From Planctomycetota bacterium (GTDB lineage: Bacteria; Planctomycetota; MHYJ01; WSZJ01): a DNA stretch of 64,000 nt. A program made the position numbers and the translations under genes. Position 1 is the first letter of the stretch. Every line of letters begins with the position of its first letter. The notes beneath the pieces are model-generated. The model was not told the DNA's origin, did no database searches, and saw only the letters and a program-made list of their open reading frames with translations. Of the stretch, positions 1-64,000 are shown piece after piece. The DNA is taken from the NCBI GenBank assembly GCA_038060895.1, contig JBBTCT010000011.1:1-64000 (forward strand), read 5' to 3'.

Positions 1-823
1 AGGCGGCGATCTCATGCCCGACATGCGTGCCGAAACCGGTGTTGTGCCAGGAAAGCATGCTTTCGATGACCGAGTCGTCGATCGCGCCCTCTTCCTGCAG
101 CATCGCGAGCACCTTGTGGCGGAAGAGCTGCTCGATCTCCTGCTTCGAGGGAACGTCAATCACCGGCACGAACGCGCCGTCGGGCCGAAACACGCCCCAG
201 GAAACGAGCATGTGGACGTGGGGGTGCCAGTCGAGAAGGTTACCGTACGTCTGGAGGCACGCAACGCCGCCGGGCACGGCGCCCGCGTCCCACGCCGCGG
301 TCTGAAGGAGGGCCTTGACGGTTTCCCACGCGGCCCGCGCGAGCTTCGGCAGACGGCTTCGATCGCGGCGAAAGAACGGACGCAGGCGGCGAGGAACCGA
401 CAGCACCACGTGCCGGTGCGGGACTTTCTCCATCAGCTCCGTCGCCACGAATTCCCCGAACTGCACCTGTCGCTTCTTCTGGCACGACGGGCAGAGGCAG
501 CGGCTCTTGCATGAATGCGCCAGAAGGTACTCGTCCCCGCACTCGGGGCAGCGGATGCGCGCGAAACCGTAGTCCAGGATCCCGCACTTCAGGAACTTCT
601 TCGTCGCCCGCGGCACCACCGGGCGCAGTGGGCCGTGCGATTCGGCGAAACGGTCGTCGTAGACCGCCAGGAAATCTTCGAATCGGTCCTTGAGCATCCG
701 CCAAAGCGGCGACTCCCGCGGACGCCGGGCGCGGTAGACCCCTCGCGGCGACCCCGGCGCCGGCCGGGGACACTTCGCCTCGTCTACCGCTTTCGGACCG
801 GACCGCTTCCCTTTGCGCTTCAC
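1..823 (-). mobile_element. IS91-family rolling-circle (Y2/HUH) transposase, N-terminal part; runs off the left edge
   Basis: Not in the ORF track. Manual translation from GTG 823 gives ...VYRARRPRESPLW...FLKCGILDYGFARIRCPECGDEYLLAHSCKSRCLCPSCQKKR (IS91 Zn-binding domain), VPHRHVVLSVP and QTYGNLLDWHPHVHMLV (HUH motif). No stop before position 1. Confidence 0.9.
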
Positions 824-896
824 TCATGCAGATGATCCGGTTGGGGAGTGGTGAAATGCAATACACCCCCCGGGAGGCACGGACGGAGCCGGGGAA

Positions 897-926
897 TTGA
901 CATCGGAGTGCGTTTCGTCGTAAGGT
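897..926 (+). promoter_or_regulatory. sigma70-type promoter of the 933 ORF, probably leaderless
   Basis: TTGACA (897-902), 18 bp, TAAGGT (921-926), 6 bp, ATG 933; no SD sequence. Confidence 0.6.
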
Positions 927-932
927 CCGGTC

Positions 933-1241
933 ATGCCGAACACGAACGGTCATCCGATCACGCGCAGGGACCTGCGCGAAGAGTTGAAGAAGTTCGCCAC
1001 GCAGGAAAGCCTGGACCGCACACAACACAGCCTGGACCGCACGCAGGAGAGCGTGAGCCGCGTGGCGCGGGAGGTCGGCCGACTCAACGCGCGGGTGAGT
1101 TCCATCGAAGAGCAAATGATGACGCGGAAGGACTTCGACAAGATCATGAAGGCCTTGGACGGCCTGGCCACGTCCTCCCGGCAGAGTTGGGCGAAGCTTC
1201 TGGTTCACGAACAGCGCATCAAGGCCCTGGAAGATCGTTAG
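933..1241 (+). CDS. small coiled-coil hypothetical protein
   Basis: 102 aa, amphipathic heptads with a tandem repeat SLDRTQH/SLDRTQE; has its own promoter; divergent from the transposase. Confidence 0.7.
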   Translation: MPNTNGHPITRRDLREELKKFATQESLDRTQHSLDRTQESVSRVAREVGRLNARVSSIEEQMMTRKDFDKIMKALDGLATSSRQSWAKLLVHEQRIKALEDR

Positions 1242-1403
1242 CCGGAGGGGGGGCCTCCCGGCGCTGCCTGCGGCGCGTGCCGTTCGTGGCCGGACACTCC
1301 AAACCATAGGTACTTCGAATCCGCTCTTCACGCCGGCAGTGCGGATGAATCCGGCTCTGCAGCCTCTACTCTTCGTGACCTCCGTGTAACCGGGCGCGGC
1401 GGG

Positions 1404-2417
1404 CTATTCAGCAACCGCCCTGTTCCTCCCGCCCTGCTTCGCCTTCGTCTCCGCGTCGTCCATCCGCGCGATGATCCGCTCCGGCTCTTCGCCGTTCTGG
1501 TAGGTCGTGACGCCGAGGCTGACGGTCACTTTCAGCCCTTCCGGCAGAGAGATGTGCTTCCACTGCTCGATGGCGACGCGCGCGCGCTCGGCGAAGACCA
1601 TGCCGCCGGCGGCGTCGGTTTCGGGGAGGAGGATGCCGAATTCGTCGCCGCCGATGCGGAAGAGGTGGTCGGGGGTCCGGAGGAGGCCGCGGAGGAGGGC
1701 GGACAGGTTGCGCAGGACGACGTCCCCGGCGCGGTCGCCGTGGGTCGCGTTCAGGTTGCGCATGTTGTCGACGTCGAGGCCGATGACGGAAAGCGGGCTG
1801 CCGTAGCGCAGGGAGCGAGCCGTTTCAACACGGAGGACGTTTTCGAAGGAGCGGCGGTTGCCGACCTGCGTCAGGCTGTCGGTGAGGATGAGCTGGGCCA
1901 TGCGGCGGCGCTGGATTTCGGCGGACATGAGAGCCGCCAGCAGTTCCACGAGGTCCGCGTCGTCGGGCGTGAACGCGCGCGCGAGGCTGTGCACGTTGAA
2001 GACGCCGGCGCACAGGCTCATCGCGTACAGCGGCGCCGCGATGATCGCCTTGATCGGGTGATTCGCGTCCAGGCCCGGTACGAAGCGCGGGTCGTTGGTG
2101 GGATCGTTGACGATCGCGGGCTGCAGCTTGGCCGCTACCCAGCCGGCCAGGCCCTCGCCCCCCTTGAAGCGCAAGCGCTGCCCCTTCTCATCAAGCCCGC
2201 GCTGCGCGACGGTGATGAGGTCGCGGCGATCCTGGTCGAACAGCATGATCGACAGGCAGGTGTCGGGAAGAACGGGCGCGACGGCCTCAAGCATGCCGTT
2301 GAGCGACTCCGGAAGGCCGGGCGCGGACAGGCCGGCGCGGCCGATCTCGCGGAAGGCGCGGACCAGGTCGTTCGTGCCTGAAGCGACGCCGGTCATCGGT
2401 GACTCCCCGGGGCTCAT
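1404..2417 (-). CDS. GAF-GGDEF diguanylate cyclase
   Basis: GAF segment (GEGLAGWVA...DPRF), [15 protein letters not shown]-site, RIGGDEF. Start either 2417 (ATGA overlap with the aconitase stop) or 2396. Confidence 0.93.
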
Positions 2418-4699
2418 CGAGTCCGCAGGATGTTCAGGGCAGAACCGGCCTTGAACCAGGCGATCTGTTCGTCGTTGAACGCGTGCTTCGCCTCGAATTC
2501 TTCCGTGTTCCCGTCGGCGTGGTGCAGTTTCACCGTCACCGGCTTCCCGACCGCCAGCGACCCGAGGCCGCCGATCGTGATGCGGTCCCCTTCCTGCACC
2601 TTGTCATAGTCCGCCGTGTTCGCAAATGTCAGCGGCAGCATTCCCTGCTTTTTCAGATTGGTCTCGTGAATGCGCGCGAAGCTCTTCACCAGGATCGCCG
2701 CCCCGCCCAGCAGCCGCGGGCTCATCGCCGCGTGCTCGCGGCTCGACCCCTCGCCGTAATTCTGGTCGCCGACGACAACCCAGCGCAGCCCCTTCGCCTT
2801 GTAGTCGCGCGCCACTTTCGGGATCGACACGCCCTTTTCTCCCGTCACCTGGTTCACCGTCGTCCCAGGCGCTCCCGTGAACGCATTGATCGCGCCCAGG
2901 TACATGTTGTCGCTGATCTTGTCGAGGTGGCCGCGGAAGCGCAGCCAGACGCCGGCCTGGGAGATGTGGTCGGTGGTGCACTTCCCCTTTGCCTTGAGGA
3001 GAAGCGGGCATTTCTCGAAGTCCTTGCCGTCCCACTTTTGAAACGGCGCAAGGATCTGGAGTCTGTCGGAGTCCGGAGCGACCTTGACCTCCACCTTCGC
3101 GGCGTCCTCGTCGGGGACGATGTAGCCCGTGAGATTTCGCACGAACCCGTTGGGCGGAAGTTCGGGGGCCTTCTTCGGAGGCGTGAGCTTCCACTCCTTC
3201 CCGTCCTTGCCGATGATCGGATCCGTCATCGGGTTGAACGACATGCGCCCACCGACGGACATCGCCACCACCAGCTCCGGGCTTGCGATGAACGCCATCG
3301 TCTCCGCGAAGCCGTCGTTGCGCTTCGGGAAATTCCGGTTGTACGACGTCAGGATCGAGTTCTTCTTCGTGGTCTTGGCCGAAGCGTCGATGTCGGCGCG
3401 CTTCCATTGGCCGATGCACGGGCCGCAGGCGTTTGCGAGGACAGTGGCGCCGATCTTGTTCAGGCGGTCCATGAGGCCGTCGCGCTCGATTGTCGCGCGG
3501 ATCTGCTCGGAACCGGGCGTGACCATGAGCGGAGACGCTGCCTTGGCGCCGTGCGCGATCGCCTGGTCGGCGACGTCGGCAGCGCGGGCGATGTCCTCGT
3601 ACGAAGAATTGGTGCAGGAGCCGATCAGCGAGAACGAGATCGAGTCCGGGTAGCCTTCCTTCCGGACCGCTTCCGCCATCTTCGAGACCGGCCGCGCAAG
3701 GTCAGGCGTGTGGGGCCCGACGACGTGCGGCTCGAGCTTCGAGAGGTCGAGTTCGAGCACCTTGTGGAAGTACTTTTCCGGCTTGCGCTCGACGTCGTCG
3801 TCGGCGCGCAGCATCTCGGCGTTTTTCTTCGCGAGGTCCGCGAGGCCGCTCCGATTTGTCGCGCGGAGGTACGCGTCCATCCGCTCGTCGAACGGAAATA
3901 TCGAGGTCGTCGCGCCCAGCTCGGCGCCCATGTTGGTGATAGTTCCCTTGCCGGTGCACGACAGCGACTTCACGCCGGGGCCGAAATACTCGACGACATT
4001 GTTCGTGCCGCCTTCGCACGTGAGCTGGCCGCAGACCCAGAGAATGACGTCCTTCGGCGCCGCCCAGCCGCTCAATTCACCTGTCAGCCGCACGCCGACG
4101 AAGCGCGGATGCAGCACTTCCCACGGGAACCCCGCCATCACGTCCACCGCGTCCGCGCCGCCGACGCCGCAGGCGAACATCCCGAGCCCGCCCGCGTTCG
4201 GCGTGTGCGAGTCCGTCCCGATCATCAGCCCGCCCGGGAACGCGTAATTCTCCAGGATCACCTGGTGGATGATCCCGCTTCCCGGCGCCCAGAACCCGAT
4301 CCCGTACTTCGCGGAGACCGTCTTCAGGAATTCGTACACCTCGTGGTTTTCTCTTTCCGCCGTCGCGAGGTCCGCCGTCGCCCCGCTGAACGCCCGGATC
4401 AGGTGGTCGCAGTGCACCGTCGTCGGCGCGGCGACGCTGTCCTTGCCCGCGCTCATGAACTGCAGAAGCGCCATCTGCGCCGTCGCGTCCTGCATCGCGA
4501 CGCGGTCGGGGTTCAGCAGCACGTACGACTCCCCCGCCTTGATCTCCGCCTTCTCCGCGTCGTGCAGGTGCCCGTAAAACACCTTTTCCGCAAACGTCAG
4601 CGGACGCCCCAGCCGGCGCTTCACCGCCTCGATATTCTTCCGGACCTTTTCATAAACGCCGAAGACAAATCCCGGCGTGGATTCAATGACGCGGGTCAT
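2414..4699 (-). CDS. acn: aconitate hydratase (mitochondrial-type)
   Basis: [60 protein letters not shown]; RBS AAGGAAAGGAG before ATG 4699. Confidence 0.96.
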
Positions 4700-4832
4700 G
4701 GTGAATGGCTCCTTTCCTTGAAGCCTCATTGGACCAAAAGGAAGTTCGGTCGTGAAGGACTGGGCGCGCCCGCGATTTGCATCCGTGAATCGCTTCACTC
4801 GGGGATGGGCGCAGCAGGGAGCGGAGATGGAG

Positions 4833-5903
4833 ATGCGGAAGAGCTGCCGGCACGTGTCGGCGCTGGCGCTGCTTTTCGGCGTCACGCTGGGGAATTCTGC
4901 GCAAGCTCACGAAAAATGGCTCATTCCGGGGCCGGAGGTGAAGCGGCTCGCCGGAGAGGAGTTGCCCGGGCCGTTCCGAAGTTTCTGGCCGGAGATCGCG
5001 ATGGCGTTGGGGGCCGCAGCAGCGCTGTTCGGCGTGGCTGTCGCGGCCGACCGGGTTCTGCGCCGGCGGAAAGTTGGAGAAGCGGCCTGCCGACGGCTTC
5101 TCGGATTCAGAAAAGTCGCGCCGCCGATCATCGGATTCGCGGTGGGGGCGGTCCTGATCGCCGCCGGTGCGACTCGGACGTTCCTCGCCCCGGATCTCCA
5201 CCTCTCGGATGTCTCGCCTGCCGCCTTAGCGACCGGGCTGGCCGCGGCACAGATCGCCATCGGCTCCTGCTTCGTCGCGGGACTCTACACGCGCCCGGCC
5301 GCCGTGGCCCTCCTCATCCTCTGGGCCCCCGGCGCCGCGCTGTTCGGCTTCCGTGCATGGATCGACTACGTCGACTTCGCCGGCTTCGCGACGTTCCTCG
5401 CGCTGTGCGGGCGCGGCGCCCTCTCGCTCGACGCCCTCCGTGGCTGTCCCGCGCCCTCGTCTGCCGCCCAGCGCACCTCCGTCGCGGCGCTTCGCCTCGC
5501 GCTGGGCGCCAACCTCGCGATTCTCGCCCTGAACGACAAGCTCATGAATCCCCTCGTGAGCATGAGGCTCGTCGCCGACTACCATCTCAACTTCACGCGC
5601 TTCTTCGGCCCGCTCGCCTTCCCCGACGACCGCTTCGTCCTCGCCGCGTTTGCCGTGGAACTCGCGGTGGGCCTCATCGTCGCCCTCGGCGCGATGACCC
5701 GGCTCGTCTCCGTCGTCGTGTTCGTTCTCCTGACGAACACCTACTTCATCTTCGGATTCCAGGAACTGCTCGGCCACCTCCCGATCCTCGCCAGCGGCGT
5801 GGCGCTCCTCTTCATGGGCACAGGGGGTAGGTGGCGCATCGCGGGAAATGCTGAACGTATGGGCATGGCGGAAGAGCAGCCTTTTATCGCTACCACGCCG
5901 TGA
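4833..5903 (+). CDS. DoxX-like multi-pass membrane protein
   Basis: Signal-like N-terminus, HEKW motif, about 9 hydrophobic segments with a repeated GLxTRxxA-like DoxX pattern and ELLGHLPI; start inferred. Confidence 0.7.
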
Positions 5904-6579
5904 CCTGGCGTTCGCGGTAGAAGCCGCCCGTGGGGCCGTTCGCGGGAAGCGTCGCGAGCCAGACGATCGTGTCCGCCCCCTGCTCCGGAGTCAGGGGCGC
6001 GCCGGCGCCTCCCATGCGGGTCTGCACCCAACCTGGACACATGGAATTGACCTTCACGTGCGGCCCCGCCTCGGCCGAGAGTTTTACCGTCAGGGCGTTC
6101 AGCGCCGCCTTGGTCACCGCGTACGCCGGGGGGCCCTGCATCGCCTCCGCAAATGCGCCGTATCCTGAGGACACGTTCACGACGCGGCCATACCCCGCCT
6201 TTGCCATCGGCGGCATCAGCGCACGGCACAGCGCCAGGGCTCCCATCACATGGACTTCCCAGGCTTCCCGGAACTCCGCGTCGCTGTCGCCGAGCGCTTC
6301 CACCGTCGGGTAGACGCCAGCGTTGTTCACCAGGACGTCCACGTGGATTTTCTCGGCCTTCATGAAGCGGAGACAGTTCGCGATGCTCTCGGGCTTCCCG
6401 ACGTCGAGCGCAACAGCCCGAAAATGCGCCCCGGTGTCGCGCAGGGAGCGCGCCGCTTCCTCGCCCGCGGCCGCGTCACGGCTCGCCAGCACGACGTCGA
6501 GCCCGGCGTTCGCCATGCCACGGCATGCGGCAAGACCGATGCCGCGGTTGCCGCCTGAGACGAGGGCGATCCTGCGCAT
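5890..6579 (-). CDS. SDR family NAD(P)-dependent oxidoreductase (carbonyl reductase-like)
   Basis: SGGNRGIG, VLVNNAGV, NVSSGYG, YAVTKAALN, CPGWVQTRMGG. Confidence 0.93.
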   Translation of the reverse strand: MRRIALVSGGNRGIGLAACRGMANAGLDVVLASRDAAAGEEAARSLRDTGAHFRAVALDVGKPESIANCLRFMKAEKIHVDVLVNNAGVYPTVEALGDSDAEFREAWEVHVMGALALCRALMPPMAKAGYGRVVNVSSGYGAFAEAMQGPPAYAVTKAALNALTVKLSAEAGPHVKVNSMCPGWVQTRMGGAGAPLTPEQGADTIVWLATLPANGPTGGFYRERQVTAW

Positions 6580-6581
6580 GG

Positions 6582-7676
6582 CTACTTCAGATCCTTTTCC
6601 AGCCGCTTCTCGATGTCCTCGAGCGATCCCTTCGCCTGAAGCTTCCCCTCGGTGTCGAGAAGCACGACGAACGGAAAGACGCCAGGTCCCCACTCATCCA
6701 CCGTGCTCGGAGACTGCGCGTCGATCACGACCGGGAACGGCAGGCCCAGGACGTCCCACTTCATGTCGTCCTGCTTCACGAGAAAATCCTGCAGGTCTTT
6801 CGACGAATCGGCGTCCTTGTTGTGAAACGCGACGATCTGGAGGCGGTCCTTCCACGCCGCGTGCTTGTCGTGAAATTTGACCAGGTTCGGGATGCCCCAG
6901 CCGCGGCAGGAAGCGCAGCCTTCGCGCCAGAACAGAATCATGAGGTGCTTGCCGCGAAGGCTCGCGAGCTTCGCATCCTTCGGAAGCCCGATGGCGTCGG
7001 CGATGTGCCACTCAGGCATGAGCTGCCCCAATCTGGAGGCGAGAAGCGACGGAGTGAGCACGACTTCGGGGGGGGAGAATTCGGGCTTGTTCGTCGGGAC
7101 CGATATTTTTATTTCGAGCGGCTGCCAGCCCTCGTGCCGGAACTCCAGCTTGAAGCCGCCCGGCGGGAGCAGGATCGTCAGCGCCCCTTCCGTCGTCGTC
7201 CCCGTCCCGATCCGTTCTGCCCCGTCCATCTTCACGCCGACCACGATCCCGGCCGTCGGGTAGGAGCCCTCCTTGCTGCACACCTTGATCTTCACCCGCA
7301 CCATCTGCTGCAACCGGAACGTCACCGGCTTCGCCAGGTCCCCCTGCTTGACCTCCATCCCTGCGGCCATCCTGTGAGCCTTGTCGACCGCGAAGAAGGT
7401 GATCTTGTCCTTGAACGGCATCGACTTCTCAAAACGTCCCTTCGCGTCCGCGATGATCGGGTCCTTCGCCGAGAAATTGTCGGCGTCGAGCCTCCACGAC
7501 CAGCCCGTGGCGATTTCGGCCCCGGCGGGTGAAGCGCTTCCCGCGTTGACGACGCCGGTGAAGAGTTTCTCGTTCTTGCCGCCTCCCCCAGGCGGGTTCT
7601 TGCGGGGCTCGGCCGGCGGGTCCCCGGCGGCGGCAATGAGCGCAGCGGCGAGCGAAATCAGCGCGAGGCGTTTCAT
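6582..7676 (-). CDS. exported TlpA/redoxin-family thiol-disulfide protein with N-terminal beta-sandwich domains
   Basis: Signal peptide [17 protein letters not shown]; C-terminal thioredoxin fold [18 protein letters not shown]...[12 protein letters not shown]. Confidence 0.75.
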
Positions 7677-7817
7677 GGTGTCCTCCGGAAGTGGGGGCAT
7701 CTTAGCGAACGGAGTGTCTCCCGTTCCACCTCAGGACGGCGTCCACCCGGATTCGTTACGCCGACGCCAGGTGGCCCATTCCTTGCCGTCCTCACGCGCC
7801 GTGGTAAAAATCTCCGC

Positions 7818-8810
7818 ATGAAAACACCCCTCCGCGTTGCCGTAACCGGCGCCGCCGGCCAGATCGGTTACTCCCTGCTATTCCGCATCGCGTCCGGCTC
7901 GATGTTCGGCGCCGACCAGCCGCTGATCCTGCAGCTCATTGAAGCGCCGATCGAGAAGGCAATGCAGGCGCTTCAGGGAGTCGCGATGGAGCTCGAAGAC
8001 TGCGCGTTCCCGCTTCTCAAAGGGATGGTCCTGACCGACAACCCCGAAACCGGCTTCAAGGACGCGAACTGGTGCCTGCTCGTCGGCGCCAAGCCGCGCG
8101 GGCCGGGCATGGAGCGCGCGGACCTGCTGAAGGACAACGGGAAGATCTTCATCGCGCAGGGCCAGGTGATCGACAGGGTGGCGGCGGACGACGCGCGCGT
8201 CGCGGTGGTCGGAAACCCCGCGAACACGAACTGCATGATTGCGGCGAGCCAGGCGAAGAGGCTGACTCCGGATCGCTTCACGGCCATGGTGCGCCTCGAC
8301 CAGAACCGCGCGCAGGCGCAGCTGGCGAAGAAGTCCGGCAAGGACCTGACGGACGTGAAGGGCATTTTCATCTACGGGAACCACAGCCCGACGATGTTCC
8401 CGGCCTACCAGCACGCGACGATCGGCGGGAAGCCGGCGGCGTCGGTCATCAACGATGCGGCCTGGCTGCAGGGCGCGTTCTGCGAGACGGTCGGAAAGCG
8501 CGGCGCGGCGATCATCGCGGCGCGCGGCCTGTCGTCGGCGGCTTCGGCGGCGAACGCGCTGGTGGACCACGTGCACGACCTCATGACGCCGGGCGCGGTG
8601 CACTCGGTCGCAGTGAAGTCCGACGGCCGCTACGGCTTCGACCCGAACGTCTGGGCCGGCATGCCGGTGCGCACCACGAAGCCGGGTTCCTGCGAGGTCC
8701 TCACGGACTTCGCGATGGACGAATTCGGGAAGTCGAAGATCGCGGCGACGAACAAGGAACTCGTCGAGGAACGCGCGATGGTGGCGGACATGCTGAAACA
8801 GGGGTCGTAG
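7818..8810 (+). CDS. mdh: malate dehydrogenase
   Basis: [56 protein letters not shown]. Confidence 0.97.
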
Positions 8811-8971
8811 CCGAACTGGAAGCTCACGGCCGGCACAACGTGCGCCGCCCTTGGCCTTGCCTTCCTGGGGCTGAGTCTCCTCGTCGAAGGTCGATCCGTC
8901 CGCATCGTCATGAGAGTGTTGTTCTCAGCGCTGATCCTCCTGGCAATTCTGATATTCTCGCAGAGGTGAAC

Positions 8972-9112
8972 ATGAACGACCCGCGAGTCGGATTTGCCCT
9001 GGTCCTCTTCCTCATCATCGGTGGAGGTGGGCTTGCCCTGCTTGCCATCAAACTGGGCCTCTGGCTTGACGACCGCGCAGCGGCGCGAAGGGCCGCCGAA
9101 AATCGGCGATGA
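8972..9112 (+). CDS. small single-TM protein (46 aa)
   Basis: GAGGTG SD, then ATG; MNDPRVGFALVLFLIIGGGGLALLAIKLGLWLDDR..., a hydrophobic helix with a basic tail. Confidence 0.5.
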   Translation: MNDPRVGFALVLFLIIGGGGLALLAIKLGLWLDDRAAARRAAENRR

Positions 9113-9130
9113 GCCCGCCCCTGACGAGAC

Positions 9131-12100
9131 CTAGTTCTTGCCCCTCGCCCCCGTCGGATGCTTGTCGAATTCCGGCACCAGCGGCGGATTCTCCTTCAGC
9201 AACTGCGTGACCTCGGCGAGCCCGCGTTCCAGCTGCGGATCCTTCCCCGCCGCGTAGTCCTGCGGTCGGTTCTCGACCTCGACGTCGGGATCGGTGCCGT
9301 AGTTTTCGACGGCGTATCCGACGTCGTGGAACCAGAAGGAGAACTCGGGCTGGGTGGTGACGCAGCCGTCGACGAGGGCGTGGCGGGGCCAGATGCCGAC
9401 GACGCCGCCCCAGGTGCGCTTGCCGACGAGCGGGCCGAGTTTCATGAGCTTGAAGCAGTGGCTGAAGATGTCGCCGTCGGAGCCGGCGAATTCGTCGGTG
9501 AGGGCGACCATCGGGCCCATGGGGGCGTCGGACGGGTACGGTGACGGCGCGCCGTAGCGGTTGACGTCGTAGCCGAGCCGGCGGCGGGCAAGCTTTTCGA
9601 GCAGCAGCTGCGAGACGTGGCCGCCGCCGTTGTGACGCACATCGACCAGCAGGCCGTCGTGATCGACCTCGGCGAAGTAGTAGCGGTGGAACTCGGCGTA
9701 ACCGTCGGGCCCCATGTTCGGGATGTGCACGTAACCGACCTTGCCGCCGGAATTCTTGTGCACCCACGCGCGGTTGGACTCGACCCAGGCGCGGTACCGA
9801 AGCGGGATCTCGGACCGCAAAGTCTTGATCGCCACGGTGCGTTTCTTCTTCTTTGCATCCTCGAGCATGATCTCGACCTCGTGACCGGCGCGGTGCTGCA
9901 GCAGCTCTCCCGGCGCGTGGCCGTTCAGGTCGCGGCCCGCGATCTCGAGGATCTTGTCCCCCGCCTTCGCGTTCACGCCGGGCCGCGCGAGCGGTGAATC
10001 ATGCTCCGTGTCCCACGAATCGCCCCGGACGATGTGGCCGATGCGCCACTTCCCGTCCTTCCCTTTCGCCAGGTCCGCACCGAGCAACCCGAGGCGCCAC
10101 TGCGGCGGCCAGCGGTAGTCGCCGCCAATCTCGTAGCAGTGCGACGTGCACAGCTCGCCCTGCATCTCCCAGATCAGGTCGGACAGCTCGCTGCGCGTGC
10201 CGGCGCGATCCAGAAGCGGCCGGTAGCGCGCGTAGACGCCCTTCCAGTCCATCCCCGCCATGTCGGCGCGCCAGAACTGGTCGCGCTGGAGGCGCCAGGC
10301 CTCTCGGAGCATCTGCTCCCATTCGACCGACGGCGTGACGGAAAGGCGGAGGCGCGAGAGCTCGAGCCAGCCGGAATCGCGGCCAGGCGCGTCGTCCTCG
10401 TTGCGCGGCTTTTCGTCGGCGCCCACGATCCGAAGCCTGTTGCCGCTTCGCACCACGAAGGTCCGCAAGTCGCCCGCGATGCGCACGTCGGTGACGCCGC
10501 CGCACCACGTCTCGGGTTTGCCCTTGTCGTAGTCCCAGATCTCGAGCGTGCCGCGCGCGGGCGGATCCCCGCCCTGCGACCAGTGCTGGTCGAGCGAGCC
10601 CATCACCGGGAAGTTCGTGTAGGCGACCTTGCCGCGCATGCCGTGGATCGAGCCGTAGCGCCCTTCGGGCACAGCGAACGCCACGACCCGGCCGGAGATG
10701 CCGTCGAAATCGATCTCGACCGGAACCGGCCCCTTCTTCTCTTTCTTCACGTCCTGCACCCGCCGATTCCAGCGGACGACCGGCTTCGGGGTCGGGAGGA
10801 AGGGCGAGCCCTGGTCCTTCTTGAGGGTGACGAGGTGCGGGCGCGTGCCCTTCTGGAAGCCGAGGTCGAAATAGAAGGTGTCGTAGACCGGGTCGAGGAC
10901 GCGGTAGGACAGGAAGTAGAGGCACTTCCCCTCCGGGTCCCACGAAGGGCCGTAGTCGCGGAAGTCGCGCGACGTGACCTCGTGGACCTTGGCGGCCTTG
11001 ACTTCGGCGACGCGGATCTGGGAGGTCTGGCGCGTGGCGGCGAAGCCGTAGGCGATCCATTTCCCGTCGGGTGACCACGCGATGCCGGAGATGCGGTCGT
11101 ACTGGCTGCGGTCGAGCCGCTTCAGCTTTCCGTCCTTCAGGCTACAGACCCATAACTCCTGCCGCTGGTTCGTGAACGCAACGGCGTCCGTCGATGGCGA
11201 CGTTGCGAACTCGAGCACGCGCCCGATATCCTTCCCCTTCGTCAGCAGCTTCGCTTTCTCGCCGTCGCGCACGACCTGGATCGTCTCGTCTCCCGGCCCG
11301 TCGGTGACCCCGACGAACCCCTTGCCGTCCCGGAGGAAGCGCGTGTGCCGGGCGCGGGCGGTATCGTCGCCGGCGACCTGGCGGACGGGGCCTTCCCAGA
11401 AGGCCATCGAGAACGCGCGGCCGCGGGCGGTGACGCAGATCGAATGGCCCTCCGGGTGCAGGTGGGCGTCCTCGAGCCACCTCGACGCGTCGACGAATTT
11501 GCGCTGGCGTCCCGCGCGCGGCGAACCGAACTCGATCGCGACCTTCTTCGACTTGCGCGTGCGCGGATCGAAGACCCAGAGGTCGGCACCGCACTGGTAG
11601 ACGATGCGGCGGCCTTCGGTGTTGGCGAAGCGGACGTAGAAATCGCGATGATTCGTCTCGCGGCGGAGGCCTTCGCCTTTCGGCGTGCAGGACCAGAGGT
11701 TCCCGGTGCCGCTGTGGTCGCTCACGAAGTAAATCCGGTCGCCGACCCAGTGCGGCCAGGCGAGGTTGCCCTTGAGCGTGACGAGTCGCACAAACTGGCC
11801 GTCGCCCTTGAGGTCAATCCACAGGTCCCCGGTCGTCCCTCCCTTGTATCGCTTCCAGCGCGCCGGATCCCCCATGGACCGTCCGATGACGCGCGCGCCG
11901 CGCGGCCCCCAGCTCACCGCTTCGGCCGGCCCGAGATTCATCGCCTTCGGTTCGCCGCCTTCGGCGCCGACGGTCCACCCGTGCATCGGGCGGAAAAAGT
12001 GCTGGCCGGCGTTCGACGCGAACGCGACGGACTTTCCGTCGGGAGTCCAGCCGAGCGCGAGCGAATCGGCGCCCAGCCACGTGAGACGGCGGGCTTCGCC

Positions 12101-12334
12101 GCCCGAAGCGGGGATGGCGTAAATCTCGGCGTGACCCTCCTCGGTCGCCGTGAACGAGATCCACTTCCCGTCTCGCGACAGCTGCGGGCGCGCCGCGGAA
12201 CCGGCGTTGACGGTGAGGCGCCGCGCGGCGCCGCCGGATGAAGGAACGGTCCAGAGGTCGTCCTCGGTGACGAAGACGATGACGTCGCCGGCGATGGTGG
12301 GCTGCCGGTAGTAGCCGTTGGTGGTCGTGGTCAT
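9131..12334 (-). CDS. tricorn-type S41 family peptidase
   Basis: GYYRQPTI..FVTEDDLW beta-propeller repeats, PDZ domain, VGYVHIPNMG, DVRHNGGG, AGSDGDIF, GKRTWGG. True start is MTTTTN, not 12883. Confidence 0.95.
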   Translation of the reverse strand: MTTTTNGYYRQPTIAGDVIVFVTEDDLWTVPSSGGAARRLTVNAGSAARPQLSRDGKWISFTATEEGHAEIYAIPASGGEARRLTWLGADSLALGWTPDGKSVAFASNAGQHFFRPMHGWTVGAEGGEPKAMNLGPAEAVSWGPRGARVIGRSMGDPARWKRYKGGTTGDLWIDLKGDGQFVRLVTLKGNLAWPHWVGDRIYFVSDHSGTGNLWSCTPKGEGLRRETNHRDFYVRFANTEGRRIVYQCGADLWVFDPRTRKSKKVAIEFGSPRAGRQRKFVDASRWLEDAHLHPEGHSICVTARGRAFSMAFWEGPVRQVAGDDTARARHTRFLRDGKGFVGVTDGPGDETIQVVRDGEKAKLLTKGKDIGRVLEFATSPSTDAVAFTNQRQELWVCSLKDGKLKRLDRSQYDRISGIAWSPDGKWIAYGFAATRQTSQIRVAEVKAAKVHEVTSRDFRDYGPSWDPEGKCLYFLSYRVLDPVYDTFYFDLGFQKGTRPHLVTLKKDQGSPFLPTPKPVVRWNRRVQDVKKEKKGPVPVEIDFDGISGRVVAFAVPEGRYGSIHGMRGKVAYTNFPVMGSLDQHWSQGGDPPARGTLEIWDYDKGKPETWCGGVTDVRIAGDLRTFVVRSGNRLRIVGADEKPRNEDDAPGRDSGWLELSRLRLSVTPSVEWEQMLREAWRLQRDQFWRADMAGMDWKGVYARYRPLLDRAGTRSELSDLIWEMQGELCTSHCYEIGGDYRWPPQWRLGLLGADLAKGKDGKWRIGHIVRGDSWDTEHDSPLARPGVNAKAGDKILEIAGRDLNGHAPGELLQHRAGHEVEIMLEDAKKKKRTVAIKTLRSEIPLRYRAWVESNRAWVHKNSGGKVGYVHIPNMGPDGYAEFHRYYFAEVDHDGLLVDVRHNGGGHVSQLLLEKLARRRLGYDVNRYGAPSPYPSDAPMGPMVALTDEFAGSDGDIFSHCFKLMKLGPLVGKRTWGGVVGIWPRHALVDGCVTTQPEFSFWFHDVGYAVENYGTDPDVEVENRPQDYAAGKDPQLERGLAEVTQLLKENPPLVPEFDKHPTGARGKN

Positions 12335-12358
12335 GGGGCGATAGAAAACCATAAACGG

Positions 12359-12387
12359 CGTTGAGTGTTGAGTTTTGAGTGTTGAGC
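12359..12387. repeat. heptamer tandem repeat (TTGAGTG/TTGAGTT)
   Basis: ttgagtg ttgagtt ttgagtg ttgag in the divergent intergenic region. Confidence 0.7.
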
Positions 12388-12416
12388 CGGGACGCCACCT
12401 CCATTGATAGAATGCG

Positions 12417-12809
12417 ATGGTGACAAGGACAGCCTTCGAAAGAATCGTGGAAGAAGCGATCTCTTCGCTCCCGGAGGAATTCCGCGAGCATCTGGAAAAT
12501 GTTGTCGTCGTGGTCGAGGATCGCCCGAGTTGCAAACAACGGGAAGCGCTGGGCCTCGAGCCGCACGAGGACCTGTTCGGCCTGTACGAAGGCGTGTCGC
12601 TGACGCGCAAGAGCGTCGAGAGCGTGGAAGTTCCGCGCCCGGACCGCGTCTGGGTTTTCCAGGAGCCGATCGAGCGCGCGTGCACGAGTCGAAAGCAGAT
12701 GATCCGCGAGATCCAGGACACGGTGGTCCACGAGATCGGCCACCACTTTGGCCTCGAGGAAGACGAGCTGGAGGCGATCGAGGACGAATACGAGTACGAC
12801 GATGAGTAG
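12417..12809 (+). CDS. minimal zincin-like metallopeptidase (Zincin_1 type)
   Basis: FERIVEEAISSLPEEF, LFGLYEG, TVVHEIGHHFG (HExxH). Confidence 0.9.
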   Translation: MVTRTAFERIVEEAISSLPEEFREHLENVVVVVEDRPSCKQREALGLEPHEDLFGLYEGVSLTRKSVESVEVPRPDRVWVFQEPIERACTSRKQMIREIQDTVVHEIGHHFGLEEDELEAIEDEYEYDDE

Positions 12810-13494
12810 CGAGCGCGAGCGCGACAAGTTCGGGTACATGCTGGAGGAGGTCCTGAAGGGCCTTCCGGGCAAGGCCGCGGCATTCCTCAAGAACGTCGCG
12901 ATCACCATCGAGGACCGGCCGCCGGCTCCCCCATGGCGGGAGGTCGACATCTTCGGGCAGCCCCGCGAGAGAAATCCGCAGTTCACGAGTTACTGGCGTG
13001 CGCCGGATTCGCGCGCCGCGGGAATTCCGGGAGAGATGATCACTCTGTACCGCGAGCCCATTCTGGAACGGGGCGGGGAGACGTCGGTCGCGATCGAAGA
13101 CGTCCTCCTGCGTGCCATCGAGTGGAAGCAGGGCCTTTCCAGCGGGGAGTTGAGCGCCCCGGTCAGCGAAGACCCCGACGACGACTCGATGGAGGACCCG
13201 GTTGACGACCCGCTCGCAGCGGACCTGAACGACAAGCTGGTAGAAGTCGCTGAAACGGAGATGGAGTTGCTGACAACCACGGCGCGCGACTGGCTGGACA
13301 GCGTCGAAATCGTCGCGGTGGACCTACCGGAGGCCGAAGGAGACCCGAACCGCCTCGCGGACTTTCCGGAGGCCGACGACGAGCCGAGGGCCCTCGTGCT
13401 GTACGCGCAAAACATCATGAAAGACGGGGAGCCGCCTGAACTGGTGATCCGCAGGCTTCTGAAGGAAGCGGCCTCGCGCGCAGGAACGTTGTAG
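12802..13494 (+). CDS. degenerate tandem zincin-like protein without HExxH
   Basis: Two repeats resembling the upstream zincin (LEEVLKGLP...NVAITIEDRP...ITLYREPI; LVEVAE...VEIVAVDLP...LVLYAQNI); no metal motif. Confidence 0.7.
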   Translation: MSSERERDKFGYMLEEVLKGLPGKAAAFLKNVAITIEDRPPAPPWREVDIFGQPRERNPQFTSYWRAPDSRAAGIPGEMITLYREPILERGGETSVAIEDVLLRAIEWKQGLSSGELSAPVSEDPDDDSMEDPVDDPLAADLNDKLVEVAETEMELLTTTARDWLDSVEIVAVDLPEAEGDPNRLADFPEADDEPRALVLYAQNIMKDGEPPELVIRRLLKEAASRAGTL

Positions 13495-13538
13495 GCTTTG
13501 CCCAGGGCGACGTCTTCACTCAACCGACGGAGGACCGC

Positions 13539-14489
13539 ATGCGACTGGTAACTCCCTGCCTCCTTGCCATCGCGCTCTCGGGCGCTGCGCACGCCGAAGA
13601 CCCGCGAGTGGCCTGGCTGCGGCAGTTCGAAGTGGATGCGGTGAAGTTCGACTCGACGATCGAAGAGCGCCTGAAGCGCGAAGAGTGGACGCAGCTCAAA
13701 GTGACGTTTCCCTCACCCGTCGAAACCAAAGTCTCCGAGAACAACACGGTCCACGCGCATCTCTTCCGCCCCGCCAAACCGACCGGCGCAGGTGTCGTCG
13801 TGCTGCCGATCTGGAAGGGACGAGGGCTGGACCTCGAGTTCATGATCGCCCAACGCCTGGCGAAGACAGGGTTGTCGGTGCTCGTGATGGAGCTGCCCTA
13901 CCAGTTCGACCGGGCGCCCGAGGGACACCGGAGCGGAGACATGACGGTGTCGTCGGACCTCGAGAGGACAGGCGAAGCGATGGTGCAGGGGGTGAAGGAC
14001 GTGAAGCGGTGCGCGCAGTGGCTCACGGAGCACGAACAGTGCGACGCGAAACGCCTCGGGATCATGGGAACGAGCCTGGGCGGCCACGTCGCGGCGCTGG
14101 TCTGGGCGACGGACCGGAAGTTCAAGGCGGGCGCGACGGTTCTCGCGGGCGGAAACGTGCACGAGCTTTTCTGGAACGGGTCGAACGAGACGAAGGAGAT
14201 CAAGGCCGAGCTCGAGGCGAGGGGAGTGACGCTGAAAGATCTCGAGCCTCTGATGAAGCCGTTCGACGCGATCACCTACGCGAGCAGCGAGCGGAAGGCG
14301 GGACTTCTCATGATTGCCGCGAAGGACGACCCGGTTGTGCCGATCGCGAACGTCCGGGCGCTGCGTGACGCGTTCGGGCAGCCGCGGCTCGTCACCTACC
14401 CGGGCACCCACTACACCGTCGCGCTTCGAATCGCGGACATCCTGGACGACCTCTCGGCCCACTTTGCAACGGAGCTGGCCGGGAAATGA
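13539..14489 (+). CDS. exported alpha/beta hydrolase
   Basis: Signal peptide; nucleophile elbow GTSLGG; DPVVP Asp; GTH His. Confidence 0.88.
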   Translation: MRLVTPCLLAIALSGAAHAEDPRVAWLRQFEVDAVKFDSTIEERLKREEWTQLKVTFPSPVETKVSENNTVHAHLFRPAKPTGAGVVVLPIWKGRGLDLEFMIAQRLAKTGLSVLVMELPYQFDRAPEGHRSGDMTVSSDLERTGEAMVQGVKDVKRCAQWLTEHEQCDAKRLGIMGTSLGGHVAALVWATDRKFKAGATVLAGGNVHELFWNGSNETKEIKAELEARGVTLKDLEPLMKPFDAITYASSERKAGLLMIAAKDDPVVPIANVRALRDAFGQPRLVTYPGTHYTVALRIADILDDLSAHFATELAGK

Positions 14490-15880
14490 GCGAGGATCCG
14501 CCGCCCGCGGAGACTCCCCCGGCCGCGGAAGTCCCGCTACCCGCCGCGCCTTCACCTTCGGAAATCCGGCGGGCAGTGCGGGCGGCAAGGCTGTCGGAAG
14601 TGCAGTCCGCACTGGAGCGGTTGTCGCCGATGGCGCGCGCAGAGGCTTTTCTGCAGCTCGGGTCGCGGGAGCGCGGACAGGTGCTGAAGGCCGCTCCGCC
14701 GGCGCTGGCGGCGTCCCTTCTCGCGGACTGCGACAGCGCGACGCTGGCCGACCTGCTCAGCACGTTCCGGCTCCGGGACCTGGCGCCGGCGCTTCGGCTG
14801 ATCGCGCCGGACGACCTGGCCGACCTGGTGCCGCGCCTGCCGGCCGCGAAGTCGGAGGAGGTCCTCGAGCAGCTGGAAGCGGGGCCGCGGGAAGAAGTCC
14901 GGCGATTGATGACGTTCGACCCCGAGTCGGCCGGCGGGATGATGACGCCGCGGTACCTGTCGGTCCCGGACATGATGACGGCGGGAAAGGCGCTGGAAAT
15001 GGTGAGGGAATCGGCGCCCGGGGTGTCGAGTTCCTACATCTATCTTGTCGATGCCGGCGGCCGGCTCGCCGGAGTCGTTCCCCTGCGAGGGCTCGTCCTG
15101 GCCGCCCCGCGCGACCCGGTGCGCGACTTCGGCTTGCGCGACGTCGAACGGCTCCGCACTTCGGCGCCCGCCTCCGAAGTCCTCGCGTCGTTCGAGCGTC
15201 GCCCGCTCCTCTCGATCCCCGTCGTGGACGACAAGGACCGGCTCGTCGGGATCGTGACGGCCGACGATGCCGTCGCGGTGCGGCAGCGCGCGGAAGAAAA
15301 GGTGATCCGGGGCGTGACCGGCGTGGACCCGCGCGAGGCCCTTCGCGCCACCCTGTCCGCTGCGGCAGGCCGCGCGCCGTGGCTGGGCGCGACGGTCGCC
15401 GCCGGGCTGGGGTGCGCCATGGTGGCGTCCGCGTTTCATCACGTCGTGACCCACCTCGCGGTCATCGGCGCATTCGTGCCGCTCGTCCTCGCGCTGGCGG
15501 ACAGCGTCGCGTCGCAGACGATGGCCGTCGTCCTTTCGGCGAGATCGGGAAGCTCCGCCCACGGCGCGGCCCTGCGCGCCCTCCTCTGGAAGGAACTCCG
15601 CGTCGGCATCCTCGTGAGCGTCACGGGTGCCGTCGCCGTCGCACTCTGCTCCGTCGCCTGGCACCGCCGCTTCGACCTCGCCCTCCTCATCGGCGGTTCC
15701 GTCGTCGTCGCCGGTGCCTGGGCCGCCTTCCTCGGCGCCGTCATGCCGGGAGTCCTCGAGCGCGCGAGCATCAAGCCGGAAGCGGCCGGCGGTCCCCTGA
15801 CGCTGGCCGTAGCGGACCTGTCGGCGCTGATCATCTTCCTCGGTTCGGCGGCGGCGTTCCTGTCGGTGCGGGGCGCCTGA
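14486..15880 (+). CDS. mgtE: MgtE-family magnesium transporter
   Basis: DDLADL, ESAGGMMT, CBS pair (YIYLVD, IPVVDDKDRLVGIVTADD), RAPWL and TM helices. Confidence 0.88.
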   Translation: MSEDPPPAETPPAAEVPLPAAPSPSEIRRAVRAARLSEVQSALERLSPMARAEAFLQLGSRERGQVLKAAPPALAASLLADCDSATLADLLSTFRLRDLAPALRLIAPDDLADLVPRLPAAKSEEVLEQLEAGPREEVRRLMTFDPESAGGMMTPRYLSVPDMMTAGKALEMVRESAPGVSSSYIYLVDAGGRLAGVVPLRGLVLAAPRDPVRDFGLRDVERLRTSAPASEVLASFERRPLLSIPVVDDKDRLVGIVTADDAVAVRQRAEEKVIRGVTGVDPREALRATLSAAAGRAPWLGATVAAGLGCAMVASAFHHVVTHLAVIGAFVPLVLALADSVASQTMAVVLSARSGSSAHGAALRALLWKELRVGILVSVTGAVAVALCSVAWHRRFDLALLIGGSVVVAGAWAAFLGAVMPGVLERASIKPEAAGGPLTLAVADLSALIIFLGSAAAFLSVRGA

Positions 15881-15911
15881 GAAGGGAGAACTCCCGGCTT
15901 CCGCCCGTTCC

Positions 15912-17534
15912 TTGCCCGTTCCCATGCCGCACCGCTACTCTTCCACACCCGACATGACCCTGGATTCTCTCTACTGCGAACTTTCTGACGGCCACGCTTC
16001 CGCCACGGTCGCCTCCCTCGCCGCGCTCGGCGCGTTCGTCCTCTCGTTCCTGATTTCGTCCTTCCTCATCCGGCCCATTCTGCGCGTGCTCTCCGCGCAC
16101 GAACCCGAGAAGGTCGCCGACGCACGCCGGCGCCGCGTGCGCTTTGCCGCAAACGGAAGCGGTTTCGCCCTGGCGTCGTTCGTCTTCTTCAACGCCACAA
16201 CGAATCCGGACGCGCGGTTCCACCGGCTGCCGTACCAGGTGAGCCTTCTTCTGCTGATCGTGCTCACCGGCTTCCTGCTCATGGAGCTGGCGCTCACCTT
16301 TTTCGCCGATTTCCTCCCCCAGCGGCGCCACCAGGCGCCCCGGTCGCAGTTCTTCAAGGACGTCGTGCGGACCCTGTTCCTCATCGGCCTGACGATCGCG
16401 GCCGCGAAGATGGCGTTTCCGCAGACGGACATCGGGCAGATCGTGACCACGTCCGCGATCCTTTCGATCGTCATCGGCCTCGCGCTCCAGGAGTCGCTGT
16501 CGAACGTCTTCAGCGGGCTCATGCTGACCATCGACGAACCCTACAAGCCGGGCGACTGGATCGAGGTCGATGGCCGCGAAGGCAAGATCCTCGACTCGAA
16601 CTGGCGCTCCGTGCGCGTGCTGACCCGGGACGACGACGTCATCTACGTCCCCAACAGCTCGATGGCCAAGCACAACGTGGTCAATTACACGGCCCCCACT
16701 CCCCTTCACCTGTGCCGCCGGACCATCGGCGTCGAGTACGGCGCGCCCCCCAACAAAGTGAAGCAGGTGCTGATCGGACTCATGCAGCACACCGAAGGAG
16801 TCCTCAAGGAACCGCTTCCAGACGTCTACGTGCTGGACTACGCCGACTTCGCCATCGTGTACGAGATGCGCTACTGGATCGACACGTACGCCGCGCGGAC
16901 CCGGATCGAGAGCGAGGTCATGCGCGGGGTGTGGTACCACCTGAAGCGCAACGGGATCGGCATTCCGTTCCCGATCCGGGAGGTGTTCCTCAAGCGGGAG
17001 AAGCCGGAGAAGCGGCCGGAGGAGATCGTGGGGCTTCTTCGCAAGGTCGATATCCTGGCGCCGCTGAAGGAGGAAGAGCTGCTCATGCTGGCGGAGGACC
17101 TGACGAGCCAGCTGTTCGCGAAGAACGAAATCGTCTGCCGGCAGGGGGACGAGGGGTCCACCTTTTACATCATCCGGACCGGGCGCGTTTCGGTGCGGCT
17201 GAAACAGATGGACAGCGGCGAGACGGAGGTCGCACAGCTGGCTGCGGGCGCGTATTTCGGCGAGATGTCCCTCCTGACCGGCGAGCCGCGGAGTTCGACC
17301 GTGAAGGCGGCCGAGGACTGCGAACTGCTCTGCCTCGATCGCGAGAGTTTCGCCGTTCTCCTGCGCGACAACCCGCCGATCGCGGCGACGATCAGCGAAG
17401 TCATCGCGCTGCGCGCGGCGGCGAAGGAACAGCACATGAAGGAGCAGAACACGAAAGTGTCGAGGAAATCGGACCATGACGAGCGGAAGAGCCGGATCTT
17501 TGAGTCGATCAAGATGATTTTCAGGTTCCGATAG
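15912..17534 (+). CDS. MscS mechanosensitive channel with C-terminal cyclic-nucleotide-binding domain
   Basis: IGLALQESLSNVFSG, PYKPGDWI, GIGIPFPIRE; cNMP motif FGEMSLLTGEPRSSTV. Start may be 15924 or 15954. Confidence 0.92.
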   Translation: MPVPMPHRYSSTPDMTLDSLYCELSDGHASATVASLAALGAFVLSFLISSFLIRPILRVLSAHEPEKVADARRRRVRFAANGSGFALASFVFFNATTNPDARFHRLPYQVSLLLLIVLTGFLLMELALTFFADFLPQRRHQAPRSQFFKDVVRTLFLIGLTIAAAKMAFPQTDIGQIVTTSAILSIVIGLALQESLSNVFSGLMLTIDEPYKPGDWIEVDGREGKILDSNWRSVRVLTRDDDVIYVPNSSMAKHNVVNYTAPTPLHLCRRTIGVEYGAPPNKVKQVLIGLMQHTEGVLKEPLPDVYVLDYADFAIVYEMRYWIDTYAARTRIESEVMRGVWYHLKRNGIGIPFPIREVFLKREKPEKRPEEIVGLLRKVDILAPLKEEELLMLAEDLTSQLFAKNEIVCRQGDEGSTFYIIRTGRVSVRLKQMDSGETEVAQLAAGAYFGEMSLLTGEPRSSTVKAAEDCELLCLDRESFAVLLRDNPPIAATISEVIALRAAAKEQHMKEQNTKVSRKSDHDERKSRIFESIKMIFRFR

Positions 17535-17580
17535 CCCGCCCGCCTGCCCGCTCGCCCGCCCCGCTCGATATACTGCCGCC

Positions 17581-18852
17581 ATGCGATTCCTCACACCCCT
17601 GTTGTTCGCCCTGGCGCTGTCCGTCCACGCCGACGAAGTCCACCTGAAGAATGGCGGCACTGTCACCGGGACCGTCATCGACGAGGGCGACCCCGTTGTC
17701 ATCAAGACCCTGGGCGGCGGGACCATCAAGATCGCCCGCGACAAGATCGACAACATCGAGAAAAAGGCGCTTCCCGCCGTCGCGAATCCCGACGCGCCGC
17801 CCCGCGAACGGAAGATCGTCGCTTCGCCTAAATACTCCGACATCCTCAACGGTTTCGCCGTCCGCCCTCCGCCGGGATGGAAGAAGATCGCCTCTTCGAA
17901 GAATTCCAAGGCGACGTTTGCGTTCCCGAACGCCGAGACGCCCTTCAAGATGGACGTCTGGATCATCAAGAGCGACGCGAGCCTCGGCTCGCTTCATGAG
18001 ACGTTCGCGAAGACGTACCGCGGCGCGTTCAAGGAGTACGTATCGAAGTTTGAGAAGGGCGCGCAGCTCGGGAAACTCCCCGCCAAGGTCTTCGCCGGGA
18101 CGTTCACCGGCGAAAAGGGCGACGCGATGGGGCACTTTCACGCGCTGGGAGGCCCCGAGAAGGGCATGTTCTTCCTCGTCTTTTTCACCGGCGCGGCCGC
18201 TAGGCTGGACGGGTTTGTCCCGGACTTCGAAGAAGCGCTCGCGTCGTTCGAGCTAGTGCCGAAGCCGGACCTGACGGAAGCGGAGATGAAGAAGTTCATG
18301 GATGCGTACTCGAAGGGCGTGGAGATGGTGCACGAGGGCAAAGAAGTGGAGGCGGTGGCGCAATTCGACATCTGTGCGGAGCTTCTGCCAAAACACGCCG
18401 ACACGCACCAGAACCTGGCGATCCTGACCGCGCGGATCGGCGAGACGAAGCGCGCGATCGAGGAGTACACGACGCTCGCGAAGCTCCGGCCCGACGACGC
18501 CCAGCCTCTGTACGACCTCGGCACGGTGCTCTTCAAGGTGAACCGCTACCCCGACGCGCTCGCTGCGTTCGAGAAGGCGCTCGACCTCGCGCCGGACTAC
18601 GTCGAGGCCTGGATCAACATCGGCGCCGTTCGCTCGCAGACGGCCGAGTACGAGAAGGCGATCCAGGCGTTCAAGACGGCCATCGAGATCGACCCCAAGT
18701 GCGTACCGGCCTGGTTCAACCTCGCCAACGTCGAGCACATCCGGAACAACTTCAAGGAAGCCAAGGATGCGTTCGAGGCGGTGCTCAAGATCCAGCCGGA
18801 TCATTCGGGCGCGAAGGATGGGCTGAAGAAGTTGAAGCAGGAAGGGCACTAG
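17581..18852 (+). CDS. exported TPR protein with N-terminal LKNG module and PsbP-like middle domain
   Basis: Signal peptide, DEVHLKNGGTVTG, GFAVRPPPGW, several TPR repeats at the C-terminus. Confidence 0.85.
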   Translation: MRFLTPLLFALALSVHADEVHLKNGGTVTGTVIDEGDPVVIKTLGGGTIKIARDKIDNIEKKALPAVANPDAPPRERKIVASPKYSDILNGFAVRPPPGWKKIASSKNSKATFAFPNAETPFKMDVWIIKSDASLGSLHETFAKTYRGAFKEYVSKFEKGAQLGKLPAKVFAGTFTGEKGDAMGHFHALGGPEKGMFFLVFFTGAAARLDGFVPDFEEALASFELVPKPDLTEAEMKKFMDAYSKGVEMVHEGKEVEAVAQFDICAELLPKHADTHQNLAILTARIGETKRAIEEYTTLAKLRPDDAQPLYDLGTVLFKVNRYPDALAAFEKALDLAPDYVEAWINIGAVRSQTAEYEKAIQAFKTAIEIDPKCVPAWFNLANVEHIRNNFKEAKDAFEAVLKIQPDHSGAKDGLKKLKQEGH

Positions 18853-18876
18853 GCACCCGGTCGGTGCCTCCGCTGA

Positions 18877-19368
18877 TTAAAGCACGATGAGCCGGCCGCC
18901 TTTAGGCCAGACGCCGCTCCAGCCACACGGGAAGTGGCCCTTCACAATCCAGTCCGCCAGTCCGCCGTACCACCCGGGCCCGCGATCGCCGAGGAACTCG
19001 GCTTCGAGGAGGGCGTGCTGGACGGTCCAGGCAAGGCTCGTGACGAAAACAGGGGACGGGGTCTGCGTCTGAATGACGTCCACGGCCTTGCGCGGAAGGA
19101 GATCCGCCGTGGCCTGGAACATCTCGGCCACGGCCAGCTGCCACTCCTGCGCTTCCTCAGGATCGACCTTCGCGACCTGCTCGAACAGGAGATTCGCGGT
19201 GACACGGCAGATCTGCTCCCAGGACTCGGCGCGGCAGGCGGTGAAGGCGTCGGGCCAATTGGAGAGGAAGAGCACGTGCTCGTCGGAATTCGCGGCCTGG
19301 GATCCCGCGTTGCGGAACCACTTCGCGGACTCGAGGGCGTTTTTGAGGAGGGCTGCGGCGTCGTTCAT
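18877..19368 (-). CDS. hypothetical protein (GHFPCGW motif)
   Basis: 163 aa with normal codon usage; C-terminal GHFPCGWSGVWPKGGRLIVL. Confidence 0.7.
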   Translation of the reverse strand: MNDAAALLKNALESAKWFRNAGSQAANSDEHVLFLSNWPDAFTACRAESWEQICRVTANLLFEQVAKVDPEEAQEWQLAVAEMFQATADLLPRKAVDVIQTQTPSPVFVTSLAWTVQHALLEAEFLGDRGPGWYGGLADWIVKGHFPCGWSGVWPKGGRLIVL

Positions 19369-19491
19369 GGGTGAGGCTGGCGTTCTTTGTTCGAGGGAAA
19401 GGGAAAGGGCCGAGCTTGCAAGGATAGCGGGGGCTCACTACCCTTCCCACCTCTTCGAACCTTCACAGCATTCACGCGATCAAGGGGATCT

Positions 19492-20838
19492 ATGCCGATC
19501 GAGATGGACAAGATCGTCAACTTGTGCAAACGGCGCGGGTTCATCTTCCAGAGCTCCGAAATCTACGGGGGCCAGGAGTCGTGCTGGGACTACGGGCCGC
19601 TCGGGGCCGAGTTGAAGCGCAACGTCAAGGCGGCGTGGTGGCGCGACATGGTGCAGCGGAGACCCGACATGGTCGGGCTCGACGCTTCGATTCTCATGAA
19701 TCCGCGGGTCTGGAAGGCGTCGGGGCACGTCGACAACTTCAGCGACCCGATGGTGGACTGCAAGGGGTGCAAGAAGCGCTTCCGCGCCGACCACCTCCCC
19801 TCTGCCCGGCCCGACGCGGTGACGCACGCGAAGTCGGACAAGAAGGCGGACAAGTGCCCTTCGTGCGGCGGAGAGCTGACCGAGCCGCGCAACTTCAACC
19901 TCATGTTCAAGACGTTCATGGGGCCCGTCGAAGATTCCAGCGCGGTCATCTACATGCGTCCCGAGACGGCCCAGGGGATCTTCGTCAATTTCGAAAACGT
20001 GCAGCAGACAATGCGCAAGAAGCTGCCGTTCGGGATCGGACAGATCGGCAAGGCGTTCCGCAACGAGATTACGCCGGGGAACTTCACGTTCCGGACCCGC
20101 GAGTTCGAGCAGATGGAGATCGAGTACTTCGTCAAGCCGGGGGCGGACGAGGCGGCGCACAAGGAATGGCTCGAGACGCGGATGTCCTGGTATCCGAAGT
20201 ACGGGATGAAGAAGGAGAACCTCAAGCTTCGCGAGCACGCGAAGGACGAGCTGGCCCACTACGCGAAGGGGTGCTACGACATCGAGTACGCGTTCCCGAT
20301 GGGGTGGAGCGAGCTCGAAGGAATCGCGAACCGCACGGATTTCGACCTGAAAGCGCACGCGGCGGCGAGCGGGAAGACGCTTTCGTACTTCGAAGAAGAG
20401 ACAAAGACGCACATCGTCCCCTACGTCATCGAACCGTCGGCCGGAGCCGACCGCGGGACGCTCGCGTTCCTGATCGACAGCTACGAAGAGCAGCCGGTGA
20501 AGGATGAGTCGCGCATTGTGCTTCACCTTCACCATGCGCTCGCCCCGGTCAAGGTCGCGGTCCTCCCTCTCAAGAAGAACGAGCCGCGCATCGTGGACAT
20601 CGCCAAGGGGCTCGCGGAGACGCTGCGCCGCGACCACACGGTCTGGTACGACGACACGGGAAACATCGGAAAGCTCTACCGCCGGCAGGACGAAATCGGG
20701 ACTCCCTTCTGCGTGACCATCGATTTCGACACCATCGAGAACGGAACCGCGACGGTGCGCGAGCGGGACGCGATGACCCAGGAACGGATCGCCGTGAAGG
20801 AAATGCCCGCATACTTCGCCGAGAAACTTCGCTGTTAG
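19492..20838 (+). CDS. glyQS: glycine--tRNA ligase (homodimeric class II)
   Basis: [61 protein letters not shown]. Confidence 0.97.
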
Positions 20839-20848
20839 GAGAGATCCC

Positions 20849-21667
20849 GTGAAGACTCTGCTCGCGCTTCTCGCCCTTGCCTCTTCCTCCTTCGCCGGCG
20901 GCCTGCTCGATCCCAGCGACAAGGCCATCGACGAATTCACGATCGACGTCGAAGGACGCTACTGGTTCGCGACCCTCTCCGGCGAAATCAAGGCCGACAC
21001 GAGCATCTTCACCGGTTCGCACATCGACCTCGTGGACGAACTCGACTTCGAGGAGCCGGTCGACCCGCTGATCGAGGGCGTCCTTCGGGCCCGCATGAAG
21101 AAGATCCAGATCCGGGCCGCCTATTTCCAGGTGTCCTGGGACGAAACGACGCGGCTCGAGAAAACCATCCGCTTCAAGGACCTCGTGTTCTCCGCCAGCA
21201 CGATTGTCGAGGCGAACGCGACCGTCCGGTTCGGTGCGCTGGACGCGATGTTCCTGATCGTCGATACCGGAAACTCCAAGGAAATCGGCCTGGAAATCGG
21301 CATCGGGATCGGGGGCCGGTACCTCTCGTTCGAAGGCGCCATCGAGAATGCCCTGACCGGCGTCGATGAGAGCATTTCGCGGACCGGCATCGTCCCGGTC
21401 GTTTCCGTTTTCGCGAGCGTGGCGTTCCTCAACTGCTTCCGGATCGACGTCGAGGCGTCGGGAATGAAGATTCCCGGGTTCTTCCCGAAAATCGAAGGCA
21501 CGTTTCTCGACGCATCCATCGAGGCCCGCGTGTACCTCGTCAGTTTTCTCTACATCGCAGGCGGCTATCGATTCATCCTGCTGGATGTCGAGTGGGACGC
21601 GAGCGCGGACGTGGAGTTCGAAACGCGCCTGCAGGGCTTTTTCGTGGGGGCCGGCATTACTTTCTAA
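20849..21667 (+). CDS. outer-membrane beta-barrel protein
   Basis: Signal peptide, alternating amphipathic strands, C-terminal GFFVGAGITF ending in Phe (BAM signal). Confidence 0.75.
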   Translation: MKTLLALLALASSSFAGGLLDPSDKAIDEFTIDVEGRYWFATLSGEIKADTSIFTGSHIDLVDELDFEEPVDPLIEGVLRARMKKIQIRAAYFQVSWDETTRLEKTIRFKDLVFSASTIVEANATVRFGALDAMFLIVDTGNSKEIGLEIGIGIGGRYLSFEGAIENALTGVDESISRTGIVPVVSVFASVAFLNCFRIDVEASGMKIPGFFPKIEGTFLDASIEARVYLVSFLYIAGGYRFILLDVEWDASADVEFETRLQGFFVGAGITF

Positions 21668-22560
21668 TCCGGGCGATTGGCCCGCCGGTCCTCCAGCAGC
21701 GCCCGGGCTTCCGCCAGTTCCTGTTTTTTCGTCGAGTCCACCTTCGGGAACTTCAGGTCAAGCCGTTCCATCACGTCGGCGATGGCGTCCGCCACCACCA
21801 GCCGCGTGAACCACTTGTGGTCCGCGGGCACGACGTACCACGGCGCCCTTTCGGTCGAGGTCGCCTGGATCGCCTTCTCGTACGCCTCCATGTATTCGTC
21901 CCAGTGCTCCCGCTCCCTCACGTCGTCGGCATTGAATTTCCAGGTCTTGTCGGGCTCGTCGAGGCGCGCAAGGAAGCGCTTCTTCTGCTCCTTCTTCGAG
22001 ACGTGCAGGTAGAACTTCGCGACGGCGATGCCGTTATGGCCGAGGGTGCGCTCGAAGCCCGCGATGTCTTCCAGGCGCTGGTCCCAGATCTTTTTCGTCA
22101 GGAGACTCTCGGGGATCCGCTGCCGGCCGAGGAATTCCGGGTGGACCCGGACGACCAGCGTCTCCTCGTAGTACGAACGGTTGAAGATCCCGATGCGGCC
22201 CCGCTCGGGTACGCACTTCGCGCACCGCCACAGGAAATCGTGATCGAGTTCCTCGGGGGAAGGCGCCTTGAACGAGAACACCTGGCAGCCGGCGGGATTC
22301 ACGCCGGACATGACGTGCTTGATGGTCGAGTCTTTTCCCGCGGCGTCCATCGCCTGGAAGACGAGAAGAAGGGCCCATGTGTCCTGCGCGTAGAGCTTCT
22401 CCTGGTATTCGGCCAGACGCTCGACGCCGCGACGAAGCAGGGACGCGGCGTCCTTCTCGGAAGAGATCCCCTCCGTGTCGTCGGGGTCGATGTCCTCCAG
22501 GCGGAACTTGCCGGGCTTGTCCACCCGGTACTTGCTGGAGAGATGTCCGGCTTTCTTCAT
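21664..22560 (-). CDS. ppk2: polyphosphate kinase 2 family protein (class III-like)
   Basis: FQAMDAAGKDSTIKHV, HDFLWR, IFNRSYYEE, APWYVVPADHKW. Confidence 0.95.
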   Translation of the reverse strand: MKKAGHLSSKYRVDKPGKFRLEDIDPDDTEGISSEKDAASLLRRGVERLAEYQEKLYAQDTWALLLVFQAMDAAGKDSTIKHVMSGVNPAGCQVFSFKAPSPEELDHDFLWRCAKCVPERGRIGIFNRSYYEETLVVRVHPEFLGRQRIPESLLTKKIWDQRLEDIAGFERTLGHNGIAVAKFYLHVSKKEQKKRFLARLDEPDKTWKFNADDVREREHWDEYMEAYEKAIQATSTERAPWYVVPADHKWFTRLVVADAIADVMERLDLKFPKVDSTKKQELAEARALLEDRRANRPD

Positions 22561-22708
22561 GGGAGGCGCTCCTGTTGAAGGGGCATGCTCGCAGGCGGCG
22601 CCCGATTGAGGAGACATTTATCGCCCGCGGACGCGCGTCCCGACGCGCGCTTCAAGGGCGGAAGCCCGCAGGCTTTTCCCCCGAGCGCTCTGCTATACTC
22701 CTCCGCAC

Positions 22709-23146
22709 ATGAAGAACCCCCGCAATCCCACCGCGCAACGGATCGTCGAGCGTCGCGCGCAGAAGGCCGTCGGACTCCTCAAGAGACTGCACCGCCGCCT
22801 GGTCGAGCAGATGATCGACGAATTGATTGAGGCAGAAGAGGCGCTGGCCGCGATGGAAGAGGGCGGCTGGTCGCCGTACGACGTGCAGAAGATCGAAGAG
22901 CGGTTCCTTCCGCGCCTGCCGAACCTCCAGGGAATGATGCAGCAGATCGCGAGCGTCCACAGCGAGCCCGTCTACGCTCCCGCGCCGGCCTACCGGCACA
23001 AGACTCTCAAGGCGAAGGAAGCGGAGTTTGACGGTGTGCTCGCGGAGTTCCTGAAGTCGCTGGGGCCGTCGGAGATCCACGGGTTCCAGGTGGCGCGAGC
23101 GGGCGAGGACGTGACGGCCGTGGTGTTGTATTCGTCGCAGGCCTGA
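22709..23146 (+). CDS. hypothetical protein
   Basis: 145 aa with GC3-biased codons; TATACT -10 box 9 nt upstream. Confidence 0.7.
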   Translation: MKNPRNPTAQRIVERRAQKAVGLLKRLHRRLVEQMIDELIEAEEALAAMEEGGWSPYDVQKIEERFLPRLPNLQGMMQQIASVHSEPVYAPAPAYRHKTLKAKEAEFDGVLAEFLKSLGPSEIHGFQVARAGEDVTAVVLYSSQA

Positions 23147-23161
23147 GCGCCGCGGGCGGCG

Positions 23162-23293
23162 AGGTCGAAGGTCTAAGGTCGAAAGTCGAAGGTCAAGACA
23201 CGACCACGACAGCGATTCCCAAGGCGGCTTCCCGAAGCGTCACCTGGCCGAGATTGCCCTGAACCTTCGACCTTGAACCTTCGACCTTCGACC
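23162..23293. repeat. inverted pair of heptamer tandem arrays (AGGTCGA)n ... (TCGACCT)n
   Basis: aggtcga aggtcta aggtcga aagtcga aggtcaa (23162-23196) and gaacct tcgacct tgaacct tcgacct tcgaccc (23261-23294). Confidence 0.8.
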
Positions 23294-23317
23294 CGCTTTG
23301 CCCGACCCCAACCGAAC

Positions 23318-25174
23318 ATGCCTCCCTTCCCGCACCACTTCGACGTCATCGTCATCGGCGCCGGCCACGCCGGCTGTGAAGCGGCGCTGGCCGCGGCCCG
23401 GATGGGCGCGCGCGTCCTCCTGACGACGATGCAGCTCGACACGGTCGCCCAGATGAGCTGCAACCCTGCGATCGGCGGCGTCGCCAAAGGCCACCTCGTG
23501 CGCGAGATCGACGCGATGGGCGGCGCGATGGCGGAAGCGATCGACGCGACGGGGATCCAGTTCCGCGAGCTGAACACGAGCAAGGGCCCTGCGGTCCGCA
23601 GTCCGAGGGCGCAGGCCGACAAGAAGTCGTACCAGCTCTGGATGAAGAACCGCGTCGAGGAAACGCCGGGGATCACGCTTCGGCAGGACATCGTCGATGA
23701 CATCGTCGTCGAGGACGGCCGGGCGCGGGGCGTGGTCGCGAAGTCTGGATGGCACTACCGGGCGGACGCCGTGGTCGTGACGACGGGCACCTTCATGAAG
23801 GGCCTGATCCACATCGGCGAGCGCAAGCAGACGGGCGGCCGCGCCAGTGAGCCGACGGCGGAGAACATCAGCGATTCTCTGCGCTCGCTCGGGTTCCGTG
23901 TCGAACGGTTCAAGACCGGGACGCCGCCCCGGCTGAACGGCCGCACGATGGACGTGTCGAAACTGAAGCTGCAGCAAGGCGACTCGAGCCCGAAGCCCTT
24001 CTCGTTCCTGAGGGATCGCCTGGAGGTTGAGCAGGTCCCCTGCTGGATCACTTACACGAACGAGAAAACGCACGAGATCCTGCGCGCCAACCTGCACCGC
24101 GCCCCGCTTCTCACAGGGCAGATCGAAGCCGTCGGCCCCCGCTACTGCCCCTCCATCGAGACCAAGATCCAGCGCTTCGCCGCAAAAGACCGCCACCAGC
24201 TCTTCCTCGAACCTGAAGGCCGGCACACGCACGAGGTTTATGTGAACGGCGTCTCGACCTCGTTCCCGCCGGACGTGCAGGAGCAGATGATCCGGTCGAT
24301 CGCGGGGCTGGAGAACGCGGAGATCATGCGGTACGGCTACGCCGTCGAGTACGACTACGTCCCGCCGACCCAGATCTGGCCTGCGCTGGAGACCAAGCGG
24401 GTCGAAGGACTCTACTTCGCGGGCCAGATCAACGGCACGAGCGGCTACGAGGAGGCTGCGATGCAGGGACTCCTCGCAGGTGCGAACGCCGCGGGCAAAC
24501 TCGCCGGCAAGCCTCCGTTCGTTCTCTCGCGCGACGAAGCCTACGGCGGCGTGCTCGTCGATGACATCGTCACGCAGGGCGTCCGCGAGCCCTACCGCGT
24601 CTTCACGTCGCGAGCCGAACACCGGCTCGTCCTCCGCGCCGACAACGCGGACCGGCGGCTGACCCGCAAAGCGCACGCCCATGGCCTCGTGCCGGACGTG
24701 CGCTGGAAGCGTTTCGAGGCCAAGGAAGCGGAGATCGCGAAGGCTCTCGATCTTCTGCCGGGCCGCTTCCGCGAAGGCCACTCGGCGCTGGAGTGGCTGC
24801 GGCGCCCGGAAGTGAGCTGGAAGATTCTTGAGGACTCATTCCCCGAAGTGCGCGCGCTCGGTCTCACCGCGCAGGCCGGAGAGCAGATCGAGCTGGAATC
24901 CAAGTTTGCCGGGTACATCGCCCGGCAGCAGGTCGTCGTCGCCCGGTTCAGGAAGATGGAGTCCCGCCTGATTCCCGCGAAATTCGATTACGGTGGTGTT
25001 CACCAACTCCGGGCTGAGGCGCGCGAACGGCTCGAGGAAGTCCAGCCGCTGACGCTCGGCCAGGCGGCACGGGTGAGCGGCGTGCGACCCGCGGACGTGT
25101 CGCTTCTGGTCCTCGCGCTGTCCCATACCCGGACCGGCGAACCGCGAGCAGGCGAAGCGTCCCTGTCACCTTGA
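23318..25174 (+). CDS. mnmG: tRNA uridine-5-carboxymethylaminomethyl(34) synthesis enzyme MnmG
   Basis: DVIVIGAGHAGCEAA, MSCNPAIGG, RFKTGTPPR, GPRYCPSIE, AGQINGTSGYEEAAMQG. Confidence 0.97.
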   Translation: MPPFPHHFDVIVIGAGHAGCEAALAAARMGARVLLTTMQLDTVAQMSCNPAIGGVAKGHLVREIDAMGGAMAEAIDATGIQFRELNTSKGPAVRSPRAQADKKSYQLWMKNRVEETPGITLRQDIVDDIVVEDGRARGVVAKSGWHYRADAVVVTTGTFMKGLIHIGERKQTGGRASEPTAENISDSLRSLGFRVERFKTGTPPRLNGRTMDVSKLKLQQGDSSPKPFSFLRDRLEVEQVPCWITYTNEKTHEILRANLHRAPLLTGQIEAVGPRYCPSIETKIQRFAAKDRHQLFLEPEGRHTHEVYVNGVSTSFPPDVQEQMIRSIAGLENAEIMRYGYAVEYDYVPPTQIWPALETKRVEGLYFAGQINGTSGYEEAAMQGLLAGANAAGKLAGKPPFVLSRDEAYGGVLVDDIVTQGVREPYRVFTSRAEHRLVLRADNADRRLTRKAHAHGLVPDVRWKRFEAKEAEIAKALDLLPGRFREGHSALEWLRRPEVSWKILEDSFPEVRALGLTAQAGEQIELESKFAGYIARQQVVVARFRKMESRLIPAKFDYGGVHQLRAEARERLEEVQPLTLGQAARVSGVRPADVSLLVLALSHTRTGEPRAGEASLSP

Positions 25175-25333
25175 GGTGACAGATCCTCCGGAACTGCCCC
25201 CGGTCCGTGTCCGACACCCCCGGATTGATCATTCCGGCACATCGCCCGGAAATTGCAGGGAAATGATCTTCCGCCATTCCGCGTTGTAAGATACGCCTCC
25301 ACACTCCTCACCCGACCCACGGAGACCGCCGAC

Positions 25334-26209
25334 ATGAAACTGCGATTCGCCCTGAACACTCTTCTGCTCGCCGCCGTCCTTTGCACGTCCGCCCGCGCGC
25401 AGGAGCCGAAGGAACCGGGAAAGAACTCGCTGAAAATGACGATCAGCGTCGTGATGAAGGAGCAGGAAGTGAAGGGCCAGGCCGGCAAAGTCGCGTACAA
25501 GCTGATCGGTTCAGGCGAGGCCGCCTATCCGGACGGGACCGCGCTTCAGTTCGGGATCCACCTCAAGGACGACCAGAATTTCGTCATCCGCGGACAGGGA
25601 TTCGTGACTGCGGGGCGGTGGGAAATCGAGCTGCCTCCGATGGGAGACAACATCTACCACGGGCAGTACGTCTGCCAGATCGACTTCGATCCCGCGCTTC
25701 AGCAGAACGCCGTCCTGGGGAGAATCGCGGCGGACAGGCGCGGGCGCAACAATGCGAAGTGCGAGCAGAAAATCGGTTCGGACGAAGCGATTGCGAAGGA
25801 AACGGCGGAAGTTCTGGCCTGGTACAAGGTGAACGTGAAGACCTTCCGGGCGATTTTTGAAAAGGTGGGGACCGAGTACGCGGCGCAGACGGTCCAGAAG
25901 AACAAGGAGAACTGGCAGAAGGTGACAAGCGCGGCGCAGGACGAGCTCATGGCCCTCGATACGGACCTGGCGAACGGGCGGAAGCGCCGGTTGAACCTTC
26001 TGCGGCAGGACCTGTTCGACATGCTTGCCGGGGCGGTCCTGACGTTCAAGGACTACGGGATCAACGCCTACACCGCGCAGCTGGCGTTCGAAGGACGGCC
26101 GCCGAGGGATTCGGCGATCGGGCACAACGAGGATGTCGCCAGGAAAGCGATCGACACGGTCGAGAAGGCGACTTCCGGCGTAAAGGCGCCTGAGGAGCCC
26201 AAGAAGTGA
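25334..26209 (+). CDS. exported hypothetical protein, YPDGT-domain paralogue 1
   Basis: Signal peptide MKLRFALNTLLLAAVLCTSARA; GSGEAAYPDGTAL...GRWE...NIYHGQY...FDP, followed by a helical region. Confidence 0.75.
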   Translation: MKLRFALNTLLLAAVLCTSARAQEPKEPGKNSLKMTISVVMKEQEVKGQAGKVAYKLIGSGEAAYPDGTALQFGIHLKDDQNFVIRGQGFVTAGRWEIELPPMGDNIYHGQYVCQIDFDPALQQNAVLGRIAADRRGRNNAKCEQKIGSDEAIAKETAEVLAWYKVNVKTFRAIFEKVGTEYAAQTVQKNKENWQKVTSAAQDELMALDTDLANGRKRRLNLLRQDLFDMLAGAVLTFKDYGINAYTAQLAFEGRPPRDSAIGHNEDVARKAIDTVEKATSGVKAPEEPKK

Positions 26210-27345
26210 AATCCCATTTTCACTTTGCCGCCGTCTTCGCGCTGGCGCTGGCGATTCCGCTCTCCGCCCAGAATCTCCCTCCGGAACCGGACGACCACGA
26301 CGACCACGGGCATGACCATTCGGGCGCGAAGGGGAAGTTTCCTGCGCTGACGATTTCCGCCAAGGTCGATGCCGTGAAGGATGCGGGGACCGGGGACATC
26401 GTGAGAACGATCCGAGGAAGTGGGACGACGGGGTATCCCGAGGGGACGTCGCTGGTGCTGGAGGCGAAGCTGAAAGGCGGCGCCGGGTATCTCAACAAGA
26501 AACACCAGGTGCACGTGGACTCCGAGGGGAGGTGGGAAGCGGCGCTCGACGACCTGGGGCGGAACGTCTACAAGGGGCTGTACGAGGTGCGGGTGACGTT
26601 CGACCCGCAGTTCCAGCAGAATTCCGTCCTCGACGCGATCGAGAGAAAACAGCTGAGCACCAAGATTTTCTCGCAATCGACGGAGATCCAGTTCGGCACG
26701 CCGGAAGAAGAAGCTCTTGAAAAGGCAGACGTCGATCAGTTGTACGCTCGCTCGTTCGCGGCGGCGAAGAAGGCCTGTGAAGACACCTTCCGGGAATTCG
26801 AGAAGCAGGTCCCCGACCCCCAGCAGCTGAGCTGGGGGGACTTCGTGGACGACATCACCGAAGATCTGTTGCGGGCCGACCGCGAGTTGGGTGAATACCG
26901 TCGCTCGAGGGACAACCTGCGGGACGTCGCCATCTATGAGCAGATCTCGAAGCTCTTCGTGATCACGACGACGAGGCTCTACCCGGTCCTGACGGCCGCG
27001 CTCGGGCTCGAAGGCGGCCGGAAACGGCCGGAAGAAGTTGAAAACGCAAAACGAATGATGGACGGGTTGCGCGAGTCCATCGCCGCGCTCGACCAGACGA
27101 TCGGGCAAGTAAAGATCGACCCGAAGTGGAAGCCTGCGGACGCCAAGCCGATACGGATCCAGCCTACGAAGCCGCCGGTGCGGCCGATCGATCCCGTCGG
27201 CGCCGCGCCGCCCCGGCCCGAAGGTCCGCGTCCGACGGGGCGGGAATTGGTCCCCAAATCGCGCTTTGGGCTCGCGGAACTGGGAATCGGCCTGGCCGTG
27301 CTTTGCGGATTGGCGATGCTGGCCGTCATGCTGAAGCGAAAGTAG
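26206..27345 (+). CDS. exported hypothetical protein, YPDGT-domain paralogue 2, with C-terminal TM anchor
   Basis: GTGA overlap; signal peptide; His/Asp patch DDHDDHGHDH; GSGTTGYPEGTSL...GRWE...NVYKGLY...FDP; Pro linker, TM helix, KRK tail. Confidence 0.75.
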   Translation: MKSHFHFAAVFALALAIPLSAQNLPPEPDDHDDHGHDHSGAKGKFPALTISAKVDAVKDAGTGDIVRTIRGSGTTGYPEGTSLVLEAKLKGGAGYLNKKHQVHVDSEGRWEAALDDLGRNVYKGLYEVRVTFDPQFQQNSVLDAIERKQLSTKIFSQSTEIQFGTPEEEALEKADVDQLYARSFAAAKKACEDTFREFEKQVPDPQQLSWGDFVDDITEDLLRADRELGEYRRSRDNLRDVAIYEQISKLFVITTTRLYPVLTAALGLEGGRKRPEEVENAKRMMDGLRESIAALDQTIGQVKIDPKWKPADAKPIRIQPTKPPVRPIDPVGAAPPRPEGPRPTGRELVPKSRFGLAELGIGLAVLCGLAMLAVMLKRK

Positions 27346-27355
27346 ACCCGCCTCT

Positions 27356-28147
27356 TCAGCGATCGACGCGGACGGCTGCATACCCGACGCACCGCTCCGT
27401 GCCGCCGCCCGCATCGGCGCTCGTCCGGTAATCCAGCACCTCCGCCGCTTTCGCTCCGAGGCGCCTGGCCGCCACCATCATGGCTACAGCAGGCGCGCGG
27501 CCGCACATGCTGATGTGCTCGCGGCGGCAGACCTCATCAAGTCCGGCCTCGTGCAGGGCGACGATGCGGTCGAGCGCGCGGCGGTCCTTGGCGCGAGTGG
27601 TCGCGTCGTCCTCGAAATGGTTCATGTCTGAAGAAGCGACGATGAGCGCGCCGTCGATCTGCGCGAGAGCCGCACCGAGCCGTTCCATTTTCGCGAAGTC
27701 CTGCGTGGCCAGCACGATGGCGACCAGCCGCGCTTGAGGGTTGCGGCGCAGAATGAAGGGGATCTCGACTTCGACGCCGTGCTCCGACTCGTGCGCGACG
27801 GTCTCCGCTTCGAGCTCCGGGTCAAGCGTCACGAGTCGGGCGCTGACCTCCGCGTCAATCGGGATCTCCCCTGCCGGCGTCGTCCACGACCCGCCCGGGT
27901 AGATCGACATCGGCGGCCCGAGCCCGGTGTGGTTCGGCGAAATCACGATGACGAGGCCGGGCACATCGACCGCGCCGAAGACGATTCCCGCCGTTGCACC
28001 GCTGTACTTGTAACCGGCGTGCGGCGCGACAATCCCGACGGCGGGACGAGAGGCTTGGGGAGGCATGCAGCGATCCATCTCGCGGCGCAGCGCGGCGGAA
28101 TCAAGCGGATAGAAGAGCCCTGCAACGGCGGGAGAACGTTTTGGCAC
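27356..28147 (-). CDS. amrB: AmmeMemoRadiSam system protein B (MEMO1 family)
   Basis: RSPAVAGLFYP, APHAGYKYSG, SPNHTG, EHGVEVEIPF, VASSDMNH, SMCG, VGYA. Confidence 0.92.
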   Translation of the reverse strand: MPKRSPAVAGLFYPLDSAALRREMDRCMPPQASRPAVGIVAPHAGYKYSGATAGIVFGAVDVPGLVIVISPNHTGLGPPMSIYPGGSWTTPAGEIPIDAEVSARLVTLDPELEAETVAHESEHGVEVEIPFILRRNPQARLVAIVLATQDFAKMERLGAALAQIDGALIVASSDMNHFEDDATTRAKDRRALDRIVALHEAGLDEVCRREHISMCGRAPAVAMMVAARRLGAKAAEVLDYRTSADAGGGTERCVGYAAVRVDR

Positions 28148-28225
28148 GGATGCTATTGTATTCGGCGAAGCCTCCGCCAGCCTTCGCCAGCCCACCCTGC
28201 GCTAGCGAAACGAGTCGAAGGGCCC

Positions 28226-29092
28226 CTACCCGCCCAACATCCGGTACCCCATCATCCTGTACGCCAGCTTCGCCGCCACAAACTGGCTCACGTTCAACCC
28301 TTCAATGGGCGCAACCTCGACGATGTCAAACCCGACGACATTCTTCTGCGCGAAAATCGGCCGCAGGAAGTCGAGCGTCTCATACCACGACAGCCCGCCC
28401 GGCTCCGGCGTTCCCGTCCCGGGCACAAGAGACGGGTCGAGCCCGTCGATGTCTACGGTGATGTAGACGTCGTCCGTCAGATGCTCCAGGAACCGCTCCA
28501 CCGCCTTGCGCTGGTCCGCCGCCGTCCGCGTCAGGTGCGCGGGCGCCGTCGCGACGAGCCCGCGATCGACGAACGGCACTTCGCTCTTCGAGAAATTCCG
28601 GATCCCCGCCTGCGCCAGCTTGCACCCCAGGTCCACCACCCGCTTCATCGCGCACGCGTGCGACCACTTCTTCCCTTCGTACTCGTCCCTCAGGTCGGCA
28701 TGCGCATCGATCTGGAAAACCGACAGCTTCGGGTGCTTCGTCCGCGCCGCTTCCACCAGCGCCGGCGTGATCGAGTGTTCGCCGCCGAGCGAAACGAGAA
28801 CCTTCCCTTCCTTCATCAGCTCCGCCGCGTGCTCGGCCAGCGCCTTGAGATAGCGCTCTCCTTTCATGCGTGCCGGCTTGAACTCGGGAAGCGTGTGGAT
28901 CCCCGCTTCGCACGTCTCGCGCAGCAGCTCTTCGTCCCAGAGCTCGACTTGACGCGATGCGTCAATGACCGCCGCCGGGCCGCCGGCCGTCCCGCCGCCG
29001 TACGAGACGCTCTCCTCGAACGGCACCGGGAGCACGAGGAACTTCGCCTTCGCCCGGTCCGACTGCGCCGGCGGAAGTCCCCCGAAATTCAT
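28226..29092 (-). CDS. speB: agmatinase
   Basis: LGGEHSIT, QIDAHADLR, TVDIDGLDPS, GTGTPEPGG; lies directly downstream of the arginine decarboxylase. Confidence 0.93.
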   Translation of the reverse strand: MNFGGLPPAQSDRAKAKFLVLPVPFEESVSYGGGTAGGPAAVIDASRQVELWDEELLRETCEAGIHTLPEFKPARMKGERYLKALAEHAAELMKEGKVLVSLGGEHSITPALVEAARTKHPKLSVFQIDAHADLRDEYEGKKWSHACAMKRVVDLGCKLAQAGIRNFSKSEVPFVDRGLVATAPAHLTRTAADQRKAVERFLEHLTDDVYITVDIDGLDPSLVPGTGTPEPGGLSWYETLDFLRPIFAQKNVVGFDIVEVAPIEGLNVSQFVAAKLAYRMMGYRMLGG

Positions 29093-29103
29093 CGGAGCCT
29101 CGC

Positions 29104-29649
29104 TCACGGCAGGAGAATCGCCGAGGCCACCACGGTCGTCCACAGCCCGCGCTGGCCGACGCCGCCCTGCGAAGCGCTGGTCGTGCGGACGATGCGGCCG
29201 CTGATCTTCCAGAGCTCCTTCTTCTTGTCCCAGCTCGCGTCCGGGTCGAACTCGACCCCGAGGATCGTCGAGAGCATCGACGCCGCCAGGTCTTCCGCGT
29301 GATCCCCGGCCTCGTCCTCGTTCTCTCCGAACGAGTGGTGCTCGCTCAGGTACCCGTACTGGTTCGCGTCCGTCGGGATCGACAACCCGACGGACGTCGC
29401 GATCAGCCGGTGATGCTCGTCCGTCTCGTTGCGCGCCATCACGCAGTACACGATCTGCCCCGAGGAAAGCTTCTCGAGCCCCTTCTGTTTCGGGATCACC
29501 CGGCAATGCGGCGGGAAAATCGACGAAACGTGTACCAGGTTGAATCGGGCGATTTCGGCGTCCCGGAGCGCTTCTTCGAACGACGTCAGTCGCTCCTTGT
29601 GACGGCCAATGCCCTTGGTGAGGAAAATCTCGCGGGGAACGAAGCTCAC
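29104..29649 (-). CDS. pyruvoyl-dependent arginine decarboxylase
   Basis: SFEEALRDA, FNLVHVSSIFPP (Ser-Ser autocleavage site), YGYLSEHH, WTTVVASA. Confidence 0.92.
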   Translation of the reverse strand: MSFVPREIFLTKGIGRHKERLTSFEEALRDAEIARFNLVHVSSIFPPHCRVIPKQKGLEKLSSGQIVYCVMARNETDEHHRLIATSVGLSIPTDANQYGYLSEHHSFGENEDEAGDHAEDLAASMLSTILGVEFDPDASWDKKKELWKISGRIVRTTSASQGGVGQRGLWTTVVASAILLP

Positions 29650-29789
29650 GGTGTCGGGCCTCGAATGAAGCCGGGGTTAGGGGCTGAAGAGGCGGGGATT
29701 CTAGCGGAAGGTGTGCGCATGTCCATGATCACGAATTCGAAGGCACGCGGTATTCTTGGAGACGGGACTCGTGAATGGGAGTTACTGAG

Positions 29790-30446
29790 ATGAGTAGTGC
29801 ATGGATGTTTCGAGAAGGGGTCACCTCGAAGAATTCATCCGCCGCCGGAGAATGGGTAGGGGCGCGCATCTTGGAACGGCTCGATGCGAGCATGCGGGGA
29901 ACGCGACTCGAGTCTGATTTGAAATTCACGCGAGCGGCCGGCAACGGCCCTCCCCTGTGGCTGTACACCCGAAGTGAGTTCAATGGCTTTCTCACTGCCC
30001 TTGTAAGGCTCTGCAGTGACTTGGAATCGCTCTCGCCCGAAGTTACGAACACCGATGAGTACCTGCCTGTTCGTTTGGTTTGGGTCCGCGAACTAGTTGC
30101 GCATGCGTATGAAGATCCACGGGTCGGCGGAAGGCCACCTTCGCTGCCAAGTTCCGATCCGGGTATAGAAGGCAAGGTTCCTGTGTTCGTAATGGGAGTG
30201 AAGGCTTTGCCGGACGCTCGTGGCTGCACCGTTCATCTTCGGGTCGGGGAGTGGATTTGGTTCTTGTACGCAGAGATCGGCCATTGCGCGGGTGGTGAAG
30301 TGTTGAGTTCCTCGGTAGCATGGGGACGATTCGCGCATGAAGATCCGGAATTGCTCGAGGGCCTCACTAGAGAAGTTCAAACTGCCCTGACGAAGGGCCA
30401 GTCCTACGTACCAGCCCTCGCTGGCTTCAAGTGGCCGAGATGGTGA
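29790..30446 (+). CDS. hypothetical protein with atypical, lower-GC codon usage
   Basis: Longest ORF in the gap; many A/T-ending codons compared with neighbours; no recognisable motif. Confidence 0.5.
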   Translation: MSSAWMFREGVTSKNSSAAGEWVGARILERLDASMRGTRLESDLKFTRAAGNGPPLWLYTRSEFNGFLTALVRLCSDLESLSPEVTNTDEYLPVRLVWVRELVAHAYEDPRVGGRPPSLPSSDPGIEGKVPVFVMGVKALPDARGCTVHLRVGEWIWFLYAEIGHCAGGEVLSSSVAWGRFAHEDPELLEGLTREVQTALTKGQSYVPALAGFKWPRW

Positions 30447-30509
30447 CGGGCAACGTTGAATCGCGCCGATCCCTCGTCAACCAGCGGGGCACTTCGTAAG
30501 ATCATTTGC

Positions 30510-31175
30510 ATGACCACTCCCGAGGAACCCCGCGGCCGCGAATTCCTGACCAAAGTCCGGCCGGAAGCGATGAACCACCTGCTCGCGTTTTTCAAGGAAT
30601 CGGCGAAGCACCTCGAGCCGAAGACCCGGATGCTGATATCGGTCGTGACGAAGACGATCAACTTCTCGCCGCGCGGGCTGAAGCAGTACATCAAGCGCGC
30701 GATGGAGGAAGGGGCGTCGAAGGACGAGGTGCTCGACGCGATCCTCTGCGCGTATCCGTGCGCGGGGCTGACAAAAGTCTGTGACGCCGCGACGGTGTTT
30801 CTCGACATGGGGCTGGGTGAAGGGACGACCGTCCCCGCGCCCGCCGCCGAAGCCACGTCCCCCGGCGCATGGATGGCCCTCGAGGGCGCCGGGAAAATCG
30901 CCGAGGGCGACATGCGGCGCTTCAGCCTCGATGGCTTGCCCGTCTGCGTCTCGCGCCACGGAGGAAAGCTCTTCGCGATTTCGGACGTCTGTCCGCACCG
31001 CGGAGGTTCGCTGTCGGACGGCGAGTGCGAAGCGGGGGTCATCACGTGCGGGCTGCACGGCTGGCAGTTCAAGGCGCAGGACGGCAAGTCCGCGGGGATC
31101 GGGCAGGGCGGCGCGGCGTCCTACGAAGTCCGTGAAGCCGGAGGCAAGGCCGAAGTCCGGATTCCGACGAAGTGA
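30510..31175 (+). CDS. CMD/AhpD-like domain fused to a Rieske [2Fe-2S] ferredoxin
   Basis: LEPKTRMLISV...RAMEEGASKDEVLDAI (CMD fold), then CPHRGG...CGLHGWQF (Rieske ligands); GTGA overlap with hemE. Confidence 0.85.
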   Translation: MTTPEEPRGREFLTKVRPEAMNHLLAFFKESAKHLEPKTRMLISVVTKTINFSPRGLKQYIKRAMEEGASKDEVLDAILCAYPCAGLTKVCDAATVFLDMGLGEGTTVPAPAAEATSPGAWMALEGAGKIAEGDMRRFSLDGLPVCVSRHGGKLFAISDVCPHRGGSLSDGECEAGVITCGLHGWQFKAQDGKSAGIGQGGAASYEVREAGGKAEVRIPTK

Positions 31176-32236
31176 GCCGTCCGCCCACGATCCCTCCCCC
31201 GCCGGCGGCGCTTCGCGATTCGCGCTTCATGCGCGCCTGCCGCCGGGAGCCGGTGGACATGACGCCGGTGTGGCTGATGCGGCAGGCGGGGCGGTACATG
31301 AAGGAGTACCGGGACGTGCGGGACAAGGTCGCGTTCAAGGACCTGTGCCGCCGGCCGGAGCTGGCAGCGGAAGTCGCGGTGACGGCGCAGAAGAAGCTCG
31401 GCGTGGACGCGGCGATCGTGTTCAGCGACATCCTGCTGATCCTGGAAGCGATGGGGGCGGGGCTGGACTACGTCGAGGGAGAGGGGCCGGCGGTGTCGAA
31501 AGGAGTCGCGGAGCCGGCGGACGTGGACCGGCTCAAGGTGGCGGAACCGGAAGCGCTGCAGTTCGTGTATGACGCGGTGCGTCAAACGCGAGCCGCTCTT
31601 CCGCCAAACGTCCCGCTCATCGGATTTTCGGGCGCGCCGTTCACGCTCGCGGCGTACCTCATCGACGGGCACGGGGCGCGGGACTCGCAGAAGACGCGCA
31701 TGTTCATGCGCCAGCACCCCGCGGCCTGGAATGCGCTTCTCGAAAAGCTCGTCCGGGGCCTCTCGCCGTACCTGTGGCACCAGGCGGCCTCGGGGGCGCA
31801 GGCGCTCCAGATTTTCGACACATGGGTGGGGGTGCTCGGACCGCGCGACTACCGGCAGTACGTGCTGCCGCACATGCGCACTTTGATCGCGGAGCTGCCG
31901 CCGGGGGTGCCGACGATCTACTTCGGGACCGGGACGGCGGGGATCCTCGACGCGATGGTCGAGTGCGAGCCGGAGGTCATCGGTGTGGACTCGCGCACGG
32001 ACCTGGGCGCCGCGTGGGCGCGCTGCGGCGCCGTCGCGATCCAGGGGAACCTCGATTCAACAGTGCTGTTCGCGGACAAGCCGACCATCCGCCGCGCCGC
32101 CCAGAATGTCCTCGACTCCGCGGCGGGACGCCCGGGACACGTCTTCAATCTCGGCCACGGCGTGCTCCCCGGGACGCCCGTGGACAACGTCCGGCTCCTC
32201 GTTGACACTGTGCACGAAGCCTCTTCAAGGATGTGA
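31172..32236 (+). CDS. hemE: uroporphyrinogen decarboxylase
   Basis: PVWLMRQAGRYM, AAIVFSDIL, IGFSGAPFTLA, QGNLD, FNLGHG. Confidence 0.97.
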   Translation: MSRPPTIPPPPAALRDSRFMRACRREPVDMTPVWLMRQAGRYMKEYRDVRDKVAFKDLCRRPELAAEVAVTAQKKLGVDAAIVFSDILLILEAMGAGLDYVEGEGPAVSKGVAEPADVDRLKVAEPEALQFVYDAVRQTRAALPPNVPLIGFSGAPFTLAAYLIDGHGARDSQKTRMFMRQHPAAWNALLEKLVRGLSPYLWHQAASGAQALQIFDTWVGVLGPRDYRQYVLPHMRTLIAELPPGVPTIYFGTGTAGILDAMVECEPEVIGVDSRTDLGAAWARCGAVAIQGNLDSTVLFADKPTIRRAAQNVLDSAAGRPGHVFNLGHGVLPGTPVDNVRLLVDTVHEASSRM

Positions 32237-33237
32237 CCATGCCCCACGACGGCGTGCTGTTGATCGCGTTCGGCGGCCCGACACCCGGTGGCTGCAACCG
32301 GCTCCAGGCGAACGGAGAGCCGTGCGCGGGGCCGGAACACGGGCGCGCGTGCCCCGAGGGATGCGCAACGGAGGCGCATTGCTTCGTTCAGGGAATCCTC
32401 GGGAAGTCGCCGGCGCGAGCGGGGCGCGTGGACGAGGTCGCGAAGCATTACCACGCGATCGGCGGGTATTCCCCGTTCAACGAGCTGACGTTCCGGCAGG
32501 GGCGCAACCTGATGCTCGCGCTGAAGAAACTCGGGAAGCCGCTTCCCGTCGCGACTGGCCTGCGGCACTGGGGGCCCTCGCTGAAGGACGTGATCCGGAT
32601 GCTGTCGGAGAAGGGCCACCGCCGGATGGTCGGGATCATCATGGCGCCGCACCAGTCGAAGGTGAGCTGGGACTGGTACTTGTCCACGGTGGACGAGGCC
32701 GTCACGGCTCTTCCGGAAAACGCGCGCATCCAGTTCGACATTCTCGAGCCGTGGTGGAAGGATGCGGGGTTCGTGAAGGCGATCGCGGAAGTCATCCGCG
32801 GCGACCTGGCGAAGTGGCCGGAGGCGCGGGCGCGGGAAGCGAAGATCGTCTTCAGCGCGCACTCCATCCCGGCGGCGATTGCAAAGTCAGGGCCGTACGC
32901 GGCGCAGTTTGAAGAGACGGCGGCACTCGTAGCGAAGGAGCTCGCCTGGAAGAACTGGTCGGTCGCGTACCAGTCGAGCGCGAGCGACGCGAGCCAGCCC
33001 TGGACGAGCCCTGACATCAACGACGCGATCCGGGAGGCGAAGAAGGCAGGATCGGCGGACGTGCTGGTGTCGCCGATCGGGTTTTTGGTCGATCACGTGG
33101 AGGTGCTGTACGACCTGGACGTGGAAGCGAAGAAAACGGCGGCGGAATGCGGGGTGGGGTTCATTCGGAGCGGGACGGTGGGGTCGCATGAGAGGTTTAT
33201 CGGGATGCTGGCGGAGAAGGTGGCGGCTAAGGCCTGA
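32233..33237 (+). CDS. hemH: ferrochelatase (coproporphyrin/protoporphyrin) with Cys-rich N-terminal insertion
   Basis: VLLIAFGGP, HYHAIGGYSP, FSAHSIP, YQS...PWTSPDI, PIGFLVDHVEVLYDLD. Confidence 0.93.
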   Translation: MTMPHDGVLLIAFGGPTPGGCNRLQANGEPCAGPEHGRACPEGCATEAHCFVQGILGKSPARAGRVDEVAKHYHAIGGYSPFNELTFRQGRNLMLALKKLGKPLPVATGLRHWGPSLKDVIRMLSEKGHRRMVGIIMAPHQSKVSWDWYLSTVDEAVTALPENARIQFDILEPWWKDAGFVKAIAEVIRGDLAKWPEARAREAKIVFSAHSIPAAIAKSGPYAAQFEETAALVAKELAWKNWSVAYQSSASDASQPWTSPDINDAIREAKKAGSADVLVSPIGFLVDHVEVLYDLDVEAKKTAAECGVGFIRSGTVGSHERFIGMLAEKVAAKA

Positions 33238-33245
33238 ACGGCGAC

Positions 33246-33287
33246 AACGAAGAGAAAAACCAAAAACGAAAAACGAAAAACGAAAAG
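33246..33287. repeat. heptamer tandem repeat (CGAAAAA)n
   Basis: agaaaaa ccaaaaa cgaaaaa cgaaaaa cgaaaag between hemH and hemY. Confidence 0.7.
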
Positions 33288-33312
33288 GGCCGTCGAACAC
33301 GGGTGACCGCAG

Positions 33313-34680
33313 ATGACCCGGCGCGTGGTGGTCATCGGAGGAGGAATCGCGGGGCTGGCGGCCGGATTCCGGCTGGCGCGGACGCGCGGAATCGAAGTGG
33401 AAGTGCTGGATGCGGCGCCCCGGGCCGGGGGCGCGATCGCTACATCGCGCGAGGACGGATTTCTGCTCGAGCAGGGGCCCGACTGTTTCCTGACCGTCAA
33501 GCCCTCCGCCATTGAGCTCTGCAGGGAGCTCGGGCTTGAGGACCGGCTGATCGGCACGATCGAGGGAAACCGGAAGAGCTTCGTCGCCCGCAAATCGAAA
33601 TTGCACGCGGTGCCCGAGGGGTTCTACCTGATGGCCCCTTCTTCCATGGCCAGCCTCGCTGCTTCGCGCATTTTCTCGGTGAAGGGCAAGGCGCGGATGG
33701 CGATGGAGCCCCTGATCCCGCGGCGCACGGACGCCGCCGACGAATCGCTGGCGTCGTTCGTCCGGCGCCGGCTCGGGCAGGAATGCCTCGACCGGCTGGC
33801 CCAGCCGATGATCGCGGGGATCACGACGGCGGATCCCGAGAAGCTCTCGATGCGGGCGGCGATGCCGCAGTTTCCCGAGATGGAGGAGAGGCACGGCTCG
33901 ATCATCAAGGCGCTGGCGACGAAGGCGCTCTCCCGCGGGACTAGCGGCCCGCGCTACGGGATGTTCGCGACGCTGGACGGCGGGATGCAGATGCTGGTCG
34001 ATGCGCTTGCGGCGGCACTCGGACCCCGGCTGCGGACGGGAGTCCGCGTGAATGGTCTACGGCGATCTGGCAACCAATGGGCCGTCGATTCGACCTCGGG
34101 CGATCTCGCGGCCGACGCCCTCGTGATCGCACTGCCCGCCACGGCCGCCGCTTCCCTTCTGCTCCCCCACGACAAGCGCCTCGCGGAGCTTCTGGCGGGA
34201 ATCGAATCCGCGTCGGTGGCGACAGTGCACGTCGCGTGGAAGGAGGAGGACTTGCGACTCCCGGCAGCGATGGGGTTCGTGGTCCCCGCGATTGAAAACC
34301 GTTTCACGCTCGCATGCTCGTTCACGTCGCGAAAGTTCCCCGGGCGCGCCCCCGCCGGGACCTCCCTGGTGCGGGTCTTCGCCGGCGGCGCGACACGCCC
34401 GGCCGACGCTTCCCTGCCCGACGGGGAATTGACGCAGCGCGTTATCGCGGATCTCCGCGATCTCCTCGGCGCTAAGGGAAAACCGCTGTTCGCCCGCGTC
34501 GACCGGCATGCGGAAGCGATGCCCCAGTACCACGTTGGCCACATGGACCGGGTCGCGGAAATGGAAAAGCGCGCGGCGGCCGTTCCCGGCCTCGCGCTCT
34601 GCGGCGCCAGTTATCGCGGGGTGGGAGTCCCGGATTGCGTGAAGAGCGGAGAAGTCGCGGCGGAAATCGCCGCGAGGTAG
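33313..34680 (+). CDS. hemY: HemY-type FAD-dependent (copro/proto)porphyrinogen oxidase
   Basis: VVIGGGIAGL, EQGPDCF, LSMRAAMP, MPQYHVGH, YRGVGVPDCVKSG. Confidence 0.93.
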   Translation: MTRRVVVIGGGIAGLAAGFRLARTRGIEVEVLDAAPRAGGAIATSREDGFLLEQGPDCFLTVKPSAIELCRELGLEDRLIGTIEGNRKSFVARKSKLHAVPEGFYLMAPSSMASLAASRIFSVKGKARMAMEPLIPRRTDAADESLASFVRRRLGQECLDRLAQPMIAGITTADPEKLSMRAAMPQFPEMEERHGSIIKALATKALSRGTSGPRYGMFATLDGGMQMLVDALAAALGPRLRTGVRVNGLRRSGNQWAVDSTSGDLAADALVIALPATAAASLLLPHDKRLAELLAGIESASVATVHVAWKEEDLRLPAAMGFVVPAIENRFTLACSFTSRKFPGRAPAGTSLVRVFAGGATRPADASLPDGELTQRVIADLRDLLGAKGKPLFARVDRHAEAMPQYHVGHMDRVAEMEKRAAAVPGLALCGASYRGVGVPDCVKSGEVAAEIAAR

Positions 34681-34718
34681 ATAAGATTCCTGCACCTCCC
34701 TCCAGACCGGGACATCCC

Positions 34719-35873
34719 GTGAGAATCCTCCTTGTCGCGTCGCTGCTGGCCTCGACCTGTTTCGCCGACACCGTTTTCCTGAAGGACGGGCGCAAGCTCG
34801 AGGGCGCCGTCACGGACGCCGGCGAGGAATTCGCGATCAAGGGAAAGTTCGGAACGGTCCGCGTGAAGAAGGCGGACGTCGACCGCGTCGAGGCCGACGC
34901 GAGCGAGCCCCCCCCGGCAACCGGCAACCCGCCGGCCACCGGCAATCCCTCCGCGAAGACGAAGCCCCTCTCCGGCCCGGAACGCACTACCCTCCAGTCG
35001 GCGGAGGCGCTTCTCAACGAGAACAAGGCCCCCGAGGGCCTGAAACTGATCGCGACCATGCTGAACGCGGAGGACGGGTACGACTGGGAAGGCAAGCGCC
35101 GCATCAGTCTCCTCGCCAGCCGCCTCGCCCTCCGGGCCGGCGACCGCAGCCGTGCCGCGAAAGAGATTGCCCTCTGGGCGTCCCTCGCCCCGGCCACGTC
35201 CCGCTTCTCGGACGAGACGCGGGCGCGGCTCGTGACGGATTCGGCCGACGGCAATTTCGTCGTGAAGGAAGAGGACCTCCTGGCCCATGCCGGCGTGTCG
35301 CTCGAGCCGGGTCCGCAGCCGCTCTGGGACGAGAAAGTGGTCGCGTTCGCGCTTCGGCTCGAGGCGCGCAATGACGAGGCGCAGGGGAACAAGGCGCTGG
35401 AAGAGGCGCGCACTTTCGAGAAGAAAGACCACGAGCAGGCGCTCAAGGCCTTTCGCACCGCGGAAAAAGCCTACGCGCGCGCCGACGACATCTCTCCCGG
35501 GTGCTGCCGGCCGAGCCAGATCGCGGCTCTCAGGGGAATGCTCGACGCCCTCTTCAGCCTCGGCGTCGAGGCCGACGAAAAGCAGATGGCCAGCAGCCCG
35601 CTCAACGTGGGATTCGAGATGAAAGCCAACGCCGAAGGGCGGCTTCGCTTCACGCCCGCCGGCCGGACGAAATTCGACGAGACGCGGCGGGACTGGAACA
35701 CGCAGGTGGACCGGCTGGAAACGATCATGAAGGAAATCGACGCGCTGAAGGCACGGTTTCCAGAAGAAGTTGCGAAGCAGCAGGGGCAGTACGAGAGGCT
35801 GAAGACCGCGCTTTCGGACATGGTGCCGAGAATTCGCAAGGCATTCGCGAAAGCGCTTCAGGAACACAACTAG
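34719..35873 (+). CDS. exported hypothetical protein (LKDG module plus helical domain), paralogue of 35965
   Basis: GTG start, signal peptide, DTVFLKDGRKLEG...KGKFGTVRVKKADVDRVE; LEPGPQPLWD. Confidence 0.75.
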   Translation: MRILLVASLLASTCFADTVFLKDGRKLEGAVTDAGEEFAIKGKFGTVRVKKADVDRVEADASEPPPATGNPPATGNPSAKTKPLSGPERTTLQSAEALLNENKAPEGLKLIATMLNAEDGYDWEGKRRISLLASRLALRAGDRSRAAKEIALWASLAPATSRFSDETRARLVTDSADGNFVVKEEDLLAHAGVSLEPGPQPLWDEKVVAFALRLEARNDEAQGNKALEEARTFEKKDHEQALKAFRTAEKAYARADDISPGCCRPSQIAALRGMLDALFSLGVEADEKQMASSPLNVGFEMKANAEGRLRFTPAGRTKFDETRRDWNTQVDRLETIMKEIDALKARFPEEVAKQQGQYERLKTALSDMVPRIRKAFAKALQEHN

Positions 35874-35964
35874 GCCGACTCCGCCCGACCCGCAGAATTT
35901 TTCCCACGCTCTGGAGCACAGCCAGGAACGCTACAATCACGCCCTCTAATCTCCCGGAGGCACC

Positions 35965-37266
35965 TTGAAGACGCTGGCTCTCTCCCTGTTCCTGGCCGCG
36001 GCCTGTTGCGCGGACACCGTCTGGCTGAAAGACGGTCGAAAGTACGAAGGCACGGTCACCGAGCAAGGGGACGAGTACGCCATCAAGGGGAAATTCGGCA
36101 CGATCAAGGTCAAGAAGTCCGACGTCGAACGGGTGGACATGCCGCCGACCGGCGAATACGCGACGCGGTCCAGGGCGCTCGCCGACCAGGACGTGGACGG
36201 TCACTTCGCGCTCGGCCAGTGGTGCAAGGACAAGGGGATGAAGGCGGAAGCGCGCGCTGAATTCGAGAAGGTGCTGAAAACCGATCCTCACCACGAAGGA
36301 GCGCACAAGGAGCTCGGCCACTCCCGCGTCGGCGACCGATGGGGAACACCGCTCGAGCTGATGGACTCCGTGGAAGCGCTTCTGCGACTCAACAAGGCCG
36401 AAAAGGCGCGCGACATGATGGCGCCGCTGATGGCCAACGCGCTCGAGGGCCTGGAGAAGCCCCAGCAGGCCCGCGCCTGGAAGATCATGATCTCGATCGA
36501 GTTGCGCGACGGGAAGGCGGACGCGGCCGCCGACGCCGCCGATCGCGCCGCCGAGTCCGCCGTCGCCACGGAGAGGGTCGCCGCGAAGACCCGGGCCGAG
36601 ATCATCCGCAGCTCCCGCGACGGAAGATACGACGTGAAGCAGGACGACCTCGTCGCCACGATGCCCGGCCAGAGGGACCCCGGCCTGGGCCCGCTGGAAA
36701 CCGGCCGCCAGCCTCTCTGGGACGACCGCGTCATGCTGATCGCGCTTCGCAACGTTGCGCAGCGCGACATCGACAAGGGGAAGAAGCTCGCCGCCGACGC
36801 CTTCAACTGCGTGGGAATGGACAAGGAGAAGGCGTTCCGTCTCTACGCTTCCGCCGAGGACTTCTTCGATCACGCCAACGAGATCGTTCCCGACTTCGGC
36901 CGCCAGTACCAGGTGGAAGCCCTGCGGAAGCAGGTCCCCATCCTGTTTGACATCGCCGTAGACAACGTCAACAAGGCCGACGCCTCCAGCCCGCTGACGA
37001 AAAACTACGGGCTTGTGTGGCACCCCGGAGGCGCGCTCACCTTTACCGGCGACGGCCTCGCGCGCTACCAGGACGACAAGCGCACCTGGAACGCCTACGC
37101 CGGAAAGATCGAGGAGTGCATGAAGGACATCTCCCGCCTCAACAACCGCTTCCCCGCCGAGTTCGCCGCGCACAAACAGTCGTACGAGCGCGTGGACAAT
37201 TACTTCAAGAAGCGCATCCCCGAAATCCGCGCCTACCTGGACAAGATCGAGAAGGCGTTGAAATGA
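35965..37266 (+). CDS. exported hypothetical protein (LKDG module, TPR-like segment, helical domain)
   Basis: SD GGAGG with TTG start; DTVWLKDGRKYEG...KGKFGTIKVKKSDVERVD; HFALGQWC..KG; LETGRQPLWD. Confidence 0.8.
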   Translation: MKTLALSLFLAAACCADTVWLKDGRKYEGTVTEQGDEYAIKGKFGTIKVKKSDVERVDMPPTGEYATRSRALADQDVDGHFALGQWCKDKGMKAEARAEFEKVLKTDPHHEGAHKELGHSRVGDRWGTPLELMDSVEALLRLNKAEKARDMMAPLMANALEGLEKPQQARAWKIMISIELRDGKADAAADAADRAAESAVATERVAAKTRAEIIRSSRDGRYDVKQDDLVATMPGQRDPGLGPLETGRQPLWDDRVMLIALRNVAQRDIDKGKKLAADAFNCVGMDKEKAFRLYASAEDFFDHANEIVPDFGRQYQVEALRKQVPILFDIAVDNVNKADASSPLTKNYGLVWHPGGALTFTGDGLARYQDDKRTWNAYAGKIEECMKDISRLNNRFPAEFAAHKQSYERVDNYFKKRIPEIRAYLDKIEKALK

Positions 37267-38387
37267 AGCGGCTTGCGGCGGCGCTTCTCGGCGCGGCGCT
37301 GGCGGCAAGCCTGGCGGCGGCGGACGACGCCGCGGCGCGCGGCAAGAAGCAGTTCGACGAGGGGAAGTTCGAGGAAGCGGTCAAGACGCTCCGGAAGGAC
37401 GTTGACCTCTATCCCGAACACGTCGAAAGCTACCGCTGGCTCGCTTCCTCGCTGGAAAAACTGGGGCGGGCCGACGAAGCGAAACTGGTCTGGAAGGACT
37501 TCCGTGCGCTGGCTCGAAGCGAGGAAGACCGCAGGCTCGCGGATGAGAAGCTGGGCGCCGGGCCGGGGACGGTGGACAAGGATCTGGTGCTCGACGAAGC
37601 GACGATTGACGCGATCCGCGTTCCGGGCCAGGGTTGGTTCGAAAAGAAGACGGCGCACTTTGCGGTCAAGACGCACAACGAGCGCCTGACGGAAGTCATC
37701 GCGGTGCAGGCCGAAAAGTATCTCGCGGCGCTCTCGAGCCGGTTTCTGAACGGCGCGGCCTACCCGCATGTCGTGCCGCTCACGGTCTATCGCGACCAGT
37801 CGGAATACGTCGGGGCGGGAAATCCCGATTGGAGCCAGGGAGGCACGGCCGTCGGCTACGAATCTCTCGACAACTTCCTGAAGGGCCAGATGTCCCGCAA
37901 GATCGACCTCCTGCACACGATCGGAGGCAAGATCAACCCAGACCTCGCCAAACCGAAACTACTCCCGCACGAACTCACGCACCTGGTGCTCATGGAGCAC
38001 TTCGGCGAGACTCCCCTCCCTCTCTGGCTGAACGAGGGTCTCGCGCAATACATGGAGGTCGATCGGCGCGAAGAAGCGAACACGCAACTCCGGGAGTTTT
38101 TCGTGGACCGCAAGGGCTCGGCGATCCCGCTGCGCACGTTTGCGACGCTTCCCGGCTACCCCGAAAACCGCGGCGCGATCGCGCTCTTCTACGCGCAAAG
38201 CGCGTCCTTCACCTCCTGGCTCATCGACATCCTGGGCCAGGAGAAATTCCACGTGTTCCTGCAGGACCTCAAGAAGGGAACGGAGGTCGAGCCGGCGCTT
38301 CAGAGCGCTCTGAAAGCCGGCAAGGACTGGGAAGCCCCCGTCCAGGCGCAGTGGCTGAAGACCGTGCAGGCACTGCCAAAGAAGTAA
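37263..38387 (+). CDS. exported TPR plus peptidase MA-like (gluzincin) protein
   Basis: ATGA overlap; signal peptide; TPR; LPHELTH...PLWLNEGLAQYME; FYAQS. Confidence 0.85.
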   Translation: MKRLAAALLGAALAASLAAADDAAARGKKQFDEGKFEEAVKTLRKDVDLYPEHVESYRWLASSLEKLGRADEAKLVWKDFRALARSEEDRRLADEKLGAGPGTVDKDLVLDEATIDAIRVPGQGWFEKKTAHFAVKTHNERLTEVIAVQAEKYLAALSSRFLNGAAYPHVVPLTVYRDQSEYVGAGNPDWSQGGTAVGYESLDNFLKGQMSRKIDLLHTIGGKINPDLAKPKLLPHELTHLVLMEHFGETPLPLWLNEGLAQYMEVDRREEANTQLREFFVDRKGSAIPLRTFATLPGYPENRGAIALFYAQSASFTSWLIDILGQEKFHVFLQDLKKGTEVEPALQSALKAGKDWEAPVQAQWLKTVQALPKK

Positions 38388-38410
38388 CGGCGAGTTGCCC
38401 GTTGCAAACG

Positions 38411-38444
38411 AACCCGGCGGCCCTCGCGGGCCGCCGGGTTATTT
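38411..38444. terminator. bidirectional intrinsic terminator
   Basis: AACCCGGCGGCCC tcgc GGGCCGCCGGGTT attt between convergent genes. Confidence 0.8.
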
Positions 38445-38497
38445 CAGTCGTCGTCGTTGCTCAATCCTCAACACTCAGCATTCCCGACTGCCGTGCG

Positions 38498-40220
38498 CTA
38501 GTAGTCCTCGTCTCCGCCCAAACCCCCCCCACACCCCCCCCCCCCCCCCCACCCCCCCCCCCCCGCCCATCCCGCCCATCCCGCCCATGCCGCCCATATC
38601 CCCCATCCCTTCCGGCATCCCGCCTCCACCTCCGCCCGCCTTCTTGCTCTTGATCTCGGAGACGAGCGCGTCGGTCGTGAGCAGAAGGCCGGCGACGGAG
38701 GCCGCGTGCTGGAGCGCGCTCCGGACAACCTTCGTGGGATCGATGATTCCGGCCTTGATCAGGTCGCCGTACTCGTCCTTCGCGGCGTCGTAGCCGTACG
38801 GGCCCTTGCCTTCGGCGACCTTGTTTTCGACGATGGAACCGTTCTTGCCGGCGTTGACGGCAATCTGGCGCATCGGGGAAGACAGCGCCCGGCGGACAAT
38901 GTCCACGCCCGTCGCCTCGTCGCCCTTCGCGTCGACTTTCTTCAGCACGTCGATCGAGCGGAACAGCGCGATCCCGCCGCCGGGGAGAATGCCCTCCTCC
39001 ATCGCGGCCTTCGTCGCGTGCAGCGCGTCTTCGATGCGGGCCTTCTTCTCCTTCATCTCCACTTCGGTCGCCGCGCCGACCAGCACCTTGGCAACGCCGC
39101 CCGAGAGCTTCGCCAGCCGCTCCTGGAGCTTCTCTTTGTCGTAGTCCGACTTCGTGTCGAGGATCTCGTTCTTGATCATCGCGATGCGGCCCTGGATCGC
39201 CTTCGTGTCGCCCGCGCCCTCGATGACCGTCGTGTTCTCCTTGTCGATCACGACCTTCTTCGCGCGCCCGAGGTAGCTCAGGTCCGCCTTCTCGAGGTCG
39301 ACGCCCAGGTCCTCCGTGATCGCCTTGCCGCCCGTCAGGATCGCCAGGTCTTCCAGCATCGCCTTGCGGCGGTCGCCGTACCCGGGAGCCTTCACCGCCG
39401 CGCACTTGAACACACCGCGCAGCTTGTTCACCACCAGCGTCGCCAGGGCATCCCCTTCGACTTCCTCTGCGATGAGCAGAAGCGGCTTCCCGGTCTGCGA
39501 CACCTTCTCGACCAGCCCGATCAGGTCCTTGATCGCGCCGATTTTCTTCTCGTAAAGCAGGATGTACGGCTCGTCCAGCACGACCTTCTGGCCCTGGAGG
39601 TCCGTGATGAAGTGTGGCGAGAGGAAGCCCTTGTCGAATTGCATGCCCTCGACCCACTCGACCTCGGTCTTCAGCGACTTCCCTTCTTCGCACGTGATGA
39701 CCCCGTCCTTGCCGACCTTCTTCATCGCCTCGGCGATCATCGTGCCGATTTCCTTGTCGTTGTTCGCGGCGACCGTGCCGACCTGCTCGACTTCCTTGTC
39801 GCCCTTCACCTTCGTCGACATCGACTTCAGATGTTCGACCACGGCCGCGACGCCCTGCTCGATCCCGCGCAGCAGCGACATCGGATTCGCCCCCGCCGCG
39901 ACATTCTTCAGCCCCTCCACGAAAATCGCTTCCGCCAGCACCGTCGCCGTCGTCGTGCCGTCGCCGGCGACGTCCGACGTCTTCGAAGCGACTTCCTTCA
40001 CCATCTGGGCGCCCATGTTCTCGTAGGCGTCCTTCAGTTCGATCTCCTTCGCAACCGTGACGCCGTCCTTCGTCACCAGCGGCGCCCCGAACTTCTTCTC
40101 GATGATCACGTTCCGCCCGCGCGGCCCCAGCGTCGTCTTCACCGCACGCGCCAGCACCATCACGCCGTCGCGGATCTTCTCGCGCGCTTCAGCGTCGTAA
40201 ATGATCTTCTTTGCAGCCAT
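38498..40220 (-). CDS. groL: chaperonin GroEL; the C-terminal GGM tail contains a probable homopolymer frameshift
   Basis: [48 protein letters not shown]. Likely real end GGDEDY* at 38498 lies in another frame. Confidence 0.96.
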
Positions 40221-40286
40221 CGTTCCAGTCTCCTGTTCTTCGGACCGTTGAGTTTTCGTTGCTGAGTCGAGGACCCGCGCGACGAG

Positions 40287-40577
40287 CTACTTGGAAATGA
40301 TCGCGAGGATGTCTTCTTCGGCCATGATCACGTAGTCGCGCCCTTCAACCTTGCACTCGGTGCCGGCGTAGCTCGCGAAGAGCACGCGGTCCCCCTCCTG
40401 CACCTGGAACGGCACGCGCTTGCCGTTGTCCAGCATCCGGCCGTCCCCGACCGCCACGATCTTCCCTTCCTTCGGCTTCTCCTTTGCCGAGTCGGGAATC
40501 ACGATCCCGCCCTTCGTCTTCGATTCCGCTTCAAGGCGCTCGACAAGGATCTTGTCGCCGATGGGCTTGACCTTCAT
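40287..40577 (-). CDS. groS: co-chaperonin GroES
   Basis: [41 protein letters not shown]. Confidence 0.97.
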
Positions 40578-40642
40578 GGGGATGGCTCCTGTCAAAATGG
40601 GCGAGGTCGGGAGTAGGTACAGTTCCGGACTAGGGGATGCAG

Positions 40643-40659
40643 TAGCAACGGGTATGCCC
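40643..40659 (-). promoter_or_regulatory. sigma54 (-24/-12) promoter of groES-groEL
   Basis: Minus strand GGGCATACCCGTTGCTA = GG-N10-GC with TTGC, about 66 bp upstream of groES. Confidence 0.6.
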
Positions 40660-40811
40660 GGATGCGCTGATTGCTAAGTCATTGCAGCTTCCGATGTTAG
40701 GATTCCGCTGGTCCGCGAGGATTCGGCCCAAGTGGCAGCGATCTGCCAGAGTGACACAAGGCGCAGATGTGGATCTCAGGATGCCTTCCCGAGGTCTGGT
40801 AGAGTCCCGCC

Positions 40812-41810
40812 ATGCGCTTCGGAACAGAAGTGATCGCCGCCTCCATTCTTTTGGCGGCTTCAGGCTGCGTTGGGAGTCGACCGCCAGATTCTTCTTCAAT
40901 CCGGGCCACGATCTCCCGCCTCTCCGACCCGGATTCTTTCGTGCGTGATGGCGCTGAAGAGGAACTGGCCAGGGAAGGACTGCCTGCCTCAACGCTTTGT
41001 TTCGAAGCCTTGGCCGCGTGCACCGACGCCGAACAGCGGGTCCGGCTGAACCGAATCTGCAATCGAATTGAGCTGACGCGAACCGAATCTTTGATGCCCG
41101 GAATCTGGGAAGACCAGTGGTTCGCGATAAGCAAAGACGGCGCGGCTTACGGTTGGGAACACGACACGGCGTATCGATACACAGCCGTCGTGGAATCCAC
41201 CCCTGTCCGTGATGCGTCACGAGAGCCGGCGTGGAATTTCAGGTCCGAGTTGTTTCTATTTGGCACCAACCGCGCACCTTCGCTGCGACTTTCGGTCGAG
41301 GCCCTCTGCTGGCGAAACGACACGATGTCGCCAATTCGAGTGACGTGGACACCGGATGCCCCCCTCGCAACCCTGGAATTGACGTTTGACGCAGAAGAGC
41401 AAGCGAGGCGAGTCGTGGTCGTGGTGCACAAGTTTCCTCGCGGTTCAACGCTGATCCTCGATGACTACATCCCGCGCGTCTGCCTCGAGATCAATGCGTC
41501 TCGCATGGTCGAACGCGCCGCGCTGATCGAGCGCCCAGAACTTTCCCTTCGCCTCTTCCGATGCGGCGACCCGCCGGACGGCAAGACGCGCGAGTACACG
41601 GTGAGGCTCGAAGGTCGCGACGTCATGACCTGGGATGGCGAGAAGCACCCGGTGCTGAAGTACGTGGAGGTTGGCCCGCCCGAAGAGACTCGCGACGTCT
41701 ATTACGTGTGCAAGGAACTCGGGCTCATGGCAGGGCGCATTCGGGGTTACGACATCGTGCGGCTTCGCGGAAATCCGTTTGAAGCAACCCTTCCTGCCCG
41801 CGAGAAGTGA
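40812..41810 (+). CDS. putative lipoprotein, hypothetical (paralogue of 41965)
   Basis: LAASGC lipobox; HEAT-like hairpin DSFVRDGAEEELAREG; DQWFAIS..G...EH.TA. Confidence 0.65.
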   Translation: MRFGTEVIAASILLAASGCVGSRPPDSSSIRATISRLSDPDSFVRDGAEEELAREGLPASTLCFEALAACTDAEQRVRLNRICNRIELTRTESLMPGIWEDQWFAISKDGAAYGWEHDTAYRYTAVVESTPVRDASREPAWNFRSELFLFGTNRAPSLRLSVEALCWRNDTMSPIRVTWTPDAPLATLELTFDAEEQARRVVVVVHKFPRGSTLILDDYIPRVCLEINASRMVERAALIERPELSLRLFRCGDPPDGKTREYTVRLEGRDVMTWDGEKHPVLKYVEVGPPEETRDVYYVCKELGLMAGRIRGYDIVRLRGNPFEATLPAREK

Positions 41811-41964
41811 CTGGTGGCGGAATAGCCTTCCGGCGTTCGTTCGCGAATCGGGTTTCCTGTACGATCCGTCGGTGCCGCGAGAACAGGATTCTGCGAAGCC
41901 TCCACTGGAACGCGCTTCGGACGGAAATCCGCCCGTTCGCCGCGCCCGCCTGGCTAACGCTGCG

Positions 41965-43026
41965 ATGACTCTCGCCTCGCTTTTCGTCGCGTCGTGTGCG
42001 ATCTGGCTCGGAGGACGGAGCTGGGGAAAACACGCGCCACGGGATGATCCGCGCCGCAGCTCCGCGCGCGGCATCGACGATCCCATGGGTCTTGCCATCG
42101 AAGAATACGCAACTGGCGATCCATTTCAATGGGAGGCGGCCGAGCGGAGGCTTTGCGAAGACGGGGCACCGGCGCTGGAACGGGTCGAGGCGGAGCTATC
42201 CGCGACAACGGACAAGAGTCGTCTGGCCCGGCTGGAGTTTCTCATGGCGGGGCTGAAGATCTGCAATTCGACGGATGCTTTCGCCTCCGCCTGCCGCGAC
42301 CAGTGGTTTCTCTCCATGCGTGGCAAGACAGCCGAAGCCGTGGAACATCGGACGGCCGAGCTGAGCAAGGGAGAGGGGCCGAAGACCTGGACTTTTAGGA
42401 CGGATGCGTGGGTCAGGGGAAGCGACGGACACGTCCGCTGGGCGAAGCACAAGCTCACGGCGAAACACGACCCGGCGCTGACGCCGGTCGAAGTGGAGCT
42501 CTTCACGTCGCTCGAGGACGGAGGAGGAGAACACACGCTCTGGAGGTTCGACTCCGCACCCTTCGCAGCGCGGGTCCTTCGAAGGAGCCTCAAAGATCTC
42601 TTCGAGGCCCCCCTCGGTCCCGACGAACCGTGGCGCACCGTCACCCTTCACGGACCGATTCGCGGGGCGGTGGTCCTGGACTGGGGAATCGAGCGCGTCC
42701 TGGAGCGCTTCTCGATCGCGGGGTACTCGCGACTCGAATGCACGATCGTGTTGCTTTTGCCCGTCGGTGGGCACGCCTACCAAACCGTCTGGAGGTCCGG
42801 ACCCGAATTCTTACGCGCGGGAGTTTTGGTCAAGACCTGGAAACTCGAGACGCGAACCGGTCCCTACGAACCCGATGACGAATTCGACATCTCGCAGGAG
42901 TCGGGACTCATCGAGCACCGCAAAGCGGCCGATTCGAGCGAGTGGCTTGGATCCCTGGGAGACTCCAGCCCCCTTCGGGCCTCCACCGAAGCAGAATGCC
43001 GCGCGACCGGTCTGGTTCCCCCGTAA
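41965..43026 (+). CDS. membrane-anchored hypothetical protein (paralogue of 40812); start uncertain
   Basis: DPFQWEAAERRLCEDGAPAL...TDKSRLARL; DQWFLSMRG...EHRTA, aligning with the upstream ORF. Confidence 0.6.
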   Translation: MTLASLFVASCAIWLGGRSWGKHAPRDDPRRSSARGIDDPMGLAIEEYATGDPFQWEAAERRLCEDGAPALERVEAELSATTDKSRLARLEFLMAGLKICNSTDAFASACRDQWFLSMRGKTAEAVEHRTAELSKGEGPKTWTFRTDAWVRGSDGHVRWAKHKLTAKHDPALTPVEVELFTSLEDGGGEHTLWRFDSAPFAARVLRRSLKDLFEAPLGPDEPWRTVTLHGPIRGAVVLDWGIERVLERFSIAGYSRLECTIVLLLPVGGHAYQTVWRSGPEFLRAGVLVKTWKLETRTGPYEPDDEFDISQESGLIEHRKAADSSEWLGSLGDSSPLRASTEAECRATGLVPP

Positions 43027-43128
43027 TTTCGCGACGACTCCGGTTGAACTCCTGTCACAATTCTTACGTTTCTTTTGCTAAGATCCGCGCTTCATTGATT
43101 CCTTTTTCGCCACACGGGAGGGAAAGCC

Positions 43129-44433
43129 ATGAAGAGTTTCCGGGTCGCCGCGCTTCTGTGCGCGCTGGCAGCGGTCTGCTTCGCGGACAAGGTGAGTCTC
43201 AAGGACGGTCGCTCTTACGAGGGCGTCGTCCTCGAGGAAACCGACACGTTCGTGAAGATCAAGACGGCCAAGGCGACGCTGACGTTCCAGAAGGACCAGG
43301 TGACTTCGATCGAGAAAATCGCGGGCGGCGCCCTCTCCGAACGCGAGACGAAGCTCGCCGCGCTCGACCCGGGCAAGCCGGTCGGATACCTCGAGGTCGC
43401 TTACTGGATCACCGGCAAAGGCAAGGAAGCCTACGACCTCCCCACCCTCCGCCGCCTCTGCGCCGCCGCTTCAAAACTCGACCCGAAACAGGCGTACGAC
43501 GCGCAGATGGTGCTGGGGAAGAAGCTCGAAGAAGCCTCGATGAAGCGCGAAGCGGCGCTGGCGTTCGCGCGGGCGCAACTGGCGAAGCCGGGCGATCCGG
43601 AAGTCCGGTCGCGGCTGGACAACCTGCGGCAGGGACTGCGCGACGCAGCGAAAGTTGAAATGCAGGACCTCGCGGCGGCGCTCGAGCTGGTCATCGCGCA
43701 GGACTACGCGGCCGCACTTCCGAAACTCCAGAAGTCCGAGACTCTCGCGATGGCGGAGGAAGCCAACACGCAGATCGGGATGTCGATCGAGGCGTTGACG
43801 AAGGACGTGGCAAAGCGGGTGAAGTGCAAGACGTGCGAAGGGACGGCGGTGACGACGTGCATCGGGTGCGAGGGGGACGGGCTGATCACCTGCAACGTGT
43901 GCGACGGATTGGGATCGAGGAAGGGGTTTTCGGCCGGGAAGGAAGAGGAAGGGTTCTCGAGTTCCGTTTGCCGTTCCTGTTACGGCGTCGGATCGCTTCT
44001 GTGCGCGAAGTGCAAGGCCGAGCGGGACATCACGATGACATTCCTCTGCAGGGAGCTGCCGCTGCCGAAGTGGGATTACGTGGCGCCGGTCACGGTTCAC
44101 GCGAAGTTCAGCCAGGAGTTGTCTGCGATCAAGACGGCGATCGACGCGATCAAGTACTGCCACAAGACCATGCGGAACCCGGTCACTTCGATTTCCGGAG
44201 GCGGCGCCACGGTCGGCGGAATGACGAACTGCGGCACGTGCCAGGGAGTGAAGTACGCGCCACCGAACACTCCCCCGCCGACGGACCAGATCCGGGCGTA
44301 TGTGGCCGACATCCAGAACCGGATCAACGGACAGAAACCGTACGAGGTCGTGCCGAGGGTCACGGAAGTGTTCGACAAGTCCGCGCTGATTGATGAGTGC
44401 CTGCGGTACCGGAACGGGACCTGGGTGAAATAG
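43129..44433 (+). CDS. exported LKDG-module protein with six CxxC (DnaJ-type Zn-finger-like) motifs, copy 1
   Basis: SD GGGAGG; signal peptide; DKVSLKDGRSYEG; CKTC, CIGC, CNVC, CRSC, CAKC, CGTC; ends RNGTWVK. Confidence 0.85.
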   Translation: MKSFRVAALLCALAAVCFADKVSLKDGRSYEGVVLEETDTFVKIKTAKATLTFQKDQVTSIEKIAGGALSERETKLAALDPGKPVGYLEVAYWITGKGKEAYDLPTLRRLCAAASKLDPKQAYDAQMVLGKKLEEASMKREAALAFARAQLAKPGDPEVRSRLDNLRQGLRDAAKVEMQDLAAALELVIAQDYAAALPKLQKSETLAMAEEANTQIGMSIEALTKDVAKRVKCKTCEGTAVTTCIGCEGDGLITCNVCDGLGSRKGFSAGKEEEGFSSSVCRSCYGVGSLLCAKCKAERDITMTFLCRELPLPKWDYVAPVTVHAKFSQELSAIKTAIDAIKYCHKTMRNPVTSISGGGATVGGMTNCGTCQGVKYAPPNTPPPTDQIRAYVADIQNRINGQKPYEVVPRVTEVFDKSALIDECLRYRNGTWVK

Positions 44434-44442
44434 GCGAACCGA

Positions 44443-45744
44443 TTGCGACGGATACTTCCTGCGCTGGCCTGCCTGATTCTCGTCCTCGCGACGGCTCCTG
44501 AGGCCTTCGCGGACAGGATCGTGCTCAAGAACGGGAAGGCGTACGAAGGGACAATCGTCGAGCAGACGGACGCCCTCGTGAAAATCCGGACCGCGAAGGC
44601 GACCCTCTCGTTCCAGATGGACCAGGTCGCTTCCGTGGAAAAGGGCGAATGGGCCCTCGGGGAACTCGAAAAGCGGCTCTCGGCGCTCGATCCGTCGAAG
44701 CCGGGCGCGTACCTGGACGCAGCGCGTTACATGGCAGGGCCGGGGCGCGAGGGATTCGACCTGCCGACATTTCTCCGCCTGTGCGAAATCGCTTCGAGCC
44801 TCGACCAGGGGCTGGCGTTCGACGCGCAGACGCTTCTCGCAAAGGAACTGGGCGCCGCGGGAGAGAAGCGCGCCGCTTCCCGCGCCATGCGCCGGGCGCT
44901 GGTCGCGCGCCCCGGGGACGCCGGGACGCTTCGCGCCCTGGAACCGCTGAACAAGGAAGTCGTCAGGCTGGCCGAGCTCCAGATGAAGAACCTGGTCACC
45001 GCGCTGGACGAGGTGCTCTGCGACTCTCTCGACCTGGCCGCGCCGAAACTCCAGCCCATGGACCCGGCGCTGATGCCGGAGGACGTCCTGCGCGAGCTCA
45101 AGGTTCCCTTCGAGAAGTTCACCGCCGACATCCGGAGCCGCGTGCGCTGCAAGACGTGCGCAGGCCAGCGCATCCTGAAGTGCCCGGGTTGCGTCACGCC
45201 GGGCGAAAACGTCTGCAAGGCCTGCGCGGGCCAGGGCCGCACTCCGGCGGCGGTCGCCAAGAACGACCCCGAAGCGAAGTTCGGCGAGACGGTCTGCCTC
45301 GCATGTCACGGCGTCGGCCTCGAGTTGTGCAAGGAGTGCAAGGCGACGCGGCAGATCACGATCGAATTCAAGCCGATCGGGAAGAAACCGAAGAGCCCGG
45401 TGGTCGTCAACGCCGAAGCGGGGCGCGAGGCGGAAGCGATCAACAAGGTCGTGGACCCGAAGACCTGGCGATCACGCGAGGACGGAGGGTATGTCTCCGG
45501 AATCGTCGCCGGGAGCGTCAAGGGCGGCGGCGAGATCACCTGCCCGGCGTGCCAGGGCGCGATCTACTCTCCTCCCATGACTCCGATCGACAGCGACTCG
45601 GTCCAGGCCACGCGCGACGCCGCGAGCAAGTACGTCGAGGGACTCAAGACCTGGGATCCTCTCGGGTTCGAGCCGGCCGCGTACGACCAGGACGTTGTGC
45701 GCGACGGGTGCTTCCGGAGACAGAAAGGCAAGTGGGTAAAATGA
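44443..45744 (+). CDS. exported LKNG-module protein with six CxxC motifs, copy 2
   Basis: TTG start; DRIVLKNGKAYEG; CKTC, CPGC, CKAC, CLAC, CKEC, CPAC; ends QKGKWVK. Confidence 0.85.
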   Translation: MRRILPALACLILVLATAPEAFADRIVLKNGKAYEGTIVEQTDALVKIRTAKATLSFQMDQVASVEKGEWALGELEKRLSALDPSKPGAYLDAARYMAGPGREGFDLPTFLRLCEIASSLDQGLAFDAQTLLAKELGAAGEKRAASRAMRRALVARPGDAGTLRALEPLNKEVVRLAELQMKNLVTALDEVLCDSLDLAAPKLQPMDPALMPEDVLRELKVPFEKFTADIRSRVRCKTCAGQRILKCPGCVTPGENVCKACAGQGRTPAAVAKNDPEAKFGETVCLACHGVGLELCKECKATRQITIEFKPIGKKPKSPVVVNAEAGREAEAINKVVDPKTWRSREDGGYVSGIVAGSVKGGGEITCPACQGAIYSPPMTPIDSDSVQATRDAASKYVEGLKTWDPLGFEPAAYDQDVVRDGCFRRQKGKWVK

Positions 45745-45844
45745 GCGCGCCGTTGAATCTCAGATTCCGCTGGATGAACGGGTAGCCGGAAGAGTAAATA
45801 GAGCACGGCCCTTCTTCCCGAAACTTCCCCTCGGAGACTCTTCC

Positions 45845-47116
45845 GTGAAGACACTCCTGCGACTGTCGCTTCTCGCGGCCTGCGCCGCGTTCGTCTACGC
45901 CGACAAGGTCACGCTGAAGGACGGACGCGTCTTCGAAGGCGAAATCATCGAGGAAGACGCGGACCACGTGAAGATCAAGACCGCCAAGACTGCGCTTGCC
46001 TTCAAGACGGAGGAGATCGCGAGCGTCGAAAAGGGGATGTCCCCGGTCCAGGAGCGCGCCCAGCGGCTGGAAGCGCTGGACGGCGAGAACGGCGCTCCTT
46101 ATCTCGAGACGGCCGTGTGGCTGACGGAGTGTCCGAAGGACGTGCAGGACGAGAAGATCATCCGCCGGCTGTGCAATGCGGCGGCCTTCCTGGACCCGGA
46201 GTCCGCGGCGGCCGCGCAGAATCTTCTGGGCAACTGGCTGCTGGCCGCCGGCAAGCGGCCCGACGCGGCGGATGCGTTTGCGCGAGTCCTGAAGGTGGAC
46301 GCGAACAACGCGAACGCCCGCAAACAGCTGGAGTCGCTGAACACGGAGATCGTCGCAAAGGCCCGCAAGGACCTGGAAGCGCTCAAGAAGGCCATGCATC
46401 CGCTTCGTGAACTTCGTTTCGCGGACGCGATCCCCCTGATGCGGAAAGCGAACAAGCTGTACTTCGCGGACAAGTGCCAGCAGTACGTGAAAATGACGAT
46501 CGACGAGCTCGCGGACGATCTTCAGCGGCGCGTGCCCTGCGCGTCGTGCAAGGGAGCCGCGACCCGGCCGTGCACCGTGTGCAAAGGGAAAGGAACAACG
46601 GAGTGCGTCCAGTGCAAAGGGACCGGCATCCGGAAGTCGGCGCCGCCGAAGCCCACGTTCGCGCAGGAGATCTGCACGCACTGCTACCACACCGGGGTGC
46701 TGCTGTGCACGGGATGTGACGCGGAGCGGTGGCTCACGGTGCACTACGCCAGGGAAGTCGATGGAAAAAAGGCGGTCGATATCAAGATCATGTCGGGCGT
46801 CGAGAAAGTGGAGCTGTCCAAAGTCCTGTCCCTCTCGAAATGGACGAGCCGGGATGGCGGAACCAAGATCACTTCCATCGTGGCAGGCGCCGTCGTCAAG
46901 GGCGGCACTTTCACCTGCCGCGAATGCAAGGGGATCAAGTTCGATCCGCCGCCGGGAGAGGTGAACACGTTCGGCATTACGGACTACCTGAACGCGATCG
47001 ACGCGCGCCTGGACGGGAAGGAAAAAATCGAGGGCGTCGCAATCCCGGAACAGGCGTACGACGAGGCGGACGTGGCGGACAAGAAGTTCATCTGGAAGAA
47101 CGGGAAATGGGAGTAG
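45845..47116 (+). CDS. exported LKDG-module protein with six CxxC motifs, copy 3
   Basis: GTG start; DKVTLKDGRVFEG; CASC, CTVC, CVQC, CTHC, CTGC, CREC; ends KNGKWE. Confidence 0.85.
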   Translation: MKTLLRLSLLAACAAFVYADKVTLKDGRVFEGEIIEEDADHVKIKTAKTALAFKTEEIASVEKGMSPVQERAQRLEALDGENGAPYLETAVWLTECPKDVQDEKIIRRLCNAAAFLDPESAAAAQNLLGNWLLAAGKRPDAADAFARVLKVDANNANARKQLESLNTEIVAKARKDLEALKKAMHPLRELRFADAIPLMRKANKLYFADKCQQYVKMTIDELADDLQRRVPCASCKGAATRPCTVCKGKGTTECVQCKGTGIRKSAPPKPTFAQEICTHCYHTGVLLCTGCDAERWLTVHYAREVDGKKAVDIKIMSGVEKVELSKVLSLSKWTSRDGGTKITSIVAGAVVKGGTFTCRECKGIKFDPPPGEVNTFGITDYLNAIDARLDGKEKIEGVAIPEQAYDEADVADKKFIWKNGKWE

Positions 47117-47126
47117 GCGGCAGGCT

Positions 47127-48521
47127 CTACAAGTCGTAACTCTCACCCAGCGCCGGCGCCTCGACCTTTCCAAATCCGGCCGCCTTCATCCCGTCCCTCA
47201 TCGCCGTGACCTGCTCTTCTTCGCCGTGCACGCAGAACGCCGCGGACGCCTTCTTCTGCGTCACAGCGTGCTCCAGCAGTTCCGCTCTTCCCGCGTGCTG
47301 GCTCATTCCTTCCAGCCGCACGATTTCCGCCTTGACCGGATACTCCACGCCGAAAATCCTTGCGACCGGCGACCCGTCGGCCAGGCGGCGCCCCAGCGTG
47401 TGCTGCGCGCAGAATCCGACGATCAACACCGTGTTCCTCGGGTCCATCACACCGTGCTTCAAGTGATGCAGCACGCGCCCTCCCTCGCACATCCCGCTCG
47501 CCGCGATCACCAGGTAAGGCCCCTGCCGCGCATTCAGCGTTTTCGATTCGTCCGCCGAGCGCAAATACGTCAACGCCTGGAAACCGAACGGGTCCCCGGG
47601 AATCCCGTCGTTGAAATACTTGAGTGTCTGCTCGTCGAAACACTCCGGATGCAGCTTGTAGACCCCCGTCACGTTGATCGAAAGCGGCGAGTCGACAAAA
47701 ATCGGAATCGGCGGCAACTTCCCTTCCACCCACAACTCGTGCAACAGGTACGTCAGGCTCTGCGCCCTGCCCAGCGCAAATGCCGGAACGATCACGTGCC
47801 CGCCCCTCTCCGTCGTCCGCTTCACCACTTCCAGGAGCTTCGCCCTGGCATCCGCGACGTCCCCCCCATGGTCACGGTTCCCATAGGTGCTTTCCGTGAT
47901 GTACACGTCCCCCTGCTCGACGGTCTGCGGGTCGCGGAGGATCGGGAAGTGCTTCCTGCCCAGATCACCGGTGAAGACGACCGACCTGGAGGCTCCGTTC
48001 TGCCGCTCGCACAACACCGTCACCGCGGATCCGAGGATGTGCCCGGCATCCGCGAATTTCCCCGTCACTCCAGGCAGCACGTCGAACACGCGTCCGTACG
48101 GCACCGAGACCATCCGCTGAATCGCGGCCCGCGCGTCGTCCAGCGTGTACAACGGTTTCACTTCCGGCTCGCTCGGACGCTTCTGCCGGTTCAGGTAGGA
48201 AGCATCGGACATCTGGATGCTCGCGCTGTCGAGAAGCATGGCCGAGGCGATGTCGCGCGTGCCGTGCGTGCACCAGATGTTCCCGTCGAAGCCGTTCTTC
48301 ACCAGCAGCGGCAGGTTTCCGGCGTGATCGATGTGCGCGTGCGACAGGACGCACGCCGCGACGGACTTCGCCTCGAACCCGAACTCGCGGTTCCGCTTCT
48401 CCGCTTCCCGCCGCGGTCCCTGCACCAGCCCGCAATCGAGAAGGACATTTCCTGAAGCGGTCTGGACGAGGTGTCGCGATCCGGTCACGCTGCGGGCCGC
48501 GCCGTGGAAGGTGATTTTCAT
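47127..48521 (-). CDS. MBL-fold beta-CASP RNA-processing metallo-hydrolase
   Basis: MKITFHGAARSVTGS, LSHAHIDHAG, AGHILGSA, FTGDLG, ESTYG, AASGMCEGGR, SQHAG, VHGE. Confidence 0.93.
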   Translation of the reverse strand: MKITFHGAARSVTGSRHLVQTASGNVLLDCGLVQGPRREAEKRNREFGFEAKSVAACVLSHAHIDHAGNLPLLVKNGFDGNIWCTHGTRDIASAMLLDSASIQMSDASYLNRQKRPSEPEVKPLYTLDDARAAIQRMVSVPYGRVFDVLPGVTGKFADAGHILGSAVTVLCERQNGASRSVVFTGDLGRKHFPILRDPQTVEQGDVYITESTYGNRDHGGDVADARAKLLEVVKRTTERGGHVIVPAFALGRAQSLTYLLHELWVEGKLPPIPIFVDSPLSINVTGVYKLHPECFDEQTLKYFNDGIPGDPFGFQALTYLRSADESKTLNARQGPYLVIAASGMCEGGRVLHHLKHGVMDPRNTVLIVGFCAQHTLGRRLADGSPVARIFGVEYPVKAEIVRLEGMSQHAGRAELLEHAVTQKKASAAFCVHGEEEQVTAMRDGMKAAGFGKVEAPALGESYDL

Positions 48522-48577
48522 GGAAGCAGCGTCGGCGCGAAGAGCCGGAGTGTCAACAGTACACGCCGGCCAGACCG

Positions 48578-50314
48578 TTACTTGTCGGCCTCGACCAGCC
48601 GGTTCTTCCCGCCATACTTCGCCCGGTACTGCGCCGCGTCCGCGCGCGCAATCAGGCTCTCCGGAGTGTCGCCGCTTCTCAACTCCGCCAACCCGATCGA
48701 CGCCGTGATCCGGATCTTCCCGACCGCGCCGCCGTCGATTTCCGCCGACCTCACCGCCTCCAGCACCGAGAGACACACGGCTCTCGCTTCCGAGAGCGTC
48801 GCCCCCGGGAAAATCACGGCGAATTCCTCGCCTCCGTACCGCGCCGGGAAATCGGCGGGGCGCACGGACCGCTTCACCGCGTCTCCGATGGCGCGAAGGA
48901 CGGCGTCGCCGGCCGGGTGGCCGTGCGTGTCGTTCACTTTCTTGAAGTCGTCGAGGTCCGCGATCGCGAGCGAGAGCGGGCGCCGGGATTTCTGCGCGGC
49001 GGCGAGATAAACCTCGAGCTTGTAGAAAAAATGCTGCCGCACGAAGAGCCGGGTGAGCGAGTCGACGGTGGCGCGCTCATAAAGGCGGGCGTTGTGGAGC
49101 GCGACGCCGACCGCGCGGGCGAGGACGGCGAGGAGCTCGAGGTCGCGTTCATTGAAGGGACGGCCGCCGATTTTGTCGGCGACGTTGATGGCGCCCAGAA
49201 GATCGGCGCCCTCGGAGGCGGAAGCGAAGATGGGGACGATGGCGAACGAATCGGTTTTGAAGCGCTTGGAGCGGGAGTAGCCCTCCGGGGGCTGGCCGGT
49301 CGCGGGATCGGGGCAGAGGAGGGACTTCCCGGTGGCGAGGACGCGGCCGCACATGCCTTCGCCTACCTTGATGAGGTGCTGGGTGGGATCGGTCTTGCGC
49401 GGGTTGACGGCGCGGACGATTCGGGCCGACTTTCCGCCGGGCTCGAGCTCGGCAATGGAAACGTGAGAGGCCTTGAAAATCGAGCGTGCGAATCCGACGG
49501 CCTCGCCGAGAATCGGCTCGCGCTCGAGATAGCCGGAGAGCCACATCGTGGCTTTCTCGATCGACATCAGGAGCCGGCTGTACTCCTCCATCTGCCGTGC
49601 GTTCCGGCTGTTCTCGGCAGCGACGGCGGCGATCAGCGACATGGCCGTGAGCAACTCCACGTCGCGCTCCGGCAGTCCTCCCGGCTCGGGCCCCTCGATC
49701 ACGAGGGCGCCGAGCGCGTGCGTCCGCGCGGCGAGCGGCAGGACGAGCAGCACGCCTGAAGTTGCAGCTCCGCCCGCGACGACGGCGTTCTGAAGCGCCG
49801 GAAGGGTCGGATAGGAAGCCTCGAGCAACGGAGGGGCCTCGCTTCCGCGCGCGCAAGCCGCCACGCGCTCCAGGTTTCCGCCGTCCTCGGTGGAAAGCCA
49901 TGCGGCGGCGCGCCGGGCGGCCGTTTCCTCGAGCAGGACCGCGAGCGCCGTCCCCAGGGCAGCCGGGAGGTCCTGCCCGCCGGTCAGGACGGCGGCGACC
50001 CGGTAGAGCGCGCCGAGGTGAGGGACGCGGCGGTCGATCGTCGAGGTATCCTCGTTGCGAAAGAGGAAGCGGACGCCGGCGAGCGCGATGACGTCGCCTG
50101 TCCGGAGCGCGTGTTCCCTGGTTTCGGCGTCGTTGACCCGGAATGGGTGGGCGGCGGTTGCGACGTAGCGCCTGCCGGCGTGGCGGATTTCCACTCCATC
50201 GCGAGCTCCGGGAACCGGGATGGCGTCGGATTCGGGCCCGCCGAGCAGCACGACGGCGCCGAGGGGGAAGCGCTGTCCGGTTGAAGGCCCGTCGAGGGAG
50301 AGGAGGAAAGACAT
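48578..50314 (-). CDS. diguanylate cyclase with degenerate FHA-like and two GAF domains
   Basis: N-terminal FHA-like fold (LRTGDVIAL), two GAF segments, DSLTRLF, RPAD I-site, RYGGEEF. Confidence 0.9.
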   Translation of the reverse strand: MSFLLSLDGPSTGQRFPLGAVVLLGGPESDAIPVPGARDGVEIRHAGRRYVATAAHPFRVNDAETREHALRTGDVIALAGVRFLFRNEDTSTIDRRVPHLGALYRVAAVLTGGQDLPAALGTALAVLLEETAARRAAAWLSTEDGGNLERVAACARGSEAPPLLEASYPTLPALQNAVVAGGAATSGVLLVLPLAARTHALGALVIEGPEPGGLPERDVELLTAMSLIAAVAAENSRNARQMEEYSRLLMSIEKATMWLSGYLEREPILGEAVGFARSIFKASHVSIAELEPGGKSARIVRAVNPRKTDPTQHLIKVGEGMCGRVLATGKSLLCPDPATGQPPEGYSRSKRFKTDSFAIVPIFASASEGADLLGAINVADKIGGRPFNERDLELLAVLARAVGVALHNARLYERATVDSLTRLFVRQHFFYKLEVYLAAAQKSRRPLSLAIADLDDFKKVNDTHGHPAGDAVLRAIGDAVKRSVRPADFPARYGGEEFAVIFPGATLSEARAVCLSVLEAVRSAEIDGGAVGKIRITASIGLAELRSGDTPESLIARADAAQYRAKYGGKNRLVEADK

Positions 50315-50362
50315 CGAGGGGATTGTAGCGGGGCGATGGGATGCGCGAAGAAAGGACTGACG

Positions 50363-51271
50363 TCAAACAGACAATTTTGAATATTGATCTTTGCCTCTGC
50401 CAGCCAGTTTCTCCGCTTCTTTCACCATCTCCACCGCGATGTCCTTCTCCGTCGCCTCTTCGAGCCCCTGGAACCCCGGTGACGAGTTCACCTCGAGCAC
50501 CACCAGGCCTCCCCTGGACTCGAGCAGGTCCACGCCGGCGACGCGCAGCCCCACGACCTCCACGGCGCGAACAGCGAGCTCGCGCAGTTCCTTCGTCAAC
50601 TCGACCCGTTCTCCCACGCCGCCCCGGTGAATGTTGGAACGGAAGTCTCCCGGCTTCGCGGTGCGCCGCATCGCCGCGACCGCTTCCCCGCCGATCACCA
50701 GAACCCGCACGTCGCGTCCGCGCGACTCGGAAATGAATTTCTGCGCCAGGATGTCTTCGCCCAGAGACCAGACGGTGTCCATGATCGACTCGGCTGCCTC
50801 GGCCGACTCCGCGAGCAGCACGCCCGCCCCCTGCATCCCGCGGAGCAGTTTCAGGATCACCGGCGACCCTCCTAACTCCTCGATCGTGTCGGCGAGATGT
50901 GTCGGGAACCGCATCAGTGTCGTCGGCGGGACGGGAATGCCGCGCGCGGCGAGCGCCTGCAGGCTCGCCCACTTCTGCTTGGCCAGGGCAATTCCCGCGG
51001 ACGCATTGAGCACGGGGACGCCCATCATTTCGAACTGCCTCACGACGGCAAGCGCATATTCGATCGCGTACGAGCCGACGCGCGGGATCACGGCGTCGAT
51101 CCCCGTCAGGTCCTCCCCCGCGACGCGCACCTTTGCGGCACCACGCTCAAGGTGTAGCACGCAGCGAAGCGGGTCCACCACCAGGCACCCGTGCCCCTCG
51201 ATCCGCGCCGCTTCGCGCAGACGCCTCGTCGAGTAGATCGCCGGCTTCCGCGACAGCACCAGGAACTTCAC
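50363..51271 (-). CDS. rimK: RimK-family ATP-grasp alpha-L-glutamate ligase
   Basis: YSTRRLREAA, DAVIPRVG, QGAGVLL, GRDVRVLVIG, FRSNIHRGG, LEVNSSPG; GTG start overlapping the GH57 stop. Confidence 0.9.
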   Translation of the reverse strand: MKFLVLSRKPAIYSTRRLREAARIEGHGCLVVDPLRCVLHLERGAAKVRVAGEDLTGIDAVIPRVGSYAIEYALAVVRQFEMMGVPVLNASAGIALAKQKWASLQALAARGIPVPPTTLMRFPTHLADTIEELGGSPVILKLLRGMQGAGVLLAESAEAAESIMDTVWSLGEDILAQKFISESRGRDVRVLVIGGEAVAAMRRTAKPGDFRSNIHRGGVGERVELTKELRELAVRAVEVVGLRVAGVDLLESRGGLVVLEVNSSPGFQGLEEATEKDIAVEMVKEAEKLAGRGKDQYSKLSV

Positions 51272-52863
51272 CGCTTCTCCTCCGGCGCAAACGCGCGCCA
51301 GTCGATTTCCGGGAACGCATTGTGCCGCGATTCGAGCTGCGAAACGAGCGTCTCGTCGATGCTCCCGGCGCGGAGCTGGGAATGCAAGCGATGGAAGGAC
51401 TCGACGTGGATCTTGAAGCGCTTGTGGGCGTAAGGGACGGCGGTGTCGGCGTTCATGATGAAGGCCCAGTCGGACGACTGGGCGAGGAGTGTTTCGCGTG
51501 CGGCCTGGTTCAGGGCGCGTCTCGTGAGCCCGTCTGCTCCGCGGTGATCCCGCGCGAGCGAGACCATGCGCTCTTCGACCACGTGCTGGTGACGGTAGAT
51601 CCAGTCGTTGGTCGGGTTGAGCCAGACTTCGCAGTATCCCTTGTCCCCCCAGGTCGAAAGGGTGGGGGTCGCGCGCTGGACGCGCGCGCCCGAGCCGAGA
51701 ATGTCGCGCGGCGTTGAAAACAAAACATCGGTCTGCGCCCCCGCGCGCCGCAGCAGTTCCGCCAGGAACTGCGGCCCCTCGTACCACCAGTGCCCGAACA
51801 GCTCCGCGTCGTACGGCGACAGAACCGTCGGCGCGCGGCCCAGCGTCGCCGCCAGGTGACGCACCTGCTCCTGCCTGTTGAAGAGAAAGTTCGCGGCATG
51901 GACGCGCGCGCGCCCGGCCGCAGCATCCGGGTCGTAGGGCTGCTTCTCGTTCAACGGCACTCGTCCCGTGATCCGGTAGTACTTGATCCCCAGGTTCCGC
52001 CGCACGCCGTCCGCATGCAGGTATGGCTTTACGTACGACTCTTCCCCGTCGTACCCCAGGTCCCGGTAAAACTCCCGGTACGCGGCGTCGCCCGGATAGC
52101 CCTCGCTCGCGCTCCACACCTGCCGGCTCGACTCAATGTCCCGCCCGAACGCGCAGACCCCCGAAGGCGTGCGCACCGGCGCGTAGATCGTGTACTTCGG
52201 CCGCGGCGCGGCGTACGCGATCGCGTGCGTCTCGACGCAGAAATAGGAGATCCCCTCCTCCGCCAGGATCGCGTCCTGCCCTGGCCGGTACCCGCACTCC
52301 GGCAGCCAGATCCCCGCCGGCCGCCGCCCGAAGTGCTTCTCATAGTTCGCTGCCGCGACACGCACCTGCGCCCTCACCGCTTCCGCGCACGACATCAGCG
52401 GGAAAAACCCGTGCGTCGCGCCGCACGTCAGGATCTCGATCCGCCCGGCGTCCTGCAGCCGCCTGAAGCCGCGCAGGATGTTGCGGCCGTGCTCGTCCTC
52501 GAACACCATGCGCGCGCGCCGGAAAGAATCCAGGTAGTGGCGCGCCGTGCGATTCAGAAGCGGCTCGTGCCGCGTGCGCTCGACCTCGCGCCCCGCAAGG
52601 TCGATCAGCCGGTGAAGCCTCCGAAGGTAGCGGGCCTGGAGAAGCGGGTCCGCAAGCATCTCGCAGAGCGGCGGCGACAACGCGATCGAGAATCGTGCGC
52701 GGACGCCCTCCTGCTCGAGATCTTCACCCATTTCCAGCAGCGGCAGGTACGTCTCCGTGATCGCTTCGTACAGCCAGTCCTCTTCCAGGAACTCGTCGTG
52801 CTCCGGGTGGCGCACAAACGGGAGGTGGGCATGCAGAAGGAGGAGGACGTTGCCTTGAGGCAT
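51268..52863 (-). CDS. GH57 1,4-alpha-glucan branching enzyme (DUF1957)
   Basis: LLLHAHLPFVRH, EAITETYLPL, GIWLPECGY, PYDAELFGHWWYEG, LLAQSSDWAF. Confidence 0.93.
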   Translation of the reverse strand: MPQGNVLLLLHAHLPFVRHPEHDEFLEEDWLYEAITETYLPLLEMGEDLEQEGVRARFSIALSPPLCEMLADPLLQARYLRRLHRLIDLAGREVERTRHEPLLNRTARHYLDSFRRARMVFEDEHGRNILRGFRRLQDAGRIEILTCGATHGFFPLMSCAEAVRAQVRVAAANYEKHFGRRPAGIWLPECGYRPGQDAILAEEGISYFCVETHAIAYAAPRPKYTIYAPVRTPSGVCAFGRDIESSRQVWSASEGYPGDAAYREFYRDLGYDGEESYVKPYLHADGVRRNLGIKYYRITGRVPLNEKQPYDPDAAAGRARVHAANFLFNRQEQVRHLAATLGRAPTVLSPYDAELFGHWWYEGPQFLAELLRRAGAQTDVLFSTPRDILGSGARVQRATPTLSTWGDKGYCEVWLNPTNDWIYRHQHVVEERMVSLARDHRGADGLTRRALNQAARETLLAQSSDWAFIMNADTAVPYAHKRFKIHVESFHRLHSQLRAGSIDETLVSQLESRHNAFPEIDWRAFAPEEKR

Positions 52864-52989
52864 GAAGTGCGCCGAAATGGGGGGCGGGACGGTAGCAGGA
52901 TGTGAGGTCGGTGGGAAGAGAGTCGAGTCGCCACTCGCTGCCCGCAACTCCGCAAAGGGAAAACTGCGGAATCCGGTAGAATCTTCGTC

Positions 52990-53730
52990 ATGCCAATACC
53001 CGCCATCGGGAGGTCAGCACCGTTCGCTCTCGCACTGCTCGCGCTTCTTTCCGCCTGTGGCGATCCTCCCCCTCGGCGATCCCGCGAGGAGGACGACGAC
53101 TGGGCCCGAGGAGCGCGCGACGGCTCGACCGGACAGGGACTCAATGTCCGCGTCGATGTCCAGGCCTACGAAGTCGATGACCGCGATGCGGAAGGATGGT
53201 CGCTCTTCTGGGGGGCATCGGTCCCGATCGGAAGCGCGCGCCTTTCCATCAACGGCCTGCGCGCGGCGACGGGCGGCGCTTCGTTCTTCGCCCGGCTCGA
53301 CACGTGGCAGAGGCGTTCGTCCGTGAAGCGGAAGACGGAGTCGTTCCTGGTGACGGCGGATGGGTCCCCGGCCTCGCTGGAAGTCAGCGAGCGAGTCGCT
53401 GAGCCTGTGACGATCGTGTTTCTCGACAACGGACAGGTGATCGACACCTTCCGGTGGTCGAAGGCGGGGGCGCTTCTGGAAGTGACGCCCCGGCGGAACG
53501 GTGACGGCACGGTGACGGTGAGGGTGCATCCGGTGGTTGCGCACCGTGAAGGGGCCGGGCGGACTTCGTTCGCGCAGTTGGACACGGAGGTGACGGTGAA
53601 AGAAGGGGAAGCGATTGTGATCGGGGGGAATCAGACTTCGCAGGACACGATTGGCTCGACGCTCTTTTCACGCTGGGAGAGCAGCAGGCGATACCGGCTG
53701 GTTTTTGTTCTGAGGGCGAGGAGCTGGTAG
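52990..53730 (+). CDS. lipoprotein with a short secretin-like (T2SS/T3SS GspD C-terminal) domain
   Basis: LSAC lipobox; GALLEVTPR...VTVRVHP...LDTEVTVKEGEAIVIGG...LVFVLRA secretin pattern. Confidence 0.7.
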   Translation: MPIPAIGRSAPFALALLALLSACGDPPPRRSREEDDDWARGARDGSTGQGLNVRVDVQAYEVDDRDAEGWSLFWGASVPIGSARLSINGLRAATGGASFFARLDTWQRRSSVKRKTESFLVTADGSPASLEVSERVAEPVTIVFLDNGQVIDTFRWSKAGALLEVTPRRNGDGTVTVRVHPVVAHREGAGRTSFAQLDTEVTVKEGEAIVIGGNQTSQDTIGSTLFSRWESSRRYRLVFVLRARSW

Positions 53731-53762
53731 CGAGAGGCGAGATGTTAGGCAACATTTGGTGA

Positions 53763-53816
53763 ATTAAGAAACGTTACCTGCGGGTAGCCGCTTCCAGAAA
53801 AGTAACATTTCTTAAT
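53763..53816 (+). promoter_or_regulatory. putative bEBP enhancer (UAS), copy 1
   Basis: 15-bp inverted repeat ATTAAGAAACGTTAC / GTAACATTTCTTAAT (1 mismatch) containing CGTTAC-N5-GGTA-N15-GTAAC. Confidence 0.7.
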
Positions 53817-53905
53817 GAAACTAGATTAAGTTCGCTTAACCTACGACGTAAGATATTGGTTTCAAAGTAGTTACGTCACATATATTTTCGGAAGTACAGC
53901 CCCTT

Positions 53906-53921
53906 GGGCATTCGGCTTGCG
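53906..53921 (+). promoter_or_regulatory. sigma54 -24/-12 promoter
   Basis: GGGCATTCGGCTTGCG = GG-N10-GC, downstream of an AT-rich tract. Confidence 0.75.
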
Positions 53922-54066
53922 ACTACTCCCCCCGACCGAGTCTCTACAAACTCAGATCACCCGTCTTACTGTGGAGGAGCCGAGCGAACGAGACTTGTGG
54001 AGACGAGTCCTGACGACTTCAGCGATTCACTGACTTTCGACGGTATAAAACACAGGAGGGGCCAAG

Positions 54067-57000
54067 ATGATCAGGAAAGGTATGGAGAACAACCGAGGCT
54101 TCGTGCTACTCGTAGCACTGGGCGTCCTCGGCGTTCTCGGCCTCCTTGCGGCGACGTTCGCCACGCTGTCCCGCGTTGAGCGGGCGGTGTCGAACAGTTA
54201 CGTCGACAAGGTTCGGGCCAAAATGCTCGCCCAGTCCGGGGTCGAGCGCGCCATCGCTTCTATTCGCGGCCGCGCGATGATCCAGGCCTGGGACGACCAG
54301 CGCAACGACTGGTACTACCGCGAGATGCTCAACGCGGAGACCGGCACGCTGGTGTACCCGCCGGTCGTGAAGACGGATCTCTGGAAGTTCGTGCCGACGC
54401 GCGCGTACGGGATGCCCCCGCGCTCGCTGGAGTCAGCTCTCGATGACGGCATCGTCAATGCGGTTGCCAACGGCGTCTCGTTCCCCCAGTCGCTCTCGCC
54501 TTCGGCCAACGAGCCGTTCAGCGGGCAGTTCCCCGGGACGTACGAGAACCGCGGCGACGTTTACGCTCTCAAGGTTCTTGACTGCGCGTCCATGATCAAC
54601 GTGAACGACGGCGGCAAGAACACTGTCCGGATGCTCACGAACCTCGGCACGATCCTCAAGTGCGCCGACGGCTCGCTGCTCAACACCGGCGGCTTCGACC
54701 TCGGCGCCCAGATCTCCACCAAGGCGATCGCCCGCGGCAAGCCCTTCAACAACAAGTCCGAAGTGCTCGCCGACGTGTTCATCAATAACACCTTCTTCGC
54801 AGGAAACGCGACGGAAGCCCGCAAGCGCTTCGCCGCGGTGCAGAACTTCATCACCACGCACGGCTGGATCGACGGGATGACGACCAAGTTTGAAAACACC
54901 TGGTTGCCCGTCGCTGGGAACTACGTCGGCGGCAGCTGGGCGTCGGCGATCTCGAGCACCGGAACCGCACCGTCCGATTCGAAGTTCGCCGAAGCGGGCT
55001 CCATGCCCGTCGAGGTGGCGGCCGTGATCGACCCGGTGGACACCAAGATGTCCTCAGTGCCGATGTCCTTCGAGTGCACGACGAATCCGCTCTACATGAT
55101 TTCCGCTTCCGTCCCCGGCGCCTACGCGACGCTTCCTTCCACGCGCCTGCTCGCGGCTCCGGGACCGGTGATGGTGAAGGACATTTCCAAGGGCGGCGCC
55201 TTCAAGCAGTTCGTGACCGGCCAGGGGTCGAGCATCCCGCTCGGCGGCGAGACGAAGGCCGGCAAGTTCGGCGGCACGTATTACCTTGGCGAGCCCCGGA
55301 CACCGATCAACGTCAACACCGCGTCGAAGGAAGTCCTGGTGGCGACGATGATGAACCTGGAAGCCGACTTCTGGGACTACCAGGTGGTGTCAGAATCCAC
55401 CACGCCGAAGATGTACAACGCCCGGCTTGGGAACGTGAACGTCAAGATCCTGCAGGCAGATGCCGAAAAGATCGCGGACTACATCATTTCCGCTCGCTTC
55501 ACCAACGGCAGCCCCGCGGGAGCCTGGTCGTTCAACGACTGGATGCACTTCGAGGACGACATCCTCCTCGCGATCCCGGGCATCACGCGGTTCCAGAAGG
55601 CGCTCGTGAAGGCCAATGCGAACCCGAACTCGAACATCAAGAAGATGAACCCGGACCTGATCCTGGTGACTTCGAATCCTTCCATCAATCCGGACGAGCT
55701 GGTCCGGATCGACAAGAGCGACATCAAGGTCAGCTCGACGGAGTGGACGTTCAGCTCGAACGGGATCTTCGAGATCGAATCGATCGGGCGCGTGTACAAC
55801 TCCGGCAAAATCATGGCCGAAGAAAAGATCGAGACCGTCGTGAAGGTCTTCGACCAGGTCGTGTACACGACGCAGGAACAGTTCGAGAAGGACCGCATCT
55901 GGACGGTTGAGGACTCCAAGGAAGGCGACCTGCTGGCGGGCGGTTATCCGCCGGTGGTTTCCATGCCCGAGTACCTCTACAACGCCAAGACGAACCCGGT
56001 TCACTATCGCAGCCAGACGGGCGACGTGACCTGGTGCGCGGACTACGAGGGGTACATGATCCTCAACGGTCCCGCGAACGTTCAGGCAGGCATCACGCCC
56101 GGCCCGGCCAAGACGGGAACCACGAGCTGGGGCAGCGGCGTCCCTGGCGAGTCCTGCTGGGGGCCTGATCCGTATGTGAAAGTGAAGGGCTCGCCGCCTC
56201 CGCCCGCAGGATTGAAGGCTTGCGCGGTCTCTTTCGTGGCCGGCTTCAACCTGGCTTCGCTCTATCCGAACCAGAGCCATCGCAACAAGGACCACGACCC
56301 GTCGCAGGCCGGAACTCAGACGCCGCGGCATCCGGAGTACTCCTACTCGTCGCCGCATTGCTTCGGTGACGGTGTGTACATGAGCGCTTCGCCGGCGATT
56401 TCCTTCACGCAGGACGCCAACTACATGAGCGCGTACTACAGCCCGAAGGAGCCGTACCAGATCAAGCCGACGAGTTCCGGCGCGAATTTCTGGGACATGG
56501 GCTGCGATCTGCAGAACTTCGGCGTGTACATCAACCAGACCCGTCGCAACCGGTTCCACACGTACTGGGCCGACGAGGTTCCGGCGCCGAACTGCACGCT
56601 CGAGATGACGGTCAAGCCTGAGAACGACCTCTGGCATTGGGCCAACGCCAGCAAGCCGCACACGATCGCGGGCTGGTCCGGCACTTACCAGGTCTTCGCC
56701 TGCAAGCGTCAGTTCCTGTTCGACTGGGGCACTGGCGGCACGGCCGGCATGAACTACACGATCCGTGGTTACGCGGAACTGACGCGCGTCTACCTGGAGA
56801 TGTACCACCACGCGACAAGCACGTTCTACGTGCTGTGGCACGACAACACCTGGAAGCCTCATACCTGGCACCATGTGGAGTTCTCGTGGGTCAGCGCTTC
56901 AGAGATCCTCGCATCCGACGGCGTCACGCTCATCACGGTGCCCGCGAACGCGATGCTGTGGGTCGATGGCTCGACCAACGGTTCGGGAACTTCCAGCATG

Positions 57001-57729
57001 GCGAAGCAGCCCGGCGTTGTAGAAGACGTGAATACCAAGCTGTCTCTTCCGATTTACGGCGGCGCGGCGATCGTTCTCCCTGAGAACGTCACGCCGGCCA
57101 ATCCGAACAAGGACATTGGCACGGGGCCGCGCCTGGACATCGGCGGCATCCTGGCCAACGACGGATCGTTCGGGATGAGCTCTCCCCGCTGGCACGGCAC
57201 CATCGACAACATCGTGATGCACCACTGGCGGAGCCACACCACGTCCTTCACTCCCCGCAACCGCTACCACAGCATGACCTACTACGATGGCACCACGTGG
57301 AAGACGGGCGAGGGGTACAAGAGTGAGCGGGCCGGCGTCTACAAGAAGCGTTTGACCTACCTTGAAAGCGTCGCCGCAACGAAGGACATCACGATCGGAA
57401 CGGTGGGCTGCACGCACTACCATCCGTTCCACGTCCACCTGTACGGGCACGATGGCAGCGCCCCGACGACCTCGTTCGGGCACATCACGCCCAGCCTGCG
57501 CATCAAGACCGGCGGATCGTACGTCGACTCCTACTACTATGACGGTTGCGTCGGCGTGCCGGTGAAGACTCAGCTCAAGGTCGGATCCGAGGCCTACTAC
57601 CTGGGCTGGTTCGAGATCGCGGCCCTCGTGCCGGTGACCATGTCGCCGATCCTGTGCGACATCCGGATCACCTACTTCGAGGAACCGCAGACCCTGTACC
57701 GCCTGTCGAGCTCGGAAGCCAAGAAGTAG
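54067..57729 (+). CDS. large PilX/GspK-like minor (pseudo)pilin with C-terminal LamG-like domain
   Basis: Class III prepilin-like N-terminus NRG/FVLLVALGVLGVLGLLAATF, RAKMLAQSGVERAI, two GspK-like INVN(T)A motifs, WHHVEFSW...LWVDG...WHGTIDNI (LamG-like); SD CAGGAGG. Confidence 0.8.
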   Translation: MIRKGMENNRGFVLLVALGVLGVLGLLAATFATLSRVERAVSNSYVDKVRAKMLAQSGVERAIASIRGRAMIQAWDDQRNDWYYREMLNAETGTLVYPPVVKTDLWKFVPTRAYGMPPRSLESALDDGIVNAVANGVSFPQSLSPSANEPFSGQFPGTYENRGDVYALKVLDCASMINVNDGGKNTVRMLTNLGTILKCADGSLLNTGGFDLGAQISTKAIARGKPFNNKSEVLADVFINNTFFAGNATEARKRFAAVQNFITTHGWIDGMTTKFENTWLPVAGNYVGGSWASAISSTGTAPSDSKFAEAGSMPVEVAAVIDPVDTKMSSVPMSFECTTNPLYMISASVPGAYATLPSTRLLAAPGPVMVKDISKGGAFKQFVTGQGSSIPLGGETKAGKFGGTYYLGEPRTPINVNTASKEVLVATMMNLEADFWDYQVVSESTTPKMYNARLGNVNVKILQADAEKIADYIISARFTNGSPAGAWSFNDWMHFEDDILLAIPGITRFQKALVKANANPNSNIKKMNPDLILVTSNPSINPDELVRIDKSDIKVSSTEWTFSSNGIFEIESIGRVYNSGKIMAEEKIETVVKVFDQVVYTTQEQFEKDRIWTVEDSKEGDLLAGGYPPVVSMPEYLYNAKTNPVHYRSQTGDVTWCADYEGYMILNGPANVQAGITPGPAKTGTTSWGSGVPGESCWGPDPYVKVKGSPPPPAGLKACAVSFVAGFNLASLYPNQSHRNKDHDPSQAGTQTPRHPEYSYSSPHCFGDGVYMSASPAISFTQDANYMSAYYSPKEPYQIKPTSSGANFWDMGCDLQNFGVYINQTRRNRFHTYWADEVPAPNCTLEMTVKPENDLWHWANASKPHTIAGWSGTYQVFACKRQFLFDWGTGGTAGMNYTIRGYAELTRVYLEMYHHATSTFYVLWHDNTWKPHTWHHVEFSWVSASEILASDGVTLITVPANAMLWVDGSTNGSGTSSMAKQPGVVEDVNTKLSLPIYGGAAIVLPENVTPANPNKDIGTGPRLDIGGILANDGSFGMSSPRWHGTIDNIVMHHWRSHTTSFTPRNRYHSMTYYDGTTWKTGEGYKSERAGVYKKRLTYLESVAATKDITIGTVGCTHYHPFHVHLYGHDGSAPTTSFGHITPSLRIKTGGSYVDSYYYDGCVGVPVKTQLKVGSEAYYLGWFEIAALVPVTMSPILCDIRITYFEEPQTLYRLSSSEAKK

Positions 57730-57757
57730 ACACTCGCTCTTAGCAGAAAATCATTCC

Positions 57758-57797
57758 CCGACGCCGCCGGCAACCCCGGCGGCGTCGGCTTTTTTTG
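57758..57797 (+). terminator. intrinsic terminator
   Basis: CCGACGCCGCCGG caacc CCGGCGGCGTCGG followed by CTTTTTTT. Confidence 0.9.
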
Positions 57798-57827
57798 AGC
57801 GGAGCTCAAGCGAAGATCCGCTGCCGC

Positions 57828-57863
57828 CGTTACCCGCAGGTATCGAGGAACGCAAATCGTAAC
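57828..57863 (+). promoter_or_regulatory. putative bEBP enhancer (UAS), copy 2
   Basis: CGTTAC-CCGCA-GGTA-N16-GTAAC. Confidence 0.7.
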
Positions 57864-57962
57864 GCGCGGAATTCCACGGCCCCGCCGCTCGTTGAGACTT
57901 TGACACAACTGGAGTTGCGCTCTTGACTTCCATCGAATGAAATTGAACGCGGAGGCCCCATC

Positions 57963-57978
57963 GGGCACCCGGCTTGCG
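57963..57978 (+). promoter_or_regulatory. sigma54 -24/-12 promoter
   Basis: GGGCACCCGGCTTGCG = GG-N10-GC, about 50 bp before ATG 58028. Confidence 0.75.
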
Positions 57979-58027
57979 ACGTTGGACCTTGGGACTTCCT
58001 GCAACCTCATTGCGGAGACTTCACGAC

Positions 58028-59128
58028 ATGCGCTTCCTCGCTTCGATCGCCATCGCGCTTCTCGCCGCCTCGACGGCCAGCGCTCACGTTGGTTACAAGA
58101 TCAAGATGTCCGCCACCTACAAAGAGACGAGAAAGGGTGATACGACATTCCGCAACATCTTCGTCTCCGGCCACGCGCACTACCCGGATGGAACGGTGCT
58201 TGTGGTCATGATCCGGCCTGAGAAGGGTGGGTATCTGCCGCTCAGCGTCAAGGGAACGGTTCAAAAGGAAGAATTCGCCGCGGAAATGGGCCCGTGGCGC
58301 GAGGGCTTCCCTTCCGGCAAGTACGTCTGCGAGGCCTGGTTCGAGTTTGAGAAGCAGTCGGAGGGTGTGAAGAGCCTGCTGCGCGAGACGGAAGAATTCG
58401 CGAAGTGCCTGAAGGACGATCCGACTTACCAGGAGAGATACAAGCTGGAGAATCCCGAGAGGTACGAGAAGTTGATGCGGCAGATCGCCGGATCCGGGAA
58501 GTGCGCGTCGAACAAGCAGTTCGGGACGTGCGAGTTGAGCATCGGGTCGGCGGATGAAGCGGCGCAGTCTGGCGAGGCGGAGCGGGCATTTCTTCGGGAT
58601 CGGGCGGACTACGTGAAGGACATGTTGTCTGAGCTGGTCAAGGCGCACGCGAAGCATTCGGACCCGAACAAGGGTGCCGACGCGACAGCGGAGTCGTTCC
58701 AGCTCTGGGCGACGGAATTCGAGAATCAGCTGGGGCAGCTTGACGAGGAAGTGACGGGGAAGCTGACAGGGATGGTGTTCAACGCGAAGAAGGACACTTA
58801 CGACAATCTGGCGCAGTCGATCATGGCGCTGGGAGATCTGGAGAGGACGATTCAGGCGGAGTTGTACGGCGAGTCGTCCAAGAAGCTGGCGGAGTTGCAG
58901 GCGTTGAATGACAAGGGCGAGAAGAACCTCGACAAGGACCAGAAGCGGCGCCGGGAGGTCCTGAAGAGGGAGCTGAGTTCGGTGCAGTCGAATCGGGAGG
59001 ACGGCGCCAAGCGGGTTGTGGAAAGCCTGGCGGAGACGAGATTCGGGCACAAAGGGCTGGATCCGGCGCCCGAGAGGAAGAAGAAGTACGTGGAGGAGTT
59101 GAAGGAGGAGTTTGGCTTCCAGTGGTAA
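58028..59128 (+). CDS. exported hypothetical protein, YPDGT-domain paralogue 3
   Basis: Signal peptide MRFLASIAIALLAASTASA; VSGHAHYPDGTVL...GKYVCEAWFE; helical C-terminus; SD GGAG. Confidence 0.8.
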   Translation: MRFLASIAIALLAASTASAHVGYKIKMSATYKETRKGDTTFRNIFVSGHAHYPDGTVLVVMIRPEKGGYLPLSVKGTVQKEEFAAEMGPWREGFPSGKYVCEAWFEFEKQSEGVKSLLRETEEFAKCLKDDPTYQERYKLENPERYEKLMRQIAGSGKCASNKQFGTCELSIGSADEAAQSGEAERAFLRDRADYVKDMLSELVKAHAKHSDPNKGADATAESFQLWATEFENQLGQLDEEVTGKLTGMVFNAKKDTYDNLAQSIMALGDLERTIQAELYGESSKKLAELQALNDKGEKNLDKDQKRRREVLKRELSSVQSNREDGAKRVVESLAETRFGHKGLDPAPERKKKYVEELKEEFGFQW

Positions 59129-59187
59129 TCGTGAGGGATTCAGGGGTCGAGAAGCGGGATCCGGGGTAGGCGCAGGGCTCGGTTTCT

Positions 59188-59223
59188 CGTTACTCCCGGG
59201 TAACATGGACCCTGTCACGTAAC
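59188..59223 (+). promoter_or_regulatory. putative bEBP enhancer (UAS), copy 3
   Basis: CGTTAC-TCCCG-GGTA-N16-GTAAC. Confidence 0.7.
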
Positions 59224-59310
59224 CTCCAGCTGGACCAAAGGCGTTTCGATCTATTACTTAAATACATGGCTAATAACGACTTGTGACGTAAATAAGCGGA
59301 TCCGCGACCA

Positions 59311-59326
59311 AGGCACGGTGCTTGCG
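59311..59326 (+). promoter_or_regulatory. sigma54 -24/-12 promoter (near consensus)
   Basis: AGGCACGGTGCTTGCG versus consensus TGGCACG-N4-TTGC. Confidence 0.85.
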
Positions 59327-59400
59327 AAAAGGGTCTATCGAAGTTGGGATCTCACACGTGTGAGATCAGGTGATTCAAGTCCCTTTAGAAGGAGATTCAC

Positions 59401-59625
59401 ATGAAGGCTCTCATCCTCGTTGTGGCGCTGGTGGCCGTGATTGCGGCGCCGGTCCTGTGCTTCGCTTGCCCTCCCCCTCCGGCGCCGGGTTATGACGGCG
59501 GCGGCGCGGGCGACGGTCCTGGCCCCGGCGGCGACGGCGGCGGCGGGTCCGACACGGGTGGCGATGACACCGACAGCGGCGGGTCGGGCTCGGGCGACGC
59601 CGGCACGGGAAACGTGACCGCCTAG
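59401..59625 (+). CDS. small exported Pro/Gly/Asp-rich peptide (74 aa)
   Basis: Strong SD AGAAGGAG; signal peptide; mature part CPPPPAPGYDGGG...; has its own promoter and terminator. Confidence 0.8.
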   Translation: MKALILVVALVAVIAAPVLCFACPPPPAPGYDGGGAGDGPGPGGDGGGGSDTGGDDTDSGGSGSGDAGTGNVTA

Positions 59626-59663
59626 TTCGGTCCTGAACGCGAGTAAGACTTCAGTCAGATCAG

Positions 59664-59698
59664 AAAACGCCGCCGGCCAAAAGCCGGCGGCGTTTCGC
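59664..59698 (+). terminator. intrinsic terminator
   Basis: AAACGCCGCCGGC caaaa GCCGGCGGCGTTT. Confidence 0.75.
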
Positions 59699-59760
59699 TA
59701 TTCAGGACCGCCCTTCCTTGCCCAACCGAATCCCTCGGATACAATCTCCTCACACGCCGC

Positions 59761-60807
59761 ATGCTGAAATCACTCGTCGCCTCCGCCGTCGTCGCCGCCT
59801 GTACCATCGGCGGCATCGTAGCCGTGCGCAAATCCTCCCCGGCGTACCCCGACTACAGCCTGCTCAACGCGCGCCTTCACGACCCGAACCCCGCAGTCCG
59901 CCAGGCCACGGTCACCGAAATGTTCCAGAAGGCGGACCTCGCCGCGACCCGCGCTCTCCTCTCCGTCGCACGCGAAAATGATTCGACCGTACTCGGCAAT
60001 CTCAACTTCGCCCTCCTGTCCACCCGCAACAAGCCCTCCGTCGATTGGCTCACTTCAGAGGGCCTCACCTTCCCTGAACGCTGGACTCGCTACTACGCCG
60101 TCCGCATCCTCTGGCGGGAAGAAAACACGGCCGCGCTCCCGCGACTCCTCCCGCTCCTCGCCGATAACTACTGGCAGGTCCAGGTCGCCATCCTCGACGC
60201 ACTCGCAGAGTCCGGCGACCTTTCGCAGGCCGGCGAACCCCTCGGCGCCGCCGCTTCACCTGGAAAAAACTGGGAAGTCCGCTCGCGCGCCATCCGCCTC
60301 CTGGGCCAGGCGAATTCCGCCGCGGCCGCACGCACACTCCTCGAAAAGGCTCTCCCTCCCACGACAGGTCCTGCGGAGTCCGAGGCGGAACGAGCCGTGG
60401 AAGAGGCGCTTTCCGGCATGACGGACGCCGATGCGCTCAAAGTGGTGGCCGAGGGACTGACCGGGACGGATCTCACTCGAAAACTCCTCGCCGTGAAGGT
60501 GCTGGGCCGGGCGAAGAGCTCGGATGCGGTGGCAAAGTTCAAAGAAATTGCCGGTGACGCAACCGCCGCTACGCCGCTTCGCATCGCGGCCATCCGCGCG
60601 CTGGTGCTGGCGGGAGGCGAAGAGGGCGTCTCTTCGACAATCAAGGCGATGGACGGCGGAGAGGCCGCGATCAGGCTGGAAGCGGCGTACGCGCTCTCGG
60701 AAGCGACCTTGAGCCCTGCACAGAAAGACGAAGTGAAGGCGCTGGCTGCGAAGGAGCAGGATTGGCGCGTGAAGCAGGCGCTTCAGATCGCTGCGGGAGA
60801 ACGCTGA
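59761..60807 (+). CDS. membrane-anchored HEAT/PBS-lyase repeat protein
   Basis: N-terminal hydrophobic helix; repeats DPNPAVRQA, WQVQVAILDAL, WEVRSRAIRLLG, IRLEAAYAL. Confidence 0.85.
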   Translation: MLKSLVASAVVAACTIGGIVAVRKSSPAYPDYSLLNARLHDPNPAVRQATVTEMFQKADLAATRALLSVARENDSTVLGNLNFALLSTRNKPSVDWLTSEGLTFPERWTRYYAVRILWREENTAALPRLLPLLADNYWQVQVAILDALAESGDLSQAGEPLGAAASPGKNWEVRSRAIRLLGQANSAAAARTLLEKALPPTTGPAESEAERAVEEALSGMTDADALKVVAEGLTGTDLTRKLLAVKVLGRAKSSDAVAKFKEIAGDATAATPLRIAAIRALVLAGGEEGVSSTIKAMDGGEAAIRLEAAYALSEATLSPAQKDEVKALAAKEQDWRVKQALQIAAGER

Positions 60808-61364
60808 TGCGCTTCTTCTTCATCTTCGCGCTGGTCTCGGCAACGGCCTGGTCGGAGCCGGCGGCGACAACGCGTCCTGTCCAGGCGCCGGAGCCGGATT
60901 TCGCGGGTGCCGGGGAATCGGTCCCCGTGGAGATTGAAAAGGACGGGTACAAGGCGAAGCTGTCGTGGTTCCCGGCGGTGCCGAAGCCGGGCGACCTGGT
61001 GCGCTACCGGCTGGCGATCACGATTCCCGGAGGCGCCGCGCCGGCGTTGCTGGTGAGAGCGACGATGACGAAGACGGCTCCCGGCGACGCGTATGACCTG
61101 CTGCCCAAGTCGGAAGTGCCGCCTGAGGCGACTCCCCAGGACGGCCGCTACGTCTTTACGCAGACGATTTTCGTGCCGGGGACGTATCGATTGACGATCG
61201 ACGCGGACGATCTGGAGGCGGGACGGTCGCTGAAATTTGAATTCGCTCCTGCGACCATCGGGACGTCGTCGTCGAATGCGCTGGCCTACGGGATCGGGAT
61301 CGCCGGCCTTGCGCTGATCGTCATCCTGATCGCGTTCGGGCTGAGAAGGCCGGCGGCCGAGTAG
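60807..61364 (+). CDS. exported Ig-like hypothetical protein with C-terminal TM anchor
   Basis: TGATG overlap; signal peptide; beta-rich core (PGTYRLTI); TM helix followed by RR. Confidence 0.7.
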   Translation: MRFFFIFALVSATAWSEPAATTRPVQAPEPDFAGAGESVPVEIEKDGYKAKLSWFPAVPKPGDLVRYRLAITIPGGAAPALLVRATMTKTAPGDAYDLLPKSEVPPEATPQDGRYVFTQTIFVPGTYRLTIDADDLEAGRSLKFEFAPATIGTSSSNALAYGIGIAGLALIVILIAFGLRRPAAE

Positions 61365-62606
61365 TTATCGGCCAGCTTCCCCGACGGACACGTAGCGCCC
61401 CCACGCGTTCAACTCGACTCCGCTTCCAGGCCGCGCCAGCGAGTAGAACACGCCGCGAGCCAGCGGGATGACCAGTCGCGCGTCGAGGAGGGCCGCCTCG
61501 AGGGCGCGCGCCCATTCGGCGCGTTCCGCGGGCTCGAGGGCTGATTGGAGGGACTCGAAGAGCGGGGCGAGCTCGGGGTGGTCCGTGGAGAGAGAGCGCA
61601 GAGGGCGGAAGAAGTCATCGAGCGCGGGGGTTTCGGCGACGAGCACCGCGATGCGGAGGCGCGCGATGTGGCCGGCCGTGGGATCGGAAGATGTCAGGCC
61701 TGTGCGCCGGAGCGCCTCGCGAATTGGCGCGAGGAACAGGCCCGCTTCCAGGCGCAACGGATCGGCCGCGAGCGTCAGGGAAGCGGGGATCTTTCCGGGC
61801 CGGGCCGGGCGGGGAGAAGCGGGCTCGGCGAGTCCCAGCACGGCGGGGACCAACCTATGAGCCGCGCGCCCGGCGTCAAAGAGCGCTCGTTTGCTCAGGG
61901 CCTCGGCGTCGATGGCTTCCGCGACGGCCGCGCGCTGACCGGCGTCCTCGAGATCGAGGATGAGGACGAGAGTGAACGCGGCCTCGAGGGTGCGGAAGGC
62001 GGGGTCGTTGCGGACTGCGGTTGCGTAACCGGGCGGGATGAAGTCGAGCCGGGCGAGATGGCCGGCGCGAAAGGCGTCGATGGACTGGCGCGGGTCGTCA
62101 GATGAGCCGAATCGCAGTGTGAGGCGGCCTTGCGCGCGGGGGGAGAAAAGGCGCCATTCGGCGCCTAAAAGCGTGGGCGGAGCAAAATCCCCGTTTGCAA
62201 CAGGTGCGGCGGCGCAGAGCCGGGCGGGCAGGTCCGCGTCCGGAATGTCGAGGCGGACGGCCAGCGTCGCGGGATCCACGGCGGACGCGGTTCCTGGACC
62301 CGGCCAGGAGGAGGCCCAATCGGCGGCGCGGTCCACTTCGAAAGTCCAGCGGCGGAAGTCAGGTGAGTGGCTCCAGGATCGCGCGGCCGAGGGCGCGGCC
62401 CCGCCGCCGGGGGCGGGTGAAGCGAGGGGGCGGCCGGAGAGATGGGCGGTCGAGAACTGGAGAAGGGGCGAGCCGCGCTCGGCGCAGACGACGACGGCGG
62501 TCGCGGTCACGGGCGGCCGCGGCCGTGGCGGCTTGGGCTTCGAACCGCCGCAGGCGGCGAGGAGCGGAAGGGCAAAAAGGGCCGGGGCGGCGAGGAGGCG
62601 GCTCAC
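61365..62606 (-). CDS. divergent family-5 (oligopeptide-type) ABC substrate-binding lipoprotein
   Basis: LAACG lipobox; SWSHSPDFRRWTF, RAAVAEAIDAEAL, LEAALLDARLVIPL. Confidence 0.6.
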   Translation of the reverse strand: MSRLLAAPALFALPLLAACGGSKPKPPRPRPPVTATAVVVCAERGSPLLQFSTAHLSGRPLASPAPGGGAAPSAARSWSHSPDFRRWTFEVDRAADWASSWPGPGTASAVDPATLAVRLDIPDADLPARLCAAAPVANGDFAPPTLLGAEWRLFSPRAQGRLTLRFGSSDDPRQSIDAFRAGHLARLDFIPPGYATAVRNDPAFRTLEAAFTLVLILDLEDAGQRAAVAEAIDAEALSKRALFDAGRAAHRLVPAVLGLAEPASPRPARPGKIPASLTLAADPLRLEAGLFLAPIREALRRTGLTSSDPTAGHIARLRIAVLVAETPALDDFFRPLRSLSTDHPELAPLFESLQSALEPAERAEWARALEAALLDARLVIPLARGVFYSLARPGSGVELNAWGRYVSVGEAGR

Positions 62607-62616
62607 GCGGACATTA

Positions 62617-63243
62617 TCACCGAGGGAGCATCGCCGCGATCTCGGTTTCCATCGCGGCGGCCGCTTCTTCCCACGTCACCCGCCTGTTCGCCTCCGCCTC
62701 GATGGTTGTCATCGGGCAGCCTGGCATCCCGCAGGGGTGGATGAGCGCGAAATGAGCGAGATCAGGGCAGGCGTTGAGGGCGAAACCGTGGGTGGAGATA
62801 CCGCGGGAGACGTGGATGCCGACGGAGCCAATTTTCTTTCCGCCGACCCAGGTGCCGATCGTCTCGCGGCCGGCGGTGGCGGCGACCCCGAAGCGTCCGC
62901 AGGCGCGGACCATGGCGTCCTCGAGCCCGTGGACGAAGGCGGCGACGCCGAGGCGAAAGGTCGGCAGGTGCAGGATCGGGTAACCGACGACCTGGCCGGG
63001 GCCGTGCCAGGTCACGTCACCGCCGCGGTCGCAGCGTTCGACGTCGATGCCGCGCCGGCGAAGCTCGTCCTCGGCGACCAGCAGGCTCTCCGCGCGCGCA
63101 TTGCGGCCGAGCGTGAACACCGGGGGGTGCTCGACGAGCACGAGATGCGCGACTCCCCGCTCCTCCCGGGCGCGCGCCGCAAGCTCCCGCTGAAGGTCAA
63201 GCGCCGCGCGCCATGCCAGCCTGCCCGGGCGGTGGATGATCAG
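62617..63243 (-). CDS. lipB: lipoyl(octanoyl) transferase LipB; probable CTG start
   Basis: LVEHPPVFTLG, DRGGDVTWHGPGQVVGYP, KIGSVG, THGFALN, IHPCG. The LipB-like N-terminus extends upstream to CTG 63243. Confidence 0.92.
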   Translation of the reverse strand: MIIHRPGRLAWRAALDLQRELAARAREERGVAHLVLVEHPPVFTLGRNARAESLLVAEDELRRRGIDVERCDRGGDVTWHGPGQVVGYPILHLPTFRLGVAAFVHGLEDAMVRACGRFGVAATAGRETIGTWVGGKKIGSVGIHVSRGISTHGFALNACPDLAHFALIHPCGMPGCPMTTIEAEANRRVTWEEAAAAMETEIAAMLPR

Positions 63244-64000
63244 CGTCGTTTCAGCTCTTCCATCTGGTCGTCAAACTCCTGCTGCATGCGGGGAACGCTG
63301 AACTCGATGACGCCTTCCGACATCAGCTTCAGCGCGGCAGCCGCCCTCGCTCTCCTGAGCATCTCATTCCTCAACATGAAGATGATCGCATGCTGCGCTT
63401 CCTCGAAAGACGTCTTGCGCGCGTCTTCACGCCCGACAACGCGCGCGAGATACCACGTCCCCGACTCCCCCTTGACCGGCCCGACGAACGCCCCCTCGAC
63501 CGCCTTGAATGCCTCGCCGGCAAGCGCGGGCTCGAGGTCGGTTTTCGTGCGCCACTGGAGGTCGACAGGCGCCTCCTGCTGGATTTCCGCGTCGCGGTAC
63601 TTCGTCAGTCCCGCGAAGTCCGCGCCCGCGTCGACTTGCTTGCGGATGCTCTCGGCGAGCCGGCGCGCGCGCCCCTCCGCGCCGCGCTGGCTCTTGATCT
63701 CCAGGACAAGGAGCCTCACCCGCTCGGGGTGCTGGAATTCCTCCGGATGCTCAACAAACCAGGCGAGCGCAACTGCGGGCGGCACGAAAACCGCCGTCCG
63801 GTCCATTTCCTCGTGGAGCACGATCTCCATGATCATCTCCGACTTCAGTCCCTCTTTCCACTTGGTCATCGTCAGATCGCTCTGCGCCAGCATCTCCTTG
63901 AATTTCTCCCGGTCCCCTCCAGCCTCCCGCTTCACAATCTCCTCTTCGCGGTCCTCGACCTCCTGGTCGCTGATCACGATTCCATACTTCCTGGCCTTCT
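63240..64000 (-). CDS. SurA/PpiC-type peptidylprolyl isomerase/chaperone, C-terminal part; runs off the right edge
   Basis: ISDQEVED...FKEML, HPEEFQHPERVRL, GADFAGL, GPVKGESGTWYL, SFEEAQHAI. Confidence 0.8.
   Translation of the reverse strand, partial: KARKYGIVISDQEVEDREEEIVKREAGGDREKFKEMLAQSDLTMTKWKEGLKSEMIMEIVLHEEMDRTAVFVPPAVALAWFVEHPEEFQHPERVRLLVLEIKSQRGAEGRARRLAESIRKQVDAGADFAGLTKYRDAEIQQEAPVDLQWRTKTDLEPALAGEAFKAVEGAFVGPVKGESGTWYLARVVGREDARKTSFEEAQHAIIFMLRNEMLRRARAAAALKLMSEGVIEFSVPRMQQEFDDQMEELKRR

Follow-up and report, generated by a model that had tools for sequence, protein, structure and literature searches.

Three sigma-54 promoters with a shared upstream site mark a probable type IV filament regulon in a groundwater planctomycete

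Control of pilin genes by PilS-PilR and sigma-54 is known from Pseudomonas aeruginosa and Myxococcus xanthus. For NtrC-type activators, paired dimer sites nucleate the oligomers. The Verru_Chthon A-D proteins (TIGR02600, TIGR02599, TIGR02596), which we take to be an uncharacterised pilin-like cassette of Verrucomicrobia and for which no literature was found by name, combine one giant protein with small prepilin-type proteins. In the passages cited here, PilR-type sigma-54 activators drive pilin genes from -24/-12 promoters, with Geobacter sulfurreducens PilR, Xanthomonas oryzae RpoN2-PilRX and the RpoN-IHF-Npa/Nps system of commensal Neisseria as known examples, and in Xanthomonas oryzae the activator gene itself belongs to the regulon (PMC6528607, PMC7170775, PMC2725144). 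Activator genes adjoin their targets in the cases covered by the cited part of PMC2725144, which also quotes the published sigma-54 promoter consensus as YTGGCACG-N4-TTGCW. Furthermore, extra modules can be grafted on pilins, as in PilB (a vWA module) and PilC (a ConA-like lectin module) of S. sanguinis, according to the section cited (PMC8179133). The PilS-PilR cases come from other phyla; the locus described here belongs to Planctomycetota, for which a full-text literature search listed no title on sigma-54 pilin control. We think it likely, judging from sequence, that three transcription units of this genome are sigma-54 promoters of a single regulon for type IV filament subunits, controlled by the candidate activator P0001.

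An earlier note on a 64,000-nucleotide stretch of contig C11 (the window) had proposed three consecutive sigma-54 units, each with a GG-N10-GC box (GG at 53907, 57964 and 59312) and a common upstream motif (at 53772, 57828 and 59188). The boxes are present as described, the motif coordinates are exact and so are the distances from motif start to box GG (135, 136 and 124 bp for units 1, 2 and 3); the open reading frames at 54067, 58028 and 59401 were likewise borne out, at 1220, 366 and 74 aa. The features are as follows, in window positions, with all three boxes on the + strand:

53772..53806, + strand: upstream activator site 1, with the near-palindrome GTTACCTGCGGGTAGC at 53773-53788 and a third half-site, GTAAC, at 53802-53806
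53807..53887, + strand: AT-rich tract from site 1 to promoter 1, a possible bending region
53907..53922, + strand: sigma-54 -24/-12 box 1, GGCATTCGGCTTGCGA; start predicted near 53931
54067..57729, + strand: gene 1, 1220 aa, exported, a GspK/PilX-like modular pseudopilin
57758..57795, + strand: intrinsic terminator of unit 1, stem 57758-57788 with 13 pairs, then T7
57828..57863, + strand: upstream activator site 2, GTTACCCGCAGGTATC at 57829-57844 and GTAAC at 57859-57863
57964..57979, + strand: sigma-54 box 2, GGCACCCGGCTTGCGA; start predicted near 57988
58028..59128, + strand: gene 2, 366 aa, exported, orphan family; signal peptide, beta-sandwich with YPDGT, long helical bundle
59188..59223, + strand: upstream activator site 3, the exact palindrome GTTACTCCCGGGTAAC at 59189-59204 and GTAAC at 59219-59223
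59312..59327, + strand: sigma-54 box 3, GGCACGGTGCTTGCGA; start predicted near 59336
59348..59367, + strand: perfect 20-bp palindrome GATCTCACACGTGTGAGATC in the gene 3 leader, an operator or RNA hairpin
59401..59625, + strand: gene 3, 74 aa, exported peptide; signal peptide, CPPPPAPGYDG, Gly/Asp/Ser-rich acidic tail
59665..59695, + strand: GC-rich hairpin closing unit 3, 13 bp, with an A-run before and a short T-run after, read by eye

The core of each upstream site is the palindrome GTTAC-N6-GTAAC, joined by a third half-site; the right half-sites of sites 1 and 2 depart from the dyad consensus (GTAGC and GTATC). This motif does not appear in the cited portions of the PilR/sigma-54 literature (PMC6528607, PMC7170775, PMC2725144). 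The boxes, GGCAT or GGCAC followed by N5-TTGCGA, agree three times with the extended sigma-54 consensus TGGCAC-N5-TTGCW. The earlier note had allowed for the motif occurring at background frequency and for a genome lacking rpoN; both are contradicted. The motif CGTTAC-N5-GGTA-N15/16-GTAAC occurs three times in the window against 0.00 expected from 100 dinucleotide shuffles, and GGCAY-N5-TTGCGA three times against 0.09, with 0 of 100 shuffles giving three. On both strands of the whole genome (5,418,064 bp), all three copies of the upstream motif lie in the window, as do 3 of the 20 copies of the box, and rpoN is present as a 562-aa frame on C10 (Sigma54_DBD, 209 bits).

We then considered the shorter dyad throughout the genome. 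There are four exact copies of GTTAC-N6-GTAAC and 23 with at most one mismatch, of which 10 stand 50-220 bp upstream of a sigma-54 box; conversely, 9 of 269 loose sigma-54 boxes have a dyad within 220 bp upstream. When all 60 permutations of the half-site were used as a control, GTTAC gave 10 coincidences from 23 sites, compared with a mean of 0.85 from a mean of 73 sites. The runner-up, GTATC (5 of 29), marks another genuine regulon, next to a different activator gene on C5. Site-to-box distances fall into classes of 76-80, 103-104, 113-114, 119-125, 134-137 and 157-161 bp, which fit a period of about 11 bp, a statistic that is overstated because the loci are related. The tract between site 1 and box 1 has an A+T content of 65% (0.73 in the best 30-bp stretch) against 34% genome-wide, and similar TTAA-rich tracts occur in the upstream regions of relatives. 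The E. coli IHF consensus had no match in any of the nine site-to-box intervals, including this tract.

Conservation in related genomes, a check suggested in the earlier note, points the same way: in the same-genus genomes examined, the sites, boxes and spacing before orthologues of all three genes are retained and the DNA in between has diverged. Site 1 is kept before the gene 1 orthologues of G004 and G002, and a box was found by pattern at 6 of 8 gene 1 loci. Gene 2 orthologues have both site and box, 135-137 bp apart, at all six loci, and in the alignment of this locus only the half-sites and GGCA..TTGC are invariant; the paralogue group of gene 2 has the box at 7/7 loci and the dyad at 5/7. 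Site 3 and box 3 also lie at equal distance in G004 and G002, where gene 3 orthologues of 72-74 aa are found in three and two tandem copies, respectively, each with its own site and box. In total, the exact dyad occurs 33 times in eight genus genomes (reversed control, 0), and the composite site in 17 of 56 genomes of the class (control, 0/56). Furthermore, a site and box precede GspK-like genes in G053, G034, G009 and G024, which include other families of the class. In distant relatives within the class the site consists of two full dyads 3-4 bp apart, like the tandem-dyad enhancers of NtrC-type activators; unlike these, the genus has the second dyad reduced to one half-site, and its spacing between site and promoter ranges from 65 to 160 bp.

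The other targets are rich in pilin-like genes. Site-plus-box pairs appear to drive two pseudopilin operons that flank an activator gene on C9, in a cluster of about 11 pseudopilin genes whose products have a prepilin N-terminal motif and similarity to GspG, GspH, PilV and Verru_Chthon C/D. Such pairs also precede a paralogue of gene 2 on C22 and the genes for two further exported proteins, of 302 aa (promoter at C9:230871) and 547 aa. Read from sequence, these two products have signal-peptide-like hydrophobic N-termini, as do gene 2, gene 3 and the C22 paralogue. The 302-aa product was considered as a relative of the gene 2 family and ruled out (hhalign probability 0.7%). One pair, C9:455011 / 455091, has no open reading frame behind it. 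The co-regulated set as predicted, comprising GspG/H-, PilV- and J-like pseudopilins, fits the idea that an appendage is involved.

Gene 1 appears to be the K-type (GspK/PilX-like) member of this pseudopilin set, albeit below every curated family cut-off. It begins with a hydrophobic pilin-type helix that lacks the Glu5 position, as read from the sequence. At default threshold a Pfam scan gave nothing for genes 1, 2 or 3. Gene 1 scores 14 bits against T2SSK (cut-off 24.2) and its N-terminus 21.2 bits against the T2SS_GspK model (E 1.7e-4; cut-off 130), and it stays under the curated cut-offs of PF03934, PF14341 and NF037980. Weak matches across the gene 1 family, to T2SSK in 14 of 21 members (best E 0.0032) and to PilX_N in 6 of 21 (best E 1e-5), nevertheless support the earlier assignment as PilX/GspK-like. 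Unlike GspK, whose profile has 307 positions, gene 1 encodes 1220 aa; its structure model (mean pLDDT 48.5) is poor and too uncertain for testing the GspK fold. It also differs from GspK and PilX genes in being unlinked from other pseudopilin genes and in having its own sigma-54 promoter. Order-level relatives carry at least 20 matches per genome to K-type genes.

Within the C-terminal half of gene 1, part of the extra length is probably a lectin module of ConA-like (LamG) type. An Atlas search gave 30 named hits, of which 20 were Laminin_G_3 clusters scoring as high as 0.95, and Foldseek on the low-confidence model gave nine matches at E <= 0.001, including laminin LG, pentraxin and a sialidase carbohydrate-binding domain, with no GspK chain among them. 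A Laminin_G_3/ConA-like Pfam match was found in 2 of 21 family members (best E 0.0038), gene 1 itself having none. The family profile found nothing among PDB sequences (best E 0.33), and a homologue search that used residues 400-610 of gene 1 and targeted shorter proteins returned fragments only. In its bulky, probably lectin-like module gene 1 resembles the modular pilins PilB, PilC, CofB and ComZ, as far as these are treated in the cited section (PMC8179133).

The arrangement of one giant protein and small prepilin-type proteins is also like that of Verru_Chthon A-D, and indeed, the best curated model for gene 1 is Verru_Chthon protein A (profile of about 1300 positions; score 23.9 against a cut-off of 332.3). 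Among the pseudopilins, those of 262 and 303 aa match protein C (31-34 against 256.5) and those of 206/207 aa protein D (26-27 against 70). However, all these scores are far under the cut-offs, the A and C matches align over N-terminal stretches only, and the A-like gene lies on C11 with the C/D-like genes on C9.

The structure model of gene 2 is good (pLDDT 84.9); a Foldseek search with it gave no match at E <= 0.001 (best 0.016) and an Atlas search no lead (best score 0.78). Genes 1 and 2 are neighbours, in either order, in all six genomes that have both. In the gene 3 leader, the palindrome at 59348..59367, part of which is also found in G004 and G002, folds as an 8-pair hairpin. The leader RNAs as such fold no better than shuffles (z -0.36, -1.33 and -1.45, the last for gene 3), and Rfam gave a single, sub-threshold match (sX6, 16.5 bits against 40). 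The first and third units had been said to end in clear terminators, which holds for unit 1, with its 13-pair stem and T7, but not for unit 3, where the T-run is short and a terminator scan did not call the hairpin at 59665-59695. No terminator was found between units 2 and 3.

RNA libraries were available as assembled contigs only; such contigs can hold DNA, and their depths cannot rank genes. Contigs from aquifer and ice libraries cover gene 1, which fits expression in nature without proving it. The leftmost contig edge in this region, at 53945, is close to the predicted start near 53931, a weak coincidence, and one contig ends at 57762, within the terminator of unit 1. Another, 57937-58128, begins 27 nt upstream of box 2, and a further one, 59148-59331, spans site 3 and box 3; thus read-through or DNA carry-over exists there. 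That 53382-53863 is uncovered in four runs, three of them from one sample, proves nothing.

The same control could instead serve a type II secretion-like pseudopilus, with the products of genes 2 and 3, and the other exported proteins, as secreted cargo, a reading to which we give some, clearly smaller, weight. The pseudopilins score best against the GspG and GspH models, the N-terminus of gene 1 fits the GspK model as described above, and the exported proteins with signal-peptide-like N-termini (gene 2, gene 3, the C22 paralogue and the products of 302 and 547 aa) were placed in no fibre family by family scans. However, the GspG, GspH and GspK scores are all under curated cut-offs, the type IV pilus model PilV also matches the C9 pseudopilins, and a PilT-like ATPase is encoded 4 kb past the C9 operon. 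There is also a likeness between a K-type subunit of 1220 aa that carries a lectin-like module and the pilus tip adhesins of the cited section (PMC8179133). On balance we prefer a type IV filament, in which the regulon would switch on fibre subunits, namely GspG/H-, PilV- and J-like pseudopilins from C9, together with gene 1 as a K/PilX-type tip subunit carrying the lectin-like module; genes 2 and 3 would be exported partners expressed along with them.

The earlier note had also postulated one enhancer-binding protein encoded outside the window, and the genome-wide and comparative evidence argues for this. The genome has 21 strong sigma-54 activator genes, and the best candidate, by its conserved dyads and the operons around it, is the C9 gene P0001 (G000:C9:456887-458251). 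It is predicted to encode an NtrC-type response-regulator activator with Response_reg (PF00072, E 1.3e-23), Sigma54_activat (PF00158, 1.1e-66), AAA_lid and HTH_8 (PF02954, 6.7e-10) domains, and its closest solved relatives are NtrC, NtrC1, NtrC4 and NtrX (chains 4l4u, 5m7n and 1ny5). No other activator gene of the genome has dyads directly before it; those of P0001, at -43 and -20 of its start codon, are both kept in 7/7 same-genus orthologues even though the 6-nt spacers differ. A one-mismatch dyad at C36:85299 is found about 1.5 kb past a different activator gene. Every genus genome with a P0001 orthologue has a further dyad 1.0-3.4 kb upstream, at a pseudopilin promoter. The sigma-54 contact loop reads GAFTDA instead of the usual GAFTGA, as it does in six same-genus and three of four readable distant orthologues; GSFTDA stands at this place in one further activator of the genome.

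In the mechanism we propose, P0001 would bind the GTTAC-N6-GTAAC dyad together with the half-site next to it, at a distance of 65-160 bp upstream from each -24/-12 box, oligomerise there, reach the sigma-54 holoenzyme by DNA looping and then open the promoter. At the long-spaced promoters an AT-rich tract probably aids looping, and the two dyads before the start codon of P0001 suggest autoregulation. Because the site and promoter pair recurs before pilin-like operons and beside one activator gene, the regulon resembles a PilR-style switch that would control a surface fibre of which little is known. It is like PilS-PilR, as represented in the cited passages (PMC6528607, PMC7170775, PMC2725144), in its response-regulator sigma-54 activator, its -24/-12 promoters and the activator gene beside targets. 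It is unlike PilS-PilR in that P0001 has no histidine kinase gene within 100 kb, the nearest HATPase_c gene on C9 being about 160 kb away. Among the 25 best NCBIfam rows for P0001 there is no PilR model, and the top rows, AtoC, NtrC and PEP_resp_reg (PEP-CTERM regulator), are below cut-off. The targets differ as well: instead of one major pilin, they comprise complete pseudopilin sets, a giant subunit of K type and exported orphan proteins.

It is unlikely that the dyad belongs to a regulator other than P0001 (any of the 20 remaining activators, or a protein that is no activator), with P0001 merely sitting in the cluster. The helix-turn-helix of P0001 is of the common Fis type, the genome has 21 candidate activators, and dyads are absent near all four readable distant P0001 orthologues (50-56% identity; a fifth, in G011, was excluded from the dyad counts as its extracted row had no start codon). 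Against this, P0001 alone has dyads at its own gene, conserved at every orthologous locus of the genus, the second regulon follows the same rule, its GTATC dyad adjoining the activator gene on C5, and published activator genes lie beside their targets in the part of the literature cited (PMC2725144). That the likeness of the three units is the leftover of a duplicated promoter cassette, or chance, and not present common control is very improbable: the units are adjacent and the gene 3 units have clearly been duplicated with their promoters in relatives, but the three upstream regions share no similarity outside half-sites and box, orthologous regions have diverged everywhere else, the same elements recur before genes that are unrelated, both on other contigs and in different families, and the shuffles and permutation control exclude chance.

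The description of this module as undescribed stands in part. Its regulatory logic is familiar, since control of pilin genes by sigma-54 and a regulator of PilR type is well established; what is new is the motif, the orphan regulator and the cargo. Genes on three contigs, annotated as 'hypothetical', are joined into one pilus-like module resembling the Verru_Chthon cassette. Very few transcriptional circuits are known in Planctomycetota, and for an uncultured groundwater lineage of this phylum the result is a concrete, testable circuit of motif, promoter, candidate activator and target list that could be used for finding the rest of the machine and its signal. More tentatively, the regulon may define an uncharacterised, class-wide planctomycete type IV filament with a K-type pilin of 1000-1300 aa, a lectin-like tip, gene 2 and gene 3 partners and an orphan regulator. 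In such a filament gene 2 would be a dedicated, always-adjacent partner and gene 3 an abundant, acidic, Gly-rich one, and since K-type genes are multiplied in order-level relatives, the tips could be interchangeable. The filament would serve the capture of polysaccharides or particles, or cell attachment, in groundwater.

The three sigma-54 boxes described in the earlier note, and the motif that precedes each of them at a similar distance, are borne out by the sequence itself, by shuffles and by genome-wide counts.

Promoter elements and genes of the three units in the window
53772: motif CGTTAC-N5-GGTA-N15/16-GTAAC, unit 1; box 135 bp downstream
53907: sigma-54 box 1, GGCATTCGGCTTGCGA
54067-57729: gene 1, 1220 aa
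3' of unit 1: terminator with a 13-pair stem and T7, from the terminator scan
57828: the same motif, unit 2; box 136 bp downstream
57964: sigma-54 box 2, GGCACCCGGCTTGCGA
58028-59128: gene 2, 366 aa
59188: the same motif, unit 3; box 124 bp downstream
59312: sigma-54 box 3, GGCACGGTGCTTGCGA
59401-59625: gene 3, 74 aa

The window contains three matches each to the motif and to the strict box, against shuffle expectations of 0.00 and 0.09. In the whole genome (G000; 5.42 Mb in 47 contigs, 65.8% G+C; the window is C11:1-64000), which does contain rpoN, the motif has no copy beyond these three, and the strict box has 20 matches. Homologue searches with the window genes found their nearest database proteins in Planctomycetes MAGs. 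Clear terminators had been proposed after units 1 and 3; this holds for unit 1 but not for unit 3, whose closing 13-bp hairpin is trailed by a short T-run and was not called by the scan, and nothing resembling a terminator lies between units 2 and 3.

The core of the motif is a palindrome, GTTAC-N6-GTAAC (the dyad), followed 13-14 nt on by a third GTAAC. The exact dyad occurs four times in G000 (C9:230969, C9:455011, C9:456844 and C11:59189) and 23 times with at most one mismatch. Nine of 269 loosely defined sigma-54 boxes have such a dyad, with at most one mismatch, within 220 bp upstream: the three window boxes, C9:455091, C9:455348, C9:461009, C9:230871 (minus strand), C22:180733 and C9:112499. 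As a control, we permuted the letters of the half-site in all 60 ways and counted coincidences of site with box. GTTAC gave 10 coincidences from 23 sites, compared to a permutation mean of 0.85 from 73. The second-best permutation, GTATC (5 of 29 sites), proved, judged by its sequence context, to be a second true sigma-54 regulon, which gives the method a built-in positive control. Each of three exact GTATC-N6-GATAC dyads, all outside the window (C5:27505, C5:29202 and C12:64161), has a sigma-54 box 67-101 bp downstream, and two of the dyads adjoin an activator gene (C5:29637-30131) that is itself next to a histidine kinase gene.

The proposal that helical phasing is kept between site and box agrees with the distances in 53 distinct promoters of the genus, which fall into classes ~11 bp apart (Rayleigh R = 0.48 at period 11), a statistic that is only a hint because the loci are related. 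AT-rich tracts were present only in promoters with spacings of at least 104 bp; none of these tracts matched the E. coli IHF consensus, and G000 has two HU/IHF-family genes.

Site and box are also retained in related MAGs. All eight genomes of the genus carry the exact dyad (2-7 per genome, 33 sites; 0 for the reversed control). All six orthologous gene-2 loci have the dyad and the box, 135-137 bp apart, and when their upstream regions are aligned, no stretch is invariant apart from GTTAC, GGTAxC, part of the third half-site and GGCA..TTGC. Loci of the gene-2 paralogue found behind the C22 promoter keep the box in 7/7 and the dyad in 5/7. Upstream of gene 1 the box was found by pattern in six of eight regions; in G006 a GG-N10-GC box was seen by eye only, and in G005 gene 1 directly follows gene 2 with no promoter. 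Each gene-3 orthologue (72-74 aa) has its own dyad and box, 121-123 bp apart, and tandem arrays of the family are found in G004 (three copies; locus L091, G004:C113:27221-30236) and G002 (two copies; L064, contig C75). This amplification suggests that the Gly/Asp-rich peptide is needed in large amounts. On sequence comparison, gene 3 is a real gene. Across the class, the composite site (dyad plus third half-site) occurs in 17 of 56 genomes (control 0/56), in distant families as two full dyads 3-4 bp apart, and dyad and box precede GspK-like genes in other families (G053, G034 of f5, G009 of f3, G024 of f13).

The earlier note placed a single activator outside the window. Indeed, none of the 21 strong sigma-54 activator genes of G000 lies inside it, and one, P0001 on contig C9, is a good candidate.

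P0001 and its surroundings on contig C9, outside the window
Upstream of P0001: GspG-like gene (176 aa) and J-like gene (262 aa), with two tandem site-plus-box pairs ahead
C9:456887-458251: P0001, 454 aa
Downstream of P0001: four pseudopilin genes, then a site-plus-box pair and five more pseudopilin genes

P0001, with receiver, sigma-54-interaction, lid and Fis-type HTH domains, is encoded within this pseudopilin cluster, and two dyads, GTTACCGCACGGTAAC and ATTACGGAGCGGTAAC, stand immediately before its start codon. No other activator gene of G000 has dyads directly before it; by position, a one-mismatch dyad at C36:85299 is ~1.5 kb beyond another one. In all seven genomes of the genus that have an orthologue (81-96% identity), the half-sites are at -43, -32 and -9, with varying spacers; of five more distant orthologues (50-56% identity), the one in G011 was left out of the count, and the upstream regions of the other four have no half-sites. 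P0001 reads GAFTDA instead of GAFTGA, has no histidine kinase gene within 100 kb and falls under every curated equivalog cut-off (best rows AtoC, NtrC and PEP-CTERM regulator). For these reasons we regard it as a generic NtrC-family orphan response regulator and do not claim PilR orthology. The dyad-box link, the conserved pairs and P0001 together support co-activation of the three genes, which would be driven by one activator.

The C9 pseudopilins resemble GspG, GspH/Verru_Chthon D, PilV and Verru_Chthon C. The last five genes are followed by a hairpin that, by eye, resembles a terminator. The regulon would comprise a full set of fibre subunits, with gene 1 as its K/PilX-like member, and the appendage proposed earlier fits with the same site-plus-box pairs standing ahead of these genes. 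Several features of the cluster are of separate interest. The first tandem pair (C9:455011-455270; 5012-5270 of locus L027) has no plausible ORF behind it and a long GC-rich hairpin with a T-rich run downstream of the box, an arrangement kept in G002, G003, G005 and G007; candidate roles for it are a small RNA, a leader and a reserve promoter. A 17-bp palindrome, TTGACGC-N3-GCGTCAA, lies downstream of both boxes of this GspG-like/J-like operon (C9:455143 and C9:455384; ~+36 to +52 from GG), as it does in the same four genomes. It also occurs in the window (28949, 31569 and 34429) and at ~100 further places in G000 (52 exact, 105 with at most two mismatches in 5.4 Mb), and could be a global-regulator site or an RNA hairpin. 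At most 5 kb after the cluster, C9:464558-469338 encodes a 968-aa Ser/Thr kinase-like protein and a PilT-like ATPase (350 aa), which could provide signal input or a retraction motor.

Gene 1 begins with a hydrophobic segment of pilin type. Its match to T2SSK is weak (residues 414-432, E 0.067), and its best NCBIfam rows, Verru_Chthon cassette protein A and T2SS GspK, are far under cut-off; among 21 family members, 14 match T2SSK, six PilX_N and two Laminin_G_3. The whole-protein model is poor (pLDDT 48.5). The C-terminal half probably contains a lectin-like module, since Laminin_G_3 accounts for 20 of its 30 nearest named clusters in the Atlas and the better, beta-sandwich part of the model matches laminin LG, pentraxin and a sialidase carbohydrate-binding domain (E 5e-5 to 8e-4). 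Of 41 genomes searched, namely G000 plus 40 relatives at genus, order and class level, 40 gave matches to the family. Order-level relatives G008-G011 have 20-26 matches each and G004:C79 carries tandem copies, a pattern suggestive of tip subunits that have diversified into a repertoire. Just 18 of 5.8 billion proteins belong to the gene-2 family; its predicted fold (pLDDT 84.9), a beta-sandwich with a long helical bundle, has no solved structural relative. In all six genomes with both, genes 1 and 2 stand side by side, in either order. The shared site and box would place the YPDGT protein (gene 2) and the small exported peptide (gene 3) in the same system, as had been suggested, and the products may act jointly.

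Directly upstream of site 1, and ahead of gene 1 in G002 too, is a gene for a predicted 246-aa lipoprotein (52990-53730, plus strand; LSAC lipobox) that has only a secretin C-domain (PF00263, E 4.6e-11), is far shorter than usual secretins and lacks its own sigma-54 box. The genes at 48578-52947 (minus strand), for a GAF-GGDEF diguanylate cyclase, a RimK-like ATP-grasp protein and a GH57 branching enzyme, are unrelated to the module. After unit 3, a HEAT-repeat gene (59761-60807) shows a promoter match of sigma-70-like type and lacks a sigma-54 box.

Contigs from four RNA libraries, three from one aquifer sample and one from an ice study, cover gene 1 at 95-100% identity with a leftmost edge at 53945, and further contigs span box 2 and site 3. 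As assembled contigs that may include DNA, these fit with transcription, without mapping its start.

By analogy, the circuit would work like PilR/sigma-54 control of pilin genes. Xanthomonas oryzae PilRX regulates its own gene too (PMC7170775), Geobacter PilR adjoins pilA and activator genes as a rule adjoin their targets in Geobacter (PMC2725144), and commensal Neisseria use RpoN-IHF-Npa/Nps control (PMC6528607); gene 1 resembles the 'modular pilin' design of PMC8179133. We found no published description of this circuit: judged by title, none of the papers found on Planctomycetes with sigma-54 and pili is on this topic, and a search for 'Verru_Chthon' gave no match. The observation is confirmed, and its interpretation as shared control is supported and extended. 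What is new here is the phylum, the motif and the orphan regulator, together with the combination of targets, in which unlinked pseudopilin operons are grouped with a giant K-type subunit and with orphan exported proteins.
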